Translations under genes and position numbers: made by a program
Shown here: one piece after another, positions 1-64,000 of the stretch
How positions within the stretch are numbered: the first letter of the stretch is position 1
How the letters are laid out: the number at the start of each line of letters is the position of its first letter
Source of the DNA: Trichosphaerium sp. ATCC 40318
Lineage: Eukaryota; Protista; Tubulinea
Direction of reading: 5' to 3'
Assembly: GCA_038496445.1 (NCBI GenBank)
Contig: JALMLS010000340.1
Span: forward strand, 1-64,000
Length of the DNA: 64,000 bases
The notes under the pieces: model-generated
The model's input: only the letters and a program-made list of their open reading frames with translations
What the model was told of the DNA's origin: nothing
Database searches by the model: none

Positions 1-420
1 ATAGTGAAATATCCAAGTATATGAAGCTGTGATAAGTGTATCATCAACAAACAGGATTTGTGTTAGAAAAAGAAGAGTGGCTGTAGCTCCTGCCACATCA
101 TTGCACTGATTGATCATGCAGTTGAAAGGCTCAAGCATAAGGGCAAATAGGGTAGGAGAGAGTGGGTTACCTTGTTCTGTACCATGTTCAACTTTGAATG
201 TTTTGTTGGAGACAACCTCATTAATCCTAACAGCAACTTGAAGCTGCCCAACAATGGCCTTAAAAGAGAGATGAAGGTGGATGAGAATTAATATGAGCAC
301 ATTGTGCACAGCCATAAAACGCCTTTTTGTGGGCAAAGAGAGAATGGAGACCAAAATTTTGATGAGCTTCAACTATTTCCAGAGCTATACCAAAGAGAAG
401 TGTATCATGAGCAATAAATG
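1..420 (-). pseudogene. Degenerate non-LTR (LINE/L1-like) retrotransposon reverse transcriptase fragment, running off the window start
   Basis: Minus-strand translation of ~258-1 gives VAVRINEVVSNKTFKVEHGTEQGNPLSPTLFALMLEPF...QILFVDDTLI, matching the RT GxxQGxPLSP and (Y/F)xDD motifs. The upstream ORF 260-523 has FAHKKAFY, a decayed DxxKAFD. The two parts are separated by a stop/frameshift. Confidence 0.85.
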
Positions 421-619
421 TACTAAAAAAGGCAAAAAAAAAAAAAAAAAGTACTAAAAAAGGCAATAGACTAAGAATGATACCAATTGGACAATTGGTC
501 ACAAAACAGTGTTTCCCACACATGAAATAACACTACAGGAAGGTTACATTCATAAATCATGTTTTAAAAAGTACCTAACCCACACCTAAAAAAAACTAAC
601 AATATTTTTGAAACTCTTA

Positions 620-2547
620 CAGGGCTGAAACTGAAACAAGGCATTTTTAGACAATGTCTAGGCATTTTCATCCAAATAATGCCTTATTTTTTACAAAAAT
701 GCCTAGTTTTTGCCTCATTCAAAAAGGCAAATACAGGGCAATGCCTTATTTTTTGCTCCAAAAATGCCTTACAGTGGTGGAATCGGACAGAACGCGAATT
801 GCACGTTTTGGGCACGTTTTGGGCACGTTTATTTTCCACGCAAAAGACACGTTTTGGACACGTTTTGGGCACGTTTTTTTTCCACGCAAAAGGCACGTTT
901 CTCTTCCACATGCTGGCCACGCAAATCACACGTTTTGGACACGTTTTGGGCACGTTTATTATCTACGTTTTGGGCACGTTTTAGGCACGTTTATTTTCCA
1001 CATTTTGGGCACATTTTGGGCACGCATATTTGCCACGCATATCACACGTTTTGGGCACGCATAAAACACCACTTTATAGAGGAAAAGAAAATAACAGTTT
1101 ATTACGATACATAACACATAACGATTACAAAGAGGTTTGGTACAATTATTACAAACTTTACATAAAACTATCCCCACATAAACAATACCCAGTTTATATC
1201 AACCAACTTCATGTTTTTGCCATTTTACCTGCTTTTTTCGCCAATCCTGCCTTATCGTAAATACTTAAGCAAGAACTTACCTAATTAGGCAAAAAATCTC
1301 AAATCCAATAATCGTCTTTAAAAAGGGGTTTAATGGAGTTATTGAGCCATAATATCCTTAATCTACCCTAAATATCTATTTTCTATCGTTTTTGCCTTAA
1401 AAAGGGGCACCGAACCCCAAACCACCACGAAACCATGCATCGTACCTAATAGTGGGCCATACTTCGTTTTTTAAAGGATTCGTACTAGTAGACCTGAGTT
1501 ATTCACGAAAAATAGGAAAATCAAGAAATTGTTGGTTTTTGGGTATTTTTAGATTTTTTCGCCTACTTTTAAAGCCATGCCAATACAAACCTAACTACTG
1601 CTTACTTGGGTGAAAATACATGTTTTATTGTTGATGATTGGAGGCGATCGGCTTTGGGGTGAGATGGTTGAGTTTTGAGTTTGTCAATTTTTTTATTTTG
1701 AATTTTTCTCCAAATTTCTATTAAGGACAGGTCATGGTTAAAACACGCAAATGGCATGTTTTGGGCATGTTTATTGCAAATATACAACACGCAAATGGCA
1801 CGTTTTGGGCACGTTTTGGGCACGTTTATTTTCCACGCAAATGGCACGTTTTAAGCACGCGTATTTTGTCCGATTCCACCACTGTATATTTGATGAAAAA
1901 TGCTTGCATCTGGTACACAAGATTGCAATGGTTTTGTCTGCATATTTTAAAAAATTATGCCTTCAAATTAAGGCATAACTCATGCATCAATGCCTTATTT
2001 TGGAGACAAAAAGAAAACAATATCATAATTTACAGTGCCTAATAAACCAAGGCATTTTCAGGTAATAACACAACTATTTATTTTAGAATACAGTACACAT
2101 ACAATACACAAAACTCCTAAGTCCACATTTGAAAAAAACCTTAAAGAAAATATGAGATGGTGAAAAAAAAAAAAAAAAAACTTACCTTGTAGTGTTAGAA
2201 TTCCGCGGTCCTGGAAATATCGCAAAGCTCACTCCTACTACTATTGTCGTTGAAATAGGGTGCTGCAGTTCGTTTGGGGGTGGTTTCGTCTAATTTCATG
2301 AATTACTAAAAGCGCTAAGTGCCTGTCTATATAAAACGTCAGTAGGTGATGTGAAAAAAAAAAGTGTTAAAGTTGTTTGACTGTTACTTACCTTAAACCA
2401 CTTCCTTAATGTGATCAGTCCCTATGATATAGTATAAGCAATGTTTTATATATGAATTAAAATACAAGGCATATAATGTTTAGAAAAATAAAGCATAATA
2501 AAGGCATAAAGTACTTGCAATACATGGCATTACTTGATTTATGCAAT
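620..2547. repeat. AT-rich region with dispersed AAGGCA/TGCCTT motifs in both orientations; probable older non-autonomous element interrupted by TIR element copy 1
   Basis: aaggcatttt/aatgcctta-type motifs recur at ~637-771, ~1958-2058 and ~2466-2510, i.e. on both sides of the 772-1884 insertion. The region starts with CAGGGCTG. Boundaries are uncertain. Confidence 0.45.
772..1884 (+). mobile_element. Non-autonomous TIR DNA transposon (MITE-like), copy 1, 1113 bp
   Basis: 18-bp perfect TIR CAGTGGTGGAATCGGACA...TGTCCGATTCCACCACTG with TA on both flanks. Subterminal arrays of the 11-mer TTTTGGGCACG. No coding capacity. Confidence 0.9.
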
Positions 2548-3553
2548 CAGTGGTGGAATCAGACAGAAGGCGAATGGCCTGTTTTGGGCATGTTTTGGGC
2601 ACGTTTATTTTCCACACAAAAGACACGTTTTGGACATGTTTTGGGCACGTTTTAGGCACATTTATTTTCCACGTTTTGGGCACATTTTGGGCACACATAT
2701 TTGCCACACATATCGCACGTTTTGGGCATGCATAAAACACCACTTTATAAAGGAAAAGAAAATAACAATTTATTACGATACATAACACATAACGATTACA
2801 AAGAGGTTTGGTACAATTATTACAAACTTTACATAAAACTATCCCCACACAAACGATACCCAGTTTATATCAACCAACTTCATGTTTTTGCCATTTTACC
2901 TGCTTTTTCACCAATCCTGCCTTATCGTAAATACTTAAGCAAGAACTTACCTAATTAGGCAAAAAATCTCAAATCCAATAATCATCTTTAAAAAGGGGTT
3001 TAATGGAGTTATTGAGCCATAATATCCTTAAACTACCCTAAATACCTATTTTCTATCGTTTTTGCCTTAAAAAGAGGCACCGAACCCCAAACCACCACGA
3101 AACCATGCATCGTACCTAATAGTGGGCCATACTTCGTTTTTTAAAGGATTCATACTAGTAGACCTGAGTTATTCACGAAAAATAGGAAAATCAAGAAATT
3201 GTTGGTTTTTGGGTATTTTTAGATTTTTTCGCCTACTTTTAGAGCCATGCAGATACAAACCTAACTACTGCTTACTTGGGTGAAAATACATGTTTTATTG
3301 TTGACGATTGGAGGTGATCGGCTTTGGGGTGAGATGGTTGAGTTTTGAGTTTGTCAATTTTTTTATTTTGAATTTGTCTCCAAATTTTATTAAAGACAGG
3401 TCATGGTTAAAACATGCAAATGACACGTTTTGGGCACGTTTATTGCAAATATACAACACGCAAATGGCACGTTTTGGGCACATTTTGGGCACATTTATTT
3501 TCCATGCAAATGGCACGTTTTAGGCACATGTATTTTGTCCGATTCCACCACTG
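2548..3553 (+). mobile_element. Same TIR element, copy 2 (1006 bp, fewer subterminal repeats, many CpG transitions)
   Basis: CAGTGGTGGAATCAGACA at 2548 and TGTCCGATTCCACCACTG ending at 3553. The core is near-identical to copy 1. Flanks (AT / TA) do not form a TSD. Confidence 0.9.
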
Positions 3554-3856
3554 TAATGTAAACATTTTTGTGGATGGTTGTGGTGGCAGAGACTTTTGAC
3601 TTTTGTATGCATTGTGTAGACTTGGATGTTAGGGTATGTAAGACAGTTTTTACACTTTTTAATTGATGTCAATTGTTAATATTTTCTCATTTTTATACAG
3701 AAAGCTAATAAAAGAAGACTATTAATTGTTTGGTAGCCTCTGCTACATTGTTCAATGGATTAAATTGAAAACAAAGTGATCAAGGTGCATGGTATCATGT
3801 GAAACTGATTTAAACTATGTACCAAAATATGTCAAACCAAAGTTGAGCAGTTAACT

Positions 3857-4383
3857 TTGATGGAGGATGAAGCCATGCTCACTGGTCTTAACAAAGTATA
3901 TGCTTTAACAGGACAAGGTGCATGTATTGAATTTGGTGAACAACACTCTAGACCTCAACAGATGGGCATCCAAGTCACCACTGCAACTTTTATTTGTTCA
4001 AAAACACACAACATTATTGTTCAAGGTCATGCTGATGCTGCTATCAGCAAAGCCTATAACTGCCTTAACAAAGAAAAAGCTTTTAAAAATCATGGTATGT
4101 GGTATTTGGCATCAAACTTAACCAAGATAGATCATTTAGTCAATGATGAATCCAGTGGAGCTGTTAAGTCAATAGGTGACATTATTGAAGCTATTCCTAG
4201 ACATGGTGGCTTACAACATCATTATGACATTTGGCATAAACAACAAAAAGTAATTAAAAAATTTAAAGCATTTAGGAATCAATGTTGGAAAGCATGCGAA
4301 AACTACTTACGAACTGCAAATTGTGAAAGCTTTCATGCTGTGGCAAACATGTATTGTCCAAAAGGAATGGATCAAATGTTTAA
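3857..4383 (+). pseudogene. Decayed DDE transposase (Kolobok/Mutator-like PF20700-type), interrupted at the TTAA 4380-4383
   Basis: The ORF contains HLVNDESS...HHYDIWHKQQKVIKK and RTANCESFHAVANMYCPKG, resembling the TD...DxWH and TxxxExFHxxxxxYxPK motifs. An apparent continuation CRKSLATLE* follows 7806. Confidence 0.65.
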
Positions 4384-4483
4384 GGGTCCAGGTCTAAGTT
4401 TAAAAAAAAAAACACTTAATAAAGTTACTTAAGAGAACTGCAGCAATTTAATTAATAACTAAAACAGGTTAAAATCATGTGAC

Positions 4484-5735
4484 ATGAGTACAAAGTGGAG
4501 TACAGATCCAAAAAGCCATAATTATTGCACAATTTGTGGAAAGTCACCCTATTCTACTGGTCACATCAAACAACTGTTTTTCAACCAACCAAACAAACAC
4601 AAGGGTACTTTTAATTGTAAGGAGGCCCAACTTCCAAGAAAACCACAAATGAAAACAATGAATATACCTAACAAAGCACAGAATAGACATAGCAATCAAC
4701 TCATAGTGGCAACAGATATCTTTTTAGCTATGCTCAAAAAAATCCCATGTAAAAAGTGTAAAGGGCTAAACTTCAAAAATATCAAGTCAAAAAAAATGGT
4801 ATTGTAACAATAGTCTCGAATGTTCGTTATGTGGGACGACATGAAACAATGCAACACATTCGCTTGAAAGATATTCAGCTCCCAGTGGCAAAGAATATTT
4901 CAAAGTCAATGTACAAGCAACTACAGCAGTGTTATTAGCCAAAGTAAGCATTAAAAAACTTGAAAACATTTTAAAAATGATGGATTTACCATGTATACCC
5001 AAAACACAAGCAGCAGAAATATCAGCATTTGTTTGGCCAGCAGTATTTGAGGTGTGTCAAGAAGAATTAGAGGTTAGAATGAGAGAGCATAATTGAAAAA
5101 AAAAAAAACTCCTTTGGCGGATGGTCTAACAGAGCTTACAATAAAGCATCTCACAGAGTTACTTTTGGTGTGTTAATTAAATTTGTTTATATTTAATATG
5201 TTGTAGGGTATACAACAAAAATAAAAAGATAGTATATTTATTGTGATGTAAAAAGTAAAAGTAACAGTAAAATTTAAAACAACAGCACACACTTACCCTG
5301 GTAATCATTCTGGCTCATCGAAAGGAATGAAAGGAGCTTCCAATAGAGACATGGCCAAAGATCTGAATGATACTGGATTCCTGCCATTTATATCTGCAGT
5401 TGTTTTGAATGGAGATTCTTCTGCTAATTCTATATGGAGTACATACAACAAAGTGATTTATCAAGATCCAAGTCATTTTAAAAAAGCATTAAAAAAAAAA
5501 CTTGGAAAAGTGTTTTTATAATACTACATAGATGTATAATGATCAATGTGCACTGAAATTAGTGTGTAAGCATGCTTTACATACAGTAACTTGAGCAAAA
5601 AGATTATCATTATGTAAAAAAAATCCCTTTGCAGTCCTTGGAGAGCTTCCTACAGAAAAAACAAAACTGCAAGTGACATTGCAAAGTTTGTATACAGAGA
5701 CACTTGTACATACTTGAAATTCTTGGTTCTATGTT
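4484..5735 (+). pseudogene. Frameshifted transposase of the Kolobok-type element
   Basis: Pieces: IPCKKC (Zn knuckle); EYFKVNVQATTAVLL...MMDLP; SFGGWSNRAYN (decayed DGxWxxRG); NHSGSSKGMKGAS; VVLNGDSSA (decayed DGDS); QDPSHFKKAL. Multiple stops and frameshifts. Confidence 0.75.
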
Positions 5736-6819
5736 CAGTGGTGGAATCAGACAAAATACGCATGCCTAAAACGTGCCATTTGCGTGGAAAATAAACGTGC
5801 CCAAAACGTGTCCAAAACGTGCCCAAAACGTGCCATACGCGTGTTGTATATTTGCAATAAACGTGCCCAAAACGTGCCATTTGCGTGTTTTAACCATGAC
5901 CTGTCCTTAATAGAAATTTGGAGAAAAATTCAAAATAAAAAAATTGACAAACTCAAAACTCAACCATCTCACCCCAAAGCCGATCACCTCCAATCGTCAA
6001 CAATAAAACATGTATTTTCACCCAAGTAAGCAGTAGTTAGGTTTGTATCTGCATGGCTCTAAAAGTAGGCGAAAAAATCTAAAAATACCCAAAAACCAAC
6101 AATTTCTTGATTTTCCTATTTTTCGTGAATAACTCAGGTCTACTAGTACGAATCCTTTAAAAAACGAAGTATGGCCCACTATTAGGTACGATGCATGGTT
6201 TCGTGGTGGTTTGGGGTTCGGTGCCCCTTTTTAAGGCAAAAACGATAGAAAATAGGTATTTAGGGTAGTTTAAGGATATTATGGCTCAATAACTCCATTA
6301 AACCCCTTTTTAAAGATGATTATTGGATTTGAGATTTTTTGCCTAATTAGGTAAGTTCTTGCTTAAGTATTTACGATAAGGCACGATTGGCAAAAAAAGC
6401 AGGTAAAACGGCAAAAACATGAAGTTGGTTGATATAAACTGGGTATCGTTTGTGTGGGAATAGTTTTATGTAAAGTTTGTAATAATTGTACCAAACCTCT
6501 TTGTAATCGTTATGTGTTATGTATCGTAATAAACTGTTATTTTCTTTTCCTCTATAAAGTGGTGTTTTATGTGTGCCCAAAACGTGTGATATGCGTGCCC
6601 AAAACGTGCCCAAAACGTGGAAAATAAACGTGCCTAAAACGTGCCCAAAACGTAGATAATAAACGTGCCCAAAACGTGCCCAAAACGTGCCATACGCGTG
6701 TTGTATATTTGCAATAAACGTGCCCAAAACGTAGATAATAAACGTGCCCAAAACGTGTCCAAAACGTGCGATTTGCGTGGCCAGCATGTGGAAGAGAAAC
6801 GTGCCTTTTGCGTGGAAAA
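5736..6819 (-). mobile_element. Same TIR element, copy 3, inverted and truncated (lacks the left TIR and ~110 bp)
   Basis: Starts CAGTGGTGGAATCAGACAAAATACG, the reverse complement of the copy 1 right end. The core matches copy 1, and similarity stops after ...GTGCCTTTTGCGTGGAAAA. Confidence 0.9.
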
Positions 6820-7579
6820 CGGATTTATGAGAAGCTGAATCTTACTTTATCAAACCGAGTACAATCTGTCTGTGATGTTAACAATAAAGCAAAACAACAA
6901 GATAAAAAGTGAAAGCAAAGTCCAGAATGTAAGGCAAAAAAAGTCCATAAGCAAAGGAAAAGACAAAAAAGGGAACATACTCATGCTTCTATCTCTCAAA
7001 CCAATTGTGATTGATACAAAAAAGCATCAAAGAAAAAAAAAGCAGCTTTGGATAGCTATGATGATTTACAAGAAGTGTTAAATGTCGACAAAGTGACAGT
7101 TGTTGCTTTGTGGCACTATCTAAAGGCCCAAAAAATGGCTGTTGGTAGAAACAAGTCAGTTCTTGCTGAACATATTCACAGCCTTTTTGTAAAAATGTCT
7201 TAAAACAACATACAGGATGTTAACAATGCTGTATAAATAAAAATGAGAGAGATATACACACATGATTTGAATTTGTGATTGAAAAAAAAAAAAAGTATTT
7301 TGCTCACCTGACAAATGCGGTACACTGTGGTATGTCAAAAGTTGGAATATGCAATAAAATATTGTGCTCATATCTACCAGACCTGTGAGCACTTGGTAGG
7401 TTTTGGTAGGATTGAGATTTACTAAATTTTGGTTTTTTTTTCCAAAACAGCCAAATATTGTATGATTTATGTGCCTCAGCTTGTAGCCAGACGAACATCA
7501 TGACCACCACCAAAGTACAGCACATGTCAAGGGGTTAAAAGTGAACAAGAAGAAAAACAAAAAAGGCAACACTGCACTA

Positions 7580-7788
7580 CAGTAGTAAAATCGGAAGTAC
7601 GTGTGAAGTATGTATATTGTACATGTGAAAAAGTACATGACACGTACATATATTGTACATGTCAAAATACATGCCATGTACATATGTCATCTGTGTGAAA
7701 AGTACATGGCACGTACATATATTGTACGTGTGAAAAGTACGTGCCACATATGTATATTGTATGTGTGAAAATCCCGATTTCACTACTG
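7580..7788. mobile_element. 209-bp MITE with TA TSD and internal ~36-bp degenerate tandem repeats
   Basis: TA|CAGTAGTAAAATCGG...CCGATTTCACTACTG|TA. Interior repeats of GTACATATATTGTAC(A/G)TGTGAAAAGTACATG. Confidence 0.8.
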
Positions 7789-8906
7789 TAAAACCCGGAC
7801 CCTTAATGTAGTGTTGTAGAAAGTCTTTGGCTACATTGGAATAGTGCTTTGGACTCACTTAAAAAAGTTATGCAGACTTATTTTTTGTAAAAAATTGAGC
7901 TTCACAACAACCACAGAAAAAAAAATTGCCTTTAGATTACCAACAGCAATACTAATTGACACCATGTGATGTCAATTTTATTGCAATGTGTAATTTCTGG
8001 TATTCCAAACACAATATCCTCAGCCCTGAGGCGAAACTGAGTTATAGGTGGTAGAGGTATGTTACTGAACATTGCCACAATAAACCAAAAGTTGCATCAA
8101 ATTAAAAAATATTCAAAAATGAAAAAGAAAATTGTTGAAAATTATCAATCTGTCATTAATTGTTTGAATGGCATTTAGAACTGCGCGCCGAGCATGTTTA
8201 AGGCTCTCAAGTACACGCAATAGCGGCATTACAGTACAGAAATTACGTCCAAGCAAAAAAAATAAACCCACAAGCCACACACGCATAAAGAATGGTGGAG
8301 CAGCCACACAGTTCGCTCAGCAAATCGCTTGGTGCGCTGAGTTCCGATCTAAGCAATCTTACGTTTTTAGGCGGAGTAATACGCCACACGGGTTCAGAAA
8401 CGGCCTTGGCTTGCCGACACTGGCACTTTTAGGGTTAATCACATTATTCGGTACGCATTCTCACTTAGGCAGCCACTGAGCAACGTTAGATGATGGCAGT
8501 TAACATTTGGCACAACGACTAAAGACGGGTTTATTGTAAAAAAAAAACAGGAGCACTTTGAAAACAGAACAAGGACACCATTGCATAATTATAATATAAT
8601 AAAGGATTTACTACAAGTACAAAGATTGGTTAAAAAATAGTCGGTCTGAATGGCCAACAGACAGACTAGAACCGGCCAGCGAGTATTAAACAACTCGCCT
8701 ATAATCAAAAATGGGAGGGTGGTTGTAATGCCAATTAAAAACGTGGAGGAGTCGAAAGGAGAGGGTACACAGCTGTTACTTGCTGAGTGTGTTCAAGTAT
8801 GAGATGGCATGCTAGATACAGCGGGTTGCAATTGCGTACACACCGGCCACTGAGCCTAGCGAGACCCTACACCCCCAACCCCACCACTATTTCGGCATTG
8901 CTGGCA

Positions 8907-9997
8907 CTAAAAATCGTGCGCGTTCACCTTGAACGTGGTTGTCCATTGGTCCCAAGGCTCTTTGGGTTGATTAGTGGGATTGCTTTTTGACAAGGTGAAT
9001 TTGGCGGTAAATTTCGGCTTCTTGACGGGTTCAGCGCGCTCAACGTCTTTAGACGAGCGTCGCTTTCGTGTTCCCGCATCGAATTGGAACGGAGACGTAG
9101 TGTGTCGCTGCATTGCACCGTTTGGTACGCACTTGCTGACCATAAAAGTGCCAAAGCCCTTGCTATCGTGCCCCTGACGCACTACGCTAGCTCTCTTCAT
9201 GCGATACATATAATCGCGACTGGAATTGGGGGCACTGCAAGATATAACACTATTATTATGTACTGCTTGATTGTCGTAGCGATGCCACTGAGATTGGCCT
9301 AAATATTTAATTAGGGTTACATTCAAACCACTCAACTAAATACAAACTTGACAATTTTGATTTTTTCGCGTTTTTTCGGACAAGGTCGAAATTGCTGTGC
9401 GCTTAGTGTGATTAACAGAAAAGTTGTGTACGCGCTCCAAAACCCTTTTCAATAATTTGTGCAGAACTTACCGCGTTGTTGCTGTTGCTGGTGGTGGATA
9501 TGTTGTTGTTGCGCCATGTTGGATTTTATGAATTCGCGTAATTGTTGGTTCTCTTCACGCAATTTGTTGATTATTTGATCGGAAGATAGTGAAACATCAT
9601 CCGTGGGCTGCATTACCAGCGGCGAAGACGCAGGTGAAGTATCCATAGAGAGACAATTGTCATCAAGTGAAGACGAGAGCCGCAAATCTGTTGGGAGACC
9701 CGTGAGTTGGTTTGTTTGACGAATTTTCGTTAAACCACAGTTTTAGTCAAAAGGACCAAATTTTTGTTTTTCGAATCTTTTGTTTTATTGAAATTGAAAC
9801 GTACTTGGCTCTGTATTTCGTCTGTACTTACTTGGATATTCCGTTGTGCTGCTATCGGGTGAATTGTTTGGTTCCCACCCTTGCTCGACGCCAAAAAATG
9901 AAGGCGCAGACTGCAGTTCGTCCTCTCCAAGGTCAAAGAAATCTGGGTGGTGTAGATCGATGGAGTTATAAAGCCGCTTATCTTCTTTTGTACACAT
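8907..9997 (-). CDS. Hypothetical protein (3 exons; Ser-rich, short coiled coil, Gln/His tract, basic patch)
   Basis: ORFs 9785-9997, 9449-9685 and 8907-9335 join in frame through canonical introns (GTACGT..CAG and GTAAGT..TAG). The start is uncertain. Confidence 0.55.
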
Positions 9998-10728
9998 ACC
10001 AGCGTCCCCACATTTGCTTAGGGCGCCTACTGCCGCGTGTGTTTGGTCAAACCTGGGATGTGTAAGTTTGCCTCCTTTTTTTTGCGTAACTGCAATTTCC
10101 CAAGTGTAGATTAAATTACTTCAAGTGCGTACGTAATCTTGGCAAACGTTTGAAGGGAGGTGGACAAAAAGTTTTTAGATCGTTTTGTGTGTGACTGGTG
10201 ATCAGGAAACCAGTTGTAAGTGACTCGCGAAATTACGTTGTGTGGCAATAATGAAATTGGTGGTATTTTGATTTGCAAAATAAAAGACAACTTAGACCTA
10301 AATTAGATTGACTTATGTCACAATTCGCTCTCGCTACTTTACCTTGGCTTTTATGCGGTTCATTTGGGATGTAATACGGTTTCTCAGCGAAATTTCACTT
10401 ACAATCACAACGTACCATTTTGGAGCTTTTTTCAATATCCACTGACAATTTGCAACCAAACGACCGATTGGCATGTACTGATACAACCGTTGCGCCGTGC
10501 GCACGTGTCACGTTATTCGCAGTTGGCACCTACCCCTGCAAGGTTATGTATTGTCTTTCTGCATGTCTGTCATATGTAGCCCAGCGCTTGCACTGTAAGG
10601 AGAAAAACACAACAAAGACGAAACTGACAAAAACTTCAGTCGCAGCGAAAAAAAAAAGTCTTTGGTTTTCCTTCCTAGCTGTTCTTTAGCACCCCGTAGT
10701 ATCTTGTCCCACAGCTTTGCTTCGAACA

Positions 10729-13700
10729 ATGGCTTTTCTTTGTCGAGGTAAACAGCGCAACCGCAGCACTTTTACCCTTTTTCCACCAACCAGCTTGATG
10801 CAGCTTCTCTTGCATATTCTTAACAACTTCTAGCAACCAACGGCGTGAGATCTTTCCATTTTGCAAGACGGCAAACAAGTACGATACACCCATATTATAG
10901 CTCGTTTTGATTCATCTCGCTCAAAATACAACCGCATAATTGTCGTCTAGACACAAAACAATGGACCGAAGCGCGAGCTCGCCCTCAAATGCTCTCAGTA
11001 TTGCGCAGTTACAGCACTGATACTGCTGAGCTCGATTTGGCTTCGAAGGACAACCACAGACCGTTCCTTGATGCTATCGCCAAGAAGCTAAACATAAAGG
11101 GCACTCCTTCTGAATGGTACTTTTCACTAAGCGGTTTTTTTTTTTTTGTTGGCCGTATCAGCTTACGTTTTCAGGTACGATGTCCCTCAAACCAAATTTC
11201 GGGAATTCCAAGGTGTCCGTGAAGTGTTGAGGTAGGTGGTTAGGGGTTTTTTCGTTTAAATCGCTTTTGTAGTTTGGTAACCTTTGCGGTTTAACTAACT
11301 TTTTGTTTCTTAGACACTACGGTGGCTCTATGTACATGGCACTAAAGACTATTTATCCAGAACACTCATTTCAATTCTGGAAATTCAAGTACGCGGTTGT
11401 AGTGCGTTTGCTCGTCAAAACTCAATTTTCTCAAGGCGCACCACTACTACCGGCGATATCTCAGGAGACCAAGAAAGAGAGTTCTTCGAGTATGCCCGCG
11501 AGAACCTCCAAATCAACAACCTGAATGATTGGTACAAGGTCAGTAAGACCAGGCTTCACAGAATCGGTGCGTTTTGTTTATCTTTCCTTACCTTTCTCCT
11601 TGTACGTCAAATACTGACCCTCACTACGCAGGCGGCGGACAGATCCTACAAAAGTACGATGGCGATCTATGTGCTGCACTACAGGCAGTGTACCCTGACC
11701 ACGAGTTTGTACCTTGGAAATTTAGACGCACCACAAAGGGCTTATTTACCAACATTGATGTTGTAGTCGAGTTCCTTAAATGGGCTGAAAAAGATCTCGA
11801 AATTGATGACCCTGAAGGTACACACATGGCTTGTTGCAACAACAGCACTATACTAGTATTTTTTGGAAAAACCTTTTTTTGAAAACAAACCTTTTCGGTG
11901 TGTTTGACTAACTGGCTGTAGAATGGTACCGTATTTCACGTTCTCAATGGGACGAAATTGGTGGTGGCGCTCTATGGACCACGTATCGTCAAAACTTGTT
12001 CAAAGCGTTCGATATCTTGTACCCAGAGCATGAGTTCAGCGAAGAAGAATTTCGTACACGTGTTAAGAAGTCCACACAGAGGTATGTACTGCCTCTTAAA
12101 CGCGGCACAACTGCTTTTTTTTGTTCTTTTGTCAGTTTTTTCTTTGTCAACAAGTTTAAAGACAAGTGAGTGACGCCAAATCTCATTATATTTGCATAGA
12201 TTGCTATGCAAGAAAACACAAAAAGTATACCCAGACAACGAAGTGTTCGAAGACTACCAAGATCCTGATATCAAATACGATGATGATCTTCCAGTCGAGT
12301 TTGATATTTACATACCAGAGTTGAAGCTAGCATTGGAATACCAAGGCGAGCATCACTTCCACGATAACCCTGGTTACTTTGGTCCTGCCAGATTATACGC
12401 TCAGGCTGATGAGCGCAAGGTTGAGGTTGCCAAAGCACACGGTACGTCATTTTGACCGCGATCCTACTTTTTTTTTTTACTACCAGCCAACGCATCGCCC
12501 CCTCACGCGTCACTAGGTGTCACTGTAGTTCCAATTCCATACTGGTGGGACAGAAACATTGACACTGTCAAGGCCACTATTCACTATCACAGACCTGATC
12601 TCATGCCAAAAGACCAGGTAATCATCCAAACCCCTCTACATTTTTTTTAAAATTATATTAACACTGATATCAGGTTCCTGAAGGAGCACGTCCTCTTATC
12701 ATGGATGTTGACAACTTTACACCACCTGGTGGTGCTGTTGAAGACAGACTTTCTGTCAACGACTTTATGCACGGCGCTGATTATGCTGGCCAACCAGTTG
12801 AAGGTTGGTGGATGTGTGAGAAACTCGACGGTATTCGTGCCCTCTGGGACGGAAAGAGACTATACAGTCGTAAGGGTAACTTTATCCCTGCTCCTCCTCC
12901 ATTTTTGGAGCGCTTTCCTGAGGACACTCCTCTTGAAGGTGAATTGTGGGTTGGTCGCTCAGAATTTTACACTCTCATGTAAGTCTCAACACACGGCAAC
13001 CTTTTTTTTCGTTCCTACCAAAAAAACAAAGGCCATTTTTGTCACATCAGATTGACTAACCGTTTGGGTGAATAGGAGACAGATTTACGCATCAAAGAAT
13101 TGGGCTCAGATCCGATTCCACGTTTTCGACCTTCCGCTCAACAAAGCTGGTGCGTAATAAATACATATATATATATAACAACACGGCGGCCATGGCAATA
13201 AACTAATTGTTTTCTAGATCCTTGGGAGAAACGTTACGAGCAAATGAAAGAATTGATCCCTGAAAACGACCCTGTTCTTCGTCTTGTTGAACACGAGCAA
13301 ATCAAGAACAAAGATCACATGCAGAAAAAACTAGACGAAATTATTGGTCTCGGCGGTACGGCCATATACTACACAAATGCTGTTTTGATTGTTTTATATA
13401 TATCTTCTATATCTAATAGTCTACTAGGTGAGGGTGTCGTTATGAGAAAACCTGGACACTTGTACACTCCTGGAACAACGAACTCTGTCCTAAAGATCAA
13501 AGAGTACTTTGATACCGAAGTAAAAATGATTGCTCCCCATGTTACTGAAAAGAAGTCAAACCTTCTTCACTGCGAAATGTACGCACCTTTTTTTCTTTTT
13601 ATTTTTTGGTATCTCTACCTGTGTCAAGTAAAAAAAAACAAAATATTTTTACTCACGCAATTTTTTTTTTATAGGCCAAATGGATTGGATGTATTCGTCA

Positions 13701-13888
13701 AGTGCACAACATATGATTACAACAACCCTCCACCAGAGGACTCAGTCTTGACCATCTCCCATCAAGGTCTTGCACCAAGCGGTAAACCGCGTTATCCATT
13801 CCTATTGAGAAGGCGTCATGAACTCTCTTGGGAAGAAGTATGTCTCAAATGGCCTACAATCCGTAAAAAGCAAACAGTCGAAAAGTAA
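10729..13888 (+). CDS. Putative mitochondrial repeat-nuclease-ligase fusion: presequence + 3 DWY repeats + Vsr/DUF559-like PD-(D/E)XK domain + minimal ATP-dependent DNA ligase (adenylation + OB domains)
   Basis: Spliced N-terminus MAFLCRATNGVRSFHFARRQTNTKQWTEARARPQMLSVLRSYST. Repeats carry EWY/DWY/EWY. Nuclease FDIYIPELKLALEYQGEHHF...DERK...IPYWW. In-frame intron 12618-12673. Ligase motifs EKLDGIRALWDG, LEGELW, FHVFD, GEGVVMR, LKIK and GKPRYP. Confidence 0.85.
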
Positions 13889-14186
13889 ATCACCTGCAAT
13901 TGCCTCTCTACGTCTAGCTAGTGGCGTTATGGTGCCGGTCACTCGTACGAGCTTGCCGCATTACAGTGTGGATCGGCCATACACATCTTCTTGTTTCTAC
14001 ATCATGTGCACGAGTAAATGCGTAGTTGTTATTTGTAACCCTTGCTTCAGTTGATGTCTTTGATTAGTTACCTTTTTTTTTTTCTCTTCGAAATTGTTTT
14101 TTGGCAGTTGGTCTCAAACAAAGTTTCAGATAATGGAACAATCAAGACTAAGCCTGTAATACAAACAATCAGTATTTAAACACCCA

Positions 14187-17100
14187 ATGGCTCAAGCACG
14201 TTTGGAACAAGTGGCTAGCAGTGCGCGGGTACCTGGCGCTTATGCAAAGATTTACAAAGAAGAATGCGCCTATTCCTTCCACACTGCGGTACTACTGTCC
14301 TTCATTGGCATCATCTCACCACTTTTTACGAAGGAAGATGAAGGCGGTGTCATGGTGGACCTAAACAGCTTCATTGCCTTCAGCCCAGAGTTCTGCAAGT
14401 TGAATTATGCTAAGACGTCCCATTCGTTGTACTTGAATGTCGTTAAAAAGCGCGTTCCGCGTAAAGTGCGTTAGCACCTCTAGGACATGCCTTTAAACTA
14501 TGAAATTAGGATGAAGAGACTAAAGAAGCTACATCAACGAAGGTTGATGAGCCAGCAGCCAAACGCCAACAATTAACCGTCGAACTCTCCGATGTACCTA
14601 AAGACTACGAATACGAGTACACGTACAGTCTTGTATTGCAGCCTGACGAATTGCGAATCGCGTACCCTAACCAGGTGAGTTCTGGGGAAGCACACAAGGG
14701 GTAAATGGACACGCAGTCTTTCGGCAGTTGGGTTAATCGCATGCTGGCAGTTAACTGTCAGCCGTCAGCGAGAATGAGAATACATTTTATTGACGATCTG
14801 TATTTAGGACGTTAAGATACCAGAGGCGATAGCATCTGCTGCCAACGCTGTGATCTCAAGAGACAGCGCACTAAAACAAGATGCAACCAAGATGGTCAAT
14901 CTTTTTGATCAAAGCGTTGAGAGCCAGTACTCCTTTGGCCTCTTACAACTCGACAATGGCGTTAAAGTGCCAAGGCACGGCTGGAAGTGTGCAGGTGCGT
15001 ACATATTGGAGGGGACGCAATTCAGCTTTTTATTTTGTTTTTTGGGTTTGCGGCTTTTGCGACTTTGTGGCTCACGCATATATTCTTAGTGTGCGGACTT
15101 GAGGAGAATCTTTGGTTGAATATTACAGATGGATTCATAGGATGTGGTCGTAGTCAAATTGGTGTAGTGCAAGGTGCGTTCATATAAAGGCGTTGCGGCC
15201 AGCAGGCTGAGGGCCACACAATCTCTCTGACAATAACAACTAATGCGGTTCCTCCTATTGAACAGGTAATAATCACGCGCTCGAACACTACAAACAAACA
15301 ACCTATCCAGTGGCTGTGAAACTTGGATCTATCAGTGCGGAAGGCGCAGGCACGTTATGACGATTAGCTTTGTTATTGTTGTTGTTTTGTTTACTCATTT
15401 GTAGAGGTTTGGAGTTATGCGGATGACAACATGATCAAAGCACCTCTGCTTGACCAATGGCTATTGCACTGGGGCATCGACCTTAAGGCGATGAAAAAGA
15501 CTGAAATGTCAGTGGCAGAGCTCGCTGCACAGGCAAACAACAGTTTCGAATGGAGCAGGGCTGAAGAGCGTGGCAAGACTCTGGAGAACATATTCGGACC
15601 AGGGTACACTGGCATCATCAATTTGGGCAACACATGCTACATGAATTCAATTCTTCAACTGCTCTTTACCGTGCCTTCATTCATCAAGCGATACGGAGCG
15701 GCAGCACAAGACATCTTCAATGCATCTAACCCATCGTCTGCTCCAAAAGATTTTCACGTTCAAATGTACGACAGACAACATTGTAACGCCCCCACGTGAT
15801 TCTACTCACAACCGGACTAGGGCAAAATTTGCGCAAGGTTTACTCTCTGGACGTCATTCTATCAAACAAACTGAGACAAAGGACGAGCAAGGACTACCTA
15901 AATACGTGCGTGTTGTGACGTCTGTTTCCCAGTTGTTACTCCAGTCGACTGATTTATATATTTCGATTGTAGTCTCCAAATTGTGTAAAGCCTTGGATGC
16001 TTAAAGCAGTCGTTGGTGGCAATCACAAGGAGTTTTCGACGCTGAGGCAGCAAGACGCATCCGAGTTCTTCCAGTACCTGATGGAGTTTGTAACGCGAAA
16101 AGAAAAACTTAGCGGAGGACTAGACCCAACTCAAGTATTCAGATTTTACATTTCCTCAAGGCTAGAGTGCCAAGCCTCCAAAAACGTGCGCTACACCAAA
16201 CGTGTTGATAACGTCCTGTCTCTTCCTATTCCCCTCGACAAGTCTACCAACATGGACCAAGTCATAGCCTGGAAAGAGGCTCAATCCAAGCTGACACAGG
16301 AACAAATAGACAAATCTAAAAGGTGCGAACAGGTTGCAACTGTTTTTTTTAAATACAAGCTGAACGATAAAAACAAAAAGTAGTCGATTGATTGATTGAT
16401 TTAACAAACAATAGGGACAAGACTTTCTCGCCCGTATATCCAAGTGTGAACTTGACAGATTGCATCAACGCTTGGGCATCGACAGAGACTATAGATGGAT
16501 TTTTCTCTACAGCGATACAAGGAAGGACCACGGCAAATAAGTGCGATTATACATTTATTTGGTAGCCATCTATTTTTCTAACTTGTGGATGTGGTAGGTC
16601 ATCCAAGTTCTCTACGTTTCCGCCGTACTTGGTGATTCAAATGCAAAAGTTTGTGTTCGAGGATGGTTGGGTTCCTAAGAAGCTTGAGGCAACCCTTAAT
16701 GCGCCTGACGAGCTAGACATCGAATACCTTCGCTGCAAAGGGCTACAACCAAACGAAAAAGAACTTCCTGAGGACAAGAAACAAGCAGCTGCGCCTGCTG
16801 CATCAACGTTTCAAGTGAATGAAGGTACATTCCATTACGCTTTTTTTCTTTTTTTTTTTTGAAGATACAATACATCTGTGCCACTCATCTTTATATGTAG
16901 TTGCTCTATCATCCATCATGAGTATGGGATTGTCTATATCACAAGCCAAGGCAGGCCTGAAAGCCACTGATAACAACGTAGAACGGTAAGCTGAGGTATT
17001 GCGTGCTACTTAACAATACTAACGCCTTCTCTCTTGTCAGTGCCATTGAGTGGATATTCTCTCATCCTGATATCCCTCCAGAAGAGGAAGCAGCACCACA

Positions 17101-17439
17101 AGAGGTTGTAGCTACTCCAGATGAGAAATTGGATGATGGCAAAGGCAGTACGTGTCCAATCCTCGTGTTGTACTTTTAAGTGTGTTCCACTAAAAATAAC
17201 GTTAGAATACCAATTACACGCCTTCGTCACCCACGTTGGTAAGAATCTCGATAGTGGCCACTACTTGATTCATATTTTGAAGGACGGTACGTTGTAGTTG
17301 TAGCTGGTTGTGTCTGTCAGGTTTTTCTGAAAATTTTGTTTGTATAGGTAAATGGGTTGTTTTCAATGACTCTAAGGTTGCATTGTCTCAAGACCCTCCC
17401 CGAGACTTGGCTTACTTGTACATCTACAGACGGTGTTAA
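14187..17439 (+). CDS. USP5: Ubiquitin carboxyl-terminal hydrolase, USP5/USP13/Ubp14 (isopeptidase T) family
   Basis: [11 protein letters not shown]-terminus; Zn[27 protein letters not shown]; Cys box [13 protein letters not shown]; QQDASEF; UBA; His box [11 protein letters not shown]...FNDSKV. Confidence 0.93.
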
Positions 17440-17546
17440 CTTACCGGTGTGATTTGAATAATGATCATCTGAATTGTAATCAATGTTTTTTTACATAAAG
17501 ACAGCTTGTGTTCATAAGAATGTTCTTTTTTTTTTGGATTGATCTT

Positions 17547-20500
17547 TTACATTTTTGAGGATATTAGGCGTTCAAGTTTTTCAACTTGGTTTTGTAATGC
17601 TACCCGTTGTGAGCGCTCTTCTTCAAGTTGCTCGCTCAACTGTTTAACTCGGCTCTCTAATGCCGCCAGGCGGTGGCCAATTGGAGGACCTGTCCTTGGG
17701 CTATGTCCTGGCGTTCTTGGACTAAGTCCGGGCGTTCTTGGACTTGGTAATGGCGGCTTTGACCGCGTGTTGGGCACAGGAAGTGTACGCTTTGGCTGGC
17801 TGCCTTCGGGCGTCCTAGGCGATGAAACGTGTGGCAGCGAGTGCACTCGACTGTGCCATGCACATGCAGACATTAGTTTTGAATGCCAAACTTCAATATT
17901 TTGCTTGTTTGCTGTAAAGTCACGAATTAGACGGCGATTATTGAATATAAAAAAAGTACATTTTAGATCTAAGGTTATATTTTCGCCTTTTAGCTGAATT
18001 GCCTTGTCTCCCTTTCGTGTCAACGTAGCAGACGCCAATTGTATGGTAACTAATGGGATCGAGAGAGTCTACAAGCATTGTGAGTGGTTGTTGCATAAGC
18101 AGGTGGTTGTACATTTTGACTTGCAAAGCAGTAGAGAGCCTCATCTGTTAAAATACAATAGAGATCTTCATCTCCTATTTGGAGTGTGCCCTTGACAACT
18201 CGATTAGAGAGAAATGTCAAAATCCAAGTCGATAATACAACGTGGCGTTGGAGGTACCTTATGTTGTGCTGCAGTGTTCCAGTCAATATCGCTAGTCATC
18301 GCGGCAGTGTGCACTTTACGCCTGCTTGATGGGGCCGACGTACTGTCTCTGGCGTTCTTGGTATCCGGAATGGCGATTGCCTTTAGTTTGGCTGGTGCCA
18401 CTGTTTTTTTGCGCGAGGGCGCAATGCGTTGGACGTAGCTAACTGATGGGCGTAATTAGTTATAAAAAATGTGGGATAGGTACAATGGTATTACTGGTTT
18501 TAATCTACTCGCAAAAAATGACATACCAGGAAACCATACGCTATTTCCGTTTACTTTGGTTTGATACCAGTAACCTTTGCTGTCTTCTTTGTACACTGTA
18601 AGTTCATCATCGACTTCCAACGATATTTGATTTGGTCCAGCGGCCTGTATCACGCCGTTTTAGTCAATGTGCGGCGTATAAAAGAGAGTGGACGTACAGT
18701 AAAGTTTGCAATAGCGCGAACCTTGTAAAGACCTTCGCTTGCTTTGGCTGTGTCTACCTAAAGTACCGTTTTAGAGGGTTTTTTTTTCTCACTTATAGTA
18801 CGTACACGTGACAAACTGCTTGGTTGTGATTCTATTTCTGGTTGGTTGTCAGGATTATCGAATAGTAGCGTATAATACTCAATATACAATTTGGTGATAA
18901 GAGCAACGGTGGGAGATTCCAAGACTGCTATGCCTGGATTTTCGTTTTCTTGTCGCAATATATTAGGTCCAAACACCATTGCCAAGTTCTCAAGTGTCAT
19001 TTTGTTGATATCCTTCATTTTTGATACGCGGTTGAGATGCGCTGCCAAGTACCTTAGTACTATCAAATTCTCTTCTGGCAGTGCCTTGGCAATCTTTATG
19101 ATTGCAGTGACCTTGTCTTTCTCAGCTATTTTGCTTGTACCAATGTTGAGCAGCGGTTTATAGTACTTGTACGGCAACAAAGGCTCAGGTAGACTCCTCA
19201 AGAAGGATTTAAGCAATCCAGCAACCGTGTGTGGATTATCACACTCGTCCAAATCTACATTCTCGTCTCTATCAAATGCTTCTTTGTATGTTTGCATGTT
19301 TTGAAGGTTTCCTGTTAATCGGAATATCCCTTCTTCGTCAAGGCTATTCGCGTCCAGGTACGCTATTGTGTTTGTAATGATAGGTGGAAGAGCCAGACCA
19401 GGTTTGTTAGCAGTGCCTCTATCTTGTCTCTTTTTTAAAAGTTCAGAGAGCGGCACACCAAAAACCCTAACAAATGCTTAGTAAGAGAACAATAAATTCT
19501 GGTTTGTAGGTGAACGTACTTTCCTTGTCCTGTATTGAGTATCTGTCCCTTCATGACGTTGCTCCATTCGCGCAACACGGACTCAGAGTAGTCATCTGAG
19601 GTTATGACTAAATATTCAGATGCGGTCTTGCTAGTGAAGCCTTTAAACTGCCTATAAAAGTTGGAAGAATTAGGCAAATGATCAACATGTGCTGGTATAA
19701 AACCTTTGAAGTATGATTGAGGGTCGGTCCTTGTTGGTTTTCTTTGTCATTGTGATGGTGTAATAATTCAATGGCACTGCGCCTGCAGGTGTGTCGTTCT
19801 ATGAAAGAGGTGGTTTTTAGTAAAACTTGTGTGAGCTACAGCTGCGTACGCCTCGTGACCGGAAATAAAATAAAAACAATCCTGCGAATACAAACCACCT
19901 ACGTTGTCGCTTTGTTAGCTCTTTCTTTAGTTCTGATATATCCTTCTCCTGATTCTTCTTTCCTCTACCAGCTGCCAATTCAAGTCAGTATTGTCACGTA
20001 CACGCTACCACAAATATACCTGATTGCTTCCACAGGTAACCTTGTTTGCGCGGCCTCTGGATGAGTGTTGAGTAGTGCTAGCGAGAGCGATGGAATTAGT
20101 AATCGAGTTCACCTTTAAAATAGTAACTGAGCAGCAATGCTGTGCTTACCTTTATCAGTGCAACCACAGGTGCAATTATGAGCGTCACGTTGGCGTGTTC
20201 CGCAAGTACTGTTTGAAGACACGTTGATGAGTTCATCCAAACGCGCTTTTCGGCGTTGGCTATTTGGAAGACAAATTCGTCCTTCCCCAAGTTCAACCAC
20301 TAAATACGCACTTGTCAGTTCGAAATAATTCGTTACACCATCATTTTGTTTTGGTGTGAACGTACGTCCTGTAAGCGCTCTATGAACAAATCTGCAACAA
20401 ATACATGTCAAAAAAAAAAATGTACACTAGATTTTGAAACAAAAACGTACGCATGGGGCGGCTTGCATCAAGTAACAAAGTTCGTTTTTTGTTATTCTCG

Positions 20501-20882
20501 AGAAAAACACGGACGTTTACGTTGACTGGTGCTGCGTATATTTCCAAAATGGACTAGTACGATTGTTAGTGCGCCAGTGCACAACCTAATTCGGTTTTTT
20601 GTACCTCTTGTAACAGTAATTTTGAAGAACGCAAACTACCTAATGTTTGGTTCCTCTCGATAACTTGACCATCAAACGATGCGCTTGGCGATATCACCAG
20701 GCTAATTTCGTCTAGATTCAGATCGTCTAGCTCAGAAAAGCGCTTGCATAGCTGAAATAAGGCCTGTGACGCCGTGACAGAGTCTTTAAACTCTACCACC
20801 TCGTATTGTGACGCTAAATTGCACGTTAACTACCCATCAATCCTTCTTTCGTACCAGCTGGAAGCCTAAATCGCACCCACAT
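17547..20882 (-). CDS. RhoGAP-domain protein with SH3, probable PH domains and C-terminal coiled coil
   Basis: RhoGAP motifs EEGIFRLTG, HTVAGLLKSFLRSLPEPLL and NKMTLENLAMVFGPNIL. SH3 AAGPNQISLEVDD...GYWY...WFP. PH-like KGTLQIGDEDLYCILTDEALYCF. Multi-exon; proposed start MWVRFRLP. Confidence 0.85.
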
Positions 20883-21186
20883 TACTATTCTGGAGCAGTT
20901 CAGATATTGTTATGTGAGGCAAGCCAATTCCAAAAAAACCTCCTGCCTTTTTTAGTGATAGGCAGGCTAGTCAAACAAGTTAACAAAATAGTAATGGTTT
21001 TGTTCCTTACACAGTTTTCTAGTCAAACGCTATTCCGAGTTTATTGCCAAATGTCATTTCATCAATGAGTGGATGGTCATGCTAAATCTTTGATCATAAG
21101 CTACTTGATGCAGTGGAGAAGCAGTATCCCGTTACGTAACAAATGAGCATTGTGCGAGCTCTTAGCGCCTGGGCGACTTGCAAAGG

Positions 21187-23968
21187 ATGTTAGCACGCAC
21201 CTCTACGCTACGAAAAGGGCGTCACTACTGGAGTAACGTTAAAAATCGCCAACAGTTTTTAAAAGAAGTAAGGGTGATTTTATGGCGTTGAATAGCTTAC
21301 ACACGCAAGGCTGAGATCAAATTAAACATTAATGAGCCGCAAGAGTGGTATTTCGTTACTCAGAGCTCCCTGAAAAGGTGTGGAGGCAAAGGGGTGTTGA
21401 GGTAGTGTCTTACAGCACTGTGGCTAGTTGTTTTTTACAAAGTGACATTTTAGCGCGTACGGAGATTCCATTTACAATGTCTTGCGTAGTACTCATACAG
21501 ATTTTAATTGGCTACCTTGGAAATTTGGTAAGACTTATTATTACTCCCTCAATTTTCTTCCACGTGACACGTGCATTGTTAGTAACCGTTCAATCGTCCT
21601 ATTGGAATAAACATCATAACCGCATGCAATTTATTGAGGCAGTACGTGTATCGTGCAAGAAGCGTGTTTTGTGCACATCTAAACCATCTTTGTGTGACAG
21701 GCTATCGATAAATTTTCGATCAAGGACGCTAATGATTGGTATAATGTAACAGTGCCACAAATTGACGAGCTCGGAGGCGACAATCTTAGGTACCTATGAT
21801 ACTGGGTTGCAGTGTAGTACTGATGCCTGCAGAAACTTTAGCCACTTGCTTAAAGATGTGGTAACGGACATGTACCCGAACAATTACTGGGTCAAATGGC
21901 TCTTTAGTATGTCAACACTGCATTGCGTGCGTTGATTTAACTTGATTTTTGATAGGTATTGAACCAGAACAGTTTTGGCGCCAACAAGAGAACGCAACAC
22001 TCTTGATCAAAGCTGTATGCATTCATCATTCAAGCAGCAATTATAGATACAAACCTGTTACATAGGCTGAGCATCATCTTGGCATTCTAAACTACAGGGA
22101 TTGGCGCAAAGTATCACCGACAAATGTGCAACGTTTGGGTGGCAACGCTCTGCTACGAAAGTACGACTTTCCTTACAATCAGACCGCTTACTGTTACAGG
22201 TACATGGGATGCTCGCTATTTACGCTCCTTCAAACCGTATATCCGAAAACCTCGTGGAGTGTTTGGGATTTTGGTATTCGAACTGTCTTGTTCATTAGCT
22301 AGCCGTCTGACACACTGTAGAGTATACTGACAAAAGCAGTTGGTCTTCGCAAACCATAATCGAATTCGTTCGTTACGTACGTTGCTTGTAAATTCCCATA
22401 GTATTGTTATCAAGCAACCAGTTTACTCCGTTGCTCTAGGTAGAACATGAGCTTGGCATCTATCATGTATGTGATTGGTACAACGTCCTTGCAGAAACAG
22501 TTCACGAGCTTGGTGGAAAGCGGTTGTTGGCTCTGTATGCTGTTTTCATGTCTACAACCTAGGTTCCTCATTCCTTTCATAGCTTCTTTGGCGCCTCTCT
22601 GCCAAAGCTATTGTTGTTTGTTTACACTGATTATCACTGGGACACGTCCCTTTTTTGTACGTGTGCAGATGATACGATTGTTTGCTAGTTGTTAATTACA
22701 CGTAATTAGCCCGCAGGAGATGGCACCAGGACGAACAACTTTCTTTTGTTATTGAGGTTGGATTTCACACGAGGCCTGTGTCTAAACGCTCTAGCTAGGT
22801 GGAACGAGAGATGGGTATAAAAGAGTTGAGTGACTGGTACAACGTTCCTGCGGCAGAAGTATTGAAACTTGGAGGTAGAAGCTTCATTACAAGGTGCATC
22901 AACATTCACATAACCTGAACCTCACAACCTCTTAGATATTACACAGGATCCGTCCAAAAGATGTTGCAAGAGGTGTACAGCGACTATGATTGGGAATTTC
23001 ATAAATTTGGTGCGACTGAGGTGGACTCTCACATGATGATTCATCTACTATGTTAACAGCTACTCTGCAGGTACTGTGTCTCAAACTTTCTGGAAAGATA
23101 TCACCAAAATCCGGGCATACATAAGTTTTGTGGAGCAGGAATTAGACATCAAGCAAATGGTGCGTATAATGCATGCCCTTCAAAAGACTTAAATTGTTTA
23201 TTTTGTTGTAGGAAGATTGGTATCGCGTGTCACAGCACCAATTATCAGATATTAAGGGTGGTAACGGATTACTCCACCACTTTCCTTTAGTATTGGGGCA
23301 AGCACATCCAGAATACGATTGGGACTTTAGTTTGTTTTCAAAGCGAGACAAGCGAGCTGTACAAAGGTATGCACTAGTGAATTAATGCCAGCGTTTATAA
23401 TCGCTACAAAGAGTTTTGGGCACGTGTGCACAACGCGTATTTCCTGGCTACGACGTCTTGGAGGAATACAGCCCTAAGCAACAACAAACGGGCTACTTAC
23501 AGCCACTCACGTTGGATATTTTCATCCCACAGTACGCTGTCCAAAAAGTTGTATATCTCTGTGTAGTAATTGTTGCATAGATTGAATTTGGCGTTAGAAT
23601 ATCAAGGGCAACATCATTACACAGATAACTCACGTGGGTTTGGCCCCGCTAAAGTACAAGAAGGACGTGACTTGGAAAAGGTGTCGGCATGCCTTGAAGC
23701 AGGTGCGTGTTGTGTTTTCTCATTTCTCTGGTTGCGCTAGAAGCTAGTTCGCTAAATACTTGACTTAGGGATCGTGATTGTACCCATTCCTCACTGGTGG
23801 GTGGCTGGAGACTGCGCATCTCTCGTTGCGACCATTCTACATTACAGTCCTGAGGCACCAGTTGCATTATCTTCAGATGGTGCAAAACCTCTTGTTGCAT
23901 TTCCTGTTGAAGGAGCAATGTCGCAGCAAGTCATGACGCCGAACAATCTCTCCTTGCAAGATGGTTGA
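21187..23968 (+). CDS. DWY-repeat / PD-(D/E)XK-like nuclease protein, paralogue 2 (~6 repeats, no ligase)
   Basis: MLARTSTLRKGRHYWSNVKNRQQFLKE|AEIKLNINEPQEWY..., then further DWY/DWR repeats. KRAVQR|VL; LDIFIPQ|LNLALEYQGQHHY; DLEKVSACLEAG|IVIVPIPHWW. The 5' end is uncertain. Confidence 0.8.
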
Positions 23969-24207
23969 TCATGTACAGCATTTGTATTATAGCGCAGAGA
24001 ACGTATCTTACCGCACTTGAACAAGTATAAAGTTGGCTTTTGACACAACAACAAATTTGTAAATGTGTACAAATTGTAAAATCAGTTCAGTGACACGTTA
24101 CTGATTAAGTCACTAAACGTCACAACGTGTGAAACAGGAAGGAGAAAGCACCTAATTACATTAAACTATAATTATTTTGGATACTTCAGGTGTATATTAC
24201 GCATTCT

Positions 24208-27200
24208 ATGGCGTATAAACGGAATTATTTTCCAGATGCCAAAACAAAGGGTACAAACGGTCCCTCAGCGTATTGTTATGAGTGTAATGATAAAATAGAT
24301 CGTTCCATCGCTCCTTTGATTGGTACATGCTTTGATTCTGACGACGAAAAGGATGTCTCCGAGTTGACGCGTAAACAACGCATTGAACGTGAAAAACGGC
24401 AAAATATCCCAGAGTGGGAACAAAAGGTACCTAAACGGCTGTATTTGAATTACCCACGCGTTGTTATAGGTCTACGATGAAGAAGGGCGGCAGAGATTTC
24501 ATGGTGCTTTTACAGGCGGTTTTTCCGCTGGTTACTACAACACTGTTGGCTCCAAAGAAGGTACACCGTTGTTGAATTGATGCCAATTGCCAACATCCAC
24601 ATAGGATGGACGCCACGGCAATGGAAGTCTTCACGAGACAAGAGAGCAGATGCTGAATCCACGCAACAGCCGTCAAACCGAATTCAGGATTACATGGACG
24701 CAGAGGTACAGTTGGATCCAACCATCCATTCATCCCCATCCCATGGCTTTTAAACCAACCACTAACAATCACGTGTTTTGTAGGACCTTGCTGATATTGG
24801 TGCAAACGATTTAATTGCAAAGGGAAAGTTTAATCTGGGTGTTGGTACTGTAGATGCGATGCGGCGTGGAAAGTGCGTCGCCTTTTTTTGTGTAAACCAG
24901 TTTGCCTTGGTTGTGTTAGTGCAATGCGAGCTTACAGCAGTGTATAGAGGTGACCGCATGCTTGATGTTATTGCACCATCAGAAGACCCAATAGGCATAC
25001 AGTTGCTCAGAAAGATGGGTTGGCGAGAAGGATTCGGGATAGGTCCAAGAAAGAAGCGAGGTTCGACTTTTGATTGACTACCAGCTGGCTATTGTTCAGA
25101 CGACAGTATTGTGTATAACGGCAAAGTATTGTCTCACACTTTTTTAGCAAAAAAGAAAAAGAAACGCATTTCGAATGTTGCAGGTGTTGCGGGTATAACG
25201 AGGCCCGATGACGACGAAGCAGAGGATGATCCGTATGCGCATGGTCACCTGTTCGCTCCTAAAAATGCATCAATTCACGAGTACAAGCACAAGGACGACT
25301 TGTGGGGTATAGGCTACGATCCGCATACTGGCGCTGCTGAGTTTCGCGATGCAAAGAATAGTGGTGGCGCTAAAAGCGGCGTCAGACTCCACATGACATC
25401 CATATATGGTGAAGGTAACTAACTTTTCAAGACAATTGTCTTCTTTCCACTGACGCCCAGAATCACAGGCCGAAAAGTATCTGGAACATTTGGATTGGGT
25501 GCTCTAGAAGATGCAGACGACCTGGACCCGTACGAGACTGTAAATATGTCAAATTTTGACAAGGAACTCGATGGCTTCTCTTCATCCGCGTCTACCAAAA
25601 ACCCTAAACGTCAGGTACAAGCACACCATTAACTCCTTTAAACATACTAATGCTCATCAAGATTACTGGAAACGCAACAAGCAGTATTACTGGATCATCT
25701 GGTGTTCCAGGATTTAGTGCTGCACGTCGGCGACCCCCTCCAGCAGCTTGGTTCGACCCTCCATCACTTCCTCGCGATTTCAAGCCTGTACGCTTGCTAC
25801 CACAGCCCTTTATCCGTGTAGTAATGCTTACTTGGGTATCTAGTTCCACGTTTGGGCAGGCGTTAAACCAGAAATAAAAGGGCATCAATACGGCTTATCT
25901 GCTCAAGATAGAGGCGACATACTAGGTGAAAAACAACTACCAAAGAAATCACGTGGGGTATTCGCCTTAATGTCACCTGAAGACAAGTACGTATTCTACT
26001 TTCTACATCAGTCATCTTCAAATTTGTTATTTTTATTGACTTGGTATAAGAGCGCGCTTAGCAAACGCTACAGGTAAAAGTGTTGATGGGTACAACCCTC
26101 AAGTAGCCCGAAAAGTGCCTACGGCCGCTGAAGTAGATGCGTTGCTCAGCAAATTCAAAAAAGCAGAGCCGGTACAGGCCACTGAGGTGCGTTGTAGTTT
26201 TGTTTTTGGTAGCAGAGTTCCTCGGTTTAGTCTAAGCAATATTCAAGGAACAAGCTCGCAAAAGTGCACGTGTCTTCAAAGACAATCCTGCCAAACAAAA
26301 GCGGTATCTAGCATGGTTACAACACAAGCAACATGGCACGCCATTAGCGCCAAGCAGCCAATCGCAGGCCATGATTGCTGTCGAGCATGATGAGTTTATG
26401 CGTATTTGGGGCATGTTCAAGCCCATGTCTGGTCTCATGGCCAAGCGATTTACACGCTCAACATCCGCTCCTGGAGAAGAGGACAAACCGGATGAGATTG
26501 AAGATGACGTAGCTGGCGATGCTGCAAAGATGAAGATGTTTGGGTATGCTCAGCGTTACCTCAGGTTGCAATGTTCTAACGGCGATATAGAACGATGACG
26601 CGCTCAGTCGAGGAATTTTGGCCAGAAAACTTATTATGCAGGCGATTTAACGTCAAACGGCCGACAAGGAAACGCCCAGGTCACGCCTTCCACCAGTGCG
26701 TCCACTTATAATCACACTACATTTTTTTTATTTGCTTTTGTTTCCTTTCTTCTTGGCTTATATCTTACGTTCCTCTCGTCACAGGGAATCACAACCGCCG
26801 CTAAAACAAACAAATTATCAAGTAGAAATGGACAAGCTGGTCGGTGTTTCAACTTCTGAAGTAGAGTTGAAGCGGCCCTCCAAAGGTGGCAATAGCAGCT
26901 TCAACGTGGTGGAGGAGCAGCACAAGGAAGAGATAAAACAGCTGATAGGCGAACAAGATGAAGAAGAGATTATTGAAGTTGCAGAAAAACCGTCAGTTGG
27001 TTTGTTCAAGGCAATCTTTGAGATGGATAGTGACGATGATGAGAGTGATGACGAAGACGAAGATGAGAGCGATGACGAAGAGGACAAAAATGAGTCTGAA
27101 GAGCAAGCAGTGGAAGTCCCAAAGGAAGAAGCAGAGTCGTCAGAGCCGGGAAAATTAGTATTCACGCCGTCGGCGAGCCGCACTACCAAGAAGAAAGGCA

Positions 27201-27514
27201 GACTAGATATTGGTGCACGGCTTCAAAAGTCTATACAACAGGAGAAGCAACGCGGAACAGAGGTCAAAGAAGAAGAGAAACAAGAGACTGGTTTCTTTGG
27301 TCCTGCAAAACCTGCTTACCAGATACTGGACGTTGGCATGGCTGATGCAGACGGCGATGCGTCGGGTGATGATAGGAAACGCAAGAGGAACAGTTCTAGG
27401 AGGGACAAGGACAAGTACAGTAGACATAAACACAAAGACAAGAAACACAAGCGCCATAAAGATAAAGACAAGGACAGACGCCATCATAAGCACAAAAAGC
27501 GCAAGTTAAAGTGA
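24208..27514 (+). CDS. GPATCH1: G-patch domain-containing protein 1 (GPATCH1/TGH-like splicing factor)
   Basis: [32 protein letters not shown] (DUF1604 signature); G-patch [18 protein letters not shown]; [11 protein letters not shown]; acidic and K/H/R-rich tail. Confidence 0.92.
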
Positions 27515-27626
27515 GTTTTGTCTTTTTTTTTTTCAGTCAGCCAAAAATAAAATGCACCCTTGTGGATTGGTCGAACCAAAACTTTATTTGTTGCGCTTCG
27601 CGCTCTAACACGCGCATTATCGGAGT

Positions 27627-28279
27627 CTAGGCGCTTTGTTGTTTCTGCTGCCTCTTTATTTCGACAATCTCCTTCATTGATTCTTCCATGCCCTCTAACC
27701 GCGGTTTAATGTTAAATTTGGCGCTAACTTGGGTGTAAAACTATTTAAACCAAGTACGTACTGACAAACTCTTCCCACGTGATCTTTTTGTCGTCATTAG
27801 GGTCAACGAACTTTGTGAGTTCTCCCACAAAGTCCTTCTTCTGTTCGGCTGTAGGTGGCGGAGTGCACATCTTTTCCTTACGCCGTGGGTCGTCTAAAAA
27901 TGGTTACAAGAGAAAGATACGCCACGTGGGTACCTGCTGGGAGAGCGTCGGATACTGGAATGGTAGTGGAAGGCCTACGTTACATGTAAGCTAGCGCTTT
28001 AGAGAAGGAAGTGTGTACTTTTTGGGCGTTAGCCTGTCCCACATAAAGTCGAACATAGAGTCTAGGAACTTGCTCATCTCCTCCCCTAGTGACCGTTAAT
28101 TGTGCGACAGTGCTTGGGGGATGCTTACCTTCAATAGTGCCCGATTTATCAGCGTCAAAAGCCTCCCACACCTTCAACAACTCGTCCATGTCGAGCTCCT
28201 TTCGCTTTCTGGCGTCTTTGTACAAGTCATTGTACGCCTCGCGCGTTTCTTTGAGTAGTTTATCAGATTTCTGGCCCAT
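27627..28279 (-). CDS. Small EF-hand calcium-binding protein (2 EF loops)
   Basis: FDADKSGTIE|GEEM and VDPNDDKKITWEEF loops after splicing. Confidence 0.8.
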
Positions 28280-28552
28280 GGTGTTCCGTTAGTGTTGAAA
28301 ACAGTTAAATTGTAAAATGGCTATCGAAGGACGAAACTTGACTTCAATCCACACTTTCCACAGGGGTGTCTTGCACACTGGCTTTTATGGTGTATATATG
28401 TACGGTACCTATAGGAAGTGATGATGCGATACAATAATTAATATAGACGAAACGGAGAATAAGTTGATAACTCGCAGAAAGTCCACAGAAATTTGAGAAT
28501 TTTAATTCCTACTTAAAACAAACCAATTCAACATAAACGAAGTTACAAAACC

Positions 28553-29992
28553 ATGGTTAAAGAAATGCATTTATATGATGTTATGGGTGTTAAACCGAAC
28601 TGCACTAAAAAAGAGCTACAACAGCAGTTTAAGAAGGCACGTTTGTTATCAACAATAAGAAACACCATCTAATAACTTTAGCTGTCTAAAGTACTACATC
28701 CTGACCGCAACAAGGCCCCTGATGCTCACGAAAAATTTACTGAGATGTGCTCGGTACGCGTGCAACACCACCACTCTAATGAATACAACCATCTACTAAC
28801 AATACTGTAGGCATTCAAAGTCCTTAAGGATCCTAAAAAACGTGAAATATACGACAAGTATGGCGCCAAAGGGCTTGAAGGAGGCATGGAGGATCCACCC
28901 GATTTTTGGAATCCATTCAACCCCAGAGGACGATCAGGCCCTAAGCGTACTTCAGATATGGTGTATCGATTGGGTGTTGAATTGGAGGACTTGTACAAAG
29001 GCAGGACTAAAAAAATGAAGGTGACGCGCCAGGTAATTTGCAAGTGTGGTGGCTCTGGCGCAAAAAACCCTAGTCAGAAAAAGACCTGTAAGACATGTAA
29101 TGGAACTGGCGTTACAGTAACGACACAACGACGTGGCAACATGGTTATGCAAAGCCGTTCAGGTACGACACGTGTATTTGCTGAAATTAGTTTATTGACA
29201 ATCCTGGTTTAGTGTGCCCCTCGTGCCGCGGTAACAAGACGACCATAGATCCGGCTAATTTGTGCTCCTTCTGCAAAGGCCAAGGCACTACCGAGCAGGC
29301 AAAGATAATTGAAGTGTTCATAGAAAAGGGCATGTCCACTGGTCAAACAATAAAATTCCCTGGACAGAGCAATGAAGCTCCTGATTACGTAACTGGCGAT
29401 CTCATATTTGAAATACAACAAATAGATCATCCGACATTCCAAAGAAAGGGAGCTGATCTTCTTGTAACAAAACAAATAAGCTTGGTACGACACGACTCCA
29501 CCCAACACGTTTTCGGGTCTGACACTTGCATTTAGGGTGATGCTGTTTGTGGATTTGAGTTCTTGATTACCCATCTAGATGGAAGGAAGCTCTCTGTCAA
29601 AATACCGCCTGGAGATGTAGTACATCCAAATCAGATGAGAGAAATAACAGGAGAAGGCATGCCGGTACACACAAATCCATATACACGAGGCAACTTGTTT
29701 GTGCAATTTCAAGTCGAGTTTCCAGAGTCTCTGGACACTTCTCAGATCAAACTTCTGAGACAGGCATTATCGCCTTACCTTACACCACCACCACAGTATG
29801 ATCAAAGTACAGTGGAATCCGTAGCGCTTCACAAGGGTACGCCAAGTGGTTAACACAAAGAGCTGTTGAAATACTGACGATAGCCATTTAGGTGAGGGCT
29901 ATGGAGACACCAGGGCGACTGCAAGAACCACCTCTCAATATGACTCTGATGAAGAGATGACAGACGCCCCAACGCGATGTGCTACACAGTAA
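28553..29992 (+). CDS. Type I DnaJ/Hsp40 (DNAJA/Ydj1 family) with C-terminal CaaX
   Basis: J domain with HPD; KREIYDKYG; LEDLYKG; Zn-finger CxxCxGxG repeats; GEGMP..RGNLFVQFQVEFP; ends CATQ*. Confidence 0.93.
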
Positions 29993-30135
29993 GAAAAGTA
30001 TTATGTAATCTGTGATCAGTGTAAATATTCTATTCTGTTTTTTTATACTCTATGTGTACAAGTTTTGTTGTAATGTTAAGTCAGACTTAACCACCCAAAC
30101 AACTTTTTGTCTCCATTACGCTACAGATGTAGCAT

Positions 30136-31990
30136 ATGATAAATAGTCTGCGCAAGAGGGTTACGCAATGTAAGGTATGCGTACATAGAAGTTATGCTCG
30201 AATTGCTGTTGAGTACGCTATAACGTGTTTATCACGCGAAATCACACGCTTTTAGTGAACTTCAGACGCATCGCGACGCGTTTGACAGGATTGGGGCTCG
30301 TCTCAACGTGAATCGTTTAAATTTGTGGTACAACGTAGGATACGTAGATGCAGTCGATGCAGGGGCGGGTGGAATACTGTAATTCGCGTTTTTTGTAAAT
30401 GTCGTTAAATCATCGCAGGAAAAAACACAATCACTCTCTGGCGACGTGCCTAGGTATACTTTATCCTGACCACGCCTGGCTGCCGTGGAAATTCAGGTCA
30501 GTTCGTTTTTTCATCGAGTTTCGGTTCATACTGAACGCAATCATATTCTCCCTATCGTACAATCTATTCACACCCTCAAGGCAAGCTCCAAAAGAATATT
30601 GGCAATCTCTCCGCAACCAACGGGAGAGATTCGAATCAATAGGTGCTAGCCTTAATGTACGACATTTAGACGATTGGTACAACGTTAGAAAGGAAGATGT
30701 CATCGCTGCCGGCGCTTCAGGACTCCTGTATGTTTAGCGTCTCAGTTCTCCCGCATCTCATACTGCATAGTGCGTATTATAACGGCTCGCTATCAGCTTG
30801 CCTTGGTGTGTTGTATCCCAACAAGTCATGGGTATTGTGGAAATTTGTGCACGTGATTACGTAACGTTTACGATTTGGCTAATGTCTATTGAGCGTGCAG
30901 GTCTGTACCCAAACATTATTGGAAGGATCTCAATAATCAACGGGCATTAGTGGCGTCTCTGGAAGAGTCATGGCGCATGAAGAGCTTGGACGATTGGTAT
31001 AAACAATCTTCTCATTATTTGGGTCAGCTCGACAAATCCTTGAGGAGCCTCATGGCCTTGTGCGTCACCACACATGTTTTATTGCCTCCTAATATTTCAA
31101 AAGGTATGGTAACTTACCACAGCTACTACGGGCTTTGTATCCTTCGTTTGAGTGGAGAAATGATAAGTTTTACCTAAAGCCAATGGGATTTTGGACCAAT
31201 ACCGGAAATAGAAAAAAGTTTTTAAAAGAGATGATTAAAGAATACCACATTGAAAAGCCGGATGACTGGTACACTCTTGGTATTTCGGAAGCGACACTAA
31301 AAAAGGGCGGACACGGTTTGCGCAAGTATTGGCCGCACGTGCTACGGCTCGTGGCGCCTAGATTCGATTGGGATTGGTCGCGCTTCGCCCGCACTGGAAA
31401 AGCTTCAACGCAGAGGTGAAATGGAGCATATCACCAGCTTGCTTAGACTCACAAACACGTTTAGGCGGTTGGCACATACCATTCGAAAACTACTTCCCTG
31501 GTTGGATGTGCGTGAAGAGTTCCTATTGGGCCTGAGGTGTGCATCTGCTCAGCGCGTTTCGCTAGATATTTTTATTCCAGAATACAACTTGGCCCTCGAA
31601 TATCAAGGTGAACACCATTATCAAGATTCTTTTCGTAGACGAGGCCACTTTTCTAATGTTCAGCACGCATTGGATGTAGAGAAGGCAGCACTTTGTGCAG
31701 AAGCTGGTATACTAGACTACGGTTTTTTTTTTATTTCATTATTTTCAAATAATGTCTTTTATCCTCTTACTACCACACCAGGTATTCGTTTGGTGGATTT
31801 TCCTTATTGGTATGGTACTAGTGCCCGCAGTGTATCTCTACTACTGCAAAAAATTGAGCCTGGTCTATTTTCTGGATCACAAGACGGCCCATCTACTGCT
31901 CTTAGACAATATCTAAACACAAGCAAAGAGTTAAAAAGATCGTCTAGTCGCCATGTAATGCTCCCTTTCGATGTCAAGAGAGCGCTGTAA
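30136..31990 (+). CDS. DWY-repeat / PD-(D/E)XK-like nuclease protein, paralogue 3 (4 repeats, presequence, no ligase)
   Basis: N-terminus MINSLRKRVTQCKVCVHRSYA. Repeats e.g. APKEYWQSLRNQRERFESIGASLNVRHLDDWY. KASTQR|RL; LDIFIPEYNLALEYQGEHHY; G|IRLVDFPYW. Confidence 0.85.
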
Positions 31991-33983
31991 ATAGGACTAG
32001 AGGGAAGGCATGGCACAAAATAAAAAGGTACAAATATAGCTAGCGTCTAGTTGTGAATGGCGGTTGTGTGTGGATAGCTCCATAGGAAATACAGCTGTGT
32101 TTTAAAAATGTGGCGGTTTAAAAAAAAAATACTACATAGTACAGTTTAGGTAATATCGAAGGTATGAGTTTGAGAGCGCCTGTAAACGCCCCACTCTTTT
32201 ATTGGGAGATTTTGTTTTCAAGTAGTACAGAAAACTGTTTTGGATTTTGTCGTTTTGTTTTTTCAACCACCAACGTTTTTGGATCGTTTCAAAACGTGAC
32301 CTGCGTATTGTATTTATTTCGCGTGAGGTCTAATAGAGGGATAAGTGTTTGAAATTTAACGCGTTTGTTCAAAATAAAAAAAAACGTAAAAAACATTTCG
32401 TTTTGGCAATTTCGTGGGAAACCCTGCTCTGTGTATAGAACTATCATCGTACCTTAAAAATTGATGAAGGCCGTCCGATAGAGGCAAGAAAAAATTTCAT
32501 CTGAGCTTTTGTTGGAATAGACCACGTGATTTTGGCGGTTTTGTTACTGTATTGGCTTCATTCGTTTGAACAATGGCGAAAGGCAGTGCATTTGAGGTGC
32601 AAGTTGGATTGGCGTAGTAAACGCCGGATATTATGGCGCCACAAGGTTCTAGGCTGTCGTCGGTTGGGTTTAGATCCAAGTTCCGTCTCGACAAGCCGTT
32701 CTTTTTAGATAGGTGTTGAAATAGCTTTGATACTTGTTTAGACATTATGATTTATAGGTTTTTAGCTGAGGTGTTGCTGCTCCGGTATGCGATGAGTCGA
32801 ATAAGGATCAAAATGACCAAAAACAAACCAAAGTGCACACAAACTACACGATACTACGCAGACCATTAAAATGTGTGTACAACACAATAATACGGTGTAG
32901 GAACTTATTCGCGAATCACCCGAGATGGGGAAATGACGCTGTGATTTCCGTAAAATATGCAGCCCGTGCAGTTCGCTTTGACCTCGCTCCTGGCCCTGGT
33001 TGAATGCTACTCCACCCAAAGGGCGTAGAGTATTCTAATAATATCGTGCTTGATCGGTGTACTGATGGCGTCACTATTACGGATGTTGTGCTTATGTAAA
33101 CCTTTCTCCGAATTGGTATAACCGCTTCTATACTTGCCGATAAGCGCTGCTTTATATTGGTAACATTAGCTCCTGCGCTCACAGATTTTCCAATTTCCGA
33201 ACCAGCTCTGTGTAGTAATAGGAGTAACGGGAGTATGCACTTGTTTGCGTAATTATCTCCGTGAAAACGGCAATAGGATATTACGTCCCTAGTACGCGAT
33301 CAGACACTCACGAATAACTCCATATTACATGGCATTTCAAATCAAGAAATTTTTGGTTGTTTTGGGGGATTGCCTGATTGGATAAGTTGAATTGATTTCT
33401 TTTTTTTTTGTAGTTTACTTGTCATACAAAAAAATCCTAGTTGTGAAGAATCCTTCTTTAACACGCCACTGGATGCGTGGTGATAGTACCAAACCAATTC
33501 TGTTTTTCTAACTTCATATTCCATCATTCTGAACTATCCAAAAGACCTTTGGCAACACGTGCATGTTTTTCGTACTATAGGCAAGTTTTCTGTAACTGAT
33601 AAAGGTGTAGCAGGTGTTTATAAGTATGTATAGAGCCGTACAACCTAGCTGATTCCCTCCCAATTGTGCGTTTTCTGAAAAAAAGACTACTCAAAAAAAG
33701 ACATTTTACGCAAATGCAATAGCAACAATTTAGCAATCAAACACTTAAATTGTTCCAGTACAATACCAACTCTGTGAAGGTTATTTTCTGTTAACAGTTT
33801 TCTTCAAGTTGATGCAGTATGTACGCTCAGAAAAAAAGCAAGTAAAAATGTAAAAAAATTTCGAACGACACGCCAGTACTTATGATCTACGCTTAAGCTA
33901 ACAAAACGTATTGCGCGGTGCGTCGTGTAGTTATATGTATTAGACCACGTGATGTTTGGCTAATATTGAGGCGTTTTATTGAA

Positions 33984-34671
33984 ATGTCAAACTACAATCA
34001 ACTAACAGCGCCCGATGAGGTATTAATACGCACTACTGAACCCTATGAGCGACAAATATTTTTTATCCTAGCCTGTGCGATTTTAGCGGTGGTAATATTA
34101 TTTTCGCTTAGCATTGCAGAAATGGTGATCTCTATTGGAAACTTTAATGCCAAGGTAAAATGGTACCTCTTTTTCCTCCCCCTTTGTCAATTTGGTAACT
34201 TTACCTCTTACAGTGTAATTTAACGGAGTACTCGCGACATCATGTAAGAAATGTTACAGTGCCGAGATTTGGTAGAACAAAAGTATTGTGTATGTAACAG
34301 AGAGACAACTTTCTTTGGTGTCTCACTTTTTTGTCGCAGCCATTGGCCTGGCATCGTGGTTATTTGTTGATGCCACAACAACTGCTGGTATGCTGATAAT
34401 CCTGGTTTTTGCGAGTTTTTGTTTCTGCGCCGAATCCTGGTCTAGATTGGCCGCCATTTCATACCTTTGCTGGTTGTATACATTTGTATTTATAACTATA
34501 CCTTGGACAGTCTATGGTCTCCTCGTATTTTTAGAGAGCGACATCTGTAGGATGGAGAACTATGGGCTATGGGCATGTGCACTAGTTGTCATTGTTGTAA
34601 AGTCAGCATGGATTGCACTTACGCAGCCTCTTGGCCGGTGGTTGCTTGCTTTCACGAAACTAAACATTTGA
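33984..34671 (+). CDS. Hypothetical multi-pass membrane protein
   Basis: ORFs 33918-34223 and 34288-34671 join via two short canonical introns. About 5 hydrophobic segments. Confidence 0.6.
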
Positions 34672-34821
34672 TTGGCGCGTGCGCATAGAACCCAATAAAA
34701 ACAACAACTTGCATAACACAGTTAAAAGCACTTTAATTTTAAAGGCGACACGAGCAGAGTCGGTAAAGGAAGCAATGTGGATATCCAATGTAATAGTTAC
34801 TAACGAGATTACAGATTTTTC

Positions 34822-37137
34822 TCAAATCCAGATGTCTGAAGTGCAATCACCGCCTGGATACCGAACCTTGTGCAAACAATAAGCAATTAAAGCGAACAAG
34901 TATTTGTACCTCATGCGCCAGTACAGGTCCCCATGGCTCCTCCAGGAAATCCACCAAAAATTCTTTATTTAGCGTCATTCCTCCATTCTCTGTATCAACA
35001 TCGACTTGAATTAGCTGTGAACCTTTCTCCACCATTTCAGGATAGAATTGTCTATGTGTGTACAAATAAGTCACTACAACGTTATGCTTAATTAGGCTAG
35101 GCACGTACGAGTCCCAAGAGGAGTACAAAGAATTGGTTGCATACAACCGCTTTCCGTCCAGGCTGAGTTGTATCATTTGTGGACCACCTACAGTTTTTCT
35201 TTAGAGGAGTCTCATCTTTCGCAGTTGGAACATACCACGAAGTCTTTTTCCTTTGATGAATACTGGTTCTTTTGCTTCACCTTCAAGTAGCGTCACTGGT
35301 CCTCCTTTTTGTGCTGATCCACCCAAATCAATCTTACCGACTGTATTATGTGAGTACATTGACACAAGCGGTATGTTAGTAACGTACCCAATTTTGGAAC
35401 CATAGGATCAGAAATGTCGTATCTTAACAAAGTCTCAGAATTGTTTTGTTGAAAGCGTAGAAAGGAGTGATGAAATTAGCTTGTCTTACTGGCATATATC
35501 TCCACGGAGCCAATTTGAGAAGTAGAGATACTTGTCATCAAGTGAGATGAGTATATCTGTAATTAGTGGTGGCATTTCAGGCAAAGCCCAGCCGTCAACC
35601 TGTGCTCATTGTCAGTCTTTTATTATCAGCATTCATTTCTTTACCTTATCCCAATCTTGCTGAATCGCAGGTGTAATGTGCCACTTGCCATCATCGGCTT
35701 TCCAAAAGTGCAGAACATTGGATGATAAAGCAGCACCACAGAATCCGTGTGTTGAGTCTGGATTGTGTTGAAACCTCACCTAACGCTAGAATTATTTCAA
35801 ATAGATAATAGCTTTTTTCGCTTACCTCCAGTGGAATCATTCCGTACTCGCCGAGGCTCTGGCTAGCTTCCACTTTTCTTTCCTTCCAGTTCCAGAAGTG
35901 CAGAGAATTGCCGTATTTAGTGGGAACAAGGCTAGGATCGAAGCCTTTATCGAATGTGTTTGGCTCTCCCCATTCACTTGATACCATTATGTTATGTTTT
36001 GGTTGATACCAAAAGTCTACGATGATTGGTGAGCCAACATTTACAAAAAAGTAAGTCCATGTACCATAGCCATAGGGTGTTGGCTCATTTTCCCATCTAC
36101 CTTTAATTTCAAAGTTTTCGTCTAATAGCAAAAACCCTCCAGTTGCTACAAACATAGGTAAGTCATAATTGTAACTTGGAAACTACGCGTTCTAACCATT
36201 GCCGTGTTTGTCGCCCATCATAGAAATCATAAGATTTCCATCAGCTAGACAATGCGCAGTGTGAGGGTATGACAAATTCGTTTTCGCTTTTATATCATCT
36301 CCTTTTACTACCTTTATATTGTACTGTATCAGCAACGTCACATTGGATTTGTTTCGAAATACCTTGTGTAACTTTGGCGCTCGTGGGTCTGTGAATGTAT
36401 CGATGATATAAATGTTGGAGGTCCTTGTCGGCATTATTGCACATTATACAAGGAATATAGTCGGCCGTACTTTAAACCAGGAGCAATTAAGTACCGACGC
36501 GATCTTGTTGGATCTCCGTGACAACTAGAACATGCGTTCCATCCTGTGTGATGTAGCTCATCAGAAGTGCCATCGGGCGTTACTTTAAGCCTGTGTATGA
36601 CTTGGGAATACGTTGGAGATTCAGGATCACTGTCAATGGTTGCAATGTAGTCAGAGCCTTGATAGACATGCTTAGCAACGGTATAAATGGAAAAGAAAGT
36701 ACCAGTTTGTGACACACATGGCATGTACAAAAGTTTCTCCTTTGGCCCGTTTAAAAAAGCGTCCATTGGCGACGCGTAACCAGGTCCTACTTGGTGGTGC
36801 TCCTAGAGGGTTGTTACATACGTCGTAAACGTTAACGTACAGATTTGCATTCATTTTTTGGAAGTTTAGGTTGTGAAGATTCCGCCTGAACTTTCTCCTC
36901 GTCTTTGAGGAACCATGATTGATTCACCGTTGTGGCTACTGCCAAAGCGCCCCCAACGAGCCAATACCACAATTGGTTGTTAGATTTACCTGTAGGAACA
37001 GCTGTGGTAGCGTTATAACGCTTTGTAGCGTGCGTATGGCTAGTTTTTTGAGAACGGCGCCAGTGCCGTTTAGTAGGCACGTGAGCTTTGTCTGTGAAAC
37101 CTGAGCCTCGAGCTCGCGTTGCTATGCGTCGTAACAT
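34822..37137 (-). CDS. SELENBP1: Selenium-binding protein / methanethiol oxidase (SBP56 family) with an N-terminal presequence + TM extension
   Basis: [66 protein letters not shown]; ends [13 protein letters not shown]. Confidence 0.95.
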
Positions 37138-37344
37138 ACCGGCGTTATTTATTAGCAGTGGAGCAAAAATAGACAATGAGTGGAGCACGCGACAACCTAT
37201 TTGTTAAAAAGTGACTGGCTACAGTCACAACACTAACAGAGGTTTACGGGAAATATATTTATCATTTTCCAAGTGTGGCCTGTAGGCCGAAGTAGCCAAA
37301 ACCACGCCGAAAAACGTGACTTTTGGGCAACTTACAATGTATAA

Positions 37345-39307
37345 TTACAACCCTCTCCCAAATTTCTCGTTGACAGGCTGTGATAAAATATTGGGTTTTG
37401 AAACACAACCGTCAGGGGATATTAATAGTGTGGGCGCGCCAACGGGCACTTTTAAATCAGAGTGAGGACTATAATATAAGCGTTAGGCTAAAAAATGTTT
37501 GTACACGGTTTGATTCATACCAGAAATGCAGAATGGTCGCTTTTATGCTGTCAACATCTCCAGTTTTCCACCAATAAGGTATGGGCACTATTGTTATACC
37601 TGTATATCGGTTTTAGAGGGAATAAAGAAGAGACAAGTGATGCGTGTACCTTGCTTTTGGCAGAGCGCAATTTTTTCTGTGTCTCTACTGGATTGTATCA
37701 TTGCAACACCAAAGTGGCCACTATCTTGATAGTGATGTTCTCCTTGGTACTCAAACGCTAAATTTCTGCTTGGCACAAAGATGTCCAAAGTAATGCCAAT
37801 TGGTGTAGTTGTGCCTTGCTCGCTGTACAAAAATGGTTGTGCTTCTTCCACAATGTCGTCTTTTGGGAATATGCTCTTTATTGTATTTACCAACTCCCTA
37901 CCATTCATCAGGATACTTTCTATGACCACCGAACTTACCGTTGCTCTGAACGTTTGTCCTTGTCAGTTAAAGCCTCCATTTTCCAAGGGTGTTCCGGATA
38001 GGCTTTCAAGAGCATGGCAGGCCATGTAGATGCTATAGTAGTACCACCAATATTAATGAGCTGCCTTCTCGATACCCGATGCCATCCGTCCAACGTTTTT
38101 AGGTTAAATTCTTTCTCAACATGAGAAAAGAAGGCTCGTAGGTTACGAATATCATCCCAATAACCTTCTGGTACTTTGCCTATTGGAGATGAAATTGTTA
38201 GCTAAACTACTCGCGGTGTTCTCTGCTTACTAAACTTCCAATCAACCCAGTTCTCCGTTGGATACATGCGTTTGAGGAAGGACACAAGGTTTCCACCAAA
38301 ATGGCTTGCTTACTGTGAGTGTACTCAAAAAAACGTGTCATGCTTACGTACAATAAAAAACCACCTCCATGCAGCTGTCGTATGTCCTCTCGTTTGATGT
38401 TGTACCAATCCTCTGGCTTATTGATACCTAGTTCACTCTCCGCCTAAGTGATATAATCGGTTATAGTGCGTGGGGTGTAAAGATAGGAGTCTTACATAAC
38501 GTAAGAAAGCTTTTGCATTTTTTCTGTTCGCCCAAAAATTGGTAGACTTTTCTGGCTCAAGATGGTTAACAATAAAACAAATCTATCAGTTTTGTGGCTT
38601 ACCAAAGCCTTTAGTAGACCATTTGTACTCTATAAAGATAGCCCTGACCATCTTTTCTACGCTATTATCGTAGAGCCTTCAAGTCACGTGAGGCGTGCAT
38701 AATTTAACTATTTTTTTCACGTACTGTAGCAAACCCAACCCGTTGCGGTTTTGTACGTCACTAGCAAATACTTTGCGCCAATCCGCGGCTGTAAATACAC
38801 GAAGTGGACGGGCGATCTTGCTGACGTTTAGATGTCACATCACTGTTGGCGTTAGTACCTCTTGCAAGAATGCACGTTGGTTGCTGATTGACTCCCAGTA
38901 GTTTTTTGGCGGTGAAGCAAACTTCCAATCCCAAAAAGTGTAGTCAGGGTACACAAACTCTAGGAGGGGCTTCAATTTAGCGGCGTAGTAGCTGTAAGGT
39001 TGGCTGTTAGTAAAATTGTTTTTATGATAAGTCACGTACGTGATGAGGCTATTGGCGTCATCCCCGAGCGTAGAGAACAGCAGTGCTGTCTTATCATACC
39101 AGTCTGAAATGTCTTTTATGCAAAATACCTCTTCTGCCTTTTAAACTTAGCTGCATGGATATCAATCGTTCTTACATAACGAACAACTTCTAACTGACGC
39201 TGTTCATTCTTCCAATAATGTGCTGGGCGTTTAAATCTTTTGCGTGGTAATCCTTGTGGCGAAGGTGTGCTTTTCTTCTTCCTTGCTCTCCGTGAGATGA
39301 TTTTCAT
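37345..39307 (-). CDS. DWY-repeat / PD-(D/E)XK-like nuclease protein, paralogue 4 (4 repeats, basic N-terminus, no ligase)
   Basis: RPAHYWKNEQRQ...ISDWY; PPKNYWESISNQRAFL; KPEDWY; VPEGYWDDIRN; KRSEQR|EL; LDIFVPSRNLAFEYQGEHHY; G|ITIVPIPYWW. An extra 5' exon is possible. Confidence 0.85.
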
Positions 39308-39491
39308 CTAGCATTTGTACTCAAATTGACTCATTTTTGCTCTATTTGCGTTACGCACTTGCTGTCAAGTACGTTATACCATACTTTCGAACTACATCTG
39401 TACATTTATGTTAACAGACAAACAAAGGTTCCAGACGATGCCTACGTTCTAAGCAGCCCTATACGCAATTGTATGCATCAGCGCGTATTTA

Positions 39492-41624
39492 ATGCGCGTA
39501 GGGACATTCGCGCGGTTTCCCAAACGCCACTGGCAAGACTCTAAAAACCAGAAAGCGTTTCTAGAAACAGTTGGGCGTCGGTTAGACATTTATACGTATG
39601 ACAACTGGTACACCCTCACATTTGACGACATAACCCAGTTTGGTGGAGATGGGATAAAGAACATGTACGCATGCCTCATACGAGACGTTTTTAGTTCGCA
39701 TGTTTATCGTTGACACATGGAGCACCTAGTTTTGGTCGTTCTATTGCCCAGTGCTTGGCTTCAAATTATCCTCATCACCAATGGAAGCCATGGCGCTTTA
39801 CGTACGTCACAGGAAGAACTTTGATGGTTTTTAAATGTTTGATTTATTCGCCAATACTTAGTCATTTGACAGGCACTCACCAAACCGGTACTGGAGCAAC
39901 ACGTACAATCAACGTGATGCGTTTGAAGAAATTGCACAAGACCTGGACGTCAAATTGTTTGATGGATGGTATGATGTCACAGTGAGGAATGTTCATGACA
40001 AAGGCGGACGAGGCATACTCAACATGTACAACGTCATTGGTTCCTTTAATTAAACTTACAAGAGTTGTATCCAGGTATGGTGATTCCCTAGCGCAGTGCC
40101 TACAGACATTGTACCCAGAATACGCATGGCAGCCTTGGCGATTTTTGTGCGTTATATCATGTTTTGCTTGAAAAGGTAGTTGGAGTTGCTAACTTTGATC
40201 TGAGTACTAAAGGTCTGCTCCTCAAGGTTATTGGAGTGATATCAATAATCGACATGCTGCTATTGATGACATTGCAAGGCGCCTTGACGTTAAGCAATGT
40301 TCAGATTGGTATAAGGTGACGCTACAAGCCATGTGTGACAATTACGGCAGAGGAATTTTAAACGTGTAAGAGCAAAACCTCTATCACATATTTGTGACCA
40401 ACCTTTTCGTTATGTTAGCTATGGCAACTCATTTGTGCAGTGCATGACCACCTTATTTCCAGATTTCAAATGGAACTATATGCTTCTCAAGTACGCATAA
40501 TTTAGTTGTATCGAGTCAATGAGATTATCAGTCATAGCCTCAAGAAAATAGATTAAAATAGTTGGTATTTTTAGGTACAAAGCTGATGTAGTTAAGAAAC
40601 AAACGATGGCGTTTGAGAGTCTCAGGAGAAATCTCCCTAAAACGAGAAGGACCAATTCTTGGGTGGCTTCTGGGTTTCGTTCTTGGGATAGAGAAGTCGA
40701 CCAGAAGGCTTTCTTGTGGAAACTGAAAGAGAGTCTAAACATCAACAGCCCTGACTTGTGGTACATTTTCTTTTTTTCTTGAAAAAATACGTTTTGCTTA
40801 AGCTCACGTGTTTGCTCTAGGTATAGAGTTTCAGCTCGCCAAATAAAAGAATATGGTGGTAGTGGGTTGCTTTCCTATTGGCCACAAGTCCTTGGTAGTA
40901 TAGAGCCTAATTATCCATGGCGGTGGAAACACTTTAGCAGGCAAAATGGATTGCGTATACAAGCTAAACAAAGGCATGAGTAGTAACCAACTTGCATCCA
41001 AAAATTTAATTATTCATTGCAGATTACTTGTTCAATGCATTTCTACTATATTCCCAGATACACAAGTGATTGAAGAGGGTATACTCGAGTTGAGACGTGC
41101 TAGTCAAGTACACTTGTCTGTAGACGTATACGTACCAGAATATAATCTTGCATTTGAGTACCAAGGTACATTCTGACGCGCCGTACTTTCTTCATGCTCA
41201 ACTCAAATAAAGGAGAACAACACTATGGAGACTCGTATATCACTGGGCATTATGGCGAAGTACAGAAAATACGTGACTTGGAAAAGAAACAACAGTGCGA
41301 AAGCGTTGGTCCGTGTCACGTTGTATTTTTGAGTTGTTTGAATTTTCGTACTGATTGATTGTTGAACAAATAGGTATATGTCTTATCGCCATACCGTACT
41401 GGTGGGAAGGAGATTTAGACACTATCGCAGCTACAATAAATCATTTTGTGCCTACTTTACGCCTGTCACAAGGGACTAATGCAGAACCTATCCTTGAGAC
41501 GCTTAATGGTATAATAGGAGGTACTTACTACCACCAATAATATTCATTTTACTCATTTCTTATCTTTTTAGATTCAAGTCTCATGTCCTGTCAGCAGATA
41601 GCTCTACACTGTAAACTTAAGTAG
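39492..41624 (+). CDS. DWY-repeat / PD-(D/E)XK-like nuclease protein, paralogue 5 (4 repeats, no ligase)
   Basis: FPKRHWQDSKNQKAFLE...DNWY; SPNRYWSNTYNQR; APQGYWSDINNR; LWYRVS; VDVYVPEYNLAFEYQG|EQHY; G|ICLIAIPYWW. The 5' end is uncertain. Confidence 0.83.
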
Positions 41625-41748
41625 TTGATACCTTGGGTTTATTATTATTTTATTTACAGGTATGGTACCCCCCTTTTGTATTCGATAAACTTTGTACATT
41701 ACACGCAATAAATAAATACTTTTTTATCTTCTTCGTTTTTGTCACGTG

Positions 41749-43469
41749 TTAAAAAAATGTCATATTCGCTGGCATTGTAGGACTCATAGTGCTATTTGAT
41801 GGTTTGTTGTGATGCTTCGTAGCGTCGACAATGTTCATGACATTAACAACAAATCCCATTATGCCACCAATAACAGAGAAGACTAATAGAATATAGCACA
41901 ACCATCGCATGTAGGTAACCTCACGTTTTTCCCAGCATATCTTAATCAGAAATAACGCCGGCAACACATACGCTATCATTGTGCTAGTAGTGGCACCAAT
42001 GAGGCCGTAAACTAATTCTATATCTTCCACAAGTATGGCAATACCACTTGCAAGCGCGAGCAAGCCTGCGCTCTCCAGTAAACTCCAAATCTTAAGAAAA
42101 AAATGAGAAACTCAGAACCGAAAAAGGATAAAAAGCCAGAACGTACGGCAGAGCTACGTTTTGAGCCTAGTGTCAACGAGTGGAAGTTTTCTCTGCACTC
42201 GTATGAGAATAAAGGTACGGCAAGACCACTACCAAGAGCAAAGGCAACCTTAATTACATCAAAGATTACTCTAGACGCCTTGGATGTCCCTTGAAAATTG
42301 GTCAAAATGAAAGATTGTGTTTCTTCATAATAAGTGAAGTAAGCCAATAGTCCAAAAAGCATATAAATCCCACCAGAAAATGCAACAGATACATTAGACA
42401 CAAGCTCCATCTTTTCAGGTCGCTTCAGTTCGTTTTGAATAGGCAAGATGTTGACTTGACATCCGTACGCAAAGAAGATGATTGCGAGACCTCTGAAGAA
42501 TCCAAAATTCAGGGAAACCCAATTGATCCTATCTTCCATAAAGCCTTTCTTTTTTACGTTATATGTCACTTCATATGCCGCCAAAACAATGAGGGCGATG
42601 ACAAATACTATCGCCACTGCTGAGACATAACCGAGGAGTGCTATACGCCGTAGTGATACTGCAGGGAACAACAACAGTGCATAACAAGCAATGACAAATC
42701 TCTTGTCACTGTACCAATGTACACCAAGGTGTACTTCCAGGAGCTGAGAAAAGATGATGCCAAATACCTCCAAATAAAGCACGCAAAGACCGAAATTGTT
42801 GATGACAATCACAAGTTGCACGGCTATTTCTCCAGGTTTTCCAAATGTACGTCTTGCTAGTCCACGAAATGACTTTTCATGCGTCAGCTCAGCGAGGTAT
42901 ATGAGGAGGTAGTTAGAAAAGAATGTTGCGAGGATATTGACCACATTCAACACTAAAAACAACGATACACTCGCTTGCTTAACAGCTAGCGGTATTGCAA
43001 TGAGCGACACGCCACCTGTAATTAAAATAATTAATACGTGTCACTTACTCTTTTAGATATGTCTGGCGTCAAAAAAAGAAAGTGCAACTCAAAAAAGTGG
43101 CTGTAAAACAGGAAAAGTACCGAAAAGTGTACCGAAAAAATAACGATTACAAAACGTAAATTCGCCTTTGGTTACTGTACGCAATTTTCATTGTGCACAA
43201 CGACTAATATGGGCTCTATTTGATGTTGATACACTGTTTTCCGGTACATTTGCGAATGTATAAAACAATACACTAAACGTACCCGCTAAAATTGTATTGA
43301 CTAAGTTAAATATGGCGCCATAGACTGATCCTGTCCTTCTTTTGTTCAATTGGGTTATATGAGGCTTACTGTCATCTATTAACGTCGTTACCTCGTCGGA
43401 ATGGCTACTCGTGCTACAACTATCGCTATTCAGTGACAATGGCGTATGATGCGGCGAATTAGTTGACAT
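41749..43469 (-). CDS. Amino-acid transporter (Aa_trans / SLC38-like)
   Basis: GSVYGAIFNLVNTILAG, FFAYGCQVNILPIQNELK, YGLIGAT...YVLPALF; ~11 TM segments. Confidence 0.9.
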
Positions 43470-43560
43470 GCGCTCAAAAGGGTAGTTAGGAAATGAATTG
43501 ACATTTCGGGTTTTGTTAGTTTGATTGCTGTTGTCAAGGGAACACGGAGCGTTATAATTA

Positions 43561-44438
43561 ATGACTGATACAGATAGACAGGAGTTCAGGGCGCTTTTTG
43601 CTTTGGCTGAGCAAGTAGGTCAGAATTCACCAAATACAGCATCCCATGATGGTAGTGGCGAAGAAGATAATGTATCAGGCCGTGAATTGCGATTATTACC
43701 GTTTAATGTAGAATTTGCTGAAACAGAAGAGCACGCTCATACAATTAAGGCGAACGCGTTATTGAGAGGCGATAAAGCAAGCTATATCTCTAAACGAAGC
43801 AATAACGTTGATATTATTCTTAAATTCGCGTCAAACACACTCTATTGTATAACACACTGTATTGTACAAGTAACAGAACCCCAAAGGCACGTTGGAGACT
43901 CGGTTTCGTACCATTCCGTCTCTTACTCGTTGTTTAGTGCATTGCTTCGTGGTAGCGCCTTATGTGACGCTCTCATCTTCTTTGCGCATGGTAACTGGTT
44001 TGAATTGTTAAAACCCAAACTGACCACGTGTCTAGAGGTGCCTGATTTGGAGAAGGCTGCAGCGTTTAATGACTTTGATTCAGAAAAGTGGGCGAGCTAC
44101 GTAGCTCGTAAACAAGAAAAGAAGGAACCTTGGCGACATGATGAGCCAGGGATGTATTTTAGGTTTAAGCCGAACGAATGGTTAGTATCTGTTTTATGTA
44201 AACTACTATCCGTTCATTGTCTCACCTAGTTACTAGGTGCAAAGTCCGCAAACTAGACCCACCACGTTCAGGTAGATACGTGCTTATAAAACTACTTCGG
44301 TCGAGGAGAACAGATGAGCCTATAGAAGTACAGGTTTGTCATTTCCCTCCTTAATAATTTTTTTTCATTCTTGTCTAGCGCATTGCCTTTCAAGGTTTCG
44401 TCGGTAGCCAGAGTTTTGGACACGTGCAGGCCATATAG
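43561..44438 (+). CDS. Hypothetical protein, possibly a beta-sandwich (galactose-binding-like) fold
   Basis: Long ORF plus spliced C-terminus LDPPRSGRYVLIKLLRS...IEVQRIAFQGFVGSQSFGHVQAI*. The GRY(V/I)L.K motif is typical of jelly-roll domains; the fold call is inference. Confidence 0.6.
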
Positions 44439-44636
44439 AAATATTACCGCGCCATCTGTACATAATACTTTTAAGAGCGTGGATTACATATATCGTCATT
44501 TCACATAAAACTTTTTGACAATTATCGTCTAGTAAACATGTTTCACTGCTTACGTTAAACTGTGATGTGAAGTTACATTAACGTTTCCATTTATTCCTCG
44601 TGTTTAAAATAGTGCAATACAGGGCATGGATGAAGT

Positions 44637-45829
44637 CTACTGCCAATTGATTGGCTTTGGTAATTTTACACCGTCCACCTTTATCTGAACCTTTTCATTG
44701 TAAAAACAGATGTGGTCCTTGATTTTGGTCATCTCAGGTATAGTGCTGCAGTATTGCCAAGCAACTTGATTGGCTGTCTGGTCGCCTACACTTACATTCC
44801 AGTATGATGCGGTGCCTTTGTAAGGGCATACAGTACTCTAAAGGGGCATGTAAGTAATAAAATAAAGTAACTTTGAAATCACGTGATTTATCACTGGAAA
44901 CTTGACCCACAAAAATTATTGAGTATGTTACGTAGTACACGTACCTTATCGTCTTTTGTCATATGTTCCATGCTGACATCTTTTTCAGGTAGGTAGTATC
45001 GATCAACCATTCCTGTTTCATATACGATGATAGGATCGCTACAATCAGCAACTTTTTGATCATTGATGAAAACCTCAACATGTCTTGAACTCTTTATAGC
45101 ATCAACTCTCTTCCAAGGGTTTCTTGGATGCAAAAAAACTTGTTCTTCTTCCTCCATGATTTTATCAAACTCTCTCCACTCAAAACAAACGTAATCTTTA
45201 AACATCAAGTCTAAAATCATCAATGCAGCGTCTTTACGTTCATCTTGACCAACTTTAACATGATAACGTTGAGTAGGGCCTAGTTTTGGTTCATGTTAGT
45301 TTTTTTGAAAGTTGGCGAAAATGTATGGTTTTGTACCGAGCTCTGCATGGAAGGATTGGCCCAATTTACTTTGTACAAAGAGATCTACGCGACAATCCTT
45401 CTTCGGAATGAGGTAAAGAGGGAAGTACCGGCGCATCCAGTATATAGCCTCTAACAGTTGTTGTTACGCTTTTGGTGGTATTTTACACAAGTTCGCGTTT
45501 AGTTGGGGTTACCTTTTGTATCAAATACGCAAGCATCGCCTATGTAGCCTCTTATCCATCTCGGGCATTTAGAAAAGCGTGGGAGACACTCTAAGCATTT
45601 GGCATAGTTTACATCGTCAACAGGCCTGTCTAGTACGTCGTTTCCTTTCTTTTGTTGGTTTTCTACACGTTGTTGGCGAAAAAAAAACTCACACAGAAAT
45701 GTAATAAATCGTATTACTTTTGCGCTGTTCCGCGTGGTGAGTCTTCTGACAATACTCTTGCCAAAGAGCAACCAAAAATCCACCCAAACATGCAAAGAGG
45801 CCGTAAATGACCATTTCGTGAAGTAGCAT
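44637..45829 (-). CDS. DUF427 (NTP_transf_9) tandem-domain protein with N-terminal hydrophobic segment
   Basis: HPRNPWKRVD, YETGMVDRYYLP, CPYKGTASYW, HICFYNEKV. Proposed N-terminus MLLHEMVIYGLFACLGGFLVALW. Confidence 0.8.
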
Positions 45830-46042
45830 TGCGTCTTTGATGTCTATTGTACTCCTTAAATAAGTGTTACATGTATTTCTCCATTTCTGCCTTAAACGAA
45901 CACGTTTTTTTTTTGGAAGAGCTTTGTTTTGGTATTCACGCGAGAATGTGCTCAAAAAATTAACATCCTCCAGATTTGTTCAAGATTTTGTTTTTTTTAC
46001 TAAAGTCACATTTTTGCAGTTTTGTTACTGTCCACACAGCGG

Positions 46043-46779
46043 CTACAATTCAAATTCTAACACTTCCTCTTCATCCTCTTCCTCCTTAGCCGCTCGCCTT
46101 TCTTCCAAACTTTGCACTTTGATGCCATCACAAACTAACCCACGTGTCAAAATATGTTATAAATACTTGTTAACACGTGGTACGCACCTCCAGTGACCGC
46201 ATTACATAGCTCCTCAGCCTTATTTTCGCCATCTTTGTAGAAGACTTTCTCTATCTCTTCCTCGTACTCAGCTAGAAACTCCTGACATACAGGTAGCATA
46301 TCATGAACTGCGTACTGGGCACTAAAAGTATGTGAGATCGCTTAGACAGTACTTTACGTACTCTCCTAGGCTCTTGTACGAACAAATAACTGGATCTTCC
46401 ATCGCTTCCATTATTGCTGATTCTGAAAATTGTCTTGTAAGCTTTAGCATAACGTTGTAAACGCCTTTGGCTTGAGTGACGTGTAACGTGTTAAAAATGA
46501 TAATAATTTCCTTCAGTTTGCGTTCTATGCCATGAAACGAACTACAACGTGCCTCTTGAATGCATGTAACTACCACCTGTCATCAGTGACGCTAGTTCTG
46601 CCATTTTAAAATCAACTTGAATAACTACAGCGTGGCACGCTAGTAATATGTCATACATACATCTTCTGGCAATTTAATTTTTTTGTACCCTGACATTTCA
46701 TCCCTTGTTCATCTGTGTACGCCTTAGACAACACAAAGCTCATTGAGATCACCAAAACTACTGTAAAAAAACTTTTCAT
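46043..46779 (-). CDS. Canopy (CNPY/DUF3456)-like saposin-type ER protein
   Basis: Signal peptide MKSFFTVVLVISMSFVLS; KCQ|ACHAVV; ESAIMEAMEDPVIC; CQEFLAEYEEEIE; LC..TG|VC; acidic tail ending EFEL*. Confidence 0.72.
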
Positions 46780-46889
46780 GGTGCTGAAGTTGAGGATTTA
46801 GTTGAATTCAATTTTTTGATTTTGTTTGAATTTTTAACGGCGGTCAAAAAAGCGTGTTTCGTGTACCTTTATCATCAAAGCATAACAAC

Positions 46890-48261
46890 ATGAGTGGTGG
46901 AGATGTACAGCAACTTATTGCTGTTATTGGTGACGCTTATCTTGATATAATGGCAACAGGCGTAAATTCTCTACCACGATGGGGCACCGATACGTACGTG
47001 CGTAGTATTAGCGTTTATTGATATTTTTAATAACTTGACACCAAGGACACCAAAAGACATCCAATTCGCTGTTGGAGGCTCAGCTGTTAACACCTGTCAT
47101 CATTTACATGGCCTTGGATCCAACAGTACCCTTTTTGTGTCTCTGGGTACGACAAGCCTTTTATTTGCGACAACTAGTCAAATAATCAACTGCTTTTTCT
47201 CACTTGGTGTCAAGTATCGACTCTCTCACGCCTTTACTAAGGCAACGACGACAGCGGCAAAATGCTAGAAGCAAAGTACAAAGAAGCGGGTATTAACACA
47301 GAAGGTGTAGTGATGAAGAATGGCGTCTCAACATCAGTGTGTATTGTTGTAAGTGGCGCCAAAGACAGGTAAAAAAAAACCACGTGCAGGTATGATTTCC
47401 TTACTGTTATGAAAGGTTCTTTGTGAGCTGTAGTGAAGCTAATTCAGCGTTATGTCTGAACGATATAAACGTTGGAACATTAAAGTTACAAACACACGTG
47501 CACGTGACAGGTTATTACGTGCTAGACAAGATACTTTGTTCGCCTTTTTATAAATTATTACAAAATCTTCGACAATCAGGCGTTGTTATCTCCTTGGGTA
47601 CGCCTCGCATGCACTGAAATTTAACAGAAGTGAACAATAACGTGCTGTTATTAGACACACAGTATGATGCAAAGGAGAAGTGGATCATTGAAGACGAGTT
47701 GTTAAGTGCAGTTGATATCTTCATGCCAAATGAACAGGAAGCCATGGGCGTATCACACTGTACTTCTATACCAGAAGCTCTCAATGCATTGTGTAATAGA
47801 ATGCCACATGCATTAATCATAATAAAATGTGGAGCTGATGGAGCCATAGCAGGGTACGATTGAATCAAATGCAATCAGAAAAATTACAAAAAACGGTTAA
47901 CTTGTTCTTAGGTCACTGGATCATGCAAAATTTCCAATGAACACAATGCCTGAAAAAGCATCTCCTTTGCTTCCTGAAGGACTTAAAAACTGTTTGCACG
48001 TTTCTACACCAAGTATAGAGTTTAGAGATGCTACAGGAGCCGGTATGGACCAATTTTTATAATGCCGAAAACTAAGGCTTTTCTTCTAATCTAGGTGATG
48101 CTTTTGCTTCTGGGTTTCTGTATGCTTACCACAATAAAAAATCAATTAAAGAATCCTTAATTTATGGTTGCGCATGTGGAGCTGTGATATGTACAAAGTA
48201 TGGCGCATGTACAACAATACTTACAAGAGATATGGCTCAAGCTCTTCTAAATAAAAATTAA
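46890..48261 (+). CDS. pfkB-family carbohydrate kinase (ribokinase-like)
   Basis: VIGDAYLD, GGSAVN, DIFMPNEQEA, IKCGADGA, DATGAG|DAFASGF signature. Confidence 0.92.
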
Positions 48262-49153
48262 CAATTTGATGTACGCTTTATCAACATCATTTATATTGCA
48301 CATGTAACAGTATACGTACAACTGCATTTAATGCCAAACTGTGGTAAGCCACTTAACTACATTCTCTTAGGGTAGGTACTTACCACACAAGATAGAGTAC
48401 GTGACGCATGAAGGCTCAAAAGCGCAAACACTTGTGTGTTACTGTAAAGACAAGTAATTTTGAGATCCGTCCTCTTAGAACCCTCAAATTCTGTAACCTA
48501 CAGATAACATCGTACACCAGCGCTATAACCCCTATACGAGCACGGCTTGTTGATACTCAACAAATCATACACTACACGGCATACTCCAAGCATGAAGCCT
48601 CGTTAGCATGAGATTTGAAGTTGAATTGTTGAGTTTTAAAAGAGCCTAGCACCCTAGTATCTTGACATTATTTTTAGATTACCGTGGCCTCAAGTATGGA
48701 CCAGAACGTAGTAACAACAAATATGGACGGAGTCCATCTCTCGAAGGGCGCAGACATACTAGTGCTGATCGTCACGGAAACGCACCAATAGTACGACATT
48801 AGTCATTGGCGACAATCTCACTAACCTTGGTTTTTCAGCAACGTCAAAGCTTGGTAAAAAGAAACTAAATGATCAATACTAATGAACCCAGAAAGGCATC
48901 TTAAAAGTTTTACACTGTTGTCCATTGTCGCTGTTCACTTAAACTGGCACGCGCTGAGTTCAAAAAAACAAAAAACGGTTATTCTGTCTCTAGCACATTC
49001 TTTAACTTGGAGTGTCTTTGTGGTATTAATTTTTTTCAGTAAACAGGTTGGTTCAATCCGACAGTACAGCAACTGTTGCTGAAAATTTCCAAATCTACAA
49101 CGAACAGAAGCGTGCGACCTCTTATTATTAGAAAATAAAACGAGAGTAACGTC

Positions 49154-52100
49154 ATGGCTTCGCGACAAGTAAAGGCCGCCCAGAGAACGATCACGGCGCA
49201 AATGAATTCAGCCAAAAGGTTCGTTAAACAAGGAAACGAAGCCAACACCAATAAATGTGTGGCAACCATCAAGGCCAAGCTTGATTCAATCGCAAACGAA
49301 CTTGGAAAAACATCTGAGGTAAACTGATGACAATCACGTTTTTTTTCCACTAACTGCTTTGAACCTCAGGGTAAAGCTTACAAAGCTGATGTTGAAGCTT
49401 TCATTGCAGATGTAGCAAACCAGCTTGTAACAGCTGTAGCTGAGAAAAAAGCCAAAGATATTCTTAAAGCTATAAACACCCAGGTAAGGAACTCAGTATT
49501 CACCCTTTGAGGACTCACTATCTGTCAACAATTAGCTTCGTGCCAGAACAAATGCTGTAAAACGTACTCCAACCAAAGTACCTCTCATTGATGATAAGAT
49601 ACGTACTATTCTTAATGGGGAAGCCATTGGAATTCTTGAGGCAACAAAAGATGGGAAAGAAATGATCGACAACTTGAAATCTCTTGGAGTTTTCGATGGT
49701 ACATAGCTTTAATACATGCCATTGAGTTCTGTATAACGCTTTTCAGGTAATAATCCAGCTGCTACACAGAGTGGTGACAACGGAGGCAGCAATTTATCGG
49801 CGGATACAGCCGCAAAGTTCAACCTCGTTAAAGCAAAATTCACTAGGTACTTTTTTGTATTTCGTTTATTGTTTCTAACGGTTATGTAGACCTTTGGAAC
49901 AAATGAAAAAGAACATGAAAACAAGTGTCAAGAGAGCTGAAAAGTTCCGCGATACCGTGAAGTCTCTGGTAGATGATAATTTATCCGTTCTGGAAGAAGA
50001 GGGTAAACTGTTGTGTGAAATCCGTTCAGCCTTGTCAGAGTATGATAGAGGTACTTTTCTACAATGTCCAAAACCACAGTACGTTCTGACCACATCCAGC
50101 TGTTATAGCGGAAAGTCTTAAAGGTATTATTTCGCCCGTATCTTCCGCGCAGAGAAGTCTTGAGTCTGCATTGAATAAACGCAACGCAAGATCCTGTGGT
50201 AGTTCTTTCACAAAGATGAGCGATGCCCTCGAAACGGTGAAAGACGCTTTGCTTAAGAGTAAGGCTGGTAAAGAGTACTATAAGTCTACTGTTGATTATT
50301 TGGCATCTGCCGAAACCAAGATTGAATCTATCAAGCTCGAAGCTGAGGTAACAGAATATTGACGTTTGACACATGTGTTTATACTTTTTTTTTACAGGCA
50401 GCAGGGATGATCAAAACCGCCCGGAATCAAATGAGACAAGTCAATTCGAATATCGATAAGGGTAACCCTCAACGTACTTTGAATTTTTGGGAGAAAGTGC
50501 AAGCTGCTTCCGAGGAGGTACGGTTTAGCTCCTTTCCAAAAAGCGACTTGTTTATTCATTTTTTGTTTTAGCTTCTGACTGCACGCTTTGCTGATGCCAA
50601 ACTCGACACTGTGGAGGAATACACTAAAGAGTATGAGGCCATGAAGCAAAGGATTGAAATTGAAATTCGTACGTTTGTTTTATACGGTGTAAGGAGTACT
50701 CATATTTGAGTCCTAGCGAAAATGGTTGAAGAACAAGAGGTTGCAGAAGTGGTAGGCCAACTGAATAGGGCAATAAACATGTGCGAAAGGATACTTACAA
50801 CAAACGCATTGTCTTCTGCTGGGGCATGCCTACATACTGCCAAAAACTATCTGATAGAGCTCTCTAAGTACAGTACGCAACACCTTATTACGAACATGTA
50901 TGTGATCACTTATCTAACCTTTATTTGTTTAGAATCTGATGAAGCAGTTAGAGAATATGGAATGCTTTCAAAGAAAGTAGAATCTGTTTCGAAATCACTA
51001 GAACCTCTCATGAAAAGGGCCAGAGCCGAGTCCATGGTAAGACCATAGTTTGTTGGTAGTGTTAAGTCTAATTATTGTACAGGTTACAGACGCTAGGAAC
51101 ATGTATGTGCTTACCAAGTTGGAGGATAACATGAAGGACAAGAATATAGAAAAAGTCATCTTGGGCTTGGCAGACCTTCAAGAGCTTACTTCTGATCTCA
51201 AAGAGTATGACATACCGCTCAATTGAATGTATTTCTAATCTTTTGATAAAAGGAACCACAGTGATTTGGAGGTGGTTAAAAAGTTCTTAGAGGAAGCAAA
51301 CGCTTTGGAGAAGAAGATTGACGAGGAACTTGGCGACGTTGTAAAAAGTAAGCGTGGTTTTTTTTTTCACATCACGTGACCTTCACTCACTGTGCTCTAG
51401 CTAAAATGGTAGAAATTCTACTAGCAGAAGGAAAGCGTACAATTACCAACCTTCAACAGTCATTAGATGCAAAGTCTATTATCAAGTGTGCTGCGTACAA
51501 ACAGCTATTGAAGCAAGTATCAAAACAGATGTCCAACTTTACTTCAAACTCTCTCTGTTCTGGTACTAGAAAATGACATTATTGCCTCTAATATAGTTAG
51601 GTTTTTGTGGACAAGCGAGTGATTTGATTAAAGAAGTAGATAAAAAAATACCGTCAATGAAGAAAGACCAGCTATCAGCTGCTATCGACAGTCGTTCAAA
51701 AGTACTTCTTTTACTTTAATAGACAAATCAGCTTATTCATTTGAAGGTTCTTCTTCCAGCTTTGAACGATGCAATTGCTTCCAAAGATGAACGCGAAGCA
51801 TCATATTATGTAAAGCGTATCAAGGCTCTTTGTGAAGAATATGAAACAGAGGACGTTGTCAAAGGACAGATAGGAAAAATAAGAGAATCCTTAGCTATAG
51901 CAGAATCACAGATTAAGCAGATTCAACCTGTACCCACTTACGCTAGTTTAAACGTATGCTAATAGGTTCCTTAGGATGCTTCGATGAATGTTACGGTTGA
52001 CTGGAAAGCCTCAACAGCTGTGCAAAAACAAGTCAAGAGCATCAAAGATGGGTTCACCGGGTTTGAAGAATATGTTCAACGTGTATGCCAACTATGAAGC

Positions 52101-53851
52101 TTTTATCACAAATTCATTCAATATCTAACACGTAGTACTAGATTCACGACTTCACAGAAAAAAATGTGCGCTTGAACGGAACAAAAATGATTGCGGGTGC
52201 TTGGGGAACATCTCAAGTTGATACAATGAAGAGTAACGCGCTCAAACAGCTATCGAAAGCCAAAGGTAACACACTGAGCGCTATGCTCTTTCCTTGCTAA
52301 CTCACAGCACATAGACGGTATCCAAGCGTTGCAGAGCGAGGACTCATCCAATGATATTATTGCACCAGCCAAAGAAGAAGCAAGTCGGTTAAAGAACCTG
52401 CTCGATAGTCTTATTAAAAAAACCATTCCAAAAATTAAGTATGCTGAAGCCATGTGCAACGCACGTGCAAACTATATGCGTGCACAAGACAAGAGTGCTC
52501 GCGTTCCAAAACCTGTCCGATACTATGAGTACGCAATACCAGCTAACAATACCGTTACTTTGCTGACGTTAAGTTAGTGACATTAAAGATCTTGGTACCG
52601 CTATAAAATCACTGGAAGTTACCAAAATTTCATTGGCAGCGACTGGAGGAATCAGAAAAGATGATACGCCATCAATGGAGCTTGCTGCTAAGATCTCAGA
52701 CTTGAGCACTAACGTACGTCACCTAAAACAAAAATACTATCAAGGCTAACACGTGCACAGCTTGAAATACTGTTCAAAGAAGAAAGCGTCAATCTCTACA
52801 GGAAAAATATCTCCGACGCAAACTTGGATAGTGCTGATGAGTACGTCATAAAGACATGTTTGGCGCTACATAAAAGTTAATAACACTTAACAGGATCGAA
52901 AAAATGTTGAATGACAACTATCCACAAAGTGAAGAGCTCAAGTTTGTTAAGGACTTTGGTGGTAAGTTCAAAAAGGCTCTAGCGGATGAGTCTGCTCGTA
53001 GACAGGCAGAGTACGAAAAAGAAAAAGCAGAAAAGGAGCGCATTGCGGAAATAAAGAAGGCTGAATTTCGTAAAAAGTATCATGCACCTTACACTGGTGG
53101 TTCTATTGTTTCTAGAGCAGAAAAATGGACCTTGACTATGGACGAAAAGCATGGCTTACTAGTCAGTACGTAGCGCGTCTTAAAAACTATGTGGCAATAT
53201 AAAAAATTACCTAGACGGCGCTGATGAACGCGAAACGTTCATGTGGCATGCTAATCCTGAGGGTTATTGGATTTCTCATCATAGCGATAAAGTACGAAGC
53301 TATCATAACTATGGTTACGCCAAGATTGTAGATCATTGTAATCTTGTCACCTTTTACTTAAAAGCCCAAGCTGTTGGTACGTATCTTGGTAAATGTTTTT
53401 GAAAAAAACTTGTTTCTAATGCTTGGGTGCTAAAAATAGATCAAACCAAAACGTGGACAAAGTACTCATGTGGTCCGAACAGTTTTATTGAAGAGGACAC
53501 AGGCGTAGAATGGACAATAAATAATGGCACGCTAACGGCAAAAGGAGATGAAAGAAAGGTTGGTCAAAACTTGATGGATTTTTCTTAGTTTGCTCCTTGT
53601 GTACTTATTTTTTGCTTTAGCTACGTGATTTTCCAGCCACAGAAGTAAAGTTTGACAAGGGTGTACCACCAATAGTTGTACGTGTTATACTTCCTTCAGA
53701 AGCCCTTGTTGACTCGCGCACATAGGCCTTGTTTGTAGCAGTATGTCGTAAACCTTTGGAATCCATCCAACCATGGCGTAGACAAAGACGTATCATTTAT
53801 GAAGAGCAAGAAAAAATGAGAATGTTAACGTTAAAACTCAGGCTTGTGTAA
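49154..53851 (+). CDS. Large hypothetical alpha-helical protein (>1000 aa, many short introns) with a Trp-rich beta-type C-terminal region
   Basis: Consecutive K/E/A-rich helical exons joined by canonical introns, from MASRQVKAAQR to ...RMLTLKLRLV*. No family recognised. Confidence 0.65.
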
Positions 53852-53889
53852 TTACTTGTACACCGAAGCTGGAAATAAATTTTCTTGTT

Positions 53890-56800
53890 TTATTTCTTTG
53901 TATCTTTTTGGAGATGCACTGGAAGCACTGGCTCCTTACTTTCTTTGTACTTTTCATACATTTCACTCAATGTTTGTTCAAGTTGTTTTGCAGTTGGTCT
54001 GCCCTCGGGATCATGCTCAAGGCACCTAGAAAAAGCAAGTCAATTAGTACACTCAACCTCCATAAAAACGATCTAACTTACATTTGTGTTAACTCAGCAT
54101 ACTGCTTTGGCCAATAATCAGGGACTATTGGTGTGATACCCTTCAAATATTGTAAGTTTTTGAAAAAAGTAAAACAGCAGATTTTAGATTAAAAATACCT
54201 TGACAATGCTATCCTCAATCTGCTTGGAATCCATGTTGGCATATGGACTTAGGGTACCACAAGTGCCAAGTTCCCAAAGGTATAGACCAAATTGGTACAC
54301 ATCCGTCTTGTTAGAGCATAGACTGTTCACAAGAGTCTAAAAATACATTATTTAGCGCCTTTAGATGACAAGCACTAGTCCTTCAATTTACCTCCGGTGC
54401 AACATAGCGGACATCAACACTTTGGTCAAGTGCTCTATCTCCTCCTTTTGAAGCAATACCAAAGTTGCTAAGCATGCAAACACCCTCGCGAACAAGGACA
54501 GTGCGCGCACATATAAGATTATGCAGGATACCTTCTGTATGTAGATGTAACAATCCCTTTGCTCCCTGATACGCAAAGTCTACGACCTATACAACAAAAT
54601 AAGGTACGTTTTGATGAGGTGTTCGTACGTTTGCCCATGTTGCTGTGTCTTTCCTTGTTGAAAGGAAATAACTTGTGCTATGAGAAGTCGCATATTGGCT
54701 TACTATAGCAGCCTTCCCTTTGATCATTGCTAAACCATAGAAAACAAGAATGTTCGGATGTGGCTTAAGTTGGCTAAAAGAATAGTAAGCCAAGAAAGCA
54801 CGTGATGGTAACAAAATAGCCGTACCGATATATTTGAGCCTCATTGAAAAACCGCCGCATATCTGTTTCAAGCGCTGTTTTGCTGTTTAACATACGTATG
54901 ACTACATCCTTATCCTTCCACTTACAAACAAATAGGAATCCAAAAGAAGATACCTAACAGAGGTTACGGTATTGAAAAAAATTGTATGAATGATAATAGT
55001 GTTTACCTTGCCAATGTCTACAAGACACCTAATTGGTTTCAGTTCCTTGCCATCTATTGTAGTGTTTTTAATCCAATAGTCTGTGCTCCAAGTATACACT
55101 GCATCGAGTAATGTCTTCGAGATGACATTGGCCGTGTGTGCTGCCTCGTCGTTCAAGTTTTTATCTTGTTTTGCAAAAGTCTGTAACATTTCTGCGCACT
55201 CCTTCACTTCCCAGTATCTATCACGACGACTATGGATATGTTATTCAATCAAGTACGCACAAACGGATTTAATAGTATTTTTTTAGTTACCTTGGGTTGA
55301 TTTCAATAGCATCACAGTATTTGAAGGCCGCAAGCAACAAGAAATCAAAGTTGTCAATAGCTTTTGCCTTGCTCAACATAATATTAGCCCAATGATACAA
55401 TATCCTAGCATTATCAGGAGACAAACTATATGCACGAGAAAGTGCTTTCTATAGAAATGAATTAGTATTAACCTATTACATTAACACTTATTGGGTACCT
55501 GACATTGAGCAAACCAAGTTTGGTCTCCACCAACCTATTAACAAAAGTTTACTTGATGTTGCTGGCTTTTAAGTACTTACTCGTTCATGTTCTTCGCAAA
55601 GAACCTTTGCGTATAATAGCCACGCTCTGGATTCATTTGGTTCTAGTTCAACAGCCTTTATAAGGAGTGCTTTACTGTTCTTGAGGTGCTCCAGGTCTTT
55701 TTTTTTTTTGGTTAGAAGTCTAAATTTGTTGACTCCACGCTGCTCGTACCTGTTCCTGAGAACCATTCGTATAGCTGATAAAATGCATTTGCGTATTGGT
55801 AATACACTAAACCATCTTCAGGGTTTTTACGCAAATACTTTTTGTAGTAAGTCAAGGAACTCTCAACACGTTTTTGACTCTTTGTAATCTTTCCCAATTT
55901 AAATAAAATATTGGCTAAAAGAAGGACTGATTTCTTTCGTGAATTCTGAGATATAACATCTGCTCGGGCCCTAGAACGCACAGTCGTTTTAATAATGTGT
56001 TCCAACCTCGTCTCAGCCATCTCTAGAAAAGCTTGTTAGAACACCAGTCGCAACAATAGTGTTAAAAAAGAAGTTACTTACCCAAGTATATAACTGCCTT
56101 AAACAGTTTTTTTTTGGCTTCTAAACAAGCCAGTTTATACAACACAAGACTGTGGTAATACAATTCAATGTGTCCACCAGGATGGACTTTGATTGCATCT
56201 AACAAAAATGAGAACACGATAGTGGAGACTTTGCAACAAAAATACCTGTAAATTTAGCTCTACTTGAATCTAACAGCCAAAGGCTTTCGTCTCCTTTAGA
56301 GTGGCTAGCCTTATTGAGAAGAAGCAATCCTTCAACATATGGTATAATGTTCAGGGTTTTTACATTTGGATTTATGCTTACTACATTGAATAAATTAAGA
56401 ACCATTCTTTGAAAGTGTTTGGATTGATTGTGCGTACCAATATCCATTTCGTGTAGAGGCGAATCACGTTTGAACCAACCTACTTTAGTGGAATACTTGA
56501 TTGCAGGAGGCGTCAATAGAATACCACAAAGAACACAGACACGTTGAAATAGTTTGATGAGTATTGTTTCGTCTCTTAGACTACATTGAATTGAAAACTC
56601 CTCTTTCATCAAAGCACCATAAAACTTTTCGTTCATCTCCTAACATAGATTGTTTAGCCTACAATCCACGCATTTATATTCACTTACAGACTTAATGCTA
56701 AATTGCCAGTAGAGTTTGCTATCTTTGCCTGTACCAAGAACTGTGTTCAAGTACTCTGCTGTTATTTTCTTGTAAGTTTCTTGATGGGCGTATGGAGACT

Positions 56801-59149
56801 TCTTCATCTCATGACGCCACCTTTCAAAACTGTTACAAAAAGCCTCTAGTACTAAGCACATACCGCCTTCTCAGATTATTTTTTACAATCCTTGCAACCA
56901 TCTCTATGGTAGCGACACGTTTGAGTGCTTGAGTCTTTGCAAACCTACGAATCAAACCAAGCTTTCTGCAATACTATTGTCAATGCCTCAACAATATAGA
57001 ATGCTTTTACACTCACCTAACATTGATTCCCTCTCTGTGCATTTCTTCTATTAACATTTGAAACGCCTTCTTTGTGGTGCTATTAAAAAAAGAAAAAAGT
57101 AAGAAAAAAACGTCATTCCAACCTTGAGCCTGTACGTACTTTGCACGAAGTTTACCGTAAATACCATTACTTCCACTTCGTAGATGACGTGTACCACTCG
57201 TAATATCTTGAAACAGGTGCTTTTCAAATCTTTCTACAAAGGCTGGAATCACCTTTTCGTTCAAGTATCTGCTTGCTTTAATGATTTCCTTGAATTGAAC
57301 TTAGCAACATCGAAAAATATTATGTTGCCTTGTTTAGTGGATGCTTACGCTATTGTGTATATCTGCATCAAATCTTCCAAAACGTGATAAAGCATCAGAA
57401 GATAATGGCTTGTGATACTTTTTGACAAACTCTGGTCTCAGAAGCTTGTATAAAAAAGCGCCCTTTGCAGATTTCTCAGTGCTACATAATCGTTAACACG
57501 GTAAACAACCTTCCTTAAAATCCATACTCTCTCGTTGCCTCAGGAGGAACTAAAAACGAGAGTTAATACTGAGTAGTAAATCGACTAAAAACATTGTATT
57601 TAAAGCACATACAAACACGTGCAAAGTCGAGAATATAGATTCTTCCATCCTATTTTTACAATCTTTTAGCAATACTTCAAGTTACTTAATATGGCGTACC
57701 AAGCCCCTATGTATCTCTATATCAGTAGGAGCATGAAGAACTAAATCACCACTGACTGCGTGACCTTTTATATTCAATTTTTTTGCCGCGGATACCATGA
57801 TATCGTCGATTTCTGTTGATTTATTGTGAATAATCACGCCACCGTCAGCAGAGCCATATTGTATAGTGTCATTATCGATTGGTAATACAGCAAGAGCTAT
57901 AAGTCTATACCCTCTATAGTCTAGAAATAACGCATTAGAACAATTTGAAGAACTTATGACGTGTATTCAAGTACCAATGAGAGCTAACAAAGGGAAATGT
58001 AATTCTGTCATTTGTCTGTAACCCATTAATCCTTTAAGTTCATGTCCACCCACTTTTGCAGCATACTCATCACCACCATATATACCCTAATCATTGTTAT
58101 TATTAAAAGTGCAACAGACATCGCATATAGTCACCTTGTGGTCGATAGCAAACTTGAAGAGTATCCCTGTTTTCAAATGTGAGCTACAAACGCCAGATAT
58201 TATTTCAAAAATTGGGTATGTGCTTACCTTGCTTGATAAACTTTGTACCGCCAGCAATACCACCAATGTTGACCGGTTTGATCGTTTTCGCTGCATTTCA
58301 AATAAGCAAGACTAATTTTGAACAAAGTGCTCATCGTAAACAAGAAAGGTACCTGTATCTGGCAAGTGCATTTCAGATATGATAATTTTACCATACATAG
58401 TAGCTGCAGCTACGAAATCCTTTGTGACACGCAACCTGAGGTTAAATAAGCGCACTGGGGAGATCACAATAAGATAAGATACGTACAGCTCCATATAAAA
58501 GGATGACAACTCCTCAATAGCGTGTGCATCCTGTTTCACGTGTTAACGATAATTCTTTTTTTTTTTGGTCATAAAAACATACTTGAGCGACATCCCCCAG
58601 TATCTCATTGAGCGCATCCATCAAGTCCTGGAATTTTTCATTCCAACCTGTATCTGCAATAATTGTTACAATCAGCCCGGGGTCACTAGAAAACTTGAAC
58701 TACTAACCTTTTTCTTCTCTGGATGGAGTGTCTTCTTCAGTTATAATATTTTCGTTTGTGCAATACGTGTATGAAGATATACTGGCTGTATCACTATAAA
58801 CGTAGTCTCCAGTTTTAGAAGAGGTCAGACTATCGGCGGATGAAACTCTGTTTTTAGTATTATCATCAGTACAAAACATGTTTTCGGCGTTGATGACAAG
58901 TTCGTTGTTGTACGCGCACCTCCGTATACTAAATTTTCCGTCTTTATCCTTTGCCTTTCTTGATTCTGGCGTAATCAGCTTCATAACGCGTGTACCAAAG
59001 GAATCCTCCTTTTTAAAAGGCGGAGGTTTAAAAGGTTTCTGCATAGTGTTAAAATGATCACAGCGGTTTGTTTTACGTACAGGCGGTGGCGAGTTGTAAA
59101 GAGAAGCTGATTCTTTTCCAGAGGCACTCCCATTTGCGTTTTCTTGCAT
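53890..59149 (-). CDS. Clu-domain protein with TPR region and a C-terminal degenerate (pseudo) TKL-type kinase domain
   Basis: Clu motifs GILFKFAID, AAKVGGHELKG, DYRGYRLIA, YGSADGG, DIEIHRG, DGRIYILDFARVFPP, EMHREGINVR. TPRs e.g. AVELEPNESRAW. Kinase fold HPNILVFYG, RYVAPE, DVYQFG, CLEHDPEGRP. Confidence 0.85.
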
Positions 59150-59474
59150 CCTGACTCCAACAAACACTAATTAGCTACTAATGATGCGGTTTTAGTCCAT
59201 TTCCAGTGCAATAGAAATAGCAGTCCAAGTGAGTCTCCTCTTACCTTATTTAATACCATCAAGCTGCTTTCACTTCCAACACATAGCCCTGTGGTGTACT
59301 TGAAGATTTATGTACGGGATTACTGAACAATTTGCACATTTTTCTGAGCGTTCACGGAACAACGTTATGGAAAAGAGAAATTTGTAGAAAAGAAGTAAGG
59401 GTTATTAATAATGAGTTTATCTAAATTTATTGTTATCAAGTCCGTTATACCAAGGTTAATTATGCGCCCTTATG

Positions 59475-61377
59475 TTAACTGCAGTCCAACATAACTTTAA
59501 TTGGCTTTGGTTTGCTTAGTTTCGTTCCTCGCTTTGGGAATCCCATCTAGAAAGACATGTTAATATAAGAATCAACGATACCAGTTATCACCTCAAAGGC
59601 AGCGTTGACATCCGCCAACTTGAAGTATCCCCAATCACGTGAAGGTATAAGACCTTTTACATTTAATTTTCCTTCGCTTAGTAGCCGAATAACCTCTGGG
59701 TACGTGTCACGATATCTAAACACAAACAACGATTAGAGTCGATTATAGGTAAAAATAATCACGAAAATATCAGTTAGAACTGACTGTGATTACTCACCTG
59801 AAAATGCCTTTTACTGTCAGTTCTTTTACGCCAACTTGAGATATTGGCACGGCAGGCGTGGCATCAGCCATACCGATGAGCACTAATTATGGTTAGAAAC
59901 CCAAGGTAAAACGATTCAAAAGTTTCTCTCAAAAAAGCGTGTCGTGCCTACTGTCGCATTCTGGTATGCTGCATTTATACCAGTCTGTATCGATGACTGA
60001 AAACCTGAACACTCAATTACAGCATTGAAGTTACCCTCCACCTAATACATAATAAATATAAAAAGCAACATTATATCCCCTTACCATTGATTTCAGTTTT
60101 TCAGCAATTTCTTGTGGTGTACCCTTATTTCTAACGTTGAACGTTTGTACGTTATCACCTCCTATTTTCTTAGCAAATTCTAACTGCTCATCTACCACGT
60201 CTAGAAGTAATACATGTGTCAGAAGAAATTAGAAATCTTCCTTTAAAAATGTATGGGTACCTGTAATCACAACGTTTTTAGCACCATAGGCGAAAGCTGT
60301 GAGCATGCAGAGGCATCCAATAGATCCTGCGCCCAACACTAGAACAGTACAACCTGGTTTTTCAGGAACTCCTGCCTTTCTATTGGCATGAACTGCTACA
60401 CTCGCTGGCTCACATAAAGCGCCTTCTTCCAAGCTAACATTATCTGGTAATCTTAAGAAACTTTTGAGAACGATCAGAGATAGGTTATGAATTCCTTACT
60501 TGTACACCCATTTGGCTGGGTGTTTGTAATAGTTTGTTAGGGTGCCTAACGAGACAATGGATTTAGTACAACATCGTTGAAGGATGGTTTATCCAAAGGC
60601 TTACCGTTGACTGGCGGTGTTGCGCAAAACCGGACGCGAGGGCATAAATTGTAAAGGCCACGATCTCCAGTAGGTGAATTTGTTTTACACATGACGCAAT
60701 CACTACATGGAACACCAGGTTCAATAGCAACGCGGTCACCAACCTTCAAAAAAAGTCAAAAACATTTACTCTTTTTACACTGCTTAATTTTATAAAAATC
60801 ACGTGTTGTATTTTAGTACCTTTAATCCGCTGACCTTTGAGCCTAGTTTTGTAATGATGCCTGAGCTCTATAAAATACCACAAGTCAATTTATGCACCGC
60901 GTTCCCAAGTAGATAAAAAATAATGACGAAGAAAAGTAGAAAAGGTAAAAAACAACATTTCTAAGGAAAATTTTTTTTGCAAATACAAAAGGACACGAAA
61001 TGTCGCAATCAATTATATTTTTTTTGACACATGGCGTGTAGTGCTTTACCTCGTGACCGAGAATCATTGGTTCATTTACAATAAAATCCCAAATACGTCC
61101 GTGTACGCGGTAATGATCGTCTGACCCGCAGACGCCTACTACTTTCATCTGTATGAGTACGTCCGTGTCGCCTATTTCAGGGATGGGTATTGTTTCCTCA
61201 AAAGGTTTTAGTCCAAATCCTATGTGAACAGCCCGTCTTTATGACAAGCATGCGCGTCAAGAAAGCTAGAACGGCCAAATTTATGTTGTTAAATAAATAA
61301 CGCACCACTTTTAATTCTGGAGCGCAGCCCTCCTTACCAGGGTATAGTACAGCGGCTTTATTGGCGATTTGTGCCAT
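59475..61377 (-). CDS. SORD: Sorbitol/xylitol dehydrogenase (Zn-dependent MDR family)
   Basis: [69 protein letters not shown]. Confidence 0.92.
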
Positions 61378-61462
61378 TTTTGATGTGCTTTGCGTACTAA
61401 AAAAGAGTTTAAATAAGAATTGATCGTTAAGCAATTCTACGCTTATCAACGTGCCGCGTATA

Positions 61463-62585
61463 ATGTTCACGTACACACACGCGTTAGTGAGACATATTCC
61501 AAGCAAGTGCCTCAAACGTTATTTTGTATTTCGCTAACAGACTCTTAAAAGATTCATTCGAGAAGGCCCTTGCGCTTGAACCGCCTAAAACACCATTAGA
61601 TGTACCAAAAGCCAAACTACAACACGTTGATTATTGTAAAGCACTCAAACAACTCCTAGAAGTAGTAGAGGTAACAGTGCATGCGACCAACGAGGGTTCT
61701 AATAGTGTTAGGTGCCTGAGGACGATCGTTATCCAGATTGCGTTTTTATTGAAGATACAGCTGTCGTAGTAAACGACAAGGCGTTCATAACAAACCCTGG
61801 AGCGGATTCGCGTAAAGGGGAGCAAAATGCAGTACGACATGACTTGTACCAGCGTAGTTACCTCGTAATCTGATCAAATAGACGAGAGACGCTCTGCATA
61901 AGCTGGGATTTGAGATTTATGAGCTAAAAAGTCCTGGTACACTGGATGGAGGAGACGTTATGTACATTGGAAAGAGTACGTAACGAAAAGGCAGCTGCCC
62001 ACGTGACTGTCACTTAGTTTAGTATTTTTAACTAGTTTTTATTTGAATAGATATTTTTGTTGGGCTTTCTGCTAGGACCAATCAACATGCTATTGACCAA
62101 ATGCAAAAGTTTTTTACGGAGTGTGATGTGGTCGCTATACCTGTGACTCAAGGTGATTAACAAGAAATATTAGCTTGGGTCTAACACAAAGATAAAACTA
62201 GGATTGCATCTAAAGTCTGTAATGTCGCAATTTGATTTTGACACTGTTTGTATTGCTGATACACCACTTGGTCGCGAAGCAATGGCTGCTATAACTAAAT
62301 CTAATAGTAGCTACAAATTCGTTGTAGTGAAGGACGTACTGATGAGTAATGTATTGAGGTACGCTTTAAAAACAAACGATTTGACTCCAGTTAATGTTTT
62401 TTAAAAGAATTCAAGACACGATTGTTATGCAATCAGGATATCCCGATAGCGCAAAAATCATAAGGAAAGCGGCAGAAGAACGTAATTTAAACGTTGTGGA
62501 ATTCACGTACAATGAATTTGAAAAAGTGGATGGGTGTTTGTCGTGTTGTAGTATTCTTCTCAAAAAACCAGAAAATAAAAAATAG
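61463..62585 (+). CDS. DDAH: N(G),N(G)-dimethylarginine dimethylaminohydrolase
   Basis: QHVDYCKAL, YPDCVFIEDTAVV, SRKGE, LDGGDV, VGLSARTN, LHLKS, EFEKVDGCLSCCSIL. Confidence 0.92.
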
Positions 62586-62710
62586 AACTTACTTTATTTT
62601 TTTTGATAGTTTTTGATAACAATATGGATAGATAGATATTTTAATGTTTCTCCGCTTTCTGCGGTCATACACAAGTTGTATCACGATTTTTTAATGGCTC
62701 AATTTCGTTA

Positions 62711-64000
62711 TCAATCGTAGACAGCCAATGGGATTTTGTAGTGCGCAACGGTACTGGAGGTGGAGGTCTTCATTTCGAACTTGATGCCATAAACGAACTT
62801 GTGCTCCAAAGATACCATAGCAAACGCTTAACAAATTATTTAGATTAACTACCTCGCGTAACAATTACTACCTTTTGCAACGTATGGTTCCTTGTCGAAT
62901 ACGGATGGATAATCAAGTGGAACCAATGGTTCAGTTGCCGTATAGCCGATTTCTCTCAAGCCTATTCAAAAAAACTCCGTTAGCTTGTCACAAAACTGGA
63001 AAGAAAAAAGACGTACTGTTCTTATTCAAATTGCCACCACTTCCTTGGCTGAAACTTATCTCGACAACGCTGGCATCATAGCGATCTTTACTCTCGGTAA
63101 CCTGATAAAGTCAAAAAGCTGCAATAACTATCTTGGGCTTACCCCGTAAGAAAGGCGAGAAGCGCAACTGGTATCATCACACTTAAAGTACTTGGTGATT
63201 TCTTTGCTCTTTTCGAGATATGCCTTGGTCTTCAAGTAGTTAGCTTCCATAGGACCATTGGTATAAGTAACAGTGATGCTAGTGGTCTTGCTCTTATCGT
63301 CTTCAAAAGTGATACGTATCTCCAAAGGACATGGGAACATATCATGTGCGCTGTAAATTTAATTTTAGAAAAATTGGATATTAACGTTGCAATGACTTAC
63401 CGGCGTTGAGGGACAAGCATAGGCTTCTTGATATTGATGTAACTTCTAGTTGCTACTCTTTGTCCGACACATTTGTAGTTTGTGTACGGTTTCTGGTAGT
63501 TCATGCGGTAGTTGTAGAATCCACTCTTAGCTAAAGGAAACAAAGGTGATTAGTTTTGAGAAAAAACGAGGAAGGTTTCAGGTAGTACATCCGGCTGTAG
63601 TCTCATCGAAAGGTTGCCACTCTCCTTTTTTATCTTTGTACTCACTCTTTATGTTCTTCAAGCAAGTTTCTTTAACCTCTCCACTGACCTAACGTAACTG
63701 ATTTAGTGGATAGTACAAGACGACTTAAAATCTAGGACGTACAAGGAACTCGCAGTAGAAGGATTGGTCAAATTTTTCATACCCACCTCTTTGCTCAGCG
63801 AATACCTCATCAATCTGCTCAAAAACGAGTGTCGATCCTCCCTAGCACGTGTTAGATGAATCAAGTATGAGTCTTTGTGTACTGAAGACTTATTATCGTT
63901 GAAATCGTTTGATTTGGTTTTTTTAGGAGGATCAAGAGGAGGCTAGTAGAACTTGTCAGATGGCCAGATAACCTTTATGCTTGACGTACATCAGTGATAA
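62711..64000 (-). CDS. Hypothetical protein, 3' part (5' end beyond the window)
   Basis: Series of exons with canonical short introns, including ORF 63128-63340; ends ...HYKIPLAVYD*. Confidence 0.55.

Follow-up and report, generated by a model that had tools for sequence, protein, structure and literature searches.

The window analyzed here, 64,000 nucleotides of DNA from Trichosphaerium sp. ATCC 40318, contains a spliced gene whose single product joins three modules: an array of helical repeats, a nuclease domain of the Vsr type and a DNA ligase of the bacterial LigE type. The architecture is undescribed but evolutionarily conserved. We put at about even the chance that the product is a ligase for mitochondrial DNA to which a Vsr-type endonuclease, guided by the repeats, is tethered, a three-module enzyme that would be encoded by one nuclear gene and imported into the organelle. 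This proposal draws on sequence comparison and structure models, which are presented below together with the alternatives.

Gene structure and transcript

Once canonical GT..AG introns are spliced out, a single open frame runs from the ATG at 10729 to the stop at 13886-13888. Logan RNA contigs of three studies (X1, X2, and X10) include single mRNA records of about 2.2 kb in which every junction is covered, and these confirm the one frame across the whole gene that the initial annotation had read from the letters. The predicted joining of nuclease and ligase over a phase-0 intron of 56 nt (12618-12673) is likewise seen in the RNA contigs, as the junction 12617/12674. Since single contigs of the three studies cross this junction, a ligase gene of its own, starting at 12701, is ruled out; a minor internal start may still exist.

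The 5' region required revision. A single intron at 10748-10950 had been implied, but there are actually two, 10748-10833 and 10879-10950, which flank a 45-nt exon at 10834-10878; the protein therefore has 687 aa, not 672. The transcript starts at about 10692-10700: an adapter-tagged end lies at 10700 in X2, and position 102 of the X1 record corresponds to 10951, which places its 5' end near 10692. When the sequence from 10692 to 10729 is read directly, the ATG at 10729 is the sole ATG. At the 3' side, RNA contigs end at about 14002-14038. P0001, a 687-aa protein from the MMETSP marine protist transcriptomes, matches the gene model at 686 of 687 residues; the one difference, F475L, results from a T>G change at 12916 that is also present in the RNA contigs. 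Pfam searches of individual exons gave almost nothing, and the domains emerged only with full-length P0001 (Table 1). A transporter exon lies in the neighborhood of the fused gene.

Table 1. Positions of the gene, its introns and the modules of its product within the window
Feature	Position	Strand	Details
Transcript, ends approximate	10692..14038	+	15 exons, 14 GT..AG introns; single RNA contigs X1, X2, X10
CDS	10729..13888	+	687 aa plus stop; identical to P0001 except F475L
Introns 1-7 of CDS	10748-10833, 10879-10950, 11117-11174, 11232-11313, 11389-11435, 11567-11631, 11818-11921	+	
Introns 8-14 of CDS	12082-12199, 12442-12516, 12618-12673, 12979-13075, 13150-13217, 13356-13427, 13579-13674	+	
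Presequence-like N-terminus, residues 1-42, spliced	10729..11012	+	Composition; ends ..LRSY/ST
Extra in-frame 45-nt exon, residues 7-21	10834..10878	+	Joints 10747/10834 (X1, X2, X3) and 10878/10951 (all four runs)
Helical repeat 1, residues 52-125, spliced	11040..11448	+	Repeat HMM domains; five helices per unit in models
Helical repeat 2, residues 130-201, spliced	11461..11741	+	Repeat HMM domains; structure models
Helical repeat 3, residues 204-276, spliced	11748..12070	+	Repeat HMM domains; structure models
Vsr/EDxHD-type PD-(D/E)XK nuclease domain, residues 277-394, spliced	12071..12617	+	Conserved columns, fold matches
Nuclease residues	D315 = 12303-12305; H332 = 12354-12356		D315, E326, H332, D350, K353, then P368-Y-W-W
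Phase-0 56-nt intron between nuclease exon and first ligase exon	12618..12673	+	Joint in all four RNA runs
Flexible linker, residues 395-422	12674..12757	+	pLDDT <50 at 406-422
Ligase nucleotidyltransferase domain, residues 423-593, spliced	12758..13507	+	PF01068; LigE alignment; PDB matches
Ligase motifs	K444 = 12821-12823		I K444 (KLDG); III G483-E484-L485; IIIa F513-D514; IV E568-G-V-V; V K589-I-K591
LigE-type OB domain, residues 594-665, spliced	13508..13819	+	Motif VI R656-Y-P-F-L-L-R-R-R
C-terminal helix, residues 666-687	13820..13885	+	Unaligned to bacterial LigE P0244, P0263, P0219, which stop soon after motif VI

N-terminus and repeat array

The first 40 residues include seven Arg and one Lys, and the earliest acidic residue is at position 28. 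AlphaFold models residues 1-44 as disordered (pLDDT <50), with one short helix at 32-40. The Arg-rich composition and the RSY/S motif suggest a cleaved mitochondrial presequence. Presequence-like N-termini occur in P0001, P0010, P0097, P0106, and P0129, and in 37 of the 63 family members that possess an N-terminal extension. Four fused orthologues (P0055, P0112, P0105, and P0157) lack one and start straight at the repeat.

The three tandem repeats with W and Y that had been noted initially are present, as 72-aa helical units that span residues 52-276. In two VIA structure searches of the PDB, no entry matched mainly on the repeats among the 50 matches listed in each, a result that does not by itself prove a new fold.

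Nuclease domain

The nuclease domain is modeled with high confidence (pLDDT 93) and has a restriction-endonuclease-like alpha/beta core. Fold matches include 3r3p (Z 9.7), 1cw0 (Z 9.3), and 3hrl (Z 9.3), each over the whole domain, as well as 9gek (Z 9.2) and the mitoribosomal chains 9g6k_Li (within Z 9.2-9.7) and 6z1p_AS, in an overall range of Z 8.7-9.7; the last of these chains has served as a template for the RAP domain (PMC8190603). The matches support the earlier proposal of a Vsr/DUF559/RAP-like PD-(D/E)XK fold, and the motif on which it had been based, E..DIYIP..LALEYQGEHH..D..K..IPYWW, is present in the spliced frame. Residues D315, E326, G329, H332, D350, and K353 are invariant or at least 90% conserved in family alignments of 24, 40, and 70 sequences, the smallest of which is the set that contains fused members. 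D315 and H332 are 17 residues apart, as are D196 and H213 of the homing endonuclease I-Bth0305I, whose catalytic set consists of D, H, D and an acidic residue at the position of Vsr F62 (PMC3239194). The catalytic equivalents (D51/H69/D97 in Vsr, D196/H213/D222 in I-Bth0305I) were assigned by order and spacing, not from superposed coordinates.

At the sequence level the relatives of the domain are viral endonuclease-like proteins with DNA-binding modules, and the motif E-Y-[QH]-G-x-[HQ]-H is common to 304 of them. The Pfam RAP model (PF08373) has no match at E<=1 to P0001:281-394 or P0001:45-394, and none at E<=0.01 among the 70 nuclease domains of the family. The resemblance to RAP, as judged from the model, is at the level of fold only (9gek, Z 9.2). 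The P0001 nuclease domain matches neither Pfam DUF559 nor DUF2726 (PF10881); DUF2726 is reached at E<=0.01 by 14 of the 70 family domains, and P0010 and P0029 pass its cut-off of 24.7 bits. Searched against PDB chains, the 70-sequence nuclease profile had no sequence match even at E 10. The label DUF4046, for which nothing was found in the literature, is attached to one ESM Atlas cluster and, as PF13255, to another and to P0160.

Ligase

The ligase half had been assigned to the LigE type, which agrees with both sequence and structure. PF01068 matches residues 443-591 of P0001 with 40.6 bits (cut-off 26.2, E 2.9e-10); scores for PF14743 (OB_2) are 19.6-22.1 bits, under the cut-off of 28. Among PDB chains, only LigE enzymes match significantly by sequence, the best being 8u6x, 4d05, and 6gdr. 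The best structural match, 4d05, spans both ligase domains (model residues 425-665, Z 23.8). All the elements listed at the outset, KLDG with K444, EGEL, FD, EGVV, KIK and the OB fold, were found again, and K444, D446, G447, G483, E484, F513, D514, E568, G569, K589, and K591 fall in invariant columns of the alignment with bacterial LigE. The core begins at residue 423, behind the 394-residue module and the linker, and there is no periplasmic leader; the protein would therefore work like a Lig E core rather than like a canonical Lig E.

Conservation of the fusion

Repeats, nuclease and ligase occur in the same order in 18 of the 166 proteins fetched (17 besides P0001). Those with named sources are from Cavostelium, Arcella, and Pyxidicula (Amoebozoa), and the fusion recurs in other eukaryotes, mostly Amoebozoa. 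The initial annotation knew of no characterized protein with this architecture. That statement still stands, as we found no description of a repeat-nuclease-ligase architecture in the literature, but the gene is not unique and belongs to a conserved family. A single branch of the ligase tree, with SH-aLRT 92, has the fused members to one side of it; their own branches are very long, and they are without one of the loop segments that LigE has in its OB domain. A homologue search with the ligase region alone added just three more ligases, of bacterial type or PBZ type. At the metagenome locus L001, a second ligase adjoins the fused gene, with no repeats or nuclease upstream of it.

Proteins with repeats and nuclease but no ligase form a large family, with one to 12 repeats per protein. 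Five family genes, the fused gene and four others, lie in the window, where family genes are clustered in tandem. Viral contigs in IMG/VR carry the nuclease domain only, without repeats or ligase, and a viral origin of the fusion was rejected on this ground.

Proposed function and alternatives

In the favored reading, the ligase would be adenylated on K444 and would seal mtDNA nicks that arise in replication and repair. LigE enzymes are not known to contain a DNA-binding domain, and substrate binding and targeting may be contributed to the ligase by the repeats together with the nuclease-fold domain. The endonuclease would probably incise one strand where it recognizes a site or a lesion, in the manner of Vsr, and the gap would be processed before the attached ligase closes the nick. 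Several observations do not fit this scheme easily. Not all fused orthologues have a presequence, and the fused ligases have the long branches and the OB-loop loss described above. RNA-binding proteins of organelles (FASTK, HPR/OPR-RAP) are likewise built from a presequence, helical repeats and a C-terminal Vsr-like domain. With five genes in the window, the family has expanded in this lineage, which is commoner among RNA factors dedicated to single genes than among enzymes of DNA repair.

There is a modest chance that the protein ligates mitochondrial DNA but has an N-terminal module for binding alone, serving as a handle on DNA or the nucleoid in place of the domain absent from LigE, and does not cut. 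LigE is minimal, and elsewhere in eukaryotes ligase E comes with added PBZ domains for targeting. In FASTKD4 the Vsr-like pocket is reported to be catalytically inactive (PMC11879112), so that fold and residues are no proof of cutting, and the linker seen here is flexible, so that the two halves need not cooperate chemically. FASTKD4 differs, however, in having Asn where the family nuclease has His. Moreover, D315, E326, H332, D350, and K353 show little or no variation, also in the alignment that includes fused members, which argues against this reading.

We consider it unlikely that the protein is instead an organellar RNA factor, an amoebozoan counterpart of the RAP, FASTK, HPR and OPR proteins, with repeats that bind mitochondrial transcripts and a ligase that joins or repairs RNA or seals DNA on an RNA splint. 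The top full-length Foldseek matches, which also speak against the favored reading, point this way: they are chains from the mitoribosomes of Tetrahymena and Toxoplasma, in which the C-terminal part corresponds to the nuclease fold (E about 3e-3, probability 0.82-0.98). An ESM Atlas cluster bears the name 'RAP domain-containing protein', and the family resembles such factors in its size, its variable repeat number and its frequent presequence. Pfam-based screens found RAP proteins undetectable in Amoebozoa, which leaves a RAP role open there (PMC8190603). Yet Pfam RAP matches neither P0001 nor any of the 70 family nuclease domains. With its OB domain and motif VI the ligase belongs to the DNA ligases, bacterial LigE proteins are closest to it, and the RNA_ligase model gives only sub-threshold scores, in two orthologues. 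The viral relatives of the nuclease also combine it with modules of the DNA-binding type.

A broader proposal, which we regard as improbable, is that the 72-aa repeats are a modular nucleic-acid reader of variable array length, following the logic of PPR, OPR/HPR or TALE proteins. The family would then consist of unrecognized sequence-guided endonucleases of amoeba-like eukaryotes, encoded in the nucleus and targeted to mitochondria, and its ligase-bearing members would be self-contained cut-and-rejoin enzymes for site-specific incision and resealing, or for rearrangement, of organellar DNA or RNA.

It is very improbable that the protein is a domesticated or selfish site-specific endonuclease-ligase that acts like a homing endonuclease outside mitochondria, cutting and rejoining nuclear or viral DNA, with an N-terminus that is no transit peptide: among single-domain fold matches I-Bth0305I ranks first, phages and giant viruses have many relatives of the nuclease, family genes lie in tandem and some fused orthologues lack the presequence, but the gene is interrupted by 14 introns and its RNA is present in independent samples, the nuclease stands alone in viral contigs, and many family members have classic presequence-like N-termini.

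Significance

To our knowledge, every mitochondrion that contains DNA needs a ligase. This is LIG3 in animals, and an isoform of LIG1 in yeast and plants. Which enzyme has this role in amoeba-like lineages is not established, and the fused gene provides a strong candidate that is concrete and testable. The mitoproteome study of Acanthamoeba describes mtDNA maintenance there as highly divergent, and its main text does not mention a DNA ligase (PMC13632651). The gene is also a candidate link between eukaryotic ligase E, studied so far in rotifer DNA repair, and organelles outside kinetoplastids. It reveals, in addition, a large undescribed family in which arrays of the 72-aa repeat are joined to a Vsr-type nuclease, many with presequence-like N-termini, in lineages where Pfam-based screens had reported RAP to be undetectable (PMC8190603). 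If the repeats recognize sequence, a natural endonuclease-ligase fusion would be of interest to enzymologists and tool builders.

Comparison with known systems

The ligase part shares the nucleotidyltransferase domain, a probable OB_2 domain and motifs I-VI with bacterial Lig E (Psychromonas sp. SP041, 4D05; Alteromonas mediterranea, 6GDR; 8U6X) and with the leaderless LigE of Myxococcota, at 34-40% identity. Unlike the bacterial enzymes, the fused protein has 394 additional residues of presequence, repeats and nuclease, an extra C-terminal helix and a shortened OB loop; it has no periplasmic leader, and its tree branches are very long. The k-alpha and k-beta enzymes of kinetoplastids (ligase K) are mitochondrial DNA ligases, and have been judged related to ligase E from a shared PF01068 and PF14743 core and from tree placement; their likeness to the fused protein is drawn from that study, not from aligned sequences (PMC10665377).

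The order of presequence, helical repeats and C-terminal Vsr-like fold is shared with human FASTKD4 (9GEK) and with mitoribosomal proteins of Toxoplasma and Tetrahymena (9G6K_Li, 9I05_Xr, 6Z1P_AS), with Z 8.7-9.6 for the nuclease domain and Foldseek alignments over the full length. Here, in contrast, the repeat is a 72-aa unit of five helices, the putative catalytic His is kept and Pfam RAP does not match; none of these proteins has a ligase. Vsr and I-Bth0305I (3R3P) have the same fold (Z 9.3-9.7) and, as assigned by order and spacing, what would be the same type of catalytic residues, with an equal D-to-H spacing in I-Bth0305I. The DUF559/DUF2726 nucleases of phages and giant viruses are modular, as is the fused protein, with a binding region placed ahead of the nuclease, but they use wHTH, CapR, DUF723 or zinc-finger modules instead of the 72-aa repeat and have no ligase.

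A parallel to the addition of a targeting module is found in the PBZ ligase E proteins of a bdelloid rotifer (AvLigE), Mortierella, and Thecamonas, which also extend a eukaryotic ligase E core. There the module is a poly(ADP-ribose)-binding zinc finger for sites of nuclear damage, whereas here it is a repeat array with a nuclease. Eukaryotic ligase E with appended PBZ domains acts in DNA repair (PMC10665377). Among the proteins collected here, P0293 has such an organization, a LigE core with PF10283 (PBZ).

A single expressed gene

Three-frame translation of 10700-13900 reveals coding segments that switch frame at short GT..AG intervals and that, once joined, form an unbroken frame from the ATG at 10729 to the stop at 13886-13888. 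For transcript evidence, Logan contigs from four public RNA runs (X1, X2, X3, and X10) were compared with the locus over 10300-14300. X1, X2, and X10, which come from three separate studies, each hold all the junctions in a single record of ~2.2 kb, and every junction is GT..AG. The initial annotation had proposed one spliced frame across the repeats, the nuclease and the ligase, and these records bear it out, including the 12617|12674 joint, a 56-nt phase-0 intron separating the nuclease and ligase parts. Its implied single 5' intron of 203 nt gives way to two introns (10748-10833 and 10879-10950) around an in-frame exon (see the table), and the RNA-corrected protein has 687 residues. Contig starts and an adapter-tagged end place the 5' end of the transcript at ~10692-10700, making the ATG at 10729 the first in the mRNA; the transcript's 3' end lies at ~14002-14038. 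The fusion is a real gene, expressed and conserved.

Used as query against 1.8 billion representative proteins, the nuclease exon recovered P0001, an MMETSP transcript protein of 687 residues. It differs from the gene model solely by F475L, in agreement with a T>G change at 12916 in RNA contigs, and stands in for the fusion protein in all later analyses. The 12916 change is found in contigs of X1, X2, and X3 as well as in P0001, and is absent from X10; a C>T change at 12584 occurs in X2 only. Both look like strain differences more than editing.

Domain architecture

The AlphaFold2 model of P0001, built with 24 aligned homologues, has a mean pLDDT of 83; the N-terminal 353 residues modelled alone with 40 homologues reach pLDDT 93 and pTM 0.84. 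Residues 1-44 are disordered but for a single short helix. This segment ends LRSY|ST, and its first 40 residues include seven Arg and one Lys with only one acidic residue. Residues 52-276 hold the three tandem repeats, each a five-helix unit 72-74 residues long, with a conserved core of D-W-Y, G-G, L-L, Y, Y-P, and W. Next come an alpha/beta domain (277-394), a linker of low model confidence (395-422) and the ligase core (423-665), from which a helix runs to the C-terminus. Among the 50 PDB entries shown in either VIA structure search, none aligned mainly to the repeats. The initial annotation assigned the repeats, nuclease and ligase correctly; the mechanism it proposed is a hypothesis.

Both VIA searches return one set of nuclease-fold matches: I-Bth0305I (3r3p, Z 9.7), a Toxoplasma mitoribosomal protein (9g6k_Li, Z 9.6), Vsr (1cw0, Z 9.3), a DUF559 protein (3hrl, Z 9.3) and the RAP module of FASTKD4 (9gek, Z 9.2). 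The PD-(D/E)XK-type fold proposed initially for this domain is supported by these matches. In family alignments of 24, 40, and 70 sequences, conservation at D315, E326, G329, H332, D350, and K353 is complete or nearly complete (at least 90%). The catalytic set of I-Bth0305I is D196, H213, and D222, and the position equivalent to Vsr-F62 is also conserved and acidic (PMC3239194); the fusion nuclease has the same residue order, and the D-to-H spacing is 17 residues in both, which suggests that the active sites may be equivalent. The RAP protein FASTKD4, which reportedly lacks nuclease activity, has Asn where the fusion nuclease retains this His (PMC11879112). The protein's own nuclease domain matched no Pfam model; of 70 family nuclease domains, 14 matched DUF2726 and none matched Pfam RAP. 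At least 304 relatives of the domain occur in IMG/VR viral contigs, where it is preceded by wHTH, CapR, DUF723 or zinc-finger modules; neither the 72-aa repeats nor the ligase was found in those contigs. Phage and giant-virus proteins matched in BFVD include homing endonucleases, DUF559 proteins and "restriction endonucleases".

The ligase matches PF01068 above the curated cut-off, and its significant PDB sequence matches are Lig E entries only (8u6x, 4d05, and 6gdr). The top structural match is 4d05 (Z 23.8), with other DNA ligases next, including the Chlorella virus enzyme. Motifs I-VI are intact in alignment, K444 being the predicted adenylated lysine; in the fused ligases the OB domain lacks a loop segment. 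Free relatives (34-41% identity) are chiefly Lig E proteins from Myxococcota, many of which carry a WGR domain, and one fungal protein; this agrees with the leaderless Myxococcales/fungal Lig E cluster (PMC8455567). Compared with canonical Lig E, the protein has a Lig E-like core without a leader and with a large N-terminal module. Two known kinds of module, a ligase of the Lig E/K type and a nuclease with the Vsr fold, are joined here through an undescribed repeat family. No published description of this architecture was found in the literature. Pfam did not recognize the N-terminal module of P0001, so InterProScan annotation as in PMC10665377 would probably have missed it. P0293, a metagenome protein of 489 aa, combines a Lig E core with PF10283, as does the PBZ-bearing rotifer eukaryotic ligase E (PMC10665377).

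Distribution of the family

The representative-protein search gave 831 proteins at E<=0.001. Repeats and nuclease occur together in 129 of the 166 proteins fetched by then, and in 109 of 127 near-full-length nuclease matches the domain is no more than 60 residues from the C-terminus. The order repeats–nuclease–ligase occurs in 18 of the 166, P0001 included. Named sources are all Amoebozoa (Cavostelium apophysatum, Arcella intermedia, and Pyxidicula operculata); the remainder come from metagenomes and metatranscriptomes, and two of the fused genes, both located on long contigs of ENA metagenomes, lack introns. In a quick maximum-likelihood tree of ligase domains, a single branch (SH-aLRT 92) separates 16 fused ligases from 40 sampled free Lig E, which is compatible with a single origin of the fusion, although the fused branches are very long and the free sample is narrow. 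The repeat HMM detects 657 units in 139 of the searched proteins, from 1 to 12 each and three to five in fused proteins.

On an ENA metagenome contig, one intronless fused gene, encoding P0105 (L001:3001-5196), adjoins a second LigE-like ligase gene without repeats or nuclease (L001:5388-6275, minus strand); an XPG/FEN1-family nuclease gene, called as two pieces (L001:1418-2642, minus strand), is also a neighbor.

Of 63 members that start with Met and have at least 25 residues ahead of the first repeat, 37 passed a crude presequence rule, many of them with textbook-like presequences. Among fused proteins, P0010, P0097, P0106, and P0129 have presequence-like N-termini; P0055, P0112, P0105, and P0157 begin directly with a repeat.

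Possible function

We favor, at roughly an even chance, a DNA ligase that works in mitochondria and whose endonuclease module is active. The protein would be imported into mitochondria and act on DNA, the repeat–nuclease module serving for binding and targeting, with an incision step coupled to sealing. A DNA substrate is favored by the enzyme class, by the nuclease's sequence-level viral relatives, which pair the domain with DNA-binding-type modules, by retention of the catalytic His, and by the precedents of mitochondrial ligase K and of eukaryotic ligase E active in repair (PMC10665377).

The same mitochondrial ligase with an N-terminal module that only binds is a distinctly less probable arrangement. 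An RNA role is unlikelier still. The overall design matches that of organellar RNA-binding proteins, the top full-length Foldseek matches are Tetrahymena and Toxoplasma mitoribosomal chains, a lineage-expanded family with presequences is typical of gene-specific RNA factors, and RAP proteins are reported undetectable in Amoebozoa (PMC8190603), leaving that role vacant; the points listed for a DNA substrate weigh on the other side. A non-mitochondrial or selfish element is very improbable.

Neighboring genes

Including the ligase gene, five family members lie inside 31 kb. The D..E-Y-Q-G core is present in matched exons of all four ligase-free genes, the H-H and D-x-E-K parts in three and I-P-Y-W-W in two. 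Across the five genes, most repeat units show a break in the HMM match at about positions 41-46 of the 73-position model. Introns coincide with the breaks in the ligase gene (e.g., 11232-11313, 11567-11631, and 11818-11921), which suggests that the arrays grew through exon-pair duplication.

Features located in the window
Feature	Position	Strand	Remarks
In-frame 45-nt exon of the fusion gene	10834-10878	+	RNA contigs; between the two 5' introns
RhoGAP exon	18761-19456	-	
Repeat–nuclease gene, no ligase	21307-23704	+	~6 repeats
Repeat–nuclease gene, no ligase	30263-31861	+	~4 repeats
Repeat–nuclease gene, no ligase	37520-39002	-	~4 repeats; head to head with 39534-41459
Repeat–nuclease gene, no ligase	39534-41459	+	~4 repeats
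Aa_trans amino-acid transporter exon	42021-43010	-	

From 14187 onward (plus strand), the start of a gene resembles, by eye, a USP5/UBP14-type ubiquitin hydrolase. GC content is 34-37% over the first 8 kb of the window vs. 42-46% from 8 to 32 kb.
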